Source: Oikopleura dioica (taxonomy: Eukaryota > Animalia > Chordata). Taken from it: DNA of 64,000 bases. Positions 1 to 64,000 of this stretch are shown piece by piece. Numbering within the stretch: position 1 is the stretch's first letter; the number at the start of each line of letters is the position of its first letter. The stretch is taken from positions 3,844,001 through 3,908,000 of the forward strand of contig OU015566.1 of the NCBI GenBank assembly GCA_907165135.1, in the 5' to 3' direction. The position numbers were made by a program, and so were the translations under genes. The notes under the pieces were generated by a model that saw nothing but the letters and a program-made list of their open reading frames with translations, was not told the DNA's origin and made no database searches.

Positions 1-2954
1 TTTGAGACCCATTTTCGTGGCGGTGGATTCGATTTCGTTGATTTTTTCGAGTTGCTAAAAGGTATGTAGTATTTTTTCTGAAGAATAAGGTACCTTTTCT
101 ATTGGGAAATTCTTGTCCGGAATCTGCGATTTCTCCGTCGTTTTTGCAACATTGGGAGAAAGTATCAAATATGACGGTTCCAAATCGGCGACGATGTCGA
201 TCAAAGGCTTCACTTTCCGGTCTTTAGTCACGTTCATCAAGACTGCCAGGTTTCCTTCTTTCATTTTCGCAGCCCAATTAACGCATGGTCGCAGCGATTC
301 TGAAGAAGATCAGATGTTATCCACAGACCGGTAATGCCAGATATTCGCGTTAGAGCAGATATAGTAATTGGGGAAATAATGAGCCCCGCTCCAGCTATTC
401 TGGACCAAAAATAAAAGGAGTTCTTATTTGAACCTAGTCACTCCCTGCTCAAATCATTGGAGAGCGCCGACCAAAAAGACTTATTCCGTAAATCCCGGTT
501 CTACCGGAGAATTCGTTAAGGAAACCATAAGTTACCCTCTAAGTGTATTGGTTGGGCACTTATTATTTCTTTGCAGACTAGAAATCACCCGTTGTCACTT
601 TAATTCGGTCCGGTCTCCGTCTGGACATGAATCCATTCAACCTCGGAAAAGGGAGCCAAGAGATAGTCAATTGCTAGCTGAGATTTATCGGCTATCGATG
701 TTACAACTCTAGGACAAGTTTTAACTAAAAGAAGATTCAAAAAGAAAGCCTAAAATTTGATATGAAATTCCAAGTAAGCTTCGTTAGCTGTACTTATCGA
801 AGACAATTACATGAATATACCATGATTATGACTATTTCGACTGTTACTACCGGCAGTAATCTACCGTAGAATCGTAAGTTCCTTTGGCGAAAATTTGTGT
901 TTCCTTACCTAGAGTGTGCGCTCCATCAAGCAAAACTTTCAGCTTCCTTTCGCCGGTATTGTGCCAAACGATCTGTTGTCGCCCAGGCCAAAAGGTCTTA
1001 TTCAACCCTTCCATTTCTTCCTTCGTCGCGGCTTCGTCCAGCGACTTCCCAAAGAAAGTCCGAACGGCTGTGAGCGCAACGGAAGCGTTGCACTTCATCG
1101 GCCCTTCTTTTCCATACAACGATTCGCGCAAGTTCTCGGAAGGGATGAGAAGAGGCGTAATGATCTTCTTTGCTTCTTCGAGCAGCGTTTTGTGAGCTTC
1201 CGTGTACTCCTGGCGCGTAGAAATGAGGGTGGCGTTTCTACGGAAGATTCCGGCTTTTGCGCGAGAGATTTCTTCGATTGTGTGGCCGAGGATGGACATG
1301 TGGTCGTAGCCAAGAGCTAGAATTGAGGTTTATTTGAGATAGAAAAATCTGAAAGCCGATGAAAAACGAAGAAATTAGGAAAATTTTGGAGCCCAACCAG
1401 TTATATAACTCCCTTATGAAATTTAATTACCAGCGCGGTGGTAACAAAAACATTCACCGTGCTAGAAACTGACCTGTGACGCAACAGACACGCGGCATAG
1501 GCCCGACTGGGAACAGCGAAGTCGTGCAAAAAGTGCCCCCGATTCCCACTTCCAAAATGACCACATCGACTCTCAGCCTCGAAAAAGCGTGAAAAGCGAC
1601 CAACGTCAAGAACGAAAAATAGGCAGGGCGCTGCTCTGGCTTCAGTTGCTCGTAAATGTGGTGGAAGCTGAAGGCGAAATCTTCGTCGGAAATCGGCTTT
1701 CCGTCGATTCTGATGCGCTCGTTCACTTTGCATAAGTGGGGAGACGTGAATAGGCCGGTTCTGAAGCCTTTTTCGCGGAGTAAACTGTCGATCATCGCTG
1801 ATGTTGTCCCCTTTCCCTGAATTTAATGATGAGGTAAGATGAAATTAAAAAACTTCACTTGAGGCAAATTTTCATAAAAATTTTTTTCGTGCTCAGAAGA
1901 TAGAGCAGAAAATTCTGAATCGAATAGGCTAGATTTGCCCCGAAAATTTTGACTTTATGACGTCAAAAATTACGTAATAAAGTCCAGATTAGGGCATCTT
2001 TGGTAAACTTTTGGGGAACTTTTAAGGGGGTTTCTGTTGGATTTATTGGACGTTCTATAGCTCAAAAGAATCGCCGTCGAAAACTGAGGGGGGGTTTTTA
2101 AGGGTTTTGAAAAAACTCAAGAAAAAAATGTTGACCAAAATTCGACCGGTCGGTTTCAACGTGTTTTGCTTGGAATTTCTCAAAATCCAAGAAAACCCCC
2201 CCTCAATTTTCGACGGCGATTATTTTCAGCCCAAGAACGCCAAAAAACTCCATCGGAAACCCCTTCAAAAGCTCCCCAAAAGTTTTTTGGGGGAAATGAG
2301 TCATAATGACGTCATTTGACGGAATTATAGAGCCGGAAGTAGACCATTCGACTCAGAATTTCCTGCTCTTTCATATTAGCCAATAAAATTTTTTTGAAAA
2401 AATTTGCCTCAAGTCGACTTTTTTAATTTCATCTAAGGGTTTTACCGTCCAAAAGTGGGTTTCTCCTTGCCCAATCGACTCATTTGGGCTCGATAACCTG
2501 CTAAAAAAGCTCTTTTTAGGACCCTCTTTTAGGACCAGGCTTTCTACAAGGGTAGCCAGGCCGAAGTGTTGTCCACATATAGAATTTTGGCACAGGTATA
2601 CCCCTAAGTCTGTGATTACGTGAACGAGAATATCAGTTTTATTGAGATAATATAAATTAGATTCATCAAAGACTTACCTTGGTTCCAGCAACATGAAAGA
2701 GCGGAATCTTCTGGAGTTTTTCTACTAATTCGCCCTGATCTAAGTCATTCAGGGTCTTTTCAGACTGCGCATACTTGGACTGCTGCGTCCAGCCGCCGCT
2801 TTTGATCTGGCTTTGAAGAACTTTTAATTAGGCTCAACCAAGCTATTCCTTTCCGATGGAGACTGGATCCAGAGGCTTTTGTTGAGCCCGTTCCTTGGTA
2901 GTTCGTTTGCAAATTCTCCAATCTTCTTATCGCTTCCTGATAAGCACTGGGCAT
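1..2954 (-). CDS. FPGS: Folylpolyglutamate synthase (multi-exon, 3' end runs off the window)
   Basis: Exons give MPSAYQEAIRRLENLQTN, HVAGTK/GKGTTSAMIDSLLR..GFRTGLFTSPHL..VNERIRIDG, ILEVGIGG, LGYDHMSILGHTIEEISRAKAGIF, WPGRQQ and LLDGAHT, all FPGS/FolC signature motifs. Confidence 0.95.
1838..2433. mobile_element. Foldback MITE (PIF/Harbinger-Tourist-like) in an FPGS intron
   Basis: TAA on both flanks; TIR GATGAAATTAAAAAA..ACTTGAGGCAAATTTT mirrored at about 2400-2433; an inner inverted pair (TCGCCGTCGAAAA..GAGGGGGGG) makes it nearly palindromic. Confidence 0.75.
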
Positions 2955-4522
2955 CTTTTTCGCAATCGATAAATGTCTCTGGAAATTGTAGATTCTTCTG
3001 AGAGCTAAAAAGTTCTTCAAGGAGACTGCTCAAGGGAGACAAGAAAAACAAAAAAGCAATCAATCGAGAAAAACGGGATCCTGACGTAACACTAGAAAAA
3101 CTAGAAATGCGAAAATAGAAAAATAAACAAACTCGATATTTTTCTGTTTTCGACTTTCAAAAGTAGCTTTTCCTATGAAAAGCGTTGCATAGAAAAATGC
3201 CGGACTCAAAGTGAACCCCTTATTTGAGGAGCCAAAACGCGAAATAAGGGCCCCCATCACTATTTCACATTTTGCCCCTCAAAAATAAGGGTGTCACTTT
3301 AATAACGCTGGCTTTGATAGAATGGTTCTTATTTAACGATTTTCTAGCAACAAGTTAGTAATTCGTCAAATATCTGACCTTTTTAAAGATTGGTTTTTCC
3401 CGTTAAATAAGGCCCCTCTGCTTTAATTTGAACAGTGATGACCAAATTAGGTGACATGAACTTAGTTCTGCTGCCAGCCAAATTAAGGGTTTCTCTTTGT
3501 TATATTATATAACTTATATATTTAAAAATACCTTTAAAGTAGTTTGAAATGGTCAATTCTAAAGACTAAAATCTCCTCTCATAGAATACAAACAATTACT
3601 TTTTTCTGCAAAAAGAGTAAATTAAATTTGGAACATTACCAAATTTGTCAGTTTCGGAACCACCCCGACTCGGAGAGAGGCGTTTTCGAAAACAATTCAG
3701 GATCCGGTTTTTCCAGTCAAAAACACAAATATTTTTAAAAGCAACGAAAATGGGGATTTCGGGTTAATAATGAAAATTACCATTTCGATTTTGAACATAC
3801 AGCTGGCGCAAAATTTTGACCATTTTTCCGATTTCGAAAATATCATTTTTACACTAAAAAGAGGGGTTATGAGAACAAGTCGGTACAGAAATCAGTTTTT
3901 GAGTTCAGTTTTTCTTCTCTTTTTCGGGAAATAGAGTTTTGCAGAAATTCTCTAGATTCTCAAAAAGATTTTTCCCCTCGCGCTGATTGGCCAACAGAGC
4001 GCGAGAATCAAACCAGTTTTACCGACTTTTCGGCTCGAAATTTGGACTAGACAGGTTACTTTTCGAACAGGAAAGAATGCTATTTTGTCTGGCAGACATT
4101 TTTCGTAAGATTTTGTTTATTATCAATAATTGGACTACGGGGAATTTCGAAGCAGAGTCGGATTGATTTGGCTAATCTACGCAATTGAGCGATGGCATCT
4201 TTGACGAGGAGTTCTGGTTGCTCACAAATCTTCAACTTCAGAAGATATTTTTCTTTAGCAATTCATCTGAAAATAGAGTTTTAGGAAGAAGGGAACAACG
4301 TTGTCATAAGATTGTCGATCATAAATTGACAGAAAGACTCCAAGATAGTCCATGGAACCTCGGAATTATTGCCAAAGACTGTCGATTTTCGGAGTTCAGT
4401 GCGGAAAAGCCAATCAGAGAGCGTCGCGCACTTTTTAAAACCGACAATCTGGCTCTTATTCCGAATTTCAATCGACGATATTTGATGCAGGTAAAACTGA
4501 AGTTCTGACTGTAGAAACGTAC

Positions 4523-5031
4523 CTTGCTAATGGTCACACAGGAGCATTGTTCAATGATTCCATTTTCTATCGTAATTTCATTGAAATATCCATTGTCATC
4601 TGCAACCTGCAAAACCAATGGCTTGAATCTCGTCGGAACGCAAGTCGTTTCTGTGTTTTCATTCACATGAAGACTTCCGGCAGTTATGCTGCTTGGCGCG
4701 TGACAAATTCCGCCACAAGCGCCAATGTCGATAAATTTTCCCCGATGCTCCTAAAATTCAATTGAGGGCGAGAACGATGGACTTGGGACTTAGCTCGGCA
4801 ACCTGTCTGGAAACCCTGAGTCAGGGTCTGAAAAATATCCTGACTCAGGTTTTCTACACAGATTAGGAGCTTGACTTACGGGAGTTCTGACGCGAAATTG
4901 GCTGCTGTAGCCCATCGAGATTCGGATAAACTCGAGATCAACTTGTTTCGGATGCCGCTGACATCGTTGATTGCAAACTTGAAGGGCGCGCGCGCGGGCT
5001 TGGTAGTTGTCGACATATGTTCTTCCGTACA
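4523..5031 (-). CDS. Divergent TGF-beta-superfamily cystine-knot domain (two exons; rest of gene unresolved)
   Basis: GT-AG phase-0 splice 4880/4750 joins CQRHPKQVDL..MG..RTP to EHRGKFIDIGACGGIC..TCVPTRFKPLVLQVADDNG..IENGIIEQCSC, giving the C..CxGxC..C..CxC pattern. Confidence 0.7.
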
Positions 5032-5780
5032 CTAGAAGTTGGTTGTTAAAGATGATGACTAAGATATGGTCTTCGAATATGTTAAGAAAAGCCAATTTCT
5101 CTTCTCGAAAGCTAAAGCTACTCGTTATTCGATCTTGGTTTCTTTTGCTTCGAAAAAAGCCGCGTGCGGCTTTTTGAAGGAAAGACCATGAGCGACTAAC
5201 TATTGAATGTTGAGTTTATACTTACATCTTTCCGGAAGAAAAGCAGATGAAACTGTAGTAAGCGTGAAAAGAGAGAAATTTGAAATTTTCATTTGATTTT
5301 CGACTACTTGATAGTTGAGCTAGGAAAAGAACCGTGGGAGAAAAGGGACTTTCTTGATGCTGCGATTTAACAAAGAGGTCAGATTGCTACGTTTATATTG
5401 ACCGTCTGCGGTGGCGCTCGTTGGTGGTCGCTCTACTATCTCATCATCAAAAAAGCAGGTGACTGAGGATTTAGCAGATAAAATCAGAAGAATCGATCCT
5501 TAGCTCATGGGGTCACAGTTCAGCCTTGAACTGGAATTTCCCTCTTTGATAAAAATCAACGAGGAGAAGGCTCTAAGAGCTTTCTCTTTCTTTTATTTGC
5601 TTCTTTTTTGAGTGAGCTCTATTTATCACAGAGTCTGCATCTAGGCCTGAAATGTCAGTGGCTTCATTCTTGCCACGGCAGTTTCAATATGTTTTTATCT
5701 GTTGGCTAGCTCAATTTGAGCAGAATTGAGCCAAGCAAAATGCTTGTTATTTGCTAGAGTATCTCCAGCTGGTTGTTTTC

Positions 5781-6122
5781 TCAGTTGCATACTAAAACTT
5801 TGAGTCTCAAAGGTTCATTTTTAGGAGGTTGGGGTTCATTTTTGTGAAAATCAAATGACAGGATTAGGGATCGACCATGAACGGTCCCGTCCTGATTCCG
5901 ATTTGTTACCAGACTCCCGGTAGAAGAGGTTATCATTCGAGCTCTCCCATTAGTTTTGCCATAACCCTTGCCTATCAAAGAGGGTACGACCCCGGTACCC
6001 CGACCGAAGACCGAAATCAAGGTGCTTCGTCCCCTGTACCATCGAAGATACGCACCGGACGACTCGGGGGCCACGAGATCTTTTTCAAAAATCTTTACGT
6101 AAACGTCAGGCTTAACATTCAT
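5781..6122 (-). CDS. Uncharacterised ORF/exon, possibly part of the downstream cystine-knot gene
   Basis: 113-aa ATG ORF with protein-like composition; no family recognised. Confidence 0.3.
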   Translation of the reverse strand: MNVKPDVYVKIFEKDLVAPESSGAYLRWYRGRSTLISVFGRGTGVVPSLIGKGYGKTNGRARMITSSTGSLVTNRNQDGTVHGRSLILSFDFHKNEPQPPKNEPLRLKVLVCN

Positions 6123-7593
6123 TCATGATCTCTATCCCTAAAATCCCCACGTTTTCGACGCTCTGAGCACAAAGTTACGTCCAATTAGCCGGGACTTATG
6201 AATATTCTCCGTCCTCGATTCTTGGGTCGACGGCTAAGCCTCTCTCAATTATGGACTCTTCGATTTTTCTTTTCAACTAGACAAGTCACGAGTGTCTGCG
6301 GGAAAGAATAATTTCTCAAGAATTTATTTTTATGGAAAAAGTGCTCGCAGCAAAAAGATAGAAGAGAATGTAGAAGGAGAATTTTTCAGTACACGGGATC
6401 AATAATTTGAAGACTTTACAAATTACTGAGCGAAGATATCGTCAGATATTGAAGAGAGTTTTTTTTTATAAAAATCGGCATTGTAAATACTGAAAATATT
6501 TTGTTACAAATTTGTTATTAATTTTTACCAATAATTTATTATATATTTGATCAAACATGAAATGATTTTGTTAACGAGAAAAAGGTACACCGTATATTAT
6601 TTAGTCAGTCAGAAATGCCAACCGCGGTAATATACAGGATGTTCCACTGTACATCAAACGAGCTACCTGAAATAATAGCTCGATAAAATAATAAAATTAG
6701 TTAAGTACAGAGGTGATACTACTAACTAGTGACCTCGTCATCATTTGCTTATTTGAACCGTTGAAAAATTAACATCACGAATTTCATCGTCAATGATTTC
6801 GTTTGTTGAAATTCAAGTGTTCGAATTTGACGTGAATTTCGAACTGATAATGACATTTTCAGTCTTTTTCATCATGATTGACGTCTCAGCCGAGGGTTGA
6901 TTTCGCGATCTTGTCATTTGAGACCTTCCTACTTCACGGTCATTACATTTCGAAAGAGGAAGTTTCGAAATTTCATGGTTTTTTTTGATAAAAAATTAAC
7001 GGCTTCTTTTAATAAAAATATGAAATTTGAATTTCATTGATAATAAAAACGTAAAAATTTCTTAAAAACATGTTTTCGAGCAAAAAATAAATAAAAATAT
7101 AAAATTTAGTCTTTCAAAAAAAGTTCAAATCGACAAAAATAAACTTAATAACTTATTCCGAATTCGCTATTCCACTTTCAACCGGCCGGTTAAACATCTC
7201 ATTTCCATTAATAATTAGGGGAAAACCCACGAGAAAGACGCCTCATCATGACCTCAAGGAAAGAAGATCTCCGCGATCCTTAATGATGTCTGGAAGTTCT
7301 TGCTCATCATCAAAATATCGTTCGATTTTGCCGATCGAAGATAGTCTCAAAAGATAATCAACGATCAGATCGTCCAAAAATATTCTCCAAAAGATTCTTC
7401 CTCAGAGAAAAACCAAATCAATCAACTCTCGCACGTTTCGCGGTTGGAAATTCTAGAGTTATCGGAAAGCGTTTTGCATGCCACATGCCAGGGATCGTTG
7501 ATAAGCATCATTTCATCAATCAAAAAATAGCTCTATAAAATGTTCGTCGAAATGGAAAAATTCATCAGTTTTGAAAAATCAAAAGAAAAACAA

Positions 7594-8872
7594 ATGAAAA
7601 TTTCGACTTTTTTCTTCGCAACTATCGCTCAATTCCGCCCTTCTCTGGCAAAAGAGGTATTTTTTAGAATTTTTTTTTATTCTTATCATCTTTCTAGTCT
7701 GCTCGAATCTTCATTGATGAAGAGAGCTTCATGAACACCGACAACACGAATTTCAAACTCGAAGAGGAATATCTCAACGATCAATTAGCTGAAATCCGCG
7801 ATTCGAGAACCAAACTCATTTTTGATTTTCCGCCATCACAGTTTGATTCCCTCTTTTTTCTCCAGAAATGATCCAAATTTCTAGCCACAAGCGCGGCGAA
7901 ATCGTCAAGAACAAGATCAACGACCAATTCGAACGTCTCGAAAACCGACTTCGAAATCAGACCGAAAAATGCTTCCGCGATTTCAACATCGTTTCAATTC
8001 CAGAAAGCTCCGATGCCTACGCTGGGAATCAATTGACGAGTGGTACGATGTACAATAGATTCCAGAGCGGGGTCGCTAGAAAAATGGCGGTCTACATCCG
8101 ACAAGTTTTTAGCACCGGTTCGCAACGATGTACGAAACAGCAGGTGATTTTGATGAGAAGATTGGAGCGACTTCGTCTTATCAGTAAGTCTTATCACTCG
8201 AGGATTATGAAAATTTTTATTAATAGCAATAATGATTTAAAATATATTAATGTATAAATTAAATAAATTATTAAATTATTATTAATTTAATAATAAGTTA
8301 ATTAATTATAATTTTAAATAATTAAATTTATCAGTTTATTTTAAATTATTATGTAATTTTATCATAAATTTTGGAAAATAATAAAAATGAAAATATATTT
8401 TTCTTTTTAAGCGTTGTGGCATTATTGCCATAAATTCGATTCAACCGTCGCCCAATGCAGCTGGGCATATCTCGACGAGAAAACAAACCAGCCCCGAGTT
8501 CATCCTCGAAATCAAACTTGGATTGATCAAAAATTCGGGCGAAACACTCCATTTCAACAACGAGCGGTCGTCTGCGACATCGATACCGGAGCCAATGATA
8601 TTGAACAGACCATTTCTTGCAAGGACAACAAGAAACTCGTCATCAATTCTGCGTTTTTTGGCCGCCAGAATGTGCACGAATGCCTCGGCGACTTCCAGAA
8701 AGGAGATTTTTCAGTTTGCGAGCACGAAGAAGATGTGAAGAGTTCGATCGCTTCTGAATGCGAAAATCAAGCAAACTGCACGCTGACAACCGACTTGATT
8801 CCAGAAGAAAACAAGATCTTCTGCGAAGAGTCGGAGAATTATTTACTTGTCCATTATTCCTGCGAAGAATGA
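7594..8872 (+). CDS. Secreted protein with C-terminal SUEL/rhamnose-binding (Gal_Lectin) domain
   Basis: Signal-like MKISTFFFATIAQ exon, 4 exons; C-terminus AVVC..ISC..LVINSAFFGRQ..C..C..VKSSIASECENQANC..FC..ENYLLVHYSC matches the SUEL cysteine pattern. Confidence 0.8.
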
Positions 8873-9597
8873 ACTTTTCTCTGAATGTTTCTTTTTAAAA
8901 TAAAAATGAATTTTTCTTTTTCTTGAAATAAATTATAAAATAAGCATTTTATTTATTTTTGTTTAATTTGATTCACAATTTTATTTAGTAAATATTAAAA
9001 ATATCGCTTATAAAATTGAGAGGGCTGTGGACAACTTGTATATAAACAGTAATTTAAAATGAAAGACAAGTGACTGGCAACATCCGTCAATCAAAAATGC
9101 ATTCAGAAGCATTTGATTTGGAAGCAAACAAAAATATCGCCAGAGCGAATGTTGAATTATATATCGCTCAACACAGCTGAACTTGATAAGATTCAGATAA
9201 CAAGTCCCTATTTCTGGCCTTTTCATTTGCATTTTTTTTTTCAGAATTGTAAAACAAAAATTTTTCCATTGCTTTTCTTCAAAAAAAAATTGCTAAAATT
9301 CACGATTTTTGTGAAAAAAATTGATTTTTTTTTTCGACAAAAATTGCCAAAATTTTCCAATAACACAATATTTTTTAGATAAAAATAGATTTTTAGAGTT
9401 TTCCTGATTCAGTTTTATGATTTTTAAAAATTATTATCAGGGAAAAAAATTCTACTTCGGCGCTCGAGAGTCTCCACAGCGCGCCTTCAGGAATGGCAAA
9501 CTTGCCCAAAGGCGACAAGCAGAATTTTTAAATAGCCAAGGAAAAGGCAAAAAGGAAATCAAATGGTCATTGACAGCTATTTATGATCTCCTTTCAG

Positions 9598-12500
9598 CTT
9601 CATTTTCTTTTTGAGTGCTCCTTTTGAATATCCCGAATATCTTGCAGAGAAACTTGCAGAAGAAAATCTAATCGAAAAAAGAGGGATGAACTTTTTCGGT
9701 GCAATTTTACAACCGGTCGTGAATCACGTGATTCCAGCGCAGCTTCAGATATCTTGCCTTGGTAAGTTTTATAATTTTTAGGGCCATAAAAAAGCCGCTA
9801 GCGGCTTCGAGCTAAATAATAAGCCGCGCAAATAGCCGCAATTGTCGACTGAATCCCTTATTCTACTGTTTGAATGCACAAAGAAAAAGTATTGTAATGT
9901 CAAAAGAGAACCAACTCGATAGTCTTTTCAAGTCTCCGCTTTTGACATCTGCGTCCGTGTATGTCTAATAATCAGAAAAGCATATTTTCCAAGCTCCTTG
10001 GCTCGTTATGCATGAGGGACAGAATCGATCAGGCGACATTCTGGCCATTTCTTTTTCCATTGTGGCCGAAGTTGATGGATGTTCAACATACATTATCTAA
10101 TTATCCCGCTCGCTGATCATATTTGGATCGGCTTCCGCGGCTTGCTGATTTTATTTAACCGTTTACTTAAGTTTTTTTTAAAAATATAAGCGGTTGATAC
10201 CCTTAATTTTTTGATATGTTTGTCAATTTTTGAGTCAAAAATCTTGATCCGAACCAGCAATTTTTCTTAAAAACCCCTCATTCATTTGGTAATAAAGGGT
10301 CAATGCATCTGCTTGAAACACTCTCCCACTGAGACTCTAGCTCCTGGGAAATAAAAGACAACAATTCTAGTTTTTAGCTGCTGCTTCTACTTTATTCGAG
10401 AGACAACTGACCAGCCGAGACTGGCACTGCGCGCGCAACGTCCCACTGATCAGTATCAAAGTTCAACGGGTTCGCCCGGAATGCGCTAACCCTTTACCTC
10501 CCCTTGATACAGAACAGTGCGACAATAAGTAAGATACAGGTAGAATGTCCCTTTCGGGCTCGGAGGAACATCGGTAGAATTGGGACAGTCGGCGGCAGAT
10601 TTTTGAAGAGGGTTTTGTACGGTGATGAAGCAGCAAACATTTTTGATCCTAAGCAGTAGACAACTTCCAATCCCCAAAGCATCAGAAAACCCAATTGCCA
10701 ACACTAGCCTTCATACTGTTTCTTCGTAGAATCCAGCGAGAGGGAGATGGACGGCGAATATTCCGCTTGAGGCGAGGAGTAGACGGGTTGGAAGCAGACC
10801 TTTGGGGTTGTGACGAAGCCAGGATCAGGAGCAAAGATGGTATCAGAGATGTTGAATCCGTCGCCGAGCCAGATTTTTGAGCTTCGAATAGAGGCTTTGG
10901 CGGAGCGATCGGAGGGAGAGAGGATGGAATCTTTTTGGGCGGTTTGGGCTTGCGTGACCGAGATTGTGACTCGATACCCTTACCTCCCCTAGTCACATGA
11001 TCGTTCTGCTTTATTTTCGACTTGAAGTTTTTGATCAAGTGTGGCCACTCTGTCAAGTCCAGATTTTGATCAAAGTTATCAAGGAAAGGAACTCTTTCCT
11101 CGATCGCGGCGACATGGGAACGGTGAATGAGGTCGACGGTGCCGTTTGCATCTTCGACGAGGCAGACCTGCTGGTTGGTGGATCTGAGGGTGGAGGGGCC
11201 ACTCCATTTTGCATTGGAGTTTTTGGCGTCTCCGGCGAGTGGGCGTAGCTTGACAACTTGGGGTTTTAGTTTCGAAGCTTCGGTGAACTCGAACTTGACG
11301 TTTCCAAGTAAATTGTTTATCGAGTAGGAAGAGATATTGCTGTTGCGCAAATAATCTCGTCCTAAGAGTGCTGGGCGGCATTGTCCATCCATCACAGTTG
11401 CGGCGAGCTCAAACTGAGGGCCTTTGTCGAATCTAACCTTGCAGTAGAGGGTTCCCCTTGGAGTTTCAGCTACTCCGCTAATACCGGCTACATCGTGGTT
11501 TGGAGCGCTCAAATTGCGTAGCACGTTTTGGGGGATAACATGCGAAGGTAGAATTGTTGAATATGCGCCAGTATCGAATTCGATGTTGCAGTCGAACGAA
11601 TCTTGTCCTGACTCAAATGTGGCGCGTAGAAAATATCCAGGGCGGGATTCGACCTTTTCGGTCAGGTGCACTGGAATTACAGAGAAGAGGGCATGGACAT
11701 CGGCGAAATTATCGGGTTCCACGTTGTAGTGGCTTTTACGCTGCATTTGATCGGGCTTTTCGGACTTCTCGTCCTTTTTCTGCGCAGAATTCTGGTCCCG
11801 ATTGTGCCAAGAGCGTTTACCCTCGCCATGTTTTCCATAACCTTGCTTCTGTTTGTTGTTGGATCCGGGTTGAGTTTTGTTGACGTTGATGACATCTGAA
11901 GAAACGCGGTTTCGGCGACTGGTCTCGGCTTTGAGTGCGAGGTCGTTAAGCGTGAAGGTTTTGTCGATGGAGCTCAGAAGAGCGTTGTAAGTGTCAGGCT
12001 CCTGGTCGCGGAGGGCTCTGACAGCGAACATTGTTGCCCATGCTTCGTGGATATCTACCACATTTGGCTCAGCATCGTTGTTAGCAGTTTTGAAGGTTTC
12101 GAGAAACGCGGCTTTTGCCTCAGCGAGTTTTGTTGCGAGCTCGGATGTGAAATGAGTCACGGGGCGCGATCGGTCGAAAACGATGTCGCTGACATCGAGC
12201 ATCAGTAGAAAATGCGAGATTTTTGGGCCATAGTGCTTCTTGAGAAGCCCAATGGCGGCGTCGACGTCGTCACAGGCGCGGAGATCGTTACCGATAAATC
12301 GGGCGACGTTCGGAGCTAGCTTGCTGGTAAGAGCGTTGAGGAATATTTTTTCGTCGCCGTCGCGGCGTAGATGACTGTCTTTGAATACCCTCATCGCTGT
12401 TATAAAATCCACAAACTGGCCGGGGCTATTTCCTTTGAAGGGCTGGATTGACGCGAAGCTTTTGTAGAACAAGTTGCAGATGTGCTGCTCGCGCTGGTCG

Positions 12501-15500
12501 TATTCCCTGTTGGAATTTTCGGCCGGTGGATTGGCGTATTTGCGTTTTCGGACCAGGTCCTTGTAGTGCAAGAATAGCTCGCGTTCTTTTTGGAGCTGTT
12601 CTTCCTTCATCGTCTGTAGTGCTTTATCAGTCGGAGCGGATTTGAGCTTCTTGTCGAGATCAGCGATGAAGTCGGCGATTTGTTCCAGGGCGCCGTCGCA
12701 TCTTTCGACGGTTTCGGGGAGATTTGGCATCTCCGAGATGTACTAGAACGGGCGAATCACTGATTTCGAGGATTTCTACCTTGACCGACCCGTTTCTCAA
12801 AGACAAGAATTGTCTAGGAGAAATTTACGGGGTTTGAAGAGCAAATGAAGATTCAATAGCGGTCGTAGCAGTTGATTGATGTCGTAACTTGGCGGGAGAT
12901 GTGCGATTTATAAGAGCTGCCAGGCTAAGAAGGGCCGATTTACTGCTTTCGAGCGAAATTACCTCGACCGGTCCGACTAACTAAGACTTTTGAGGGTCAA
13001 AGTTAGATAACGGACTTGGAGAGCGCGAAATGTCGTTGAAAATAGGCGTCAGCGGCGGCGCGAGATCGAAATCGCAGCGGTTGCTCAAGTTGACGTGGCA
13101 AAACGGTTGGCGCGGCGGTACTTTTCCACACGCGGCGAATACCGGAAGTAAGTACACGAGTGCTGATCCAGGTTCGTAACGGCCTTGGGCGGAGAAAAAC
13201 GCTGGACAGGGTAGAAGACGATCAAAAGTTGGGTAGGGTGGGTGGTACAGTCGGAGTCCAAAATAAGGGACACCAAGATAAGGGACTTTTTGGCTCAAAA
13301 TGTCGAAAATCTGCGGCACAAAATAATCCAATTTAAGGGACTTTTTCAGCTTAGAAATTTTTTTTATTCGATTGAATGCAGATAAAGGAGATAAACTGCT
13401 TGAATTGTATTATGATTTCTTGAAAAATGAAGTGATTCGCCCTTGAGTCAATGTTTTTGCTTTTGGAGGCGGATTTGAAGCGACTCTTTTTTCAGCTTCT
13501 TCAATGGCAAAGTACTCATCACGAATCTCATCCTCTTGATCCTTTTCCATGTAAAATTCTTCCAGATGCTCTTCATTTACTTCCATATCTTCATCGTTGT
13601 TCCCATCATTTTCAAACTCTTCTTCACTAAGAAGAGTATTTGTCCAAGCTTTCTTGAACAAGTTAGGAGACAAGCCATCAAAAATTCGAAGAGTTTCTTT
13701 AACAAGTTGCTCTTCGGGAACTTTAAGGTGATCGTTGTCGACGATGAATTTATCCAAGAACATTCTTATTCTGGCTTTCAGAGTGGCAAAAACCACGCTG
13801 TCTGCCGGCATTGAGCAGGGTTCAAAAATACTTGCGCTTGAGGCTAAGGTAATTCCAATCAAGAACCAAAAACGTGTTTTACTTTTGCCTAGCTTCGTGT
13901 TCAATTTGAGATGGAAAAAGAATTGCGAGAAACTTCTCCCACATAGAAAGTCCGTAAACATAGTACATGCTCCTCAACCCCATCAGTGGTTTCTTTCGGC
14001 ACTATTCAACTTACTACGATCTCTAAGAGCATTGACATGGATGTAGAATTTAAAAATGAAGGCGTTTTCTGCTTGTTTTTCAAAGTATTTTTGAACTCTG
14101 CTGGAAATGTCCGGTCGTTGCCGGAGCAAAATATGCAAACTTCAGATTTGGAAACTCCTTTTGCTTCAAATGTGCACTAAATTTTCAAATGCTTTTTCTT
14201 TTAAAATCAAAAAGAATACCTGCAATTATCGAGATAAATTAAAAATTTCTGGCCAGGAAATCGTGCCAACAAAAATCGGTGAAGACGCTCAAGTTCCGCT
14301 CGAAAGATAACACGCGTACACCATGCAGTTGCATTAAAATAAACGCGAGCAAAGGGAAAGTCACGATATTCCACACCAATCTTTTTCGGATTCTCCTCAG
14401 ATTCAGGTTTAGATGGGTCAAACTTATCGTTATCAACATGCACAATAGAAACAGTCTTTGCTGCACCATTCCATCGAGAGCATTTTGTTTTCGTGATTAC
14501 AGTTGGTTTAAAACCAATAGAGCCAAAAGGTCCAAACCAGGGAAGAAAAGTAAATCTATCCTTCGCAGCCTCCATTTTCATATCTTTAGTATTTCCATTC
14601 AACACAATAATCTTTCTCGATTCCATACTACGAGTGATTCCCGATTCATCTGCGTTCAGAAGATTCCTTATTAAATATTAACTTCAACTCTTCATTTTTA
14701 TCAAACCTCAGAGGGAAATTTTTTCGAAATAATTTCAATCTGCCACGCTCAATATTCAACTCCTCCTCAGTCATCGCTTTACGTTCAGATCGTCTTGAAC
14801 TTTTCTTTGCTCCTATGTCTCGTAGAAGGCGTAAAAGATAATTTCGAGAAAAATGCATATTTCCAAGTTCTATCATGAATTCTTCGTCGCGCACTTTCTC
14901 CACAAATATCCGAAACTGTTTGATTTCAAGTCCAGTTGCACGCTGGTTATATTTTTCAACAACTCGTTGCTCAAGTTTCGTTGTAATATCTTGCTTGTAG
15001 CCATCATTTGAATTGTATTTAGCATGTGATGTTGAGGCCATAAGCGAATCTGCATTGTCTCTCAATCGATAATAGCAAGTTTTTGAAAGAGTTGCGTTAT
15101 GTTTCTTCTTGAAAAGTGGTCTTAGCGTCTTCAAATCGGCACCATTTTTGATAAGGGAAGCCCAATACTTCTTTTCATTAAAAGTTAAGCGAAATCTCTC
15201 TTGTTTTTTACTTGACATGATTTAAATGCAATAGAACGCTCATTTAATAACAAATTCACATTTGCTCTAGAAGGATTCCATCAAAATTCGCGCTGCGGCA
15301 GATTTATTTTTTTGGTTACCCAATTTAAGGGACTTTTTTCGAAAATTTCGGAGCAAAAAAAGTCCCTTATTTTCGACTCCGACTGTATTTGTCGAATCGT
15401 AGGGAACTCAGCTGATTTTGGAGAATTTGGGGCGATGAGATGGATGTGTCGAGCGGTAGACAAGGTGGAGGGTTGAAGGTGTAAGTTCTGGGCCGCGGGA

Positions 15501-16893
15501 GTTCTCTATGTCGAATGAAGCGTAGTCTCTGACACCACTAAAGGGTCAATGCATCTGCTTGAAACACTCTCCCACTGAGACTCTAGCTCCTGGGAAATAA
15601 AAGACAACAATTCTAGTTTTTAGCTGCTGCTTCTACTTTATTCGAGAGACAACTGACCAGCCGAGACTGGCACTGCGCGCGCAACGTCCCACTGATCAGT
15701 ATCAAAGTTCAACGGGTTCGCCCGGAATGCGCTAACCCTTTAGTAATAAAATTGGCAAAAACGTTGTTGACACCCTTAAAGCATAATCCCAATGTTCTTC
15801 ATCATATTCTCCTCAATGCTAAATGTCATCATCCTTGTTTAGTCGCGATGAGACGACTTTATGCCGGGAGTTTGAGTTATGACACGACTGAAGAAGAAAT
15901 CAAAGTAAGCCACTTTCCCTTCTCTCCTCCCATCTTCCATCCCTTTTCAGGAGCTTTTCGAAGCTTATGGAGAAATCACATCATTGACGATGTCCTATGA
16001 TGTCGAGAAAAAACATCACAAGGGATTTGCGTTTGTGGAATACGCTACTGCCGAAGCTGCTGCTCTCGCATTGAAAAAACTCAAGTACGAGACTTTTTGT
16101 CCTATATTTCTAAAAATTGATAAGAGGAGTGACGATTAATGATAGAAGAATGAAGCTAGGGCGACCTCAAGCTGCGCTGAGATATCAAACACTTCTAGCG
16201 CAAATGGAAATGGAGGGACGAGCATCAGCGAGGGTTTATCTCGCGAATTTGCCGAAAGAAGCTTCGGTCGAAAAGGTAGCGAGTTCGATTCCCGGAGGAA
16301 CAGAATTTTTTTTCTAATAATTTTCATCCGAATATGTATCTTATCGTCTTGATCCCCTTAACAAGCCCAATTACCCTTCTTCTGCCAAGATACAGTCCTG
16401 TTTATCGACTAAAGCTTGAATGCAGCTCTTATGATTGAATGGAGTGTGAGCATTTATCATTTATCAAAAGGTTAATTAAGGGCGTAGGGGATTAATTAGC
16501 TCCCGAATCAACGAGCGGTTTCAGATTGAGAGCGTTTGCCGCCAATTTGGAGGAGTCAAAAATTTGGCCAAGGATTCGCAGCGATCTGCTTTTGTCGAAT
16601 TTGATTCCAAAGGTACAAATCGAGCAGCATTCGACCTCAATTCTTTGAATATATTTTCAGTTGCTGCAGAGCTGATTCAAAGAAACGGGCAAAAAATAAC
16701 CCTCTGCGGCGATGAAATTTCGATCGGCCAAGTCATCACTCCCCTTGGTCTTCCCATCCCCCGAGGATCCTCATTTAGCAACACGAGCGCTAGAAAATCC
16801 GCAGCGAAACGAAAACGGACCTGCGAAAGTCGCGAAAAATCACTTTGCTCAGTTCCAACTTCTGTAAATAACTGTTCTGCTCCGAAAAAATAA
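9598..16893 (+). CDS. PUF60/half-pint-like tandem-RRM splicing factor (5' end uncertain; about 6.1-kb intron 9762-15842 holds the LTR element)
   Basis: RRLYAGSLSYDTTEEEIK..MSYDVEKKHHKGFAFVEY..AALAL..MKLGRP..RVYLANL..AFVEF..IGQVITP parallels PUF60 RRM1/RRM2; exon 9598-9761 (G|gtaag) joins in frame to ag|TC GCG ATG at 15843. Confidence 0.75.
10293..10496 (-). repeat. 3' LTR (204 bp, TAAAGGG...CCCTTTA)
   Basis: Direct repeat of 15539-15742; minus-strand AATAAA at about 10391-10396; preceded on minus by polypurine tract AAGGGGAGG (10497-10505). Confidence 0.95.
10682..12730 (-). CDS. Gag-aspartic protease polyprotein fused to an integrase C-terminal remnant; RT, RNase H and IN core absent
   Basis: 682-aa ORF: coiled-coil and capsid-like gag, retropepsin FDTGA..LLGRDYL, then KWSGP..V.L......IHRSHV resembling the GPY/F integrase tail. 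Confidence 0.85.
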   Translation of the reverse strand: MPNLPETVERCDGALEQIADFIADLDKKLKSAPTDKALQTMKEEQLQKERELFLHYKDLVRKRKYANPPAENSNREYDQREQHICNLFYKSFASIQPFKGNSPGQFVDFITAMRVFKDSHLRRDGDEKIFLNALTSKLAPNVARFIGNDLRACDDVDAAIGLLKKHYGPKISHFLLMLDVSDIVFDRSRPVTHFTSELATKLAEAKAAFLETFKTANNDAEPNVVDIHEAWATMFAVRALRDQEPDTYNALLSSIDKTFTLNDLALKAETSRRNRVSSDVINVNKTQPGSNNKQKQGYGKHGEGKRSWHNRDQNSAQKKDEKSEKPDQMQRKSHYNVEPDNFADVHALFSVIPVHLTEKVESRPGYFLRATFESGQDSFDCNIEFDTGAYSTILPSHVIPQNVLRNLSAPNHDVAGISGVAETPRGTLYCKVRFDKGPQFELAATVMDGQCRPALLGRDYLRNSNISSYSINNLLGNVKFEFTEASKLKPQVVKLRPLAGDAKNSNAKWSGPSTLRSTNQQVCLVEDANGTVDLIHRSHVAAIEERVPFLDNFDQNLDLTEWPHLIKNFKSKIKQNDHVTRGGKGIESQSRSRKPKPPKKIPSSLPPIAPPKPLFEAQKSGSATDSTSLIPSLLLILASSQPQRSASNPSTPRLKRNIRRPSPSRWILRRNSMKASVGNWVF
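13410..15218 (-). pseudogene. pogo-type DDD transposase, intron-containing, interrupted by a MITE
   Basis: CENP-B-like N-terminus; after GT-AG introns (14706-14667 and about 14220-14177) reads LNADESG, LIYLDNCSAH, YFAPATTGHFQ and then PADSVVFATLK (about DD30D spacing). Confidence 0.8.
13816..14100. mobile_element. Small TIR element inside the transposase
   Basis: 18-bp TIR CAG(G/A)GTTCAAAAATACTT; no intact TSD. Confidence 0.65.
15528..15537 (-). promoter_or_regulatory. Primer-binding site TGGTGTCAGA (tRNA-Leu-like 3' end)
   Basis: TGG-starting sequence 1 nt inside the 5' LTR, complementary to ...TCTGACACCA. Confidence 0.75.
15539..15742 (-). repeat. 5' LTR (204 bp)
   Basis: Direct repeat of 10293-10496; followed on minus by the PBS. 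Confidence 0.95.
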
Positions 16894-16983
16894 AAATTTG
16901 AAAACTCATGCGTCATTTTTTTGACAATTTCCTGTTGCTAAATTTTCATTTCGAAAAAATATACGAAATTGCGCGAAAATGAA

Positions 16984-18402
16984 ATGCGAAAGAAAAAATC
17001 AATGACTTCAAGTGTCAAGTACAAGAAGCAAAAAAATTACAAGAGCTATGAAATCGACGGCGATTTACAGGGAGAATGGGTCCTTGAAGAGAAATCGCAA
17101 CTGGTAATTTTTCGTTTTCTTCCTTGATTTCAATTTTTTCAAGAAAAATGAGGCGATTCCAAAAGTTGAAGAGTACAAAAACGGCGATGTCAATGCAAAA
17201 TCGAGAAGAGGCTATTTCGGTAATTGAGCTCTAGAAACTCGAAACCAACATTTTTTAGTGATTTTCAATCATCTCAAATTTTCCGGAGCAGCTGGAGAAG
17301 TGAACTCGAAGCGAGACGGGACTGAGCACGATGTTTTAAAGGAAAGGAGGAGATTTTTAATACTGAATTCGGAGGAAAAAGTATCAACCCTGAAAAGCTA
17401 GAGCGCGTTTTCACGGAACTAGAATTCGAAGTGCATACCTATCACGATTTGACAAAGAAAGAAGTCGAAAGTACTCTTCAAAAATACGAAAATTGCAACA
17501 TGGATGACTGTGAAATGTTTGGGCTTGCTCTGCTGACGCATGGAGATGCTCAAGGGATTGTTTCCGCAAAAGACAAGATGCTTCATATTTCGAGTTTTAT
17601 CGATCCGATCAAGTCAAATCCGACCCTTGTTGGTAAACCGAAGCTTTTCTTCATCCAAGGTTCTTGAAAAAAGGGAAGTGTTCTTTCTCATCAGATTTTT
17701 AGCTTGTCGGGGGCAAGGATACATGAACGGAGTCAACATCGTCGACACTTCTGCTCCTGATGGCCTTGCAATTGAGGGCAATGATGACGACATCGATCCC
17801 GAAGAAGACGAAGATCTTGCCGAGCGACTGCGGCTTGGAATTCCAAAAGATGCTGACATCCGTAATTTGACTTATTTTTGCTTTTTGATCAAAATTTCAG
17901 TTGTTCATTTCGCCCAGTCAGAAGGATACACATCGACGAGGAATCCATACGTTGGGTCCACTTTTATTATTGCTCTGGTTAGGAACCCCTCGCTTTTGGA
18001 ATAAGTCGAAATTCGAATATTCAATATTTTTCTAGTGCTATTTTCTGCGATATGCTTATCAACTCGAGCTTCACCAGATTTTGGTGCGAACGAATTCTCT
18101 TGTGGGTAAAATATCTTGACATTTTGCATTTTTATGATATATCTGAATTCTAGCACTCAGAGAAACATCCACATACGATCCAGCCTCGGATAGGAAGAAA
18201 CAGATGCCAGTGGTCAGTAGAAGCATTCCAATTATCGTTGCTTTTTGATCATTTTATATTTTAGATTCAATCTCAACTGACGAAGTTACTTTACCTCAAG
18301 CCTCGGAAAAACAAGAAATCTTCCCTTGAACAACTCAAACTCGAGCGAGAAAATGTCAAAGTCGAGAATAATGTTCCCAGCTGGCTTTGCAAAATTCAAT
18401 AA
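16984..18402 (+). CDS. Caspase (peptidase C14, short prodomain) with C-terminal CaaX extension
   Basis: RGYFVIFN, RDGTEHD, LLTHG, LVGKPKLFFIQ|ACRG (QACRG split by an intron), RNPYVGSTFI, KQMP..SQLTKLLYL, ends ..SWLCKIQ*. Confidence 0.93.
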
Positions 18403-18464
18403 ATAAAGATTTCTGAGGCCTTTTTCTTCCTTTTTTCAGTCGAGAAATTTATTGTTTCAATAAA

Positions 18465-20589
18465 TCAAGCATGTTTTCTTTCGAGAATAACGTCGATGCC
18501 GCCTTTTGGCCTCGTAATGATTTCCGCCAAAACTGGGATTTCGTTTGTCACGCGCAACGATTTCCAGGTAAAGTTTCGGAGAAGGTGCGAGAGCATGATT
18601 TTAGCGGTCAGATTCGCGAACTAGAAAAATTTTCAAACCGTCGAAAGAAAAATTTCAGTATTACGCGTTGTCCAATGCAGTTTCTCGGGCCGGCAGAAAA
18701 CGGAAAGTACGAGTAAGCATATCTTGTTTCTGCGGAGCCGCCTTCGAGCCAGCGCTAGAAAATTTTAGCGGTCATGTCTAACTACTCGTCCTACCGAAGG
18801 ATCAAATTTATGAGGGTCTTCCCAGTGTCTCTCGTCTCGATGGAGTTTGTAGCAAGGGATCGTGACGATGGCACCAGTCGGCACGACGAATTTTTCGCCA
18901 TTTTTCTCGACAACTAGATCTGAGTCCATTTCACGAGCAAACATAGCGACTGAGGGAAATTTTCGGAGAGTTTCTTTTGTAACTGCCTCCAGGTACTAAA
19001 ATCGTTGGAATTCTTTGGCAATCAAAAGAGCAAACCGTGAGTTTATCAAGATCTTCCATGGTTGCTGGTCGATCAGAATCGCCAAAAACAAGTTCCATTT
19101 CTTCGTGAAGCCTTTTCAAAACTTCCGGGTGTTGACCGATTTCTTGGATTGCCCAAGACATCGCTGCTGCTGTAGTATCGTGACCCTGAAAGATTTTGAC
19201 TCGGAGTTCTAGAGCTCTCTTTCTACCTCAAACATGAAAGTGTCAACTTCCTCCCTGATTCCTTCCAAGTCAATTTCGCCCTGATCAAGGCATTTTAAAA
19301 GCGTATCTTGAAGATAAGTGTAACGAAATAAACCTCTCTTTAGTCACCTAAAAACGCCATTCTTCCACGACTATCACATTTTTCCGCAAAATACGTTGCT
19401 TCAAATGCATCTCCAAGCTCTTCCTTCAGCTCCTTGTAGTGCTCCCATCTTTGCTTGATGACTTTTTCGGTGAAGTGGTGCATCTTTTCGACGTTCTTGT
19501 TTTGCTGATTGCCGAGAGGAGAAAGGTTCCAGATCCAGTCAGGCCAGTACCAAACGGATTTTTGGCGGATTTGAGTGATTTCCATCCAGTCGAAAATCGC
19601 AGAAGCATAGTAGTTCTAAATAAGGCGTTGTATTTTTCTCTAAAAGAGGCGTTGGCTTACATTTTCTTCGAATTGAATATCAGATTCTGCTCCCATCGCC
19701 GTTTGCACGATGATATCCAGGGCACAAAGTGTGATTGGCCAAAGCATGTTGATTTTCTGAAGTCGATTCTCTTCCTTGATTTCAATTATTTTCCCCTACC
19801 TTGTCAGTTTTGATCTTTTCATCGAGGAGGCCGACCATTTTTACCGCCTTCTCATTCATGACCTCGACGAATTCGGTCAAAACCGTTTTGTGAAAAGCAG
19901 GAGTCAAAAGTCGCCGCCGGGTTTTCCACTTGCTGCCATGGGAAGTTAGCAATCCAGTGCCGAGCCAGTCTTCAAAGAGCCTGTAAAACTGGCCTTTTCG
20001 GATGTGGACGCTAGAATTAAGAATTGGCTCGGCGCCTTCTGGCCGGATCGGGATTATGGCAGGTTTAAAGCCGAACATGGCGTAGGCAAAGATTGCATTG
20101 GGATCTTGAGCCTTGACATCGTCGATGCACGCGTTGAATTGGCGGAAAAAGTCGACTGGGTCGGATTCAAACGACAATGAATGTCCGAAAATTGGGTAGT
20201 TTTTGATGACTGAAGGGTCGTTCACAGTTTTGATGTTGCATGCTTCCATTTTTTTCTCGACTCTCTTCGGAAATTTTTTTCATAAAAAATACTTTTCAAC
20301 TAACCGTTTTCTTCAGATGAATGTACAAAAGAAGGGAGAAACTCGAGATAACGGCAAAGGCAGAGAACTGATTCAGCTTTCCTTCAGGAACGTATGAAAG
20401 TGCTTGATTAATCAGTTCATCGTTGTTTTCAATGAAAGTGAGGAGCAGTTGCTTGGCATTTTGAAGTTGAGTCTTTTTCGAATTATGATTTTTTCATTCA
20501 TAAAAAGGTTCTAAAAGTCGAATTCTTTCCTGAGCAGAAACCGGAACATACCGCTTGAGAATCTCTATCAAAACAGGTGGAATCTCCAT
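18465..20589 (-). CDS. Cytochrome P450, CYP4 family (CYP4V-like)
   Basis: WLGTGLLTSHGSKWKTRRRLLTPAFH, EEVDTFMFEGHDTT, ETLR, PFSAGPRNCIGQ; upstream exons supply a membrane anchor FSAFAVISSFSLLLYIHL. Confidence 0.93.
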
Positions 20590-20900
20590 TTTCTGTAACA
20601 AAATTCCTCTGGAAATTTCCAAAATGAAAGTTCACAAGTTCTGCAATAGTCAATGCAAATAGTCAGTGTAAACAGAATGCAGTGCTTTTTCTATTTGAAG
20701 ATGCCGTCATAATACTGATAGAAAATAACACTGCTCAAACATCTGCTTTTTTCCTCTAGAAAACAGTTGCTTTTGCTCTTTTTTTTTGTTTTTAGTAAAA
20801 AAATGTAACACAGGAAATGGGCTTTCAATGATTTGATAGAAAAAAGGGTTTATTTGAGATAAAAAGGCAGTATAAATGAAAATTCAAAAACAAAAAAGGT

Positions 20901-23383
20901 TTATCCTCGATATCGCGCCATTCGATTTTGGTAGGTATTACCAGGTCTTCCTCCTGCAGATCCACCATATCTGCGAACTGCATTTCTTCCATTTCCGTAT
21001 TGAGATCTTGAGCCGGAATATTTATTTCGAGAATATGAAGGGCTCGTTGTTCGTTGCTGCTGATAAGGCTGACGGTTTCTTTGAGGAGGATTGTAAACTC
21101 GATTATTGTTATTGTAAGAAGAAGTGGATCTTCTTGAAGAACCGTAAGGGTTCGATCGAGCTGGCTGCTGATATGGACTGCGCTGCGATTGATTTTGCCG
21201 ACGCTGGTATTGCGGGGGCTGAGATCGACGGGGCTGGTTGTGTCGGCTGCCGTATTTTTGGGGTGGCGAAGATTTTCTGAACTGATTTTGCTGTGACCGT
21301 GGCGGAGAAGTCCTCGAAGCGCCTTTTTCAGGATTCAGAATGATGCTTTTTAAATTTCAAATATTTAAAAAAACTTTTCGAATCGTTCCTGGAGATGAAT
21401 AACTTGGACGGGTGTAGGAGGAACTGGAAGATCCGGATGCGCCAGTAGAAGGAATCTTCCCCGTCTCTCTAAATTTTGCCATAAAGTCATCAGATCCGGT
21501 GAACGAAGCTGGAGGTCGATTTCGAGGATTCCACGGGGCGAGGAGTTTCTGCGCATCGGGGTTGAAAACAGGAGCGTATCCCATCCAGCCAATTCGAGTT
21601 GATTTGCCCATGGTTCCGAAAGAAACAACGCCAAACTGTTTTTGTTTTCCTTAAAGATTTATCACTCGATTCAGGAAATAATGGACAAACCATTGACATC
21701 GCAAAACAAAGGGCCGCCAGAATCACTAGGCTTAACGGACTAAAATTCGGCCTCTTTTTCTAGCTTAGTAAGGGGGTCATATGACACAGTTTTGGAAAGC
21801 CCAGAAGCTGGGCTTTCATTTGGGCACCATATCAAGGGGTCTGGGTCATGCCCGCAAGGCAAATCATGGGACCGGAAGTTCCAAAATGGGCACTAGAAGA
21901 CTTCAATCGATTTTTTCGATAGCGGTCCCCCGCTTTTAGCATTCAAGAGTAGGTGTGTTAGAAAGCTGAGACTCTGAGCTTTCATTTGAGCCCAAAAAAT
22001 CAAGCATGTAGGGGGTTTGTGGCCTCCTGGGGGCGCTAGAAGTCGGGGTGAAAAACCGGAAGTTCCGAAAACTCCGAGTTTTGAGTTCTAAACTCATAAA
22101 TTTTGTTTTATTTTTGTAAATATACAATAAACAACAATAAAAAATGATGAACCGCGGTTGAACCTGGTGGTTGACCGGGCGGTTCAACTCTAGAAACCTC
22201 CCAAAACATATCAATATGGGTATTTTTCGATGTCAAATCGAACAAACAATCAAATAAAAGTGGACCTTAAAAGCTTTCTAACACACCTACTCTTGAATGC
22301 TAAAAGCGGGGGACCGCCATCGAAAAAATCGATTGAAGAGTTCTAGTGCCCATTTTGGAACTTCCGGTCCCATGATTTGCCTTGCGGGCATGACCCAGAC
22401 CCCTTGATATGGTGCCCAAATGAAAGCCCAGCTTCTGGGCTTTCCAAAACTGTGTCATATGACCCCCTTACTAAGCTAGAAAAAGAGGCCGAATTTTAGT
22501 CCGTTAAGCCTAAGAATCACCCCGACCAGACATTGTTTTATCGGTATTTTTGAAGAGAATACAGTTCTTCGGATCTGCCTTGAAGTCAGAACATCTCACT
22601 GGTAGAGGTGGCTTATCGTGGGCAGCGACTCCAACTGTTCCTTCTTTGAGAACATCTGAAGAGAGTTTCTAGTGGATCAAAATGAAGAAAGCAGTACCTG
22701 ACCATTGTCCATCAATATCTGTGTTGCCTTGGCCAACGACTGTGCATTTTTTCTTCTTCATCTTAAAGAAATGCTGCGTTTTAATCGAAAAAAGAGGCTT
22801 ACGAGAATATCATTGAATTCTTGAAACGTCCCAAGCTCAACTTTCTGCGCCGTCCGTCCAAGAGGAATTGGTTGAACAAGTTTCACAATCGCGTAGTCAT
22901 TTTTATAAAGACCCCCTTTTGATCCCAGCGCTGTGCCGATGCTTTTGACGCTTTTGATCCCGATCAAGTTTTTTGCAGTACTCTTGCTTGATCGCTTGTT
23001 GGTCCCGTAGAGAACTTCGTTTTTCGATGATAAACTACAGTGAGCAGCAGTCAGTATAGTCGTTTCATCAAGAATCGTGCCGCCGCTGAAATTTGTTCTT
23101 TCAAAAATTCGAAAAAAGAAAGACCTACCAAAAAGGTAATTTCTTGGTAGGAGTAACAAAGGAAACAAATGACGGATACTTGGTGCTGCTCATTACTTTT
23201 CTCCCTCTTCGCTAAATTTGAGCAGGAAGACACTCATTTGGGAGGGGGTCATTTCTCCGTAGCCAGAAGGATTCGTCATTATCAGCTCACTTTTCAAAAG
23301 CAAAAATTAATCAACTTTAAAAGCCGTTTTAGCACTTACACGATAGCATCATCGAGAAACTCTTCAAAAGCGCTCTCGTTCAT
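20901..23383 (-). CDS. Trypsin-like (S1) serine protease with long low-complexity tail; catalytic GDSGGP interrupted by a MITE
   Basis: FCGGTIL..ILTAAHC, NDYAIVKL, GDS|GGPLFC split by the 21727-22512 insertion; start approximate. Confidence 0.85.
21727..22512. mobile_element. hAT-like MITE with about 240-bp TIRs
   Basis: 8-bp TSD AGAATCAC; TAGGCTTAACGG...CCGTTAAGCCTA; near-identical inverted arms. Confidence 0.93.
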
Positions 23384-24135
23384 TTTCGCCGAACTCACTT
23401 TTTTTTCTTCTTATTCTCAAAGTGACTGTCAAGCGCGCTTGTTTTGAAAAAGAGCTGAGCCGGCCGGATGAGGAGCTCGATCCGAAATGAATATTTACTG
23501 AGATCTTCAAAACGACAGAAACACGAGGGGAAATGATTTTTCCGTGCAATAAATTCTCCATGCCAAGTGCAGCAGATTTCGTTTTTGGCCAATGAAGATT
23601 TGGCTTTATTATAATAAAAACATCTTTTTCATCTTCGACTGTAGTAGGCCCTACTACTAATCTCTTCGCCCCCGGACCCCCTTAAGAGTTCCCGGTCCCT
23701 ATCCCTAATCACTAGCCCAGATTCTAGAGATATTCTATGGCTCAAATCATAGGCTCGAATGATACTCCCTCTCTAAGGACTGTATTATGTGCAGTCCTTT
23801 GATCCTTTTTCACATAGCCGAATTAACTGTATTGGCCGCGGGCAAAGTTCCTTAGCTGATAAGATAGATTCTGCTGCGAATTTTCGCAGCAAAAAGTATT
23901 TATTTAAAAGGCTGATAAAAGTGGTAATGTTATCAAAATTTGAAAGACAGTTCATGTTAATAATATGATATTATTCTTATTCGTCCGGTATTTGAATTGA
24001 AGCTTGATTTTTAAAACAATACAAAAAATTCAAATACCGACGATAATGAAAAAAGGTCGCAAGAAATAGCGATGGAAGAGAAAATGATAAAAGTGGGAAA
24101 AGAGAGACTAACATTATTCAGATAAAACCCGAAAA

Positions 24136-25357
24136 ATGCCGGGAAAGTCGCTTTTGTCCGGCCAATAGCGCAAAATACGCGCCCGGATGAGCTCAAAATG
24201 GAGTTCAATAAGTTTGGCGCAGTCAAAGATGTCCACATTCCGGTCGATTTTCGGACGAGAGCGCCGAGAGGATTTGCTTATATTGAGTAACCCTTCATCA
24301 CCTTTGACCGTTTTATATGAAATTTGAGTAGATTTGAGACAATGGAAGACGCTAGAAATGGACTTGGAATGGACGGAATGGTCATTAATGGAAGAAAGGT
24401 CAATGTTGCTTTTGCTGAAGGAGACCGTAAAAGTAAAGACCCTTTTTTCTTGATGAGGGGCTCACTTTGATTTCAGCTCCTGGAGCGATGAAGGGAAAAA
24501 AAGAAGCAGACGCTCTCCGCGCCCAGTTGGAAAAAGTCAAAATGATGCAGCAAAATCACTTGCAGCGCTTTTTCCCCGAAGCAGTTCAGCCGCCAGCGCC
24601 AGCGCCTGTTTCAGTCACCATGGATCCAAATACAGTTATGGACAAAAATGTGCTAGGGGACAAGGAGCAACTGCCGATTGAAAGAATAAATCGACGAGGA
24701 TCTGGGTCCGTTGCGAGCGGTAGTAGATCGAGGCGGACGAGGACGAGATCGAGGTCAAGGCCCAGATCAAGATCAAGATCCAGGAGTCGGTCGAGATCGG
24801 AATTGAGGAAGAGGGAAAAAGTCGAGCTGACTGAAAAAGTCGAAAAGAAATGGAAAGAACGAGAAAAGGTAGGTCGAGAAGTATTTTTCAAATCAAATTT
24901 TTTTCTTTAGAATTTGAAGGCAAAGCTCAAAAAAGCGACGAAAAAGCTCGAAAAATTGAGAAAGCTCAAATCGATCAAAAAAGTACAAAAGCTCCAGAAA
25001 GAGCACGAAAAGCTCAAGAAAAAGTACAAAAAGAAGAAGCGAAAGGAGCGAAAACGCGAATCGTCGAGCGAGGAGGAGTCTGAGGAAGAAGACGAAGACG
25101 AGGAATTGTCGGTCGAGGAGGAAAGTGGAAGTGAAAGCGAGGAAGAAGAATCGGCTTCGGAAAATGAAGAAGAGGAGGAGGAAGAAGAGGATTCTTCGGA
25201 GAATGAAGAGTCTGAAGATGATGAAGGTAATTTTATCAAGGCTGTCTGCCAGACAGTCTTATAGACAGTGTCTGGCATTGAAATATTTTTAGATAATCAT
25301 CAACGAAGCATATCTTTCAAGAAAACCTCCAATACTGAAATCATCGAACTCGACTGA
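24136..25357 (+). CDS. SRSF10/SRSF12-like SR protein (RRM, RS tract, Lys-rich and acidic tail)
   Basis: SAFVRPIAQNTRPDELKMEF.KFG.VKDVHIPVDFRTRAPRGFAYIEF..FAEGDRK.PGAMK is characteristic of SRSF10; RSRSRPRSRSRS tract. Confidence 0.85.
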
Positions 25358-25407
25358 CAAAAAGGAAATAAAATAAACAATCATTTACAGATACATTTTT
25401 AATTAAA

Positions 25408-28400
25408 TTAATTATAAATATTTATATAAAATGCAGGAATATATTTTTTGTTCGTCAATCTCGAAGATGAACATGTCGAGGAATAAATTTCGTGTGCTTT
25501 GATTTGTCGAAAACCACTTCTTCTCCTAGCTCGATCTAAAAAGAGGAGTTCAACCATTGGCATTTGGAAAAAAGAGACCTGGTAGTATTTCAGTCTTTCG
25601 TAAAAAATCTTTTTACAGAGATTGTAAAGTTCCATTTCGTATCGCAGCGGCCCGGACTCTAGAATTTTCGCCGTTTCTGGTGAGTATCCCGGATTTTTAG
25701 CGGTTTTTGATGATGATCCGAATTGAACAGCCCCTGAAGAAACCGTTTGCTATTTGTCACGTGATCTTTATAGGTACTTACAGGGATCATGCTTGGCAGC
25801 GTGCGCGCCATCGAAGTATTCTGGGAGCATTTTGCTGAACAGCGTCAAGGTTTCATTAAAATGCTCTGAAAAAGACATCACCAAAAAGGGCTGAAAAAAG
25901 CTCACCCAAAATGCCAATCATGTAATAATTCTTGACAATATGATTTTTCGCAATATCCGTCGCAACTCTCAATTTATTCCAGTCGTTCTTATGGCCCCAT
26001 TTTGACACGTTCTTTGGGTCCTTTACTTTGCAGTTTTCACCATTTGTTGCCCCGTTCGTTCCGCAGAAGTAAGAGACCATCACTTGAGTTGGTTCGAAGG
26101 GGGCTGACCACTTTGACCAGTGTGTAATATGGGCAATGCTAAGCGCTAATCCTTTGAGATCCGATAAATACGCAATGGGCTCCCAAGGTGCATCTTGCCG
26201 ATAAAATTGACAAATGATAATTTTAAAAAAATTCAGAATAATACTAAAAAATAAGTATAACTATTGAAAGAAAGGGGTTATTATATATCCTGAAGGGAGA
26301 AGGTCACTGATAATTTATCAGTGATAAAGCACCGAAACCAGATATTTTTATTTCCGTTACTTTCGTCCAATCCCATGCCATATTTTGGGCAACCTTCGAA
26401 GCAATTCTGCATAACGTTATAAGAAAAACGACTTTTATCAATTATATAATTATTATTATTATCTTTTGGCCACCTTCAGAAATGAGTTCCCTATCAGAAC
26501 TTGCCCGCAGCGTCCTCCCAAACACTGAAAATTTATCTCAAAATGAAGATCTTTTTGTCAACACTATGCAGAATAGTTCTACATTCCGCAGAATAGTTCC
26601 ACTTTTTGCAGAATAGTTCTGCATGCAGAATAGTTTCGACCCCCTCCCCATGCCAGCCCGCCTGATTTTTGCCCAGATTGGTCGGTCCGAGTGTTCCAAT
26701 CTGTATCATACAGACTGTATGTTACTTGAAATTTCCTTCTTAATAATGAGAATGAGTAGAAATGCCGGAAATCTGATGGACCGCGCACTCTCAGTCGAGG
26801 AAGGCGCTAAGTCGCGCTGATGGAGGAGGAATGTGCCCACCGCCAGGTGTAAACTCCTGCAGGGGCTTCTCCCTCGCCCGACTCGACTCGACGCAACGCT
26901 TGTCTCGGGTGCGCGTTTTTTCTGGCATTTTGGGAAATGCGTCTTTTCTGGCATCGCGTTCTTTCTGGCAGTCGCCTCTTTTCTGGCATTGAAGTCTGAT
27001 TCATTGAATTCTAATATCAAGTAGGGTCTACCAAATCTAATCAACTGTTATTTCCTTCTTAAATTATCTTCAAGAAGAAGAACCCGTAGTTTTGAATATG
27101 ATTGAGGGGACCAATTTCTTGGCACTAGAATCGAATAAAGAATTATTAGATCATCATAATAAATGCTGAAAATCTTTTAAATTGTGTTAATGATCAGCAC
27201 TATTTTCTTTGATGATAAAAACTTATAAATCAAATAAAAGTTTTGCCTGTGGCAAGTTGCTATTGAAGGTAAAGGTTTTATGCTATTCATATCAGCTTAT
27301 TAGATTTGGTAGACCCTACTCAATATCAGAGTAAAATGAATCAGATCCCAGTGCCAGAAAAGACGCGACTGCCAGAAAGAACGCGATGCCAGAAAAGACG
27401 CATTTCTCAAAAATGCCAGAAAAGACGCGCACCCGCTTGTCTCAAGTTGAGCCGAGGAGTATCACTGGATGAGTTAGCACATTTCGGTGGGCATGTAACA
27501 TGCCGCATGTTGCATCTTTTGTGCTCATGAACGGATAGGGAAGGTGATAGATCGACAAGTTTTATCGGCGAGATTCACCGTGGGAGCTCATTTCGTATTT
27601 ATCAGAGCTCAAAGGATTAGCGCTTAGCATTGCCCATATTACACACTGGTCAAAGTGGTCCACCCCGTTCGAAGCACTCGTCGCTTTTTCGTTGAACGCA
27701 TTGATCTGAAAATTATATTATATTATTTTACAAGTTATAAATTATAACTCTAACCTAATGTTTGTTCAAAATCTTCTTCAGATCCCTTCCAGGTATGCCT
27801 TGCTCCTTGTCGCTCATCAGTGCCCATCTTTTCGAACCCATATCGCTGAAAATAGTAGACCGAGTTGAACCTCCCCATTGGATGTCGAATCACATTGATG
27901 TATGTCGGCTGGTCCATTCCAACATCTGTGAAATTCATCCAATGATGATGCTTGAGAAGGAAAAATTTTCCTGGTTTTTCTGCTCGTTTTGCTGCCAAAT
28001 GATTTGCGAGCTCAAGTTCGCCGTCGGTTCCATCATTTCCATTCTTTGCGCAGTTCGCTTTGTCTTCTACTCGAATGCATGGAGGCTGGTAATCCAAGTA
28101 GAAATCGTTGTCTTCCGAAAGGACGTATAAAATGTACTTCATCGAGGTTCCACCGCATTTGGGCATTTTATTGTGAAAGACGAAATTGCGATTGGGAGGA
28201 GCCATGTTGAGCGGGGAAGATCAACGAGGCCGGATTCGGGACTCGCAAAAACAGGCGCTACTTTTGGCTGAACTTGGACTTCTGGGTGGGGAGGTTTTGG
28301 GACTTTTTGGGGACGACTGGGCTTGGAGCCGGGGGTTTTGGATGTTGGGTTTTGGGGTGGGGCAGGATTGACTGGGGCTACTGGAGCTTGAGGAGGATTG

Positions 28401-28970
28401 GCTGCCAGATTTTGAGCTGGTGATGGAGCAGGTTTTTCAGTGGCTTCTGGTTCTTCCGACGGCGCCGGGTTAAAAATCCAATCATTTTTCTGCGGCAATC
28501 TCTTTTCTTCCGGTTTTTCTGGGGCAGCAGGTTTCTCCCATGCTGCAGTTCTCAAAACATCATCGCCTAAAACCGGTTTCGGAGCAACAAATGGTTTCAA
28601 ATTGAGCACAGGATTTTGAGCAGGCGGAGATTTTTTGGGGGCTTTTTCGCGATGATGTTTGAAGAATTTTGTCTCAAAAGCGAGTTCTTGGACTTGTGCT
28701 TCTGTTGGCTTGAGATTTGAAATTTCGGAATCGAGACTTTCTCCTATTGCTTTGAAATTGAGAGAATCATCTTTTGGCTCTAGAATCGATTCAGAAAAGA
28801 TTTTGGCCGCTTGAAAATTTTCTGAAAGAAGGGATGAGCCAGGGAGAATGATCGGTCTCTGGTTGTAGTAGTAAATGACGGGAATCCAACCGAGATAGGA
28901 ACCGTATTTTAAGAATAATCCGAGAAAGATGTTGAGAAAATCAGCGATTCGGATGAGCTTTGGGTGGCAT
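25408..28970 (-). CDS. Heparan/uronyl 2-O-sulfotransferase family (HS2ST/UST-like) type II Golgi enzyme
   Basis: N-terminal hydrophobic anchor, Pro-rich stem, 5'-PSB FVFHNKMPKCGGTS, 3'-PB YINVIRHPMGRFNSVYYF, YFCG, NYYMIGILE; apparent 1-nt homopolymer frameshift at about 28213-28216. Confidence 0.85.
26100..27666. mobile_element. Non-autonomous TIR DNA transposon in a sulfotransferase exon (introner-like)
   Basis: 8-bp TSD GTTCGAAG; about 106-bp TIRs starting GGGG; contains an internal inverted repeat pair. Confidence 0.93.
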
Positions 28971-31900
28971 CTTGAAATCGGATATTTTTTTTCATAGAAA
29001 AGCTCTTTATTTTATTCATAAAAGTCCAAAATTAAAGCAAATTGTCATATTATTGTCGATTCGAGCAAATTCAATTATCATCCAATTCCTTATCTCACAG
29101 CAGGCCATCGAAATCTTCGGCCATTCAAATTCTTTCCCCTCGGCCCCCATTTTTCTCTCTTTTTCTATGAACTTTTATGCTAGAATTTATGCTGAGAGCC
29201 AGTGCGTTCCGTTTCAATAAGTTATGTTTGATAACAGTGTTGCCGCACCCTCCAGCTCGAAAGCGAATTCACTAGATGCGGTTGAATTCATGCTCGCTCG
29301 TCGCCGCGGGCTCATTTTCGTAATTTTTTGTAATTTTTGGATTAAGTACTTTTTGAATATTTTCTTTTTGGAATTTTGAACTTCCAAAAAGGAAAATTTT
29401 TTAAATGCTAAATAAAAGCTCATAATTGCTCTTTGACAAGCTAAAAAAGGAAGGAAATCGTGGTTTTCGGAAGTGCAGGTGTCAGAAAACGGCGGCTGGT
29501 GTTTGTTAATGGGACAGCAGTTGATTTAACGGGAATCATTAAAAAGGCTCATTACTTTTGACGCGATGCTATTTGCTTTCCAGTTGTCCATTTTTCCGAG
29601 ATAAATCGAGACTCTGACAACTAGGAACAAAATTACCGCTTCAACTCGATTAAAAAAAAAAACCAAGCAGAGATAAAGAAGGAGAATAAGGGAAGAAGCC
29701 GAAGAAACTTCTATGCGAATATGTACGGAACAATACCGCCAAGATTGGTTTTATCAAAAAAAAAAACAACGAATAACAATTTTCATAATTTTATCGTTGA
29801 AAGAAATGACGTTATTTCCAAACAAGATTAACTTTTTAAATTATCGTTGTGACACCCTTATTTTATTTCAATGATTAATGACTTTTCAAAAATAAATGAA
29901 GGCCGTAGTTTTTTCGTATGATAATTTTGCTGAAAATGTAGAGCGAGGTTAATGAATAAAACGATTTATTGAAAGTGAAAGAAATTTTACTCTTTTTTCA
30001 TCATTTTCATAATTTTCAAAAACCGTTTTCTATTTTCGCGACGCTCATAAATCTCGTGTTTTAGTTAGCAGACTGACCTTATGAATACTATAAATTATAG
30101 TCTATAATCCGCCATCATCATCAGTTTCGTTAAAATAAATTTTTATCAGAAAACCAAATTAAAAACCAATTAAAAGCGCTTTGAAACGGAGATCAACTGT
30201 CACTGCCTTTTCGCCACTCGATTCCGTCCCTGAAAGATTACATCACAAGCTCAGATTTTAATTTATTATGTAATCAAGTTAAATTATCAAACCCGTTCTT
30301 TTTCGGGTGAAAATAGTTGACAGTAGCCAAATCTAAAAATGAGTGCTTCTGATCTGTCGATAAACAAACTGTCACTGGCAAATCCCCAAGTAGAGTGCTT
30401 CTGAATTCAAAAATTTCGCAGAATTGCAGAATGAAAATTGAAAATCGAGAAGAACATAAGTTTAGCTAATTTTAAATCTACGAATAAAGAGACTATCAGT
30501 ACATAGGAGAAGCATAAGAGATGCGAATATGTTAGGTAAGCCAATTTGACCAGCAATTCTTCTTTGATTTAGCAAGAATTGGTATGATACCCCTAACCCT
30601 AAAGCCTAACCCAGGAAGCTTCGCCCCTAGAACCCCCATTAAAGCCTAACCAAGAGGGTTTCGCCCCCTCCCCGGAATTCCCCTAAAGCCTTACCTAGAG
30701 GGCTACGGCCCCCAACCCCGGAAGCCCCCTGGGACCCCCTCCCTAAGCCTTGCCCAGAGGGCGCCGACCCACCCTTCCCCAAGAACCCCAAGTAGGTGCT
30801 CCAAGGCCCTAAGCCTAATCCCTAACCGAGAAAAGGTAAGATTCATACCGATTTTAGCTATATTATAGAAGAATTGTGCCTGTACCAATTCTAATTGCAA
30901 TCTTCCCGTTAGTTTGCTTTTCAATAGAAAACTTTGCTGTTCAGAGAATCTAGATTTATGTGAGAAAATTGGGAGGAGCGCGACGGTCCAGCGGCGCAAC
31001 GCTTTCAAATCCTCAAAAACCGCCTCGATCGAAATCAGAAAGAGCACTCGACAAACGAGGAGTTGCAGGTGAGCTCCTTAACGCGTTCAACGGGAGGACA
31101 GCCTGATTCAAGTTTTTCTCGCGTTTATGACGCCAATTTACATTTTCTCGTGTTTCTGATTTGCTTTTTAGGAAATTTCAACTTTAACTTCTTTTTCAAA
31201 AAGTTCATTTTTTAACCCTCTATCTTGTAAAACAAAAAAATGTAGTAAGACATGAAAGGATCTATGCCGGAACCTTTGAAAACACGTTATAAGGTCGGTC
31301 AAGAATTTTTTTCGCACGGGAGAGGCCATTTATAACACGTCGTTAACTCGAGATCTACGGATGTTCAGCACACGGATTTTGACTCGAAACGGAATCATGA
31401 GTTTTCTCTGATTCATGGAAGAATTTCAAGCCCACCGGAAATTTCTTCCTTCAAAATTGATTATGAGTTTTTCAGTTTTTGTGTTAACGTATTGATACCC
31501 TTAAATAAACTTGTAAGAAAGTCAATATAATTTCAATCTTTTGAGTCGAGAAGCCGCTTGCGGCTTCGAGCAAAAGAAACTATAGCCGCGCAGAGCGCGG
31601 CTTTTTCGATATTTTCGCGTTAGTGAATTTAAGGGTATCAGTGTCTAAAAACAATCTCACGAATGATATTCAATGTAAAATCAATTTAAAAGACTTTTTT
31701 CTTCTTATTATTTCCGTTGCGATTGTTCTGAAATCAAGGAAGAGAACCTTCTCCATTCCATCTTCTTTTCGTCTTCTTCGAAAATTGCGATCGGGTCGTG
31801 ATGGGGGCGCTGGGGACGGGTGGTTTTAAGAGAGCCACAAAAAATTAATGCGGCGATGGCCGGATTCTGAAAAAATGAATTCCCGTTGATACAAGTGCAA

Positions 31901-34900
31901 ACATGACTACCAAAAGCAGTGGCAGGCACTATTCAACTTCGGATTTGCTTTTGAGCCCTTTGAAAGAGAACCCCTTGTTGGAAGAGAATGAAGATTCGAA
32001 CAGTGAAGATGAGATACGGAGACTAAGGAACGCGCTTATTTTTCTTCATGAAATTTAAAATTTTCTTTCAAATTTTTCCCTCAGCCCCAAGAGGCGAAAA
32101 TAAAAAGCCTGGCTAAGCTGAGCTTAGGCTCCTGAAAACTGATTAGTCTTAGCTCAGATTGGCTCAGCTTAAAAATCGCGAAACTAAGTTTACCTGAGTT
32201 ATCATGAATAAGAATTCATGGGCCTTAGCTAAGCTTAGTTCTGGTTTTCATCTTAGCCTTGCTTAGCCGAGGAGAATTAAAGCTTAGACTAAGAAAGCTA
32301 AGCTAGGGAAGGGAGTCAGAAAATAAAGTGAGCTTCATTTCCAGAAGAAATATTCATGACTTTTTTCTATTCCGGCGACAGAAGAAAACTTTGAACGGAA
32401 GCAATTCGAGTCACCAGCATACAATCACAAGTGGCAAGTGCGAATTATTCTGTCGCCCGAAATCAACAACGCCATAAATTCTCATTTTTCTCCTTCGCCA
32501 GTGACCCAGTGACAGTGAAATCTTGGCCAAACTGTTGCCCCGTTACAGTCAGAATAGATTTCTGATCGTGCCAAAAACGCGTTTCCTCACGGGTTTTATT
32601 TATCGCTTGGTGTCATGAGAGAGGCCATTTCAAATTTCCATTTTGGTCAAATTTGCCTGCGGCGGATGTCCTTTGATTTATGCTTTGTTTGCGCTCAAGG
32701 GCACAAGCCATCAATCTGATTTTACACAGGAAATGTTACCATTTTTAATTTTGCGTTTTTCGTCAATTTTCGAATTGATCGATTTTACGGGCGACACCGG
32801 AAAAGTCGCCGAATGTCGCCAAGTTTCGCTAAATGTCGCCGCTCATTTTTGAAAATGGCGACATTTGGCGACATTCAGCGTCTTTCCCAGGGCTCCCAAA
32901 TCCTACAGAGTCTGTAGTACAGATCGTCTTTTCTTACTGTAAAACTCGATTTTATGAAAAATGAAAAAATTTAATGAGTTACGATCTTTGTGAACTTTTG
33001 TAAAGACCCGTTCATTTGGCGACGAATAAAGTTATATTTTTTCATTTTCCGGAACCCGGTCAAGAAATTTTACCCGGGCAAAAATACAAAAGACACGTGG
33101 TTGTTGTCCGGAAGTGATGCCCTTTGTGATTTTTCTGATTTATGGGCATATTTGCCCTTCTAGGGCGACTGACCCTTACAAGCTGATAATCGTTAAATTT
33201 CTGATAAAAGTGACATTTGAATAAGGTTCCTCAGATTTTCCAAATGAAAAATTCTCAAATCCGAAAACTCAAAATTCAGAATTCAAAAGAGAATTTTAGC
33301 TCAGGAGCGGTTGTCAAATTTTGGGGCAAAATGATATAAAAAAAGCGCGAAAAAAGGCACCAAAGATCGAGTGTTACCGAGACAAGATTAGTAAAAAGGT
33401 CAAGTGTCCGTAGAACGAGGAGTACGTTAAAGTAAGTTAAACTTGTTTTCACGAAAATCAAGAAAGAGACAACATGTCTGTCCAAATTGAAAGAGCTCGA
33501 TCACGTGTTCGGCAGAGACAGAGGAAACACAGAAGGTTTGAATGACTCATCGAAAAGGGGGGTTGAAAGTTAGCTATCCCCTTTTCTAGGGGGCTCTCCC
33601 CCCCGAGACCTCCACTCTCAAGACTCAATCTGGGCTATTGCCCCCCTGCCCCCCCCCCAAAGGAGGGTTTAGGGGAAGCTTGACCTCTTAAGTAAGGGAT
33701 AAGTAAGGGGCAGAAAAATCAGCCTCAATTTTCTTTCAAGCCAAGGTCAATTTCGGGGGAAAGCTACGGTGCAACTTGTAAATGAGCATGAAATTGAATT
33801 TCCTCTCTCATGAATTTACGCCGACTTTTCGTCGCCCCCTTATTTGACTTTTCAAGAACTTCAAAACTTCTTGAAAGCTTGGGAAGCTATTTTAGATTTT
33901 TGAGCACTCAATCCTACTCAGATTCAAGAATAAAAGTAATAAAATTCCAGCAGTTACAAATCGATTACGACATTTAAAAAAATGTATCGGATTTCCAAAA
34001 TGATCCTGTCAACTTCCGAGTGACCTTACTAAATTTTTTCCCGCGACCGCAAATCGCAAAATTGCCAGAAAAAGTTGACCAAGTTGCTTCCGCTGTAATC
34101 ATTTCATTACAAGCTTTCCATTTCGATAGATTCTTCGAGAGTTGTTTCGGAATGAAAACTCGACAAAAAATTTACAAAAAAATCGGTCTATCCACCAATA
34201 TACTTAAAATTCAAGGCTCAAATTAAGGGTATCGCAACGAAAACATTTTAATCAAGTAATCGGATGATCCAACCATCAATTGGATATACCCTTATTTTGA
34301 GCTGAGCTTTCTCCCAAATTAACACTTCAATTAAAAGAGTGACGACCTTACTAATCACTTTTTTAAATAAGGATGTCTCTCCCTTAACTCCATATTTTCC
34401 AGGGTAAATCCAGTAATAAGGAAGTGACGCCCTTATTTAAAAGAAGCGAATACGGTTATCACTTTCTTAATTCTCGGATAAAGCCAGTTGAAAATAAGGG
34501 TATCTACCCTCGTTTGATTGATGTTTGTTTCAGATCTGCTTTTTTAGTAATCAAATTCTTCTGACTAACAATTATCTGTCAAAAAGTCTGACTTTTTTAT
34601 GGTTATTTTTGTCTTCAATTGTTTTCATATGATGTCACTAAATTTTTCTGCGCTAATCATGCGGTGCACAAACGCTGAGAACTTCCGGCGCGTTCCCGAG
34701 CTAGAGCCCAAGGCGCGTGCGTTCAAATATTTTCCCCTCAGCTGGGAATCGTAAAAACACTTTCGATTTCCGACTGATTTGACAACTGTGTTAAGAATCA
34801 AGTGCAAATTTTTCACAGGAACTTTGCTTCCCAAAACGTTGAAGAAAAAAAGAGAGAAAAAAATATGAATTCGTTTTTACGAAGGTTTTCAAAGAAAGAA

Positions 34901-35733
34901 GATGTTATCGAAGTTGTAGCGGATATTGAAGGAACCGGGAAAAAACAGTATTTTCCATTTTTCGGGGTAAAACAAATTTATGGAAGTGATTATATGGATC
35001 AGGGTTCTGATTGGCCGGAAGATCAAATGCAGGAATCTTATTGGTAACCCAAAAATGCACTTCCATAAATTGGTTTTGCCCAAAAATACCCATGAAAATC
35101 GGTGAAATATCCATTAGATCATTTCTCGGAGGCCGTTTAATCCAATTAAAAACATCCAAAAACAGATAAAACCCACTAAAATCTTTCGTTCTGCGATTAA
35201 AATGATCGTTAATCAACAAAACCTAATGAAAGCCTCCTATATTCGTCGGTAGAAATTATATAAAAGCAGTTTTCTTCCTTGATTTCAATAGCTTTTCACA
35301 AAAATTTTGACCACATGACCAATACAAGCTAATCTTCTGAGAACAGAGCATCAGAAGAACATGAAAGAAAAACTGACGAGCTCATTATTTGTCCAGGGCC
35401 GGAAACGTCTATTTGGGGATATTTGCTCTTTTGACTTTTGATGTCTCTGGATAGCAGATTTACCGATTAGCAAGATTGATAGCTGTCCATTTTCTGACAT
35501 GCCGCGGTAGAATAATATGAATTACAGTATTTACCCGGGAATGAAAGAGTTCAGAAGGCCACGGCGATCAAGATCGAGTTCATTTTTTGAAGCTGATTTG
35601 AATCTACTCAACACGCCTTTTCATATGTTTCAGTAAATATCCGATTTTTCTCCTCTTTCCAAAAACTCAAAAAAAAAAGAAATGTGACATTACAAATGTC
35701 AACAACCAAACTACACATGCTCGACTTTTTCCT

Positions 35734-35965
35734 GTGTAGAAAACCTGAGTCAGGATATTTTAAAAGCTTTAATAAGAAACGGCTTTTCGCCGAAATTTTA
35801 GACAAATTTCGGAACGCCCTTGTTATGTCCCCAAATGTCCCCAAATGTCCCGAATGTCTCGAATATCCTGACAATTCGCCACATTCGGGGACATTCGGGA
35901 ACATTTGGGACATTTGGGGATCTAACAAGAGTACCCAAATTTCTGACTCAGGTTTTCTACTCAGG
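35734..35965. mobile_element. Dispersed MITE family (GTAGAAAACCTGAGTCAG termini)
   Basis: Inverted termini; related copies at about 4791-4872, 54895-55045 and 61126-61373. Confidence 0.65.
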
Positions 35966-36730
35966 TTCCACCCTGAGTAACTAACCCTGTGTCAGGAATC
36001 CTGAGTCTTAACCTTGTTATATTACCTTCGTTATGTAACCTTGATCCGAGGTTATCAAAATTTCTCAAAAGAGGAATTTTCGAAACTCTTGAAAATTGAA
36101 GAGAGGGCAAAAAATGACGCACTCTCGGACCTCATCTGGCTTCGGGAACTGCCCTTCCTGCCTTGTTCTTTTCAATAACGCTTGTTCTAGTGAAGGCTAC
36201 ACCGGAGACATTCAAAGGCACACCGCCGCGGCCATCGAAAGTGCAACCAGAGCCAGCATTGAAAAACGAGGACCGGATTTAGCTTGACAACATTTTTCGT
36301 TTCTTCGCGAAAACAGAGTTATTTAAATGATTAAAGCAGAGATTTTTGAAATTTTGAGATATTATTTTTCGGTGATTATCAGAAATATTATCGGTAAGAT
36401 GATAATTTGGCCGTATTTTACAGAAAATTGGGCCTAAAACTGCTAGAAAATCAACTTTTTGAAAAAAAAATTTGAAAATTTACCCTTTTTTCTGATTTTT
36501 TTTTTGGTCAGAGGAGGCAAAAAATACGAGAATCGACAAAAATTTTCGACAAGAAATTTGAATTTCTGCCAAATTTTTTTTTCTAAAATCTTATTGGTCT
36601 AAAATTTGACCAAAAAATTGGTCGCTTTTTCTGTCGATTCAAGCTAACAGCCCATAAAGACGACCAAATTTTATTTTTTATTTCTGCGAAATTCATCTTT
36701 TTTCTCAATTAAAGTTAAATCCATGATTAG

Positions 36731-37809
36731 GAAGCAGAAGAATAAGCTGGGGAATCAGCAAAAATCGCGGCCTCAATGTATCAATCGAAGATCTTCGCAG
36801 ACGTTCGACGAAATTCGTCGTTTTGGGCCTTGAAGATGTCGGAAAAACAGGTAAGGTCTATTGCTATCTCTTGATCTGAGTGCTTTGTAGCGTTTGTTGT
36901 GAGATTCGTCACAAAGCGATTCATTTCCGAGTACATGTCTGACAGACATTCTTGCTACGAGCACGAGCTGACGTACACTGGCGGAGAGAAACATTACTTT
37001 GAAATCATGGATCTTTCGAATAAAGTTCTCAAAGATCCGGATAATGAAAAGGTATCCAAAAGAAAGATTTCGAAAACGAAATTTAATTTCCGAAATTTTT
37101 AGGGTATCTTTGTGAAATAACTATTTGAATCCTTATTTTGACGATTCGATAGTCAGAATTTAAGGGTATCCAGAAGTTACGAATTTATGCTCTAGAACTC
37201 TTCATAAGCTTCATTTAGATAATAAAATCTTTAGGACCCTTAAGGGTATACGGGGAGAAAACGCTGTTTGAAAATTCCGAAAATTTCGATTGCGGGGTCC
37301 TTAATATTTTCAATTTAGGGTGGAGAAGAATTCGACGACCACATAAAATGGGGCGACGCATTTCTCCTTATGTACTCAACAACCGACCGTGTCAGCTTCA
37401 ACGAAGTCTCCCGACTCGCCATGACGATCAGATTGCTTCATAAAAACACGCATCCAAAGCCCATCCTGGTCCTCATCGGAACCAAGGTCGATCTTGAGCC
37501 GCAAAGAATCGTCTCTGAGCTCGAAGGAAAAAAGCTCGCGGAAAGCCTCAACGCTCGATTCTACGAAGTCAGCTCGAAAGATGACTACAACGAAGTGGCG
37601 AGAATCTTCAGAGAAAGCGCCAATGTCTGCAGGTTAAATATGGTCAAGGTAGGAAAAAGGCCCGAATCACGAGATCCATTCTTTTAAAGACGCCACTTCT
37701 GATGCGCCGAGCTTCCGCGACCGCTCTTCCTCCGAGCAGCAATGGAATGAAGTCTTTTAAATCACGTGGGAAACTCGCTTCCGTTGGAGATGAAGATTCA
37801 GAGGACTAA
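36731..37809 (+). CDS. RERG/RASL11-12-like small GTPase (5' exon unresolved)
   Basis: FVVLGLEDVGKT AFVVRFVTKRFISEY, KWGDAFLLMYSTTDRVSF, LIGTKVDL, FYEVSS; no CaaX. Confidence 0.85.
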
Positions 37810-38990
37810 AGATTGCAATGACTTTATAATTTGTATATTTGTCTAAGAGCCACATTTATTTCTTGCCAGTTCAGCTTTACCTCGTTTCATCAGATGAAAA
37901 TGCTCAATAAACAATACTTCTATCGCTCAATTTTTGAACCGAACTGCCCTTGAAAGAAGGAAATACAATCCAATCCTTATTTTTTTATCGGTTATCTTCC
38001 ACTTACCGTAGTATATCGAAGTCCCCTGCTTGAGGTCATCTTTTGACCACGACATTAATCGCCAAGAACTGTAGTTCCTCAACAAATATTTCATTTCGAC
38101 AGCTCTTCAATTTAGAAAAGGGAGAGTGTTTTTGTTCGAATATTTAATCTTATTTTCGGTTTGAATTACTGTATGAACGTCGGAATACAAGAAACAAAGC
38201 CGCGATAATGTCTTTGTGGTTAATCATTCAAAAGCAATCTCGATCTTGATTATATTTTCATTGAAAATAAGGTTAAGAAAAATCATGTTTTTTCTAAATG
38301 ATCTGGCAGCAGTTTTCTTCTGGGAAAAGAAGGTTTGACCCATTTTCTCGGCTTATTCAAATGAAAAAAAAAAATAATAATTGATATGCACATGAAATTA
38401 ATATTTATGAGCAAAGTCACAAGCATAAGGTAAGGTTATTTCCGTATACCGAGGAAAGGTACGATAGCTGACAGTCTGACAGTAATTTAATCCTAAATAT
38501 CGAGTTAGACATTACTGTAGACTTGCCGAACTCGAATGAGACGCTCATATTCTCCACTAAAACCATTAATACGTTCCAGTCTTCTTGATGAATTGCAGTT
38601 TTCGACATTTACTCCTGACTTATTAAGGGGAAATGCATCGATTAATGCATCGACAATCTTGCGCGCTGCAAATTTGAAAGGAATGAAACAATCTATCATT
38701 CCTGTAATTATCGCTTCGAATTTAAATTCTTCCATTACAACCCTTTTTGCTTATTCATGAGTCTTTATTTGAAAAGCAATTTTCAGGCTAGATTTTTGAT
38801 TATTATATTTTGGCATCATTTCAATATTTTTATGACAGTTGTTAATTACAGTAAGAAAGGCGCAGTTGTTGTCCGACAGTACCGTTAATGGAAGAATCTA
38901 TTAACTACAGTAACAATCTTCAGTTTTTGTTGAGGATTTTTGATTGATCTATTCGAGTCAAAAGATATGGCGAAATCGTTGTTGACACCC

Positions 38991-39227
38991 TTAAGCATGT
39001 TGCTGTCGGAACATTTCAAGTCTGAGTTGCCTCATGTACTCTTGAAACTGCATCTCTCGCACTTGTTTTTCGCTAGAATGTCGCGAAGACACCACTTTTC
39101 CGTATTTATTGATGTACATCGGCCGTGTTCTTGTATGAATAAATGCATTGTTGATCATTCGATTCCTGTAAATCAGGTCGGCGCTGATGAGATTAAGGAG
39201 AACCAAGATGATATTAATAAAATTCAT
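38991..39227 (-). CDS. Small putative secreted peptide (78 aa), orphan
   Basis: MNFINIILVLLNLISA signal-like N-terminus, basic mature region. Confidence 0.5.
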   Translation of the reverse strand: MNFINIILVLLNLISADLIYRNRMINNAFIHTRTRPMYINKYGKVVSSRHSSEKQVREMQFQEYMRQLRLEMFRQQHA

Positions 39228-40136
39228 GTTTGAGGGTTTTTTCTTTGGAGTTTTTTCTGAGAAGTTTGATGGCAAAGCTTGGCGAAAAAGTTTAAGTACG
39301 ATTTTGTTACGCTGGAATTATGTAACATTGCCAAGGTGTAAGAAATGATAAATGTCGTCGGTGGAAACAGGGAGGAAATCCAGGGCGAGAGGGCTTCAAC
39401 AGCTTCTCAAAGAAAAGTTGAGAATTTAAAAGGGCATCTGTGAACTCGGAATAAAGACAATCATCGATGATTTGGTGGGATTGAAAAACCCACATCGGAA
39501 TACAACTGTACTCATTTGACACTAATGACTTGATTCTCTCGACAAGAAAGTTATTCATTTTGACAAGTGTTCGGGGTCCTAAAGAGCTTGCATGTTTTCT
39601 TGCCTGTTTTAAAAGAAAACGTGTACTTTGGAACGGCTCATTGCTGGACATGGAATAAATTAATGCCCAATTATCCCAAATTTGAGTGTGCATTGAGTGA
39701 CAGTTTTTGAAGAAGCTACAGTGATTTGAAATGGAATATCTGGCAGCATACAGATTTCAGTACCTTAGGTAGATAATTTGGCTGTGAAAACTTAAGGGTA
39801 TCCCTAAGCTAATTCATTTTTGCTCTATAACTCCATATAAGCTACATCAAAATCGGAAAATTTGTTTTCGACTCAATGAGAATTAAGCAGGGACTTCTGT
39901 TGAAAGAACTTTATCGCCATAAGGTCAATAACATTGCCATTTTGCACGAAAAAGTTTTTCCCCGTCAACTTACAACTGTAGCTTGCCCCTTACGCTCGCG
40001 CGCCGCCTTCTTCCCCAGTCAATTAATATTCCACACTCATCATCGTTGCATTTTTTATAGCGAAACATATAAAACGGCATGTCACAGCGAGTTGCTCACT
40101 CCAACAGAAAGTTGACGAAAAAAAAAATATAAAAAA

Positions 40137-40399
40137 ATGAAGATTTTTGGAAATTTTCTCGTCGCCGCCGTTATGGCCGGATACTCGATGCCGTTTTTGA
40201 AGAGAGGATATTCCATGCCGCTTTTTAAGCGTGGCTACTCGATGCCAATGATCAAACGAGCCCCCTGACCCGAGACGAGCTCGACCAAGCACTAGAACAA
40301 GAAAAGAGAGGATATTCGATCCCGCTCTTCAAGCGCGGCTACTCCATGCCACTCTTCAAAAGATCGCTTACCGGTAGTCAATTCGACGACGAAGAGTAG
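40137..40399 (+). CDS. Neuropeptide precursor with five GYS(M/I)Pxx heptapeptides (1-nt frameshift in C-run 40261-40265)
   Basis: Signal peptide then GYSMPFL-KR-GYSMPLF-KR-GYSMPMI-KR-spacer-KR-GYSIPLF-KR-GYSMPLF-KR-acidic tail; TATAAAA at 40068, AATAAA at 40476. Confidence 0.88.
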
Positions 40400-40542
40400 G
40401 GAAACGACTTCACGAGCTTTTCAACTTGTATTTGTGACAAAATGACTTTTTATTTGAAAACGAAAAAAAAACTGAAATAAAAATTCAAAAACACTGACAG
40501 CGTTTTTACGCATTTAATTGTCGATCACACCTTTTTTCAGCT

Positions 40543-40722
40543 ATAGAAAAAAATAGAATAGTGACACCCTTATTTTAAGCACTCGCGATTATCAATGAAA
40601 GGGCGAATAAGGGTGTAACCCCGAAAAAAAAAAGATATAAGGGTGACACCCTTATTCGCTCTTATATTGTGAATCGCGATAAAAGTGCATAAAATAAGGG
40701 TGTCACTTTTCTATTTTTTTTT
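40543..40722. mobile_element. Palindromic MITE (GTGACACCCTTATT / AATAAGGGTGTCAC family)
   Basis: Nested inverted repeats; the same motif recurs at about 3240-3420 and 34285-34505. Confidence 0.6.
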
Positions 40723-41559
40723 TCAAGAGGGGCGAAAATTCATTTTGAATGTCAAGGATTTTTTTTCCTGCAGAATTGGATCAGCATACCTAATTTTTTC
40801 ATTTGAAAAGAGCAAAAACAAGTGTAACGAGCCAAAGTGCCAAAAAATATGCAGAAGCGGAACTCTGCTCAGCGACTTCGCAGACATCGTTGACAGTCTT
40901 CTGACACATTTTTATTTGTTCGTTGTAGTTTGACACTTGCGCCTTGTTCATTTCTTAATTATTTATAACTATCGAAAAACATTCACTAAAGCGCGATGCA
41001 CTGAAAACAAGAAGGCGTCGATACTGCAAATACAGTTATTCTATCGGCGCTAATGTCTGGCCACAGGTTACAGAGAATCAACAACTTACGATTGCAAGAA
41101 AGTTTTATCGCTTCAAAAATATTATCACAATAAGTCGATTTATCCATTTTCTCTTTTCTGCAAAACAAATCGTTTTTTTAATAATGCAAGGGGGAGAAAT
41201 TCACAATCAAGTTCTTGAAGAAGCCTCACTTTTTGATTACTTTGTTCGAGATTGAAGCTGTTTTAATCAAGTGGATTCAACTATTCAAAGGGATTTTTAT
41301 TTGGCAAGCTCCTGTTGTTGCTCTTGAGTGGTAAAAATGCAGTTATATTCCGGTCTGCTAGTATGCAATTGAATAATTATTGATTGAAAGAAGGGAGGTG
41401 TCTTATTGAGTGACCCCCTTTTCCAGGGCGCTACAGATTCTACCAAATTTTATTATTATATAAATAAAGAAAAGTTTTCAGATGACAGCTATTTCAGTGA
41501 GCAAAATAAAGTAAGATGTGGTAATGATTCGGAAAAGACTTTGATTTTCTGCGGTATAT

Positions 41560-43555
41560 TCATTCTTTGGTACAGTATTCTTCCTTGATTTCTTCTTTGA
41601 AAGTCTTCCCTGCAAGACGATTATCTTGACTTTCGCACCCTGGTAAAAGCATGGGTGTGCATTCGGCCCGAAATCGGGTGTCGGGCCGACCGAGGGCCGA
41701 GCCGAAACGAAAAAATCAGTGTTGGGCCGGCCGAAAGCCGAGCCGAGCCGAGGTGCCCGAAGTGCCCGAATCGGCTTCGGCTCAACTTTCGGCTCGGGCA
41801 ATTTGGGCTAATTTTCGGGCATTTCCGGCAATGATTTTCGGAAAATTAATATAAATCTGAGCTCAAAAAACAACCGATTTTGAGGAAAATCGGCCAAATT
41901 TCTGATGGCAAAATTTTGGATTATCAATTTATAAGGTTATTGGTAGATATCAGTCGAAGAATCAAGCACAGATCTCTGTAAAATTCTTTCTTACTCTCTA
42001 ACTTTGGCCGGGTGCCCGGTTGCCCGAAGATCGGGCCGAATTGCCCGAATGCCCGAGCCTGCCCGAACCTGCCCGAGAGAATTTCAGGTCACCAGCCGAC
42101 CGAGAGCCGAGCCGAACCTGATTTGCCCGAAAAATTTGTCGGGCAGCCGAATGCCCGAGAGCCGAATGCACACCCCTGGTAAAAGACGTTTTTGAGGAAG
42201 CTTGAACTTCAGAGAATTGTAGTTGATTTTGAGACTGAACTTTGATGCTAACGGGCCATTGAAGAGTGAAGGCAGCGGATTGATTGGCAGCGTTGGACGA
42301 GACCTTGATGGTTTTTCAGGGAGAGGCGGCGGAGCATCGGCATTGTTTTCTTCGTCTTTTGGTTCTTCTTTGATGGTTATTTCCTCGGCGATTTCTTCTT
42401 TTATCGACTCAGGAAGTGGCTCACACGAGAATGGCGTGGCAATAGCTTGTTCTTCCTCTACCACCTCTTGCTTGATACAGATCTCTTCGTTTTCGACAAC
42501 TTCTTCTTTTACTGATATTTCTTCTCCTTCGTTTTCTTCTTTGAGAGAGATCTCTTCATCTGCAGCATCTATTTCTTTTTCGCTCGACTGCTGAGTCGTT
42601 GCTCGAACTGCCAGAAGATGGGTTAATGATCGCGCATGATCTTCAATGGGTGAGGCTCGGAAATTTGTACTGCCCTCGTGGCAGAACTATTAATCTTGAT
42701 TCGTTATCGTAGAAACTTATACGAAGCTTACCGTATTTTTTGCGGGACAACATGTTATGGCAGACATTTCCTTGTAGTCGATGCAGATCTAAGACAGGGA
42801 ATTGAGGATTTTCTATTGCTTCATTTTTACCTGACAAAACAGCTTTCCATCTTTAAGGAACAACCAAGGATGTCTCTTTCTCCATTTATTAACCAAAAAA
42901 GGGACGTTGCAATTTCTGTAGTAGTCATTTTGTTGTGCCGCTGCCGACATTTGCGTCGTCGAGTCTGAGGTGTTTTTGGAAGCTTCTTCTTTTGGAGGTG
43001 GTGTTATGCGAGCGGATAAATCGTCGGATACATTCAGTGTCGCCTTCTGCAGGTTTGCATGATCTCCTCTAAGATCCACTTTATCAGCCGTTCGAATCAA
43101 GCCTGCCGCTTCGGCAACAACAATTAAATTTCCAATGGAATTTGGGCTTGGTTGCTGAGTCGCTGCTTGAACAGCGGCGAGATGAGTATGCGTTCTACCA
43201 TGTTGTATGATTGATGAGGAACGGATGTTTGTGATGCCTTCGTTGGAGAACTTAAAATCTTATAACTACACGTAGCGTGACGATGAGGAAGGCTTACCTT
43301 GTTTCTTTGGTCCGAGAAAGCCTTATTAATCGCCGTATAGTCGATGCAGGCCTATTAACACAAATTACAAGATATGATTAAAACTTTTTTGTACTAAAGT
43401 CTTACCTTGCAAAAGAGCTTTCCATCTTTGAGAAACAACCAAGGATTCTTCATTTTCCATTTATTGATCAGATTCGGGATATTGCAGTTTCTGTAGTAGT
43501 CATTTTTCTGTGCCACTGCTGACATTTGTGACGCCTTATTTTCATTTTTAAACAT
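41560..43555 (-). CDS. Protein with two TTF/C17orf113-type zinc fingers and an acidic (I/V)KxE-rich tail
   Basis: Duplicated PWLFLKDGKLFC..C-IDY...F..EG.TN.R...I..H.....H units with introns at equivalent positions. Confidence 0.7.
41650..42178. mobile_element. hAT-like MITE in the last coding exon of the zinc-finger gene
   Basis: TIR CA(T/G)GGGTGTGCATTCGGC; duplicated (G)GTAAAAG; subterminal GCCGA/GCCCGA repeats. Confidence 0.85.
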
Positions 43556-43668
43556 AAAGATCTGAAAAACAGTGTTGCGGATAGATTGCTCTCAGTTTAT
43601 GCGATTTAATTAGAATTAAGAATACAGAAAGAAGAAGACGGATTGAATAATGGAAAGAAGATTTTTTG

Positions 43669-45051
43669 TCACTGGAAAATATTGCACTCGTCGCTCAGAA
43701 GCTCTTCTACAACTTTTGATTCCACAGCTGCCCCATTTCTTCTCGCGAAATCGATCGAGACGGCGAGAGAATTCGGCTTCCATTCATGAGCATTTTCGAA
43801 AACTTGACTGTTGATAGATTCAGCTTGAAAGCCGAGTTGCTCGCCATCGTTTGGAGTTGGATCGGGAGAGGAGGAGAGATCAAGGTCGAAGATAAAAATG
43901 GCTTCTCGCTTGATGTAGAATTCGGTGTGCCAGCAGTAACGAGCCAGTTTCACAAATTTGGCATTTTTTGTGGCGTCGGGAGAGACTGATGCTTCTTCCT
44001 CGGCTTCCTGAATTTTCAATAACTTTTGATGGTATTCGGAATGACAGTGCTTCTGCAATATTGAGGAGTTCATCGAGAAATTTATTTTCAGATAATAACC
44101 CGGAAATAGCAAGCTTACATATATTTATTGATGAAAGAACGAATATAGCTTTAGAACCATTTTAAATCATCTTTAATATAAAATAACAAATCTTAATATA
44201 CCAGAGGCAGAAAAGATAAACGAAATCATTTCACAGTAGTACAACTTGTACAAGTATTTGCCAAAATACTCGCTTATATTTTACTAAAAATGGCGCCAAC
44301 CCCTTTCGCAGTTGTTGATTCTTATCGTTTATCTACCTTATCTTTCCAAATGATTCAGCTACGGTAAATAAAATTGAAAAGCACCTTGCCTTTCTGCATG
44401 CTATCGACAATTCAGAACAAATCAAATCGATAAGCTATTGATAATAAAGCAAAACGGGGTTTTTCTTACCTTGATCAAATTTTCTTGAACAGAGAGGCCG
44501 TAAATCATCCCTCCACCGATGGCAGTATCCAATTTGCCCGGAAAGGTGCTCTTATTCATCGCTCTCTTTCCAATCCACAGCTTCTTTTCACCCTCCATGT
44601 CAATTTTATAGACATTACAGTGCACCCCGTAGCTTTCAATGCCAAGAACTTTGCACAATGCACGTTCGATCGTAAAAAGAGCAGTTTCAGGAAATCGAGG
44701 GTCGGAGCCAAAAGGATAAACGCCGAATTCTTCATTTCTCCAGCCGATTTTGAGCCTTGATAAATTGCATTTTTCAGCGATGGAGGAGAAGTTTTCTTTT
44801 AACTTTGTCGAGAATTCTAGAGCAGCCGCGCTTCTGGATTCAAAATCATTCCCTTTCATAACAATATCTTCATTCTTTCCACAACTAGAAATCTCAAAAA
44901 CCTCTGAAAAGGATTCAATAAGCGGCAGAAGCAGTTTCGGAATGAGGCCAAATCGAGTTCCAGAAGAAGTTGAAAGATAGATAACATCCTGTTGGGTGAA
45001 AATTCGCTTGGCGAGTCCGTTTTTTAAGTAATCGTCAATACAGGAAGACAT
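43669..45051 (-). CDS. Nudix hydrolase with DUF4743 (NUDT20/YJR142W-like), paralog 2
   Basis: GWRNEEF, ERA..LGIESYGVHCN, LWIGKR..KSTFPGKLD..GGG, NLIK|EAEEEA Nudix box. Confidence 0.88.
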
Positions 45052-45132
45052 CTGATTCTGACGATTTCAGTCTATAAAATCAAATATTGAATTATGAAAT
45101 TGTCTTGAAGAAAAACGAGTTATCAGTATATT

Positions 45133-46232
45133 TTACAGCGAAAACTCATTTTGGTCAACAGATTTGAAAATAAAGTCATTTCGAATCAGCCGATCTAGCT
45201 CTAGCAAGTCATCTTCTTCTCTAAAAGCCCATCTTTAACCCTGGAAACCATCCTAAACTCACCTCAATAACCCTTTTCGAATGCAAAAATCAAGCGTAAT
45301 CGCCATCGAATTCGGCTTCCACTCGCTCAAGTCATCGAAAAGCTCCAAACTTTCGTCGAGCTTGACTCTTTTGAAGTTCTGCGCTTCTCCATCATTGACG
45401 ACTGGAGTGAATTTTTCAGGAAGCTTGAGGTCGAATATGTAGTTAACTTCTGGCTTGACATAGTGAGGAGTATGATAGCAGGTCTTTTGGAAGGAGACGA
45501 ATTTGGCTGCCTTTGAAATAGAGGGAGGAATAGAGGCTTCTTCTTCTGCTTCTTTTACGGCGCATTCGTACAGACTAAATTTTGGCTTCTCAATTTTGGT
45601 ACAATACGAGAAAGAGGTTTTCACCTTGTATTAGCAGGAAGCCCTCCAGCAGCACAATTGTCCAATAAATCGGGAAAATTTGGCTTTGTCTTTGATCTTC
45701 TGGCAACCCAGAGATGATATGCATCCCCAATCTTCGTGTAGCAATTCAAATGCGCTCCAAAAGACTTCATTCCAAAAAGTACGACCAGCGGTCTTTCCCA
45801 TAGAAAAAGTGGCTTTGAAAAATCGTCGGTCAAACTTGGAACCGCCCATTTTTCATTGCGATATTTGATTTCGAAGGGTTCAACTCCATTATCGACGCAA
45901 AGAGAAGACCAAGAAGAGCGAATGTCTTCCTCAAAACGATCGAAAAAGGACTGAAGGTTTCCGGATATTTCTAGCCTGGTTCCGCAAGAAGAGGCAGATG
46001 AATTCGGGCGAGCAAGGACGATGGGGAGGAATTTTCTATGAAGAAACCCGAAATCTTGGCCTAAGAGGTTCAAAAATGAGAGAAGAATATGGAGATCTGG
46101 AAACTAGACTATGAACCTGCACTCTTTTGAAACTGCATGCCAAATAATCGTATCCTCCTTTTTGTGAATTCTATTGTTCAGCTGATCTCTTAGAAACTGC
46201 TTGATTCTCCTGATTCTATCTACCCTTGCCAT
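45133..46232 (-). CDS. Nudix hydrolase with DUF4743, paralog 1
   Basis: YRNEKW, FGAHLNCY, LWVARRSKTKPNFPDLLDNCAAGG, ECAVKEAEEEASIP, FDLKLPEKFTPVVNDGEA. Confidence 0.88.
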
Positions 46233-46409
46233 TCTTACAAAAACGCGTTGAAGATTTGAGTTTTTAAAGCTGTTTTTATCTTTAATTTGAATCAAGAAAG
46301 ATATCAATAAAATCTGACATGTGTAAAATTGAAAGAATCATGAACTGAATAATATGATGAATCAAAGGCAATCAGTTAGATCGGACAAATGAAGAAAAAG
46401 TTCATGCGA

Positions 46410-49400
46410 TTATTCTTTTCCAAGACGATTGATGTAATTGGCAAAGACCTCCATTCCCTTCGTGTAATTGATTCGGTTGAGCTTTTCGTTCTGTGAGTGA
46501 GCTCCGTCGTCGCAAGATCCCATCGGCAGAAGGAGGACGGACTTTTTCGTGACTTCTTCGAAAACGAGCGTGACTAAAAGTGACGTTTCAGAGTAATTTC
46601 TGATTAAATCTTTAATCAGCCCAGTTTTTGGTTTTTATTATTCTACACATTTTCTTACTTGGAATGGAGCCACCTTCTCTTGTCAAATCCGGCTTGACAC
46701 CCCAAACATCGGTGACCGCGTTGATAGCTGCTTGAAAGTTGGGAGTGCTCGTTTCCGCTTTCCATGGGCGCCCGGGTTTCTTTGCAAGATAGCACTTGAC
46801 CTCGTTCTGAGTGCCTAGAGATTCATGAACCTTCATGACATGCGATACGACGGCCTTTTCCACGTGGTCGAACGTCATCGACGGAACGAGGCGAATCGAG
46901 AATTTTCCAATTACTTTTCCCGGAATCACGGTTTTCTCGCCTGGCTCAGCAAAAGCGCCCTAAAATATCATTTTCACTGAATGATTGACGACAGTCAATT
47001 TTTACCTGCCAGCCATGAACAGAAAGAGTAGGGAAACGCCATCTTCTCATCAAAAGATCTGCTTTGTTGTCTTCTGTAAGCTTGGCAGCAGCAAGATCGC
47101 CTCGGAAATCTTCGATGCTGAAGTCGATTGTTTTGTACGTTTCGAGCTCTTCATCAGTTACTGGATCAACCTGAAAACTTGTATGAAAACTTAAGGGTAT
47201 GGTACGCGCACAGGGTCAAGTCTCAGAATCGGTTTTTGACCAAATATTCTGAATCCCCATGAAATTCTGACCAAAAAACTCCATATGAGTATTAACTCTA
47301 TCTCAACCCATTTTTCCACAAATGAAATTAAAAGTGGCGAAAATTAGTGCATTTTGGCTAAAAGGCGGAAATTATAAAATTTTTACTATTTTTGGTCGTT
47401 ATGATAGGGTGTCATATGATACCTTTTTGGAAAGCTCACGTTCAGGACATTTATTTGCGATAAATACGGCGCCTTTTGGGCTATGCCCGCAAGGCAATTC
47501 ACAGAGCCAAAGGGACGAAAAATAGGTACCTTCGTACTTTAAAATTTTTTACATAAAAAATTTTAACCAATTGAAAAAAGCTCGTGTAATTTTTAAGATA
47601 AGCGTCTGAACTTTACTATAAAAAAGTATTGGAGGGGTTTTCTATCGTAACTTCAGAGGAGTGTTTCTCTTCATATAGGCTTATTTCGCGTATTTTGACC
47701 GAGACGACAACTTTGAGCCACCCGCACGTGAGTTCTTTGTTGGAATTTAGGAAAAAGCTCGTGTAAATCAGAAGATCTAAGATCGAACTTCATCTTAAGC
47801 TATTGTACACTCTCCCAGCATTGACAGGGTCAGAGAAGTGTTCCTCTGCTTTGGGCCTCCGCGCGTACCATAGCCTTAAATAATGAAATTATCGTATTGA
47901 TTTTCCCATTTCTATTTTATGCGTCTTTCTTCCGAGCTTGTGAATCATTTTTTACAACGAATCTGAAAACATACGCTCAATTTGTGAACCCCCACTTTTC
48001 CTCTATTTATGGCTTTCGAATCTCACCTGATCCATAACTCCCGGAACCTTGATCTTCCCATTCGGTTCGACCATCGAGGCAAAAATATGCGACAATTCAA
48101 CGGTAGCTTCATGAACACTTCCGCCAAAGACGCCCGAATGCAGATCCTGCTTGGCGCAAACAACTTCAATATAGAAATACATCTGTCCTCTTAGCCCGTA
48201 GGTCACGCATGGCTTTGACTTGCCAAGAAAGTAGTTGTCCGAAATGCAAACCCAGTCGACATTTGTTTCGAAAAAGTCGGGCCTGCCGCGCACGACACCT
48301 TCCAAGTTCACAGAGCCGGACTCTTCCATCCCTTCCAAGCAAAATTTGATGTTGATTGGGATCTCTGTGTTCGTCTTTTGGTAACTCTCGATGACATTGA
48401 CCCAGCCAAGGACGGGGCCTTTGTCGTCGGTACTTCCTCGGCCAAACATCTTCCCGTCTTTTTCTGTGAGAACAAATGGGTCTGTATCCCAGCCATCAGA
48501 TTTCAAAGCGGGCTGAAGAAAAATTAAAAATCCAATTCCAAATCAAATTTGAAAACCAACCTGAACATCCATGTGGCCATAAATCAGAAGAGTCTTCTTC
48601 TTCGGGTCTTCTCCCAATTTCCCAAGGATAACCGGCGGAAGAGGTCGAGTAACTCCATCGTGCATCTTCTGAGTTCCAATGTCGACCATTTCCGTTGTGG
48701 CGCCGATCGTATGGAGTAGCTTCTGCGCAGGGCTGCCCAATCGGACAAAAAATCTTGGTCTCGGCGATCCGATTCCGATCCGATCCGATCCGAACCTCAT
48801 CCGATCCGACCGATTTCCGATCCGATTACCGATTCCGATCGGATTTTCCAATTCCGATCGGAAAAACATGTCCGATCGGAAAATTTTCCGATCGGAAAAA
48901 TCAAGGAAGATTTTCAATTTTCAAAAAGTGGCAGTTTATTCAATAGTGTTCATGGCGACAGTAGAAACAGGTTTTTTATACTGCTGCAAAATGGTGGAGC
49001 ACTTTTGACTGAAAGAGAATGTTCGTTTATGTATAATCTGAGATTTTCGAAAGATTATCTCAAGAGGAAGGCCAAATCGACAAAAATTGTACACTTCGTT
49101 TTACGGGGTTCTTTAGGTAGCTTCGGCTATAGGGGTTAAACTCAACATTTTTTAGTTCTCTTTTTTGTATCTTTTTAGAGAAAGGTGTGTAGTGTGTTAA
49201 ATAAGCTTTTGGTGCCTTCAACATCACTGGTGGTGGAGCAATGACGTCATGAATCCGGAATTTCCGATTGGTCATAAAAATGGGGGACATAATAAAATTG
49301 AAAAGTGCTTACAATCTATATAGATCTGCAATTTCATCACTTAGAGTTGTTCCTTACATCAATATCAAGCATTCTTGATATGTTTGGCGCAAACACCAGT

Positions 49401-50013
49401 GTTTTTGGTGGAGTAATGACGTCATCAAGATTTTTTCCTATGATTATAGTGTATTTTTGAGCAGCTGATTAATCCACCGCCAGTTATGGTGTTGACACCA
49501 AAAGCTTATTTAACACACTACAGACACTCCCCAACTTGGTGCAAAAGAGAGAATTGAAAAATCTTGACTCTAACACCTCCACCAATTAGGAGCAGAATAA
49601 AGAAAAAATAAGTCTAGAAAAAAGCCTATGTGAATAAAGTCCCTGGCCTATGTGAATTAAGTCCCTGGCGCCATCTTTGGTAGCTTTTTAGTGGTTCGAT
49701 CCGACGGGGATCCGAATTTTCCGATCGGAAATTCCGATCCGATTTTACCGATCGGAACCGATTTTCCCGATCGGACATGACAAAAATTTTCTCATCCGAT
49801 CCGACCGATTACCGATCCGATTCCGATCGGATCGGATTTCCGATCGGATTCCGATCCGATTGGGCAGCCCTGCTTCTGCGTCTCGTGCATTTGCCGAATG
49901 CACTCATCTCGATGATCTGGGGAGCCAGAAATGGAAGCGATAGAAACTGCTTCTGCTAGTCTATCGACCCACTTTTGCTCGTTTTCTTTCAGGTGATTTA
50001 TAACAGCCTCCAT
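46410..50013 (-). CDS. CNDP2: Cytosolic non-specific dipeptidase (M20A), paralog A
   Basis: [71 protein letters not shown]. Confidence 0.93.
47195..47875. mobile_element. TTAA-specific MITE (Kolobok-like termini) in a CNDP2-A intron
   Basis: TTAA on both flanks; 15-bp TIR GG(G/C)TATGGTACGCGC. Confidence 0.8.
48728..49872. mobile_element. hAT-like MITE inserted in the first coding exon of CNDP2-A
   Basis: 8-bp TSD CTTCTGCG; TIR CAGGGCTGCCCAATCGGA; many subterminal CCGAT(C) repeats. Confidence 0.93.
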
Positions 50014-50186
50014 TTTTCCAGTCTAAAAATTGTGAAGTTAAAGTTTGATCATGAAAATGGCAAATTATCTTTGATAAATTAAAAGAAAGAATGAACTGTA
50101 ATCATCAGTAACATGTAAATCAGAACGTTGAAAGATTGGAATCCGTAGGAGAAAAAGATTTTTGACTAATATAGACTAAATAAAGA

Positions 50187-52288
50187 CTATTCTTTGCCCA
50201 GCCGGTGGATGTAGTTGGCAAAGACTTTCATGCCATTTGTGTAGTTGATTTTGTTGAGCTTTTCGTTTTGGGAATGAGCTCCATCGTCGCTGGAGCCCAT
50301 CGGGAGGAGTAGAACTGATCGACCCGTTACTTCTTCGAAGACCAAAGTGACTGAAGATAAAATTAAGGTGATGTGTTTTAAAATAAGGCGAGAGAACTAG
50401 GAGCATTTCAAAAAATGAAACATTTCGTCGGCAGGCGAAACCGTAAGAGATGTAATTGCACATGTGCAGTAAAACTAAGGTAATTGCATATATGCAATTA
50501 CTTAATAAAATGTTATGTATCATTTTGACGATGCTAACGAGACAAATGCGATCTTGATTTATCGAAATTAACAGTCACTTATGGTTAGGCTTATTTTAGG
50601 AAAAAATTGTCCGTTTTTCGACCTTCACTTATCTTCACCATTTTTTGTCCATTCGGGTTAATTTTTCAAACATTTTTTTCTAGAATTCTGTACCTCGTAC
50701 AGTATTCTAACCTCGATATTCGTCTTTTTTGACCTTGATTTACCCAAGAGGGGACAGAAATTTGAATTCATGAAGATATTTAGAAGGACATTTTTTCTAA
50801 AATAAGCCTACTTATGGTGTTTGTAAGAAACGCAAAACTTACTTGGAATAGAACATCCCTCTCTTGTCAAATCCGGCTTGACACCCCAGACATCCTCGAC
50901 AGCCTTAATCGCCGCCTGATAATTTGGAGTGGTGGTCTCCGCCTTCCAGGGCTTTCCGGGCCCCTTCGCCAAATAGCACTTGACTTGATTCCCAGTGCCA
51001 AGCTTGGCGTGAACCGCTTCGATGTGATCCTTGACGCACTTTTCAACGTGATCGAAGCTCATCGATGGGACCAGTCGGATCGAGAATTTGCCGATAACTT
51101 TTCCCGGAATGACGGTTTTCTCTCCTGGCTCGGCAAAGGCGCCCTGGATTCCATGGATCGAGAGAGAAGGCTCTCTCCATCGTCGCATCAGTAGTTTTGC
51201 CTAAGAACATATGTTTATACGTATTCTTTTACTTTCTTCTGAATCTTACCTTACTTTCTTCAGTCAGTTTATTCGTCCCAACATCAGCCTGATAGGCGCC
51301 CATATCAAAGTCAATGTCTGCATAAGTTTTCATCTCTTCTTCAGTCAAATCATCAACTTCTTTTCCAACACCGTCGATCAATATCTTCCCTTGAAAAAAC
51401 CGGTCTAAAGGAAAACAGATCTCTGTAGTGCGTACCTTTGACATCGACCAAACTTGAGAAAATATGGGAAAGTTCAACGGTAGCTTCGTGAACGCTACCG
51501 CCAAAGACGCCAGAGTGAAGATCTTGTTTTGCGCAAATGACTTCGAGGTAGAAATACATGCAGCCTCTTTCATGAGTTTTCCAAATCAACTCCTGCTATG
51601 ATCTTTTATGAAGATGAACTCATTCCTGAGGCCGTAGGTCACACATGGTTTGGTCTTTCCAAGGAAGTAATTGTCAGAAATGCAGACCCAATCAACATTC
51701 GTCTTGAAAAAGTCATCCCTCTTTCTAACAAGCTCTTCAAGTCCAACTGAACCTGATTCTTCCATTCCTTCGAGGCAGAATTTGATATTAATCGGAATCT
51801 CCGTGTTCGTCTTTTGAAAACTCTCGATGACATTGACCCAGCCGAGGACTGGTCCCTTATCGTCCGTGCTTCCTCGGCCGTACATCTTTCCATCTTTTTC
51901 TGTGAGCACAAAAGGGTCGGTATCCCATCCGTCGGATCTAAGAGCCGGTTGGACATCTAGATGGCCGTAGATAAGTAGAGTCTTCTTGTTTGGGTCGTCT
52001 CCGAGTTTGGCGAGAATGACGGGCGGAAGAGGGTGACTTTTACCATCGTGCATCGTGTGAGATCCTGAAATTAAGGTCTCTATTTTCGGTCGACGATTTC
52101 ATACCTAAATCGACGATTTCGGTAGAGCAACCGAGTTCCTTGAGCATTTTATCCGCAACATGCATCTGCTCAATCGTCTGTGGCCGATTGTCTGGTGAGC
52201 AAGAAATTGAAGCAATGGCGACATTCTGGGAAAGTCTCTCCACCCATTTCTTCTCATTGGCGTCGAGGAATTCGATCACTTTGTCCAT
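50187..52288 (-). CDS. CNDP2: Cytosolic non-specific dipeptidase (M20A), paralog B
   Basis: Same M20A motifs as paralog A with different intron positions. Confidence 0.93.
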
Positions 52289-52466
52289 CTTTCTCTAAAT
52301 TGAAATTCGTTAAAATGGGGTGAGGATCATCGTTCCGCTGGGAGTTTCTTCTTTTTGTTGATAATTCAGCAAATACGCCCCTGTCGCAAATAAATATTTG
52401 AACGAAAATTAAATCTTCCGATTTTCTACCTAATCGGTATAAAAGAAAAAAAGAAAGAAACTCTGT

Positions 52467-53567
52467 ATGATTCCGACGAAAATCTCACTTTTTCTAGCGA
52501 GCGCTTATTTGACAAGTGCTCCGAGAATCCCTCTCCCACCTGTCCAACCTCTTTTCCGGGCTCCACTTATTCACGTATAAAAACCAACCCAGTTCAAATC
52601 GTCCAAAACTCAAAGTTCAAAAAAGAGACAAAATTCCGTGATGAAGATTTGTACAAATTTAGCTTCGCTTTCATTCGTCTTCGCCACTCCGGGGACATTT
52701 CCGTGGATCGAGGACAACGGGATTGATATTCAACAGGGATCGAGGGGAATAATAAGTATGAGGGGCTTATTTGTTCTAAGATAATGATGATTTTAAAATT
52801 AGATTTGCCGATTTATGAGTACGAGTACGAAGAAGATAATTCAACTTCAAATGAACGAGGAGCTATTCAGGTAAATTTAGATAGGACGATTAAGAAAGTT
52901 AGAGGGAAAATTTCAGCCTGATGCGAAATTGAACAAAATGATTGCCAATGCAAGGGACTGGATCGAGGCGTACGCAAAAGATTATCGAAAGAAAGAAAAA
53001 CTCATCAAAGTTGTGGACAAGTAAGTTCCCTATTTTTAAAAATTTAAACACAAAAAAATCAAGGATCGATGTCAAATTCAACAACGCTCTCAAAGCAAAA
53101 CTATGCGCGTATCCCGAAAACTCCCGAAGCTTGGGCGAGTTCGAACGATTCGAAGACGACTACTACGAGTTTGAAATCGAGGAAGCAATGGAAGAGGATT
53201 CTGACCCGACTGGCAGCGCGTTGATTTTGGCGAGAGGGAAGAAAAAAATTGACCCGATTGAAAAGGCGTTGAAATTCAAGAAAGGACTTGACAGGTAAAA
53301 TGATGACCTTTTTTTTGCCTTAAAAAATAATTTTAAATTAAGATGGAGAAACAACTACATCAACCAAGACTGCGAAAAAGCTGTCCGCCTCCCCACTTTA
53401 TCCCAAAAACTCTACCTTACCTTCGAAACCGCAATTATTTCTCAAAAATCATCGAAAGCCGACTACCGACTCCACAAAAGACAACGCAAATTATCCGTCA
53501 TCGAGCCTTCTTTCTGAGAAAATCCGAAAGAAACAGCCTTTTTCTAATGCTTCGTCAGTCGAATTGA
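52467..53567 (+). CDS. Uncharacterised multi-exon, possibly secreted protein
   Basis: MIPTKISLFLASAYLTSA signal-like start and several short coding-like exons; no family recognised. Confidence 0.35.
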
Positions 53568-53671
53568 CTACCACTAGTATTGACTCTTTCTTTTGTCCAA
53601 AAAATGTAATAAAAATCCCGAAGATCTTTTGTAATAAAAAAGTGGCTCAAAAACCGAGTTTTAATTTTTGA

Positions 53672-54232
53672 ATGGCGAGGAAAATCGAGAATTTTGAAGA
53701 GTTCAATGAGATTTTCGTCAACAAGGAAGGAAAAGGAGGAATTCGAGTGCTATTTATAAGCGCTACTGGTTGCGGAATCTGCAAGAATCTTGAAAAAAGA
53801 CTTCCAGCAACGGATTTACAAGGCGGCTTTTTCTAAAAACGAAGCCGCTGAGAATTTAAATAATATTAAAATGGTGGTTTTCGCGAAGCCGCTCCGCGGC
53901 TACTTTCTTATAAAAGGCGCTATAGCGGTATTTAATAACAACTCTCGAGATTCTTAAGCCCCGAGCGGCTTTCTCAAATCAACTGAAAGATGAGAAAATT
54001 GTAAATCAAAACTAAAGAACTAATCAAAGAATTCCCCGCTGTAAAATTCTACCGCGCGAATGTGGGAAACATAAAAGAACTAAAAGATCTGGTCTGGAGC
54101 CTGAATTCTCAATCCTATCTCGCCTGGCCTTTTTGGTTAATAAAAGAAGAAAACAAGGAAGAATTCACGATCGCAGAATCCTGCGCCGTCATTTTGAGAA
54201 TAAGAAATCACCTGCGAAATATTCAACTTTGA
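53672..54232 (+). CDS. Divergent thioredoxin-fold protein (CGIC), two exons, missed by the ORF track
   Basis: VLFISATGCGICKNL..ELIKEFPAVKFYRANV..AWPF; in-frame join needs a GC donor (CAAG|GC at about 53823). Confidence 0.7.
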
Positions 54233-55018
54233 AATAAAAATTTTTTTTTCTGAATTTTTATTGAACATCGAAGGAAAAATGGTGCAGTAAACAGAAGAGA
54301 AGGAGAGAGAGAGGATAAAAACGAATTTTCTAAAAAGAGAAGTTTTGAATCTGGCTTAGATAGCCCATTTCAAAGCAGTCTTTTTGAATGACTGAAGCAG
54401 AGAAAAATAGAATAAGTTAGAAATAGAAATTCACTGGTCAGTTCTTGATAAGAAAATTCGACTACTCGGAATAGGGCGAATTAGAGCAAAGAATATGTTC
54501 GAAAACAAGGTCAAAAGGGGATAAAGTGCTTATTTTTCTAAATTGATTCTTTGCAATAATATTAGTGATAAAATAATATTCAATATTATTCAGGATGATG
54601 GAAAAAAGATGTTATAAAAAGGGGGGAAATAAAAACTGAAAAAGATGAAGAGAGAAAATTAAACGCAAGCTGGGAGATGAAAAAAAATGAGAGAGAATGG
54701 GAACGATTTCGAATAATCTCTCTAGAATTTTGTTTGGAGGTGCTGGTGGCGGTGGCAGGGCGACAAAACAAGAAATTCTTTCAATTGTTTCTAGAGTCGG
54801 ATGAATTACATTGCTTTCGGCTTTGTTGATACGCTTTCTGAAGGAAATACGGTTAGTTACCGTTAACTTAGGCGGGGCCCCTAGGCGGTCCTGTGTACAA
54901 AACCTGAGTCAGGGTCTGACTAAGGGTCTGAAGGGGCTAAAAGGAAAAGCCGCGAAGCGGCTTATTTAAAAACGAAGCCGCTACGCAGCTTTTCTTTTTC
55001 ATACATTCAGACCCTTAG

Positions 55019-55282
55019 TCAGGGGCCCTGACTCAGGTTTTCCACAACCCGTCTGAAATTACCTGTACGATTGCGGCTGCGGTAAATTTCGCGCGCATTG
55101 TGAGGTCGAATCTCGACGAGTTTGTTTGAGGCAGATCGAATGAAGATTGAAGGTGACTCGCAGACTGAGTAAGTTCGTCTTCGCGACTTCTTTTTCTCCT
55201 TGGCCGGGATGGCGCCGGGCACTGGGGCTTCTTCTTCGACGATTTCGAATTCCATCTCTTCGAGGGAGAGGTCTAAGCTCAT
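55019..55282 (-). CDS. Uncharacterised protein, first exon
   Basis: ATG ORF with acidic and basic segments and a G|gtaat donor at about 55062. Confidence 0.35.
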   Translation of the reverse strand: MSLDLSLEEMEFEIVEEEAPVPGAIPAKEKKKSRRRTYSVCESPSIFIRSASNKLVEIRPHNAREIYRSRNRTGNFRRVVENLSQGP

Positions 55283-56591
55283 TGCTCAAAAAAGATTTCT
55301 AAGAAAAAAAGTACAGGAATTTGTACTGACGCGTCAGCTTGTTCAAATAAAGAGGGGATGAACGTTCATCGTTTTAAATTGGTGATTGAAAATAAACATA
55401 GACTTGAATTTAGCCAAGACACTGTTCTCAAGAGGGGTGTGACTCGTGAGCGGAAAAAGGGTTGAAATTGATGTCTCGTGACTTTGAGTCGCCTGAAAAG
55501 GGCGATTCTAGAGCTAGCGATAGGTTCGGCAGCAGATGAAAAAATAACCTGACTCAGGATTTTAAACTGAAGCCGCAAAGAATTTAAACGGCCCGCGGCT
55601 TTCGTAAATCCTGACTCAGGCTTTCAAAAAATCAAAAGTTCAAGAACAAAACTCAAATTGACGCAAGGGAAAAGCAAATTTACGCAAATTTGAACTTGCT
55701 GAATTTGTTCCTTTTTAACCATTTTGGGATGATGAAAATTATTTTGAGCAATTTCCTGATAGATCTTCTTCAAAGCTGCTGGAGAGGGACATTTTTTGGT
55801 TTTTTACGAAATCCAATTTCAAGTCTGAAAAGAAAATTATTAATTTCGAGCCAGTTAAAGCGATTTATTTATTATTCTACGAGAATTAGATAATAATCAG
55901 ACTATTGAATCATTTTATCTTAATTTATCAGTAAGTTTCATATGTATTTATCTCTTTAAAGTTTTCATAGAAAAAGTTCTCTATCTCTCTTCATATTTTA
56001 TCTCTCTTCCGGAAGAAATTTTAAACTCAGGAAATCTTTTTAGGGCTTCATTTTGTAAAAATAGAATTTTGAGTCGAACTTTTTTTCGACTCGATTTTCG
56101 CGTCTGAAGTCTGGGAGCACAGCAGAGTCAAGAAAAAATGAAAAGAGACGATTTTCGACCAATGGGCGCGCGCCGAACGAACCAAGCTAAGAACAGTAAA
56201 AATTCAAAACACGTTTTTATTTTCGAAGGTATCAGCAAATTTGAAATAAAGAAGAAGGTGGGGCCACCCTTAGGTCAAATGAGAGCGTCACGAGATCTCG
56301 CTGCTCTCGTCGAATTGCCGGATTTGGCGAGTTCGCGCGAATTTTTTGATGAAATTGCAGTTTTTACTCGAAAATATAAATATTTTTTACATTTTTGCCG
56401 GGTCTGAATCATTTTCCACGAGTTCATTACGAACTTTTTCGATGAAAAATGTACAGGGAAATACAAAAATCGTCAATTTTGACCTAGGGTAACCACCTTT
56501 ATTCACTCTTCAACTTCGCAAAGCTGAGCTCTAGAACCTGGGCTCTTACTTACAAAGAAGATAAAAATGACTGTATTCGATTGATTATTCT

Positions 56592-57040
56592 GATAGATCA
56601 TCGTTTCCGGCAAGTTATTTTTCTACGGAAACGATGATCTGTCTTTTCTATATCGATGGATTCATTGCAATCATTCAGTTAATTTTTAACTGAATTAATT
56701 GAATGATTACATAACGTAATGAATCCATGTTATCAAAGTCGGTAAACCACGTGATTCGAAAAGAAACGCCTTCAAATTAACGACTTTAGTTTCAAAAACC
56801 GGAGAATCTTAAATTTGAAGGCGTTTCTTTTCGTTCAGAAAATTATTGAACTACTGTGTTGTCACATGATTTCTTGAATCAACACAGAAGTTCATCAGTC
56901 ACGTGGCTTTTCGAGTCGAAAGACTGATAATTTTGTTGTGAAAACAACCAAGTTTTTGGTTCAAACTTGGTTCGACTCAAGTGCGTTTCTCACGTGACCC
57001 GTTTCTCAGCGTCGAATTTTTTATTGAAAACGCACTCGAC
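56592..57040 (+). ncRNA. Candidate structured ncRNA / miRNA cluster (tandem hairpins)
   Basis: At least five unrelated consecutive stem-loops, most mismatches G.U on plus; AATAAA at 57061. Confidence 0.35.
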
Positions 57041-57195
57041 GTGGTGCTCATTTTGTTTGCAATAAAAATAATCCCACGCCGTGAAATGAGCTTCACGGGT
57101 GATAATCCAATAACACAGTGTTTTTTGTTCTCTTCATAATATGACCGAGTTTTTATTGTCAGGTTTTTTGTACAAAAATATGCTGTTCCGTATTT

Positions 57196-58888
57196 TTAAT
57201 ATCTTTGACGCTGTCGCCTTTGAGATGCTGCTAGAAGTCGAAGGCATTCTTGAACTGTCAAGATTCTGTCGTCCCAGAAAAACTCGTATTCTTCACAGTC
57301 TTTTCTGCTTCTTGGGCCCACTCCTGAAATTTTCTTATTGAAAAAAACGAGGTTTTATAATTCAGATGTACCGTAATCGTCATCATATTCGGATAGATCC
57401 TCATCAAGTTGATTCGATTCAAGGTTTTTTAGTCTTTCGATGCATTCCTCTGTTGACAGGAATTTTCCAGAGTAGAAAAAGTCTGATGATCTGCATTCTT
57501 CTTCGTTTTCGGGGTCTAAATTGGGTGTAATTTTGATAATTGATGGAAAAAGATACCTCTTGTTTGAATTTTCTTAGCGCTTTTGATGATGAACATTGTT
57601 CGCCTGTCAACGATTTCGACGCACTCTGAGTTCGACAGCCTTCGATCATCTTTCAAGTAAAAGTTTTTCTCGAGACATTCCTTCGTCGTCAGCGGATACA
57701 GTCTGTTTGGCGAGCTGTCGAGAAGGGCTTGGCACTCTGATTTGCTCAGTCTCCGGCCGTATTGATCGTAGAACTCGTAGAACTTGCAGTCTTTTGAAGA
57801 TTGCGGCCAAGAAACTACTCTTATTTCTTTGAATTCTCAAGTTGTACTTACTGAAGTCAAACTTTCTTCCTTCGCTTTTTTGAGCTGAACTTGAAGATGA
57901 CCATGGCGACTCAGGCTTCTTTTTTGGACATTTTTCTTTGTTGCAAACTTCACCCTCTTCCTTGTCTCCCAGACACGGCCCTTGAGATTTTTAAGAAAAA
58001 AAATTCCTTTTTGAAAATTTTACCGTTTTGGCAGTATCGATTTCTGATCCTAGTACCGCCTCCACAGGTTTTAGAGCAAGTCGACCATTCTGACCATTCT
58101 GACCAAAGTGGAGATCTGAAATAAGGGTGTCTCTTTACTAAAATTTTCCATCTCCCTCTTACGGTTTCGTAGAACACGGTTTGAAGCAAGTCCTAATTTC
58201 AATATCGCTGCCCTGGCATTTTCCCTCGACCGAGCATCTTCTTAGTCTCATTTGTTCCAACTCGCCACACTTCTTTTCCTGACCCTGACCGCAAGCTGAC
58301 CAAGGGCCAAAGTCCTCCCAGGTGGCCTTTTCTTCAAGTCGACATTTGTTCTTCAGATGTTTTCCTTGAAGTTTTGACCGCTTGATGCCCTTTTTGTTGC
58401 GAAATGTTCTGAAATAGAAAAATTGAAAGTAAGCAATAAATTAATCGTACCCCACCCTTTTCTGTCAATACACTCTGACCTGTCAAAATTTGACAGGTTA
58501 CAATAAAAAACGCAAATGAAAGTGGGAATGACATTCTTTCGACTCCCAAGGTCAATTTTTCCCAAAAAAATTTTCTTGAACTCACCGAATTTTGAAGATA
58601 AAGTAGCATTTCTTCCCCCTCCTCAGTGCGCTGGATTCATAATCATCAACTTTGAAATTCCCCCAGTAATTCGAATGAGCCGTGACTTGAGCAATGCATT
58701 TTTCAATCGTCCGTTTTCTACCGCTGGCGCTTGTGTCTGATCGGATTTCTTCGCATTTGAGGTTTGTCATGTCAGGAATACAGGCGGCTTTCATCGACGG
58801 AAGACCTCGAAATGCCAAGTTCAATGCTTTTGACAGGTCGTTTCGGAGGGCTTGAGATTTCAGACTTGTTGGGCAAGGAGATTTTTCT
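57196..58888 (-). CDS. Protein with two thrombospondin type-1 repeats (5' end unresolved)
   Basis: [22 protein letters not shown] and [28 protein letters not shown]. Confidence 0.8.
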
Positions 58889-60729
58889 GAAAGTTTTTGG
58901 TTAAAAAGAGCTCTTTTTGAGCGGCAAAAATTAATTTTAATTGACAGTATGTTTGATTCATTAGAAGTGAAGAAGAACTGGAGAAATGGATACAGAAAAA
59001 TCTATCCCTGGAGCATTTTATGATTTTTTAATCAATTTTCTAGAATAACAAAATCATTCTTTCTTTCATTTATACTAATTTGACGAGCTTTTTTATTAAA
59101 TAAAAACTGTTAAATCAGCTTTATCGCCCCCGCTTCCGCATATTTACACAGCGACAGTTTAATAACGGAAGATCAAGGCCCGGCGTGAGCGCTGTTCAAA
59201 CTCTCAAATTCGAGTTTCATTTTTTTTTACTGAGCTCAACTGTAGGTCACGTTCCATTTTTTCTGTCGCTATTGACCTTCTCGAACCCCGGTAGACTTTC
59301 CTGATCTCGAGGAAATTTTCATGGGCCGTAAGAATCATTACGCGCTATTTGCAAATGTGGTTATAATTTTTGCGAAGCTGGCAGTTTTTTTATTGCTTCC
59401 CCCCAGAATTACGATAAATTCCAATTTCTAGCAGCTGTTTCGTAGAGAGGGGTTATCTTTCGAGTCACCAAATTTCTCTAGAATCTGGGCTAGGCTTAGG
59501 GACAGTGAACTCATAAGGGGGCGAAGCCCCTGGTTTAGGCCTTAGGTGGGGGTCCCGGGGGGCTAGCACCCTGGGTTAGGCTTAGGGTTAGGGGCAGCTG
59601 AAATGATAACCCCCTAGTACCAGCTGATTTAATTGATACCATAAATTTTATGGTGAAAAGAAGATGATGCCAAAAAATGATCGCTAGATCCCCCTGGTCT
59701 GGCGGAAGTAAACATGATGGGTCCAGCAGAGGATTAACCATGTCAAATCAATCGATCTCAATATCAACATCGAGCTCTTCGCAAAGTCAATAAATCAAGA
59801 AAAAATTCTTTACCATAATTTTTATTCTTACCATTTTTCGCTAAAACAGCATGTTGCCATAGCAGTAATTTTAGGACGAGTTGGATTTTCAGGGACATTT
59901 TTTTTCCTCCTTGATTTCAATTTTCAATTTTTTGACATCAGAATTTTTAAGGCCGTTTTTGGACGAGTTCTCGTTTTTATATCTTTCGCGCTTATACTGT
60001 TTTAATTCTTCAATAACGGCAGTTATTAGTTTTCTCTGGCGACATTAAAAACGCTGAAACGAGGGAAGTGCAGAGTCAGACCTGGGCAAACAAGGATAAA
60101 ATCGACGTGACGTTTTTTTATTAGAAAAAATTTGTAGTTCGACTCGAGGAAATTTGTTTATTGCATAACGATTGCTTGTTTTGATGAGACTGTGACCTGC
60201 GGCATGTGCTGGACTTGAGCGTAAGGTTTTCTTCTTCGATGAGGTTTTGGCTTGAAGGAGGACTTCTTTGAGGACCGTTCTATTTCGTTCTATTTCGCGC
60301 AAGTTGAAAAGCTTTTGTCTCGATTTCCCTCCTTCCAGGACTTCCAGGATACCCGGACTTGTCCTTGAGATCGAAAAGTAGACAAATATTATTTGCAAAA
60401 AAGCATCTTGGAATTTCCCGGTACGACAAATGCACCAAGAACTTGCTGACAAGCAACAAAAAACACATCAAAGACAGGGTCTTAAGATCTTGACCTGTCA
60501 CTGAACTAATGTCATTTATAAACAAACAGAATAAAAAGAGGTCAAGCGAAGATGCGACCTTTAGAGTCTTAAAAACTTCAACTGCTTATGAAAATTTTTG
60601 CTTAAAAATCCTGCAAACTGGTTGAATCAAGAACCGAGTCGTCGAAAATATTTGTCTCGGTGGGGCGGGTGCACTTGAAATTCATTTGTTCGGGTGAAAA
60701 TTTGTTGGGCGTGAAAATTTTGCATAAAA

Positions 60730-62750
60730 ATGGATCCTCCGAGTGTTTCTTCTGAAAAAGAGATGACTTCGCTTCCAATAATCGTCGTTGGAGCCGGAGC
60801 AGTAGGAACAGCCACTGCTCTCGCGCTCAGAAGAAGAGGAGAGAAGGTTCTTTTGCTGGAGCAATTTTTCATCGGACATCAGAGAGGGTCGTCTCACGGG
60901 CCTTCCAGAATCATCAGATATTTGTACGAGTCGGAGAGATATACGCTGATGATGCCAAATGGTAAGCTTTTTTTCACCAATGATTCTTGTTGATTCGAAA
61001 AAAATCCAAAACCATCTCAGCTGAGTACAGGCATTAACTATCTCATTTACTTCCGTTCATTCAAGGTCAAATAAAACACTGCTTATTTAACCCTCAGCTC
61101 TTCTTACGCAATAAAGAAAGAAAAATCTGGGCTCGACGTCCTGAGTAGAAAACCTTAGTCAGGGTTCTAAAAGGGTGAAATGAAAAGCCGCGCAGCGGCT
61201 TTTTATTTAAACGAAGCCGCAAAGCGGCTTCGCTAGATAAAATTCTTTATTGAGTTGATAACTATGGCGAAGCCGCTTTGCGGCTAAGTTTTGAAAGAAA
61301 GCCGCTACGCGGCTTTTCATTTCCCTCTTTTAGAATTCTGCTCAGGTTTTCTACTCAGGTTGCCGAGCCCAGAGTGAAAGGTCTTTATCAAAAATTAAGC
61401 ATACAAACTCTGGGCAAAGCTGGAAGATGAGCAAAATGTCAATCTCAACACAAAATGTGGAATTCTCAACATTTCCTCCGCCGCGCGAAAAAGCGTCTAC
61501 ACTGACATCTTGTCGAAAAACAACTTCAATTTTTCTGACAAAATCGATCATCTTCCGATGAAAACATGTGAAGAATTCGGCTACGTTTTGGAAGAGGAAG
61601 GAGGAGTTCTGGACGCAAGCGCGTGTCTTCGAGCGAGTTTTGATCAGTTTCTGAAAATCGGGGGCAAATTCATTGACGGATTCAAATTGAAGGATTTCCA
61701 AGACGACGGCAAGGAAACAGGATTTTTCAAGGACAGAAGGCAAGCATCAATGTTAAAATTAACACTCGGAAACCGCATCAATACAGAAGCTAAACATATC
61801 CGTGTCGGTGTCAAATTTAGGAGGGACAATGCTTCAAAGCTCCCTCAGCGCTTTAGCTTCCTTGAATTGTTTTTTTCATCCTGGCGGTTTTCGACATTTT
61901 CACAAAGAAAAATCCTTTCTAAGACTGTTACTGTATATTCTACCGACGGCAAAAGCCATGTGGGAAGAAAACTCATTCTGGGTAAAAATTTCTTCTTCTT
62001 CTCAAAAATATAATTTGCTCAAAGCTTGTGGTGCTTGGGCAAAGAAGATTCTGGCGAAAACAGGGCTAGAAATCCCCCTTGAAGTAATTAAAACAGAAGT
62101 GTCTTATTGGAAAGTGAAGCCTGATTTCGCTGGAAAGGTACTCTTGATATTCATGTATTCTGTTATCAAATTCAAAAGTACGACATAAGCTGCTTTCCTG
62201 CTGGAATCATTGACGTCAACAACGAAGAAACCGGCGAAATCTATCACTACTATTGGACACCAGGTTTTTTTTTCTACAACAAGCCCTTTTTCGGAATCTT
62301 TTGATAGTGAAAGAGTACCCGAATCTGATAAAAATTTCGTACCACGGAACCTATCGAGATGAAATCGACCCGGATGAGCGAGATGATCCGAAGAAAGAGT
62401 CGTCTGAGCGGGCAAAAGATCAGCGGGAAGATCACAAGAGGATAATTGATCTTCATTTCGAAGGAATTGACTCGTCCAATCCAGTTATCGTCGAGCCCTG
62501 CATGTACACTGTAAGAAATCATACCGAAAACATGACTAAAATCGTTAAAATTGGTCTCTAGAACACGCCTGACAACGATTTCATCCTCGATGTCCACCCA
62601 ACAATGAAAAATGTCGTCATCGGCGCAGGATTCTCCGGTCATGGATTCAAAATGTCGCCTGAAACCGGAGAAATTCTAGCGGAGCTTGCCCTTGAAAAAG
62701 AACCTACTTATGATATGAGCTTTTTCTCACTCGATCGATTCAATAAATAA
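60730..62750 (+). CDS. PIPOX: Sarcosine/L-pipecolate oxidase (PIPOX/MSOX family)
   Basis: [12 protein letters not shown] motif, [52 protein letters not shown]. Confidence 0.92.
61126..61373. mobile_element. MITE in a PIPOX intron with AAGCCGC-nnn-GCGGCT internal hairpins
   Basis: Inverted termini TCTGGGCTCG..CCTGAGTAGAAAACC. Confidence 0.7.
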
Positions 62751-62888
62751 AATTTTTGATGCAATGTAAAACTCCTCATAACTGAAGTATTCGGTCGCTC
62801 ATAATTTGCACAAATGTCAAGTCTATTTGCACAGAAACGCAGGAATCCAAATTTCATTAGTCGTCGGAAATCAAAAGAGAAAGAAAAA

Positions 62889-63831
62889 ATGGGATTTTGG
62901 GACATTCCAAACTTGAAACTCTATGGAATCCTTACCGCGCTCTTCATCCCCTTTCTTATCGTCAAAATTTGGACAGATTTGAAAAGTAAATTTGGAATTT
63001 TGATCTTTTTGAAATTCAATGATCGCTCGAAAATTGGAGAAGCTTTGGTCGAGATGCGAAAGTGCTTTCAAAAAGGCTCCTGCGTCATTTTTCGAGAATA
63101 CAAGCAGATAAAAATTGAAAAATACGAGTTTCTCAGAGACGTTTCGAAGTACAAGAGTTTTTCGCATATCCTCTGGGCAATTGGTCAAAAATTAAAATAG
63201 CAAAATCTAAATTTGAACAAAAAATGACCAAGAAAAAAGCTTCATTGCGAGTCTGAGTCGCATTTGGACTACATTCTCCCTAAAATTGAGCAGCGGCTGA
63301 ACAATGATCCTGTCGTTGCGAAATCAAAAACGATGAAGCTGAAAGATATTGGACTGGCGCACCTTTTCGACACGATTACTCTCGGAGTTTTCAACAAGAA
63401 AAAGACGTCAGAAAGGTTGGTTCTTTAATTGAGCTTGATTTGAAGGATGCCTTTAAGATTCCTGCGCTTTTACAGTCCACATGTTCGATACGGAGACTGG
63501 AGCAATCGAGACTGGTTCAACATCCTTAGGTAAGAGAACTGAAAGAGCTAGAAATCGAGCCTTTTTAGTCTTATGTACACGTCGGGAATGGAGCGAATTT
63601 CGCGAATTCAAGGCTTCGCTGAATACAAAATGCTCCAAGAGCGTTTTCCTACTCCATCTGGCGGCTTGGTCGAGTCCAAAAAAGACTCGGTCGTTTTCGT
63701 CGAAGTCACTTTTCCCTCCGAAGACAAAGATTCTGTTTGAAATAAAGAAGGCAAATTCTCATTTTTCGCAAGCTTTCCAAGATTTATTTGAAGCTGAAAA
63801 GAGGAAATACAGAAAAAATACAGGAGGATGA
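62889..63831 (+). CDS. Uncharacterised protein with an N-terminal transmembrane segment
   Basis: MGFWDIPNLKLYGILTALFIPFLIVKIW followed by several short exons. Confidence 0.4.
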
Positions 63832-64000
63832 AATTTGTTTGTTGGACAGGGAGAAAAAGCAACTTATGTTTACAATTTTTAAACCGGGGAAAAATGGTGA
63901 CTTGCTGGTTGATTTAACAGATTGTTTGAACGAGCGTAGGCAGATAATAATGAACAAAGATATTTGGGGAGGGGATTTAAATGAAAGGCTGATTGACGCT

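Follow-up and report, generated by a model that had tools for sequence, protein, structure and literature searches.

The interrupted sulfotransferase gene

The window analysed here, a continuous stretch of 64,000 nt from Oikopleura dioica OKI2018_I69, carries on its minus strand the sulfotransferase gene g1026, the second exon of which is interrupted by a 1567-bp element at positions 26100-27666. The match of g1026 to the Pfam family Sulfotransfer_2 (PF03567) scores 31.7 bits, above the gathering cut-off of 22, and the PAPS-binding loop PKCGGTS is readable in exon 1. Judged from its sequence, g1026 is a uronyl/heparan 2-O-sulfotransferase-like gene. The assembly holds a single copy of this orthologue, its nearest paralogue having 50% identity. 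In one source, a relative bears the name dermatan/chondroitin uronyl 2-O-sulfotransferase. The features of the locus, in the direction of the gene and in window coordinates, are:

28202-28222, minus strand: segment frameshifted by a net 1 nt when compared with orthologues of two other lineages
27755-28205, minus strand: exon with the PAPS-binding loop (PKCGGTS), with the Pfam Sulfotransfer_2 match
27667-27705, minus strand: upstream part of exon 2 of g1026 (…DQCVQRKSDECFE)
27667-27674, no strand: right copy of the target-site duplication, a perfect 8-bp match to the left copy
26100-27666, minus strand: composite non-autonomous DNA transposon lacking a notable ORF; it reads GT...AG on the host gene strand
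27560-27666, no strand: right arm or "TG end" (reverse complement GGGGTGGACC...), with the proposed donor GT at 27663-27662 on the coding strand
26907-27434, no strand: nested MITE of 528 bp from a different family, with ~124-nt TIRs starting GGGTGCGCG and its own 9-bp duplication
26396-26639, no strand: fragment of an abundant third MITE family that has GCAGAATAGTT repeats and inverted ends of 17 nt
26100-26206, no strand: left arm or "CT end" (GGGGCTGACC...), with the proposed acceptor AG at 26105-26104 on the coding strand
26092-26099, no strand: left copy of the target-site duplication, GTTCGAAG (coding strand CTTCGAAC), which is single in the orthologous DNA and mRNA
25906-26091, minus strand: intact downstream part of exon 2 (PTQVMVSYFCG…GILG), followed by three more intact exons to about 25458

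The exons of g1026 downstream of the element, together with their splice sites, are fully intact, and Okinawa-specific substitutions are not in excess there (5 vs 6 in a relative-rate test, which is uninformative on decay because the insertion is young). Lineage-specific substitutions show no excess in any other part of the gene either. At the frameshifted segment upstream, one reading frame ends with …ESGLVDLP and the next starts with PLNMAPP; the public model bypasses these positions by a 176-nt "intron", thus deleting the PAPS-binding loop. The assembly is based on Nanopore reads and the frameshift coincides with a short stretch of C, where it may be an assembly error. A structure model of an orthologue and the family alignment place the insertion site in a short inter-helix turn, where distant family members have insertions of their own, a modelled position that would neither support nor exclude tolerance of five added residues.

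Anatomy of the element

The element, a cut-and-paste transposon present in few copies, is non-coding; it has arms of ~107 nt and an 8-bp duplication, and its longest ORF encodes 112 aa. Its length, its duplication and its location in sulfotransferase coding sequence are as given in a preliminary description of this DNA, which had also called positions 5-6 the only terminal mismatch between the inverted repeats. That is accurate for the first 59 nt, where the arms agree at 57/59 positions and differ at these two alone (CT on the left, TG on the right), but the arms extend to about 107-117 nt and show 9 differences over their full length. Read on the coding strand, the right arm contains an in-frame TGA 15-17 nt inside the element. 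An inverted repeat reaching into the flanks was rejected, as the palindromic core TTCGAA of this duplication mimics such an extension and the flanks of the other full copy in the genome (copy A) are unrelated.

The 9-bp duplication GCTTGTCTC (26898-26906, 27435-27443) brackets the nested MITE, which none of the outer element's further copies contains. The family of this MITE has four stand-alone copies of 91-98% identity, each with 9-bp duplications. The MITE piece at 26396-26639, on the other hand, belongs to the body of the outer family, because copy A contains the same piece.

The element family and its classification

A whole-genome pattern search allowing at most 3 mismatches, with which a DNA search was concordant, located six family ends in 64 Mb, all with identical 29-nt cores. 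These ends belong to two complete copies, a half copy and a stub of 45 nt; a metagenome scan with the arm core gave no match and did not enlarge the family. Copy A (G000:C5:2749989-2750958) lies in antisense orientation inside a conserved claudin-like coding exon, at a site that is empty in a metagenome orthologue (89% protein identity), so that both full-length copies are coding-exon insertions. Their duplications differ (GTTCGAAG at g1026, AGGAGGGC at copy A). TIRs, a duplication whose length is fixed, the lack of a transposase ORF and the existence of more than one copy, with distinct flanks, give the family the attributes of a non-autonomous class II (TIR) transposon or MITE-like element.

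Like arms of different copies are identical at 105-107 of 107 nt, and the interiors are only 80-90% identical. The identity of like arms and the perfect duplications indicate recent insertions and left/right differences of ancestral origin. The CT/TG difference is common to every copy found genome-wide, so the asymmetry is fixed, one of the two genome-wide properties on which the preliminary description proposed to test its reading; common descent in a small family explains this. The other, a sense bias of exonic copies, did not appear: one copy is sense and one antisense (n=2).

Merlin transposons, in work attributed to Feschotte in 2004, are said to be characterized by 8-9 bp duplications and TIRs starting with GG. 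The GGGG termini and the 8-bp duplication of the element are end features of this type, and on these grounds the preliminary description had suggested a Merlin partner. No such partner emerged from a whole-genome six-frame search for PF12762 (Merlin-like, IS1016/IS1595-like DDE transposase), which returned nothing, although a diverged or intron-split gene could escape it. MULEs resemble the element in their long arms, but its 8-bp duplication is short compared with their 9-11 bp, and the surroundings of the MULE-domain ORFs present in the genome have no similarity to the element's ends. An assignment to hAT is not supported: the duplication length fits, but the GGGG… termini are not of the YARNG type of the short hAT TIRs, the arms exceed 100 nt and the hAT-domain loci have unrelated ends.

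Empty site and public gene model

The ancestral peptide inferred for the insertion site, ECFEPTQVMVSYFCG, is the exact sequence encoded by related-lineage orthologues (P0151, P0159). In the orthologous DNA and mRNA of related lineages (L037, L038) the target sequence is present once and the site is uninterrupted; the predicted junction of a non-carrier allele would read TTCGAAC^CAACTCAAG. Both the ancestral sequence proposed earlier and the empty site that it implied are thereby borne out. The public OKI2018_I69 annotation was built with RNA-seq intron hints (PMC8008620), and its model of the gene (P0001, Oidioi.mRNA.OKI2018_I69.chr1.g1026.t1) terminates inside the element, at …ECFERGGPL. Word-index protein searches (site-spanning regions of P0001, P0151 and P0015 as queries; subject length 0.55-1.75x query) returned this truncated model and uninterrupted orthologues of other lineages only, and no protein containing ECFERAPFE. 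Exact-protein look-ups of the flanking ORFs for other Okinawa-lineage contigs gave no match.

Candidate splice sites

On the coding strand, the element begins GGG|GTGGAC and ends GGTCAG|CCCC. Excision of 27663-26104 would leave 3+4+8 = 15 nt and restore a stop-free reading, ECFE-RAPFE-PTQV, across the predicted splice junction GAACGGG^CCCCCTTCGAAC; the ends and the arithmetic of the preliminary description are thus correct. A total of 20 GT-AG pairs lie no more than 60 nt from the ends, 8 of them in frame and 3 stop-free, and the GT created by the asymmetry is the only canonical donor that escapes the in-arm TGA in this phase. The same element flipped at g1026 has no stop-free GT-AG route. In ~4% of trials, a random 2-nt mismatch at positions 5-6 provides one end with GT and the opposite end with AG, and elements with shuffled TIRs at this site offer an in-frame, stop-free GT-AG pair in 9% of cases within 8 nt and in 66% within 60 nt of the ends. 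The joint chance of a GT+AG mismatch (~0.04), sense orientation and correct frame is <1%, a value that applies to a single pre-chosen case.

The candidate sites were compared with the introns of g1026 itself only, as an unsupervised weight matrix built from the window was unusable, its candidates being mostly false introns whose lengths did not peak near 47-49 nt. The proposed acceptor has pyrimidines at 3/9 positions from -4 to -12, against 6-9 in the four clearly native GT-AG introns of g1026, and lacks the T-tract found in every native intron of the gene, a weakness already conceded in the preliminary description. The proposed donor GTGGAC fits the U1 consensus from -1 to +3 only. In the pre-mRNA, pairing of the two arms is computed at ~-180 kcal/mol and would bury both candidate splice sites in a duplex. 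The proposed intron of 1560 nt is far longer than the O. dioica median of 49 nt (PMC8008620). The spliceosome of this species is permissive, with 11-12% of introns being non-GT-AG (PMC8008620), and the public g1026 model itself includes one GA-AG intron.

Interpretation of the insertion

We consider it probable that the element is a young disrupting insertion in exon 2 of g1026, and that the GT/AG route, in frame on paper, reflects an inherited difference. A low-copy cut-and-paste transposon would recently have entered the exon of this single-copy gene in the haplotype assembled as OKI2018_I69, with the nested MITE either aboard the outer element before insertion or gained later. Translation as assembled would proceed six codons into the element and then stop (…ECFERGGPL*), and with this premature stop the allele is most likely null or strongly hypomorphic, as far as its sequence can tell, and probably still polymorphic. 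At arm positions 4-5 and 5-6, the GT and AG would represent the left/right difference inherited in a small family, with the in-frame route arising by happenstance of this orientation and phase, and the absence of decay in the downstream exons is expected for a very recent event. The truncated model, the tiny family, the antisense copy A, the poor acceptor, the arm duplex and the upstream frameshift make disruption the most likely outcome.

The preliminary description had instead regarded the element as built to be spliced out and to create introns: the fixed asymmetry would encode the donor GGG|GT and the acceptor AG|CCCC, so that a sense exonic insertion is spliced, adds RAPFE and becomes a newborn intron. 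Several observations agree with this or count against simple disruption, including the verified 15-nt arithmetic and stop-free reading, the asymmetry in every copy, the sole stop-free canonical donor in this phase with no route for a flipped element, the ~4% chance of a suitable mismatch, the inter-helix turn, the coding-exon location of both full copies, the unspoiled downstream exons and splice sites, and permissive splicing in O. dioica with a GA-AG intron in the g1026 model. A nearly identical introner design adding 4+8 = 12 nt has been published for Aureococcus (PMC9860276), and transposon-derived introns are, as the preliminary description stated, on record for larvaceans (PMC11282704) and listed for Oikopleura (PMC3443670). 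We nevertheless regard such an intron birth as unlikely, since a family of two full copies has not undergone an introner-type expansion, its second exonic copy is antisense, and the RNA-hinted public model leaves the element unspliced. Further points against it are the weak donor, the acceptor without a T-tract, the length of the proposed intron relative to the genome median, the duplex enclosing both sites, the frameshift upstream in g1026 and the lack of an ECFERAPFE protein in the length-limited database searches, and the view of the element as made for splicing is not upheld.

Partial splicing at other sites is another option: non-canonical donors (GA or GG) within the duplication or the GGGG terminus, or further AGs of the arm, among them the TTAG motifs at -39 and -46, might yield a mixture of in-frame and out-of-frame transcripts and hence a leaky allele. 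Maize Ds insertions are said to be imperfectly spliced in this manner, according to work of Wessler and colleagues from 1987. The number of GT-AG pairs near the ends (20, with 8 in frame and 3 stop-free) would permit such leakiness, copy A in its antisense orientation also offers two stop-free in-frame GT-AG pairs from the symmetric portion of the arms, where a GT lies at position 21 and an AG 11 nt from the end, and GA, GC and GG donors occur in about 11% of O. dioica introns (PMC8008620). Every alternative acceptor lacks a T-tract, however, and all stop-free canonical routes require the weak donor GTGGAC, which leaves a leaky allele decidedly improbable. The insertion might also be neutral and silent on splicing, had the gene copy already been dead when it was hit: the frame differs by a net 1 nt from two other lineages ahead of the PAPS loop, and the public model retains the frame only by giving up that loop. 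We find this doubtful, though marginally less so than an intron birth, because the frameshift may be an error, lying as it does in a short C run of an assembly based on Nanopore reads, lineage-specific substitutions are not in excess across g1026, and the assembly offers no other orthologue copy, the closest paralogue being 50% identical. Mis-assembly of the element into the exon is conceivable for a long-read assembly of a highly heterozygous individual (about 3.6%; PMC8008620), but the flanking target sequence, found once in orthologues and here duplicated perfectly over 8 bp, is what a genuine transposition leaves behind, and copy A has the same anatomy, making an artefact extremely improbable.

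Relation to known systems

Taken as a disrupting insertion, the g1026 element has a counterpart in the maize transposons Ds and dSpm, whose exonic insertions in waxy and adh1 are in some cases leaky via cryptic splice sites in the transposon ends. Both systems involve a non-autonomous exonic element whose termini contain dinucleotides that resemble donors and acceptors and could lead to the removal of most of it; the aberrant splicing in maize has been demonstrated on RNA, whereas the g1026 routes are read from the genome sequence.

Introner families (Worden 2009; Huff 2016; Gozashti 2022) consist of many near-identical copies that form introns of unrelated genes, with a minimum of five copies per family in Gozashti 2022 (PMC9860276). 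Having only two full copies genome-wide, the present family is not an introner family in this published sense, and with one spliceable (sense) and one antisense genic copy (n=2) its orientation is not that of introners either. The closest design is that of the introners of the alga Aureococcus anophagefferens, which have TIRs, an 8-bp duplication and both splice sites within the element, and retain 4+8 = 12 nt (Huff et al. 2016; Gozashti et al. 2022, PMC9860276, Fig. 2F-G). Like them, the g1026 element is a TIR transposon with an 8-bp duplication that would add whole codons (15 nt as proposed). In contrast to the many short copies and transcript-confirmed introns of Aureococcus, it is 1.6 kb long and composite, and its second full copy is antisense. 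It is an unlikely possibility that the conserved two-base difference of the family works as a splice module whose function depends on orientation, which would make it the animal equivalent of the Aureococcus design at intron birth. The proposed splice design would not be new, having already been published for this alga. If it did operate here, g1026 would provide a dated, polymorphic chordate case of intron birth from a DNA transposon, with the empty site as the before-state, and a simple mechanism that could be tested by mutation of two arm bases and would tie the very high intron turnover in Oikopleura to transposon activity. As it stands, g1026 is a candidate locus for population and RNA work, and its gene model should be used with caution, being truncated and devoid of the PAPS-binding loop.

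Within the larvaceans, the comparison is with Fritillaria borealis, in which, to the extent that the work of Henriet et al. 2019 is related in PMC11282704, thousands of short MITE-derived introns have AG-AC or AG-AT ends and are removed by an adapted spliceosome. On that account, the two cases share a larvacean host, TIRs and duplications at exon-intron borders and lineage-specific positions, whereas g1026 presents one long GT-AG candidate in a species with mostly canonical splicing.

A composite transposon in a sulfotransferase exon

Exon 2 of the minus-strand gene g1026 carries a rare, composite, non-autonomous transposon that was recently inserted into coding sequence. Direct reading bore out the anatomy given in the preliminary description: the 1567-bp element lies between two copies of an 8-bp duplication, the first 59 nt of its arms are alike except at positions 5-6 (CT at the left end, TG at the right), and on the coding strand (minus) it starts GGG|GTGGAC and ends GGTCAG|CCCC. 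Excision of 27663-26104 would keep 15 nt and give the stop-free, in-frame reading …ECFE-RAPFE-PTQV…. The proposed ancestral sequence, ECFEPTQVMVSYFCG, is present in P0151 and P0159, orthologous proteins of a related lineage, and a single, uninterrupted target was found in both an orthologous metagenomic DNA contig (L037) and an mRNA-like metatranscriptome contig (L038), supplying the empty site. The longest ORF of the element has 112 codons, and its parts are:

26100-27666: outer element, 1567 bp, with the GTTCGAAG duplication at both flanks (direct sequence reading)
26907-27434 (element 808-1335): nested MITE with arms of about 124 nt and its own 9-bp duplication, GCTTGTCTC
26396-26639: piece of a MITE of a third, abundant family with GCAGAATAGTT repeats

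The nested MITE also stands alone at at least four other places in the OKI2018_I69 assembly (contig labels C1, C2 and so on; the window is C4:3844001-3908000), with a 9-bp duplication at each:

C5:3066121-3066653, C1:14928404-14928930, C1:15746002-15746531 and C1:13598193-13598722: stand-alone nested-MITE copies

These copies are 91-98% identical, indicating that the family was recently active; its members are about 528 bp long, with about 124-nt arms (GGGTGCGCG…) and internal 17-18-nt TGCCAGAAAAGACGC repeats. Members of the third family measure about 400 bp and have 43-nt arms (window 26396-26639; L030:1441-1843; L027:1400-1831), and dozens of partial matches occur in the genome, some as short tandem arrays (e.g. 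C3:923772-923970).

The 8-bp duplication and GG-initial arms fit Merlin, as had been suggested, but a six-frame search of the whole genome with PF12762 did not detect any DDE domain of the IS1595 type, although a diverged or intron-split gene might have escaped it. The surroundings of the genome's hAT-domain and MULE-domain loci have no similarity to the element ends either, and the DDE, hAT-domain and MULE-domain searches thus yielded no autonomous partner. These loci include:

C1:636914-637105, 641782-641973, 732634-732825 and 737494-737685; C4:380299 and 393172; C5:13847453: ORFs with a hAT dimerisation domain
C1:5821086-5821304, C5:10116858-10117073 and C2:8822519-8822731: MULE-transposase-like domains in open frames of 596, 581 and 541 aa

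The hAT ORFs (at least seven) are near-identical. Some recur at intervals of about 4.86 kb, within units that share 85-92% identity and contain many internal tandem repeats, and the set could be either an active hAT family or a domesticated gene amplified in tandem. The MULE-like frames may belong to Mutator-like autonomous elements or derived genes.

A tiny family with fixed end asymmetry

Whole-genome searches covered the 64.28-Mb Okinawa O. dioica reference (19 contigs). A pattern search with a 29-nt arm core (up to three mismatches) returned six sites, all exact, against none for the reversed control, and a metagenome scan with the same core gave no match. The six sites make up four elements, so that the family is tiny: the window copy and

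C5:2749989-2750958 (L012:1501-2470): copy A, the other full copy, 970 bp, duplication AGGAGGGC, lacking the nested MITE
C5:1467098: half copy
C2:9779700-9779744 (L049:6701-6745): isolated TG-end stub, 45 nt, 100% identical to the family

Neither the half copy nor the stub falls within a long open frame. The stub, which lies some 450 bp downstream of an exon for an SNF2-type helicase, may have been left behind by excision or abortive repair.

The CT and TG ends are constant in every copy found, as the preliminary description had anticipated. Like arms are identical between copies at 105-107 of 107 nt and the two arms within one copy differ at nine of 107 positions. Several left/right differences are thus ancestral, positions 5-6 being the outermost of them. 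Selection is not needed to explain the fixed asymmetry when two to four copies descend from a single progenitor. Interiors of the copies share only 80-90% identity. Near-perfect termini and perfect duplications point to recent insertions.

At the copy A locus, the element splits an open frame of 128 codons that runs on the opposite strand. This frame has a weak, below-cut-off Claudin_2 match (E = 0.0019). A more telling match is an orthologue with 89% protein identity and an uninterrupted site in the marine metagenome contig L051, which places copy A, too, in a conserved coding exon; its position corresponds to the first transmembrane segment of a claudin/PMP22-like exon. On the host coding strand it reads GGGGCTGACC…GGTCCACCCC, without the GT and AG, and is thus antisense to the GT...AG orientation. 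The expected sense bias of exonic copies was therefore not seen, with one sense and one antisense copy (n = 2). Even so, antisense copy A offers two GT-AG pairs, both in frame and stop-free, where the arms are symmetric, showing how easily splice routes arise on paper.

Host gene and splicing

The large exon of g1026 scores above the cut-off for Pfam Sulfotransfer_2, and a relative is called a uronyl 2-O-sulfotransferase in one source. The orthologue is single-copy in the assembly, the next paralogue being 50% identical. Exons downstream of the element keep open frames and canonical splice sites. Okinawa-specific versus sister-lineage substitutions number 5 vs 6 downstream of the element and 2 vs 9 upstream; with an insertion this young, the lack of an Okinawa excess is uninformative. 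Upstream, at 28202-28222 (minus), a short run of C holds a net 1-nt frameshift when compared with orthologues from two other lineages; this is either another lesion in an allele that is dying or a sequence error in the C run. The assembly derives from a single, highly heterozygous male (about 3.6%), with Nanopore reads followed by Illumina polishing (PMC8008620). In the public model g1026.t1, a GT-AG 'intron' of 176 nt (about 28261-28086) bypasses the frameshift at the cost of the PAPS-binding loop; the deposited protein therefore probably differs from what the gene really makes.

In this deposited protein (P0001, Oidioi.mRNA.OKI2018_I69.chr1.g1026.t1), the sequence stops at …ECFERGGPL, six codons inside the element, although AUGUSTUS was run with intron/exon hints from laboratory-culture RNA-seq (PMC8008620). 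As the RNA came from culture and not from the assembled animal, the truncation is mild evidence. Protein searches, within their length limits, returned no protein with the predicted junction. The caveat that the acceptor lacks a pyrimidine tract was justified: AAAGTGGTCAG has three pyrimidines at -4 to -12, against six to nine in the native acceptors (TTTTCAG, TTTTTCAG, TTTCTTCAG, TTTTTAG). The donor, GTGGAC, fits the U1 consensus from -1 to +3 only, and native donors are loose too (GTTAGA, GTCTCT and, in the public model, one GA-AG intron). The latter is the first intron, at about 29087-28973 (minus; …ATAAG|GAATTG…TTTCAAG|A); GA-AG is the commonest non-canonical intron type reported in O. dioica. 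The proposed intron would span 1560 nt, compared to 40-49 nt for the clear native GT-AG introns of g1026 and a genome median of 49 nt (PMC8008620), and its two ends are predicted to form a duplex with each other in the pre-mRNA (about -180 kcal/mol).

Simulated elements with shuffled TIRs at this site offered an in-frame, stop-free GT-AG pair within 8, 20 and 60 nt of the ends in 9%, 31% and 66% of cases, respectively, and a random 2-nt mismatch at positions 5-6 created GT at one end and AG at the other in about 4%. Since the arm carries a TGA at element positions 15-17, in frame in the phase of the window insertion, the asymmetry-derived donor is the sole canonical donor with a stop-free product, and a flipped element has none. 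This is the strongest point for a splice design, but the pattern is post-hoc.

Taken together, we consider it reasonably probable that the recent insertion disrupts this allele of g1026 and is probably segregating. That the element is built to be removed by the 27663-26104 splice appears unlikely: the fixed asymmetry and the unique donor speak for it, but the orientation of the other exonic copy, the truncated public protein, the weak acceptor and the tiny family weaken the idea. Removal by other splice routes is about as unlikely, and a pre-existing pseudogene and an artefact jointly take the remaining probability. In the structure model of the orthologue (mean pLDDT 83), the insertion point falls in a turn of four residues that links helices 225-228 and 233-239, where length is constant among close relatives and insertions occur in distant ones in the family alignment; judged from these, the protein might accept five extra residues or might not.

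Even if true, the splice design would be of a kind already described. Introners of Aureococcus contain a donor as well as an acceptor and leave an extra 12 nt (four from the element plus the 8-bp duplication), and an isolate without the introner has the shorter protein (Gozashti et al. 2022, PMC9860276); apart from the numbers (12 nt there, 15 nt here), this is the proposed mechanism. The larvacean Fritillaria is known to have introns derived from transposons (PMC11282704), and for Oikopleura transposon insertion is listed among the routes of intron gain with indirect evidence (PMC3443670). The novelty would lie in a demonstrated O. dioica case with a two-base switch.

Follow-up and report, generated by a model that had tools for sequence, protein, structure and literature searches.

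The nervous system of the larvacean Oikopleura dioica is very small, and the animal completes its life cycle in 5 days. Almost nothing has been published on larvacean neuropeptides, and a full-text literature search did not find any description of Oikopleura peptide precursors. Among tunicates, the LF peptides of the ascidian Ciona (Ci-LF), reported by Kawada et al. in 2011, are characterized by a C-terminal LF and variable N-termini and are not known to contain a GYSMP motif. According to Shiraishi et al., these peptides possess no motif common to other peptides, and their receptors, the Ci-LF-Rs, lie in a urochordate clade that has presumable O. dioica members (PMC6475428). Here, we describe a gene that adds a conserved, lineage-restricted, and probably abundant peptide family to this model chordate. 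The kind of gene is itself well known, but the peptides form an unnamed appendicularian family. In the Okinawan O. dioica, the intact gene probably encodes an 87-residue secreted prepropeptide with five heptapeptide signals, which a base probably undercalled in a cytosine run has split between two reading frames.

The DNA analyzed (the window) is a 64,000-nucleotide stretch of an O. dioica contig. A first-pass annotation had read positions 40137-40399 as a hidden precursor encoding five GYS(M/I)Pxx heptapeptides, and our own reading of the plus strand agrees. As it had also remarked, the open reading frame (ORF) track misses the gene, which is real. The features are as follows.

40022-40075, plus strand: conserved core promoter block, with the TATA box (TATAAAA, 40068-40074) at its 3' end
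40137-40178, plus strand: start codon and predicted signal peptide MKIFGNFLVAAVMA, 14 residues, predicted cut after Ala14
40179-40259, plus strand: units 1-3, GYSMPFL-KR, GYSMPLF-KR, and GYSMPMI-KR, in frame 1
40261-40265, plus strand: C5 run, an apparent frameshift, one base fewer than in reads and orthologues
40262-40309, plus strand: acidic spacer (A)PLTRDELDQALEQE and KR, read in frame after the shift
40310-40363, plus strand: units 4 and 5, GYSIPLF-KR and GYSMPLF-KR, in the post-shift frame
40364-40399, plus strand: acidic tail at the C-terminus, SLTGSQFDDEE, followed by the TAG stop (40397-40399), in the post-shift frame
40476-40481, plus strand: AATAAA polyadenylation signal, 77 nt past the stop

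Frame 1 starts at position 40137, which is the first ATG because an in-frame TGA lies 8 codons upstream (40113-40115), and it comprises the signal peptide and three units before ending in Ala-Pro-stop (stop codon 40266-40268). The second frame, open from 40262, continues with PLTRDELDQALEQE-KR, GYSIPLF-KR, GYSMPLF-KR, and the acidic tail, up to the stop at 40397-40399. The two frames are offset by 1 nt and join inside the C5 run, and the ORF restored with an extra C encodes 87 residues. The 27-nt units start at 40179, 40206, 40233, 40310, and 40337 (n = 5), with the first copy directly abutting the signal peptide and KR following all five. The leader, which is only 14 residues long and was judged by hand, carries Lys2 followed by a 12-residue hydrophobic core, with a mean Kyte-Doolittle value for residues 3-14 of 1.7-2.8 in the family members that have a called start, and with small residues at positions -3 and -1 (V..A, in some relatives V..G). 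No paralogue was found in the organism's own genome by a whole-genome DNA search and a protein search, and the gene is single-copy. It is also intronless, since none of the relatives shows an interruption of the ORF. On the opposite strand, an ORF at 40023-40292 overlaps the plus-strand peptide frame, which is itself under strong purifying selection.

The layout of signal peptide, KR-flanked copies, and acidic spacers, in which the first-pass annotation had recognized a prohormone, recurs in the relatives of the gene. The TATA box and the AATAAA signal that it had placed upstream and downstream were located at 40068-40074 and 40476-40481, respectively. Its conclusion that the peptides are not amidated also stands, as Gly precedes KR in none of the GYSMPxx copies, either in the window or in the relatives.

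The two halves of the gene were searched separately, as the open pieces 40229-40396 (56 codons) and 40137-40265. The former retrieved three unnamed proteins of 87-94 residues, all of which show the full predicted layout in one unbroken frame. A family profile was searched against 1.84 billion representatives and against a 5.8-billion collection. The resulting family consists of about ten sequence clusters, all with intact frames, whose members come only from ENA, JGI, or Logan marine assemblies; neither collection yielded a named member, or one from NCBI or UniRef. The precursors are very small (87-95 residues), and every member begins with M(K/E)I(F/L) and has a 14-residue hydrophobic leader. 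P0001 is only apparently an exception, its gene call being seven codons late, and the loci L002-L004 read MKIFGNF upstream of it. Seven further candidates (P0006, P0007, P0009-P0012, and P0014) were set aside as translated simple repeats unrelated to the family, as was P0015, an unrelated 332-residue protein on a bacterial-looking contig that falls into the same 90% cluster as P0008.

Each copy consists of GYSMP and two hydrophobic residues, flanked by KR, RR, or KK. The endings in the 14 listed sequences are FF (17 copies), LF (11, namely 10 GYSMPLF and 1 GYSIPLF), MV (9), FY (8), MY (3), MF (2), FL (1), and MI (1). Copy 3 is always GYSMPM(V/I) across lineages, and because positional identity is kept in this way, the copies must be old and individually maintained. 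In distant members, the tail is absent and the last copy runs straight into the stop codon (GYSMPFY-stop, GYSMPMY-stop), which fits an active peptide with a free, non-amidated C-terminus. A variant arrangement is seen in P0022, P0024, and P0008, where the acidic spacer is replaced by another conserved peptide flanked by KR, G(S/D)L(A/P)LEW(L/F), and the first peptide is longer, ending in ..P(N/D)F(G)F(V/F); in other larvaceans, more than one type of peptide may thus come from the precursor. Pfam gave only sub-threshold noise (DUF5530, E 0.03; FAST_2, E 0.13), and the GYSMP motif was not found in a full-text search of the literature. The proposal of a novel family, which had been made from the DNA letters alone, is supported, as no named family matched in Pfam, in the full-text literature, or in the profile searches, where the one named hit is the mollusc precursor discussed below.

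The pattern of substitutions indicates that it is the peptides that have been conserved. Among the five window copies, the codons for G, Y, S, P, K, and R differ by 39 synonymous and 0 non-synonymous changes in 60 pairwise codon comparisons, and the units are therefore neither a young DNA tandem repeat nor a product of chance. The K and R codons are retained throughout and vary only synonymously. Substitution rates between lineages were estimated by the Nei-Gojobori method on a codon alignment in which the break in the window was read as NNN. For the peptide units (45 codons), the comparison of the window with three distant lineages gives a dN/dS of 0.03-0.05 and a dS of 0.9-1.4, the synonymous sites being saturated at this distance. 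Against L009, the nearest relative, 4 synonymous and 0 non-synonymous changes are counted in the same units. In the spacers and tail, dN is ~0.38 compared to ~0.05 for the peptide units, i.e., about eight-fold higher, and the spacers vary in both length and sequence among orthologues. This rate pattern is classic for a precursor that is constrained only in its signal peptide, cleavage sites, and mature peptides, and it agrees with the earlier observation that the repeats differ mainly at synonymous positions owing to selection on the peptide.

Conservation extends to the regulatory elements. The TATA-box promoter sequence CGAAACATATAAAAC is invariant in 6 aligned loci, i.e., the window and five orthologous metagenome loci (alignment A1), and the promoter block from ~40022 is identical in L009 and L010 (alignment A3). 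The AATAAA signal is kept in L009 and L010 and recurs at the corresponding position of L002-L004 and L006, which covers every lineage whose contigs extend far enough. The 3'UTR has diverged among the orthologous loci except for the motif TGTATTTGT within ..CTTGTATTTGTGAC.. (40427-40435), which is kept in all those that reach this position and may be an element of post-transcriptional control.

Two neighboring features were observed further downstream. Positions 40547-40720, between two small genes, form a nearly perfect nested palindrome with 37-nt outer arms that are 95% complementary and 39-nt inner arms that are 85% complementary; it looks like a MITE or a hairpin element, and the similarity of L009 and L010 to the window is lost just upstream of it. 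Beyond it, a 50-residue ORF on the minus strand (40799-40951) is conserved over its N-terminal half (MNKAQVSNYN..KMC..TV.DVCE) and closes with a hydrophobic stretch at the C-terminus, so that its protein looks tail-anchored. This ORF has no Pfam match and no usable atlas match. It is kept in sequence and position in L002, L004, and L006, ~400 nt downstream of the peptide gene and convergent with it, and the other flanks of these loci do not match the window.

The first-pass annotation had called for a check of the gene in RNA, and a transcript is indeed seen. In the marine metatranscriptome X3, a 341-nt contig covers 40131-40467 and includes the extra C, although at a depth of only 3.3 and, as with all such contigs, without information on transcript ends, strand, or level. 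Depth in that run is zero on both sides (39800-40110 and 40513-40700), an argument against carried-over DNA. Words of the stretch also occur in two other RNA runs, belonging to two studies.

We infer the processing and the signaling role of the product from the layout and the conservation, with the individual steps following the established regulated secretory (prohormone) pathway. Signal peptidase would cut after Ala14, freeing the Gly N-terminus of copy 1, after which proprotein convertases of the furin/PC type would cut after each KR and an enzyme of the carboxypeptidase E/D type would trim the KR. With no Gly to serve for amidation, the expected products are five heptapeptides with free C-termini, namely GYSMPFL, GYSMPLF (twice), GYSMPMI, and GYSIPLF, plus two acidic spacer peptides. 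The computed [M+H]+ values are 814.380 for both GYSMPFL and GYSMPLF, 798.353 for GYSMPMI, and 796.424 for GYSIPLF. At least six loci in this genome score above the cut-off for the convertase P domain (PF01483, P_proprotein). The pharmacophore would be GYSMP together with two hydrophobic or aromatic residues.

Most likely, the peptides are intercellular signals, either neuropeptides or hormones, that act via a G protein-coupled receptor (GPCR), and a neuronal source is plausible. The nearest precursors by language-model features are those of allatostatin, tachykinin, PBAN, PDH, DH31, galanin, and FLPs, with scores of 0.83-0.87 that lie below the level of evidence and serve only as a lead. The peptides could instead be processed and secreted outside the neuronal and endocrine systems, as a waterborne pheromone, as a gamete signal, or as a product secreted by the gut or the house-building epithelium. 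Such a function would be consistent with a transcript that bulk marine metatranscriptomes contain in sufficient abundance to allow its assembly, and KR-flanked repeats also make up pheromone precursors, a familiar case being the yeast alpha-factor. However, the peptides are short, neutral, and hydrophobic, unlike antimicrobial peptides, and the identity of each copy is kept across lineages as in neuropeptide precursors, copy 3 (GYSMPM(V/I)) being an example. The nearest language-model neighbors, for what weak indication they give, are likewise all neuropeptide precursors. We therefore regard a non-neuronal, non-endocrine function as unlikely, and favor signaling as a neuropeptide or hormone.

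The other question that bears on the product is whether the C5 run is real. The assembly for O. dioica from Okinawa, OKI2018_I69 (64.3 Mbp in 19 scaffolds), was made with Canu from Nanopore reads and polished with Racon and Pilon, and its authors state that homopolymers were hard to resolve (PMC8008620). We compared window positions 39800-40700 with the contigs of four public runs (X1, X2, X3, and X5). In X1, a DNA run of organism A, a single contig has one C more behind position 40260, with full depth (154.5/154.5), and is otherwise identical to the window, with 0 differences over 341 nt. X5, which carries the organism label of X1 and comes from another study, also has the extra C (65.9/65.9) together with a C>A change at 40264; the site reads GCC CCA CTG, so that a synonymous change interrupts the homopolymer and the frame stays intact. 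The RNA run X3 has the extra C as well. In contrast, X2, which was deposited under another organism label in 2025, gives a gap-free contig over 40131-40389 and thus C5, with three substitutions. Two of these (40273 A>C and 40291 A>G) leave the encoded residue unchanged in the downstream frame. The C5 of X2 may reflect a genuine truncating allele, or else a recurrence of the homopolymer error in a second long-read data set.

The orthologues consistently have the longer run. The window is the sole gapped row at the C-run column both in A1, with its five metagenome loci, and in A3, where the nearest relatives L009 and L010 read GCC CCC TTG at the site. In the nearest relative among the proteins, P0004, residues 32-116 read ...MIKRAPLTRDELDQ... 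across the break position. These data bear out two specific predictions made from the window sequence. First, a sixth C had been postulated as missing at 40261, and an extra C is present in the contigs of three of the four runs, with X2 having C5, and in all intact orthologues. Second, read-through across the break had been predicted, and residues 32-116 of P0004 match this prediction exactly.

If C5 were real in this genome, the gene would be either a truncated allele encoding 43 residues (the signal peptide and three heptapeptides) or a young pseudogene. The retention of C5 in an assembly polished with Illumina reads would fit this explanation, as would the gap-free contig of X2, and to the extent that X2 allows for a truncating allele that really segregates, we give it a small probability. 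Against a real C5 stands X1, which has the extra C at full depth in one contig while being elsewhere identical to the window, and the same extra base is found in X5 and X3. The intact downstream frame also argues against decay, in view of the exclusively synonymous differences between the peptide codons of the window and L009. Since the assembly is based on Nanopore reads and the extra C occurs in runs and relatives, C5 is probably a homopolymer error, and a truncated allele or pseudogene is quite improbable. A tiny intron at the C run was rejected because there is no GT..AG, the shift is only 1 nt, and the orthologues are continuous, and programmed frameshifting is unnecessary since the reads carry C6. 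Most likely, then, C5 is an uncorrected Nanopore undercall of C6 and the true product has 87 residues. On this reading, small genes escape annotation because of homopolymer errors left in the Okinawan reference.

We also consider it unlikely that the peptides are true homologues of a known family, be it ascidian Ci-LF or the mollusc MIP-related (PxFV-amide) peptides. The first-pass annotation had suggested a distant kinship to Ci-LF, and three of the five window peptides do end in LF and would be non-amidated like Ci-LF; in addition, the urochordate LF-receptor clade has been reported with presumable O. dioica sequences (PMC6475428). This suggestion is not sustained by the wider family, however, in which the -LF ending is not conserved, with FF, FY, MV, MY, and MF being as common. 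It is the N-terminal GYSMP that is conserved, which Ci-LF peptides are not known to have, and no Ciona protein is found at E <= 0.001 among the profile matches in 1.84 billion representatives. For the MIP-related peptides, the case is made by the sole named profile match, the Patella 'MIP-related peptides' precursor XP_050412190.1 (P0013; E 8e-4), to which hhalign assigns a probability of 90% over 20 columns with the pattern KRG(Y/F)SxPxF. However, the Patella peptides contain one Val more and a Gly for amidation, both missing from the larvacean peptides; a repeated match of 7 residues easily arises by convergence, and the repeats inflate the score. Judging by these sequences, convergence appears as likely as descent to account for the likeness of the mollusc and larvacean motifs.

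Since the LF-receptor clade has presumable O. dioica members, the larvacean peptides are reasonable candidate ligands, but membership of this receptor clade does not show that the larvacean and Ci-LF peptides are homologous. We can envisage, as a long shot, that GYSMP peptides are the ligands of orphan Oikopleura receptors of the LF-R clade and that the 'Ciona-specific' Ci-LF system is one branch of a pan-tunicate system of peptides and receptors. If so, the G(Y/F)SxPxF core common to the mollusc MIP-related peptides could go back to an older family of the Bilateria. In any case, the gene supplies peptides that can be synthesized as ligands for those orphan GPCRs of O. dioica that are akin to the LF receptors of Ciona.

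In its general architecture, the larvacean precursor resembles those of allatostatin-A, tachykinin-related peptides, and FLPs, with a predicted signal peptide, near-identical copies arranged in tandem and bounded by dibasic sites, acidic spacers, and a far higher conservation of the copies than of the spacers. It differs from them in that there is no common motif, no amidation, and no Pfam family, and in being tiny (87-95 residues) with copy 1 placed directly after the signal peptide. The mollusc MIP-related (Mytilus inhibitory peptide/PxFV-amide) precursors are likewise multi-copy and KR-flanked, and have the core G-(Y/F)-S-x-P-x-F in common with the larvacean units. However, the mollusc units have a further Val or Ile and a Gly, giving ...PxFV-amide (the Patella units end in ...FVG-KR), whereas the larvacean peptides end in PxF, PxV, or PxY with a free carboxyl group; moreover, the two phyla are far apart, and the match spans only 20 columns of a short repeated motif. 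The Ci-LF system (Ci-LF-1 to -8, from one precursor) is similar in being tunicate-restricted and in yielding several short, non-amidated, hydrophobic peptides by cleavage at basic sites, and some larvacean copies end in -LF. The two systems differ in which end of the peptide is fixed: the larvacean peptides combine an invariant N-terminal GYSMP with a variable C-terminal hydrophobic pair, whereas Ci-LF is characterized by the reverse arrangement.
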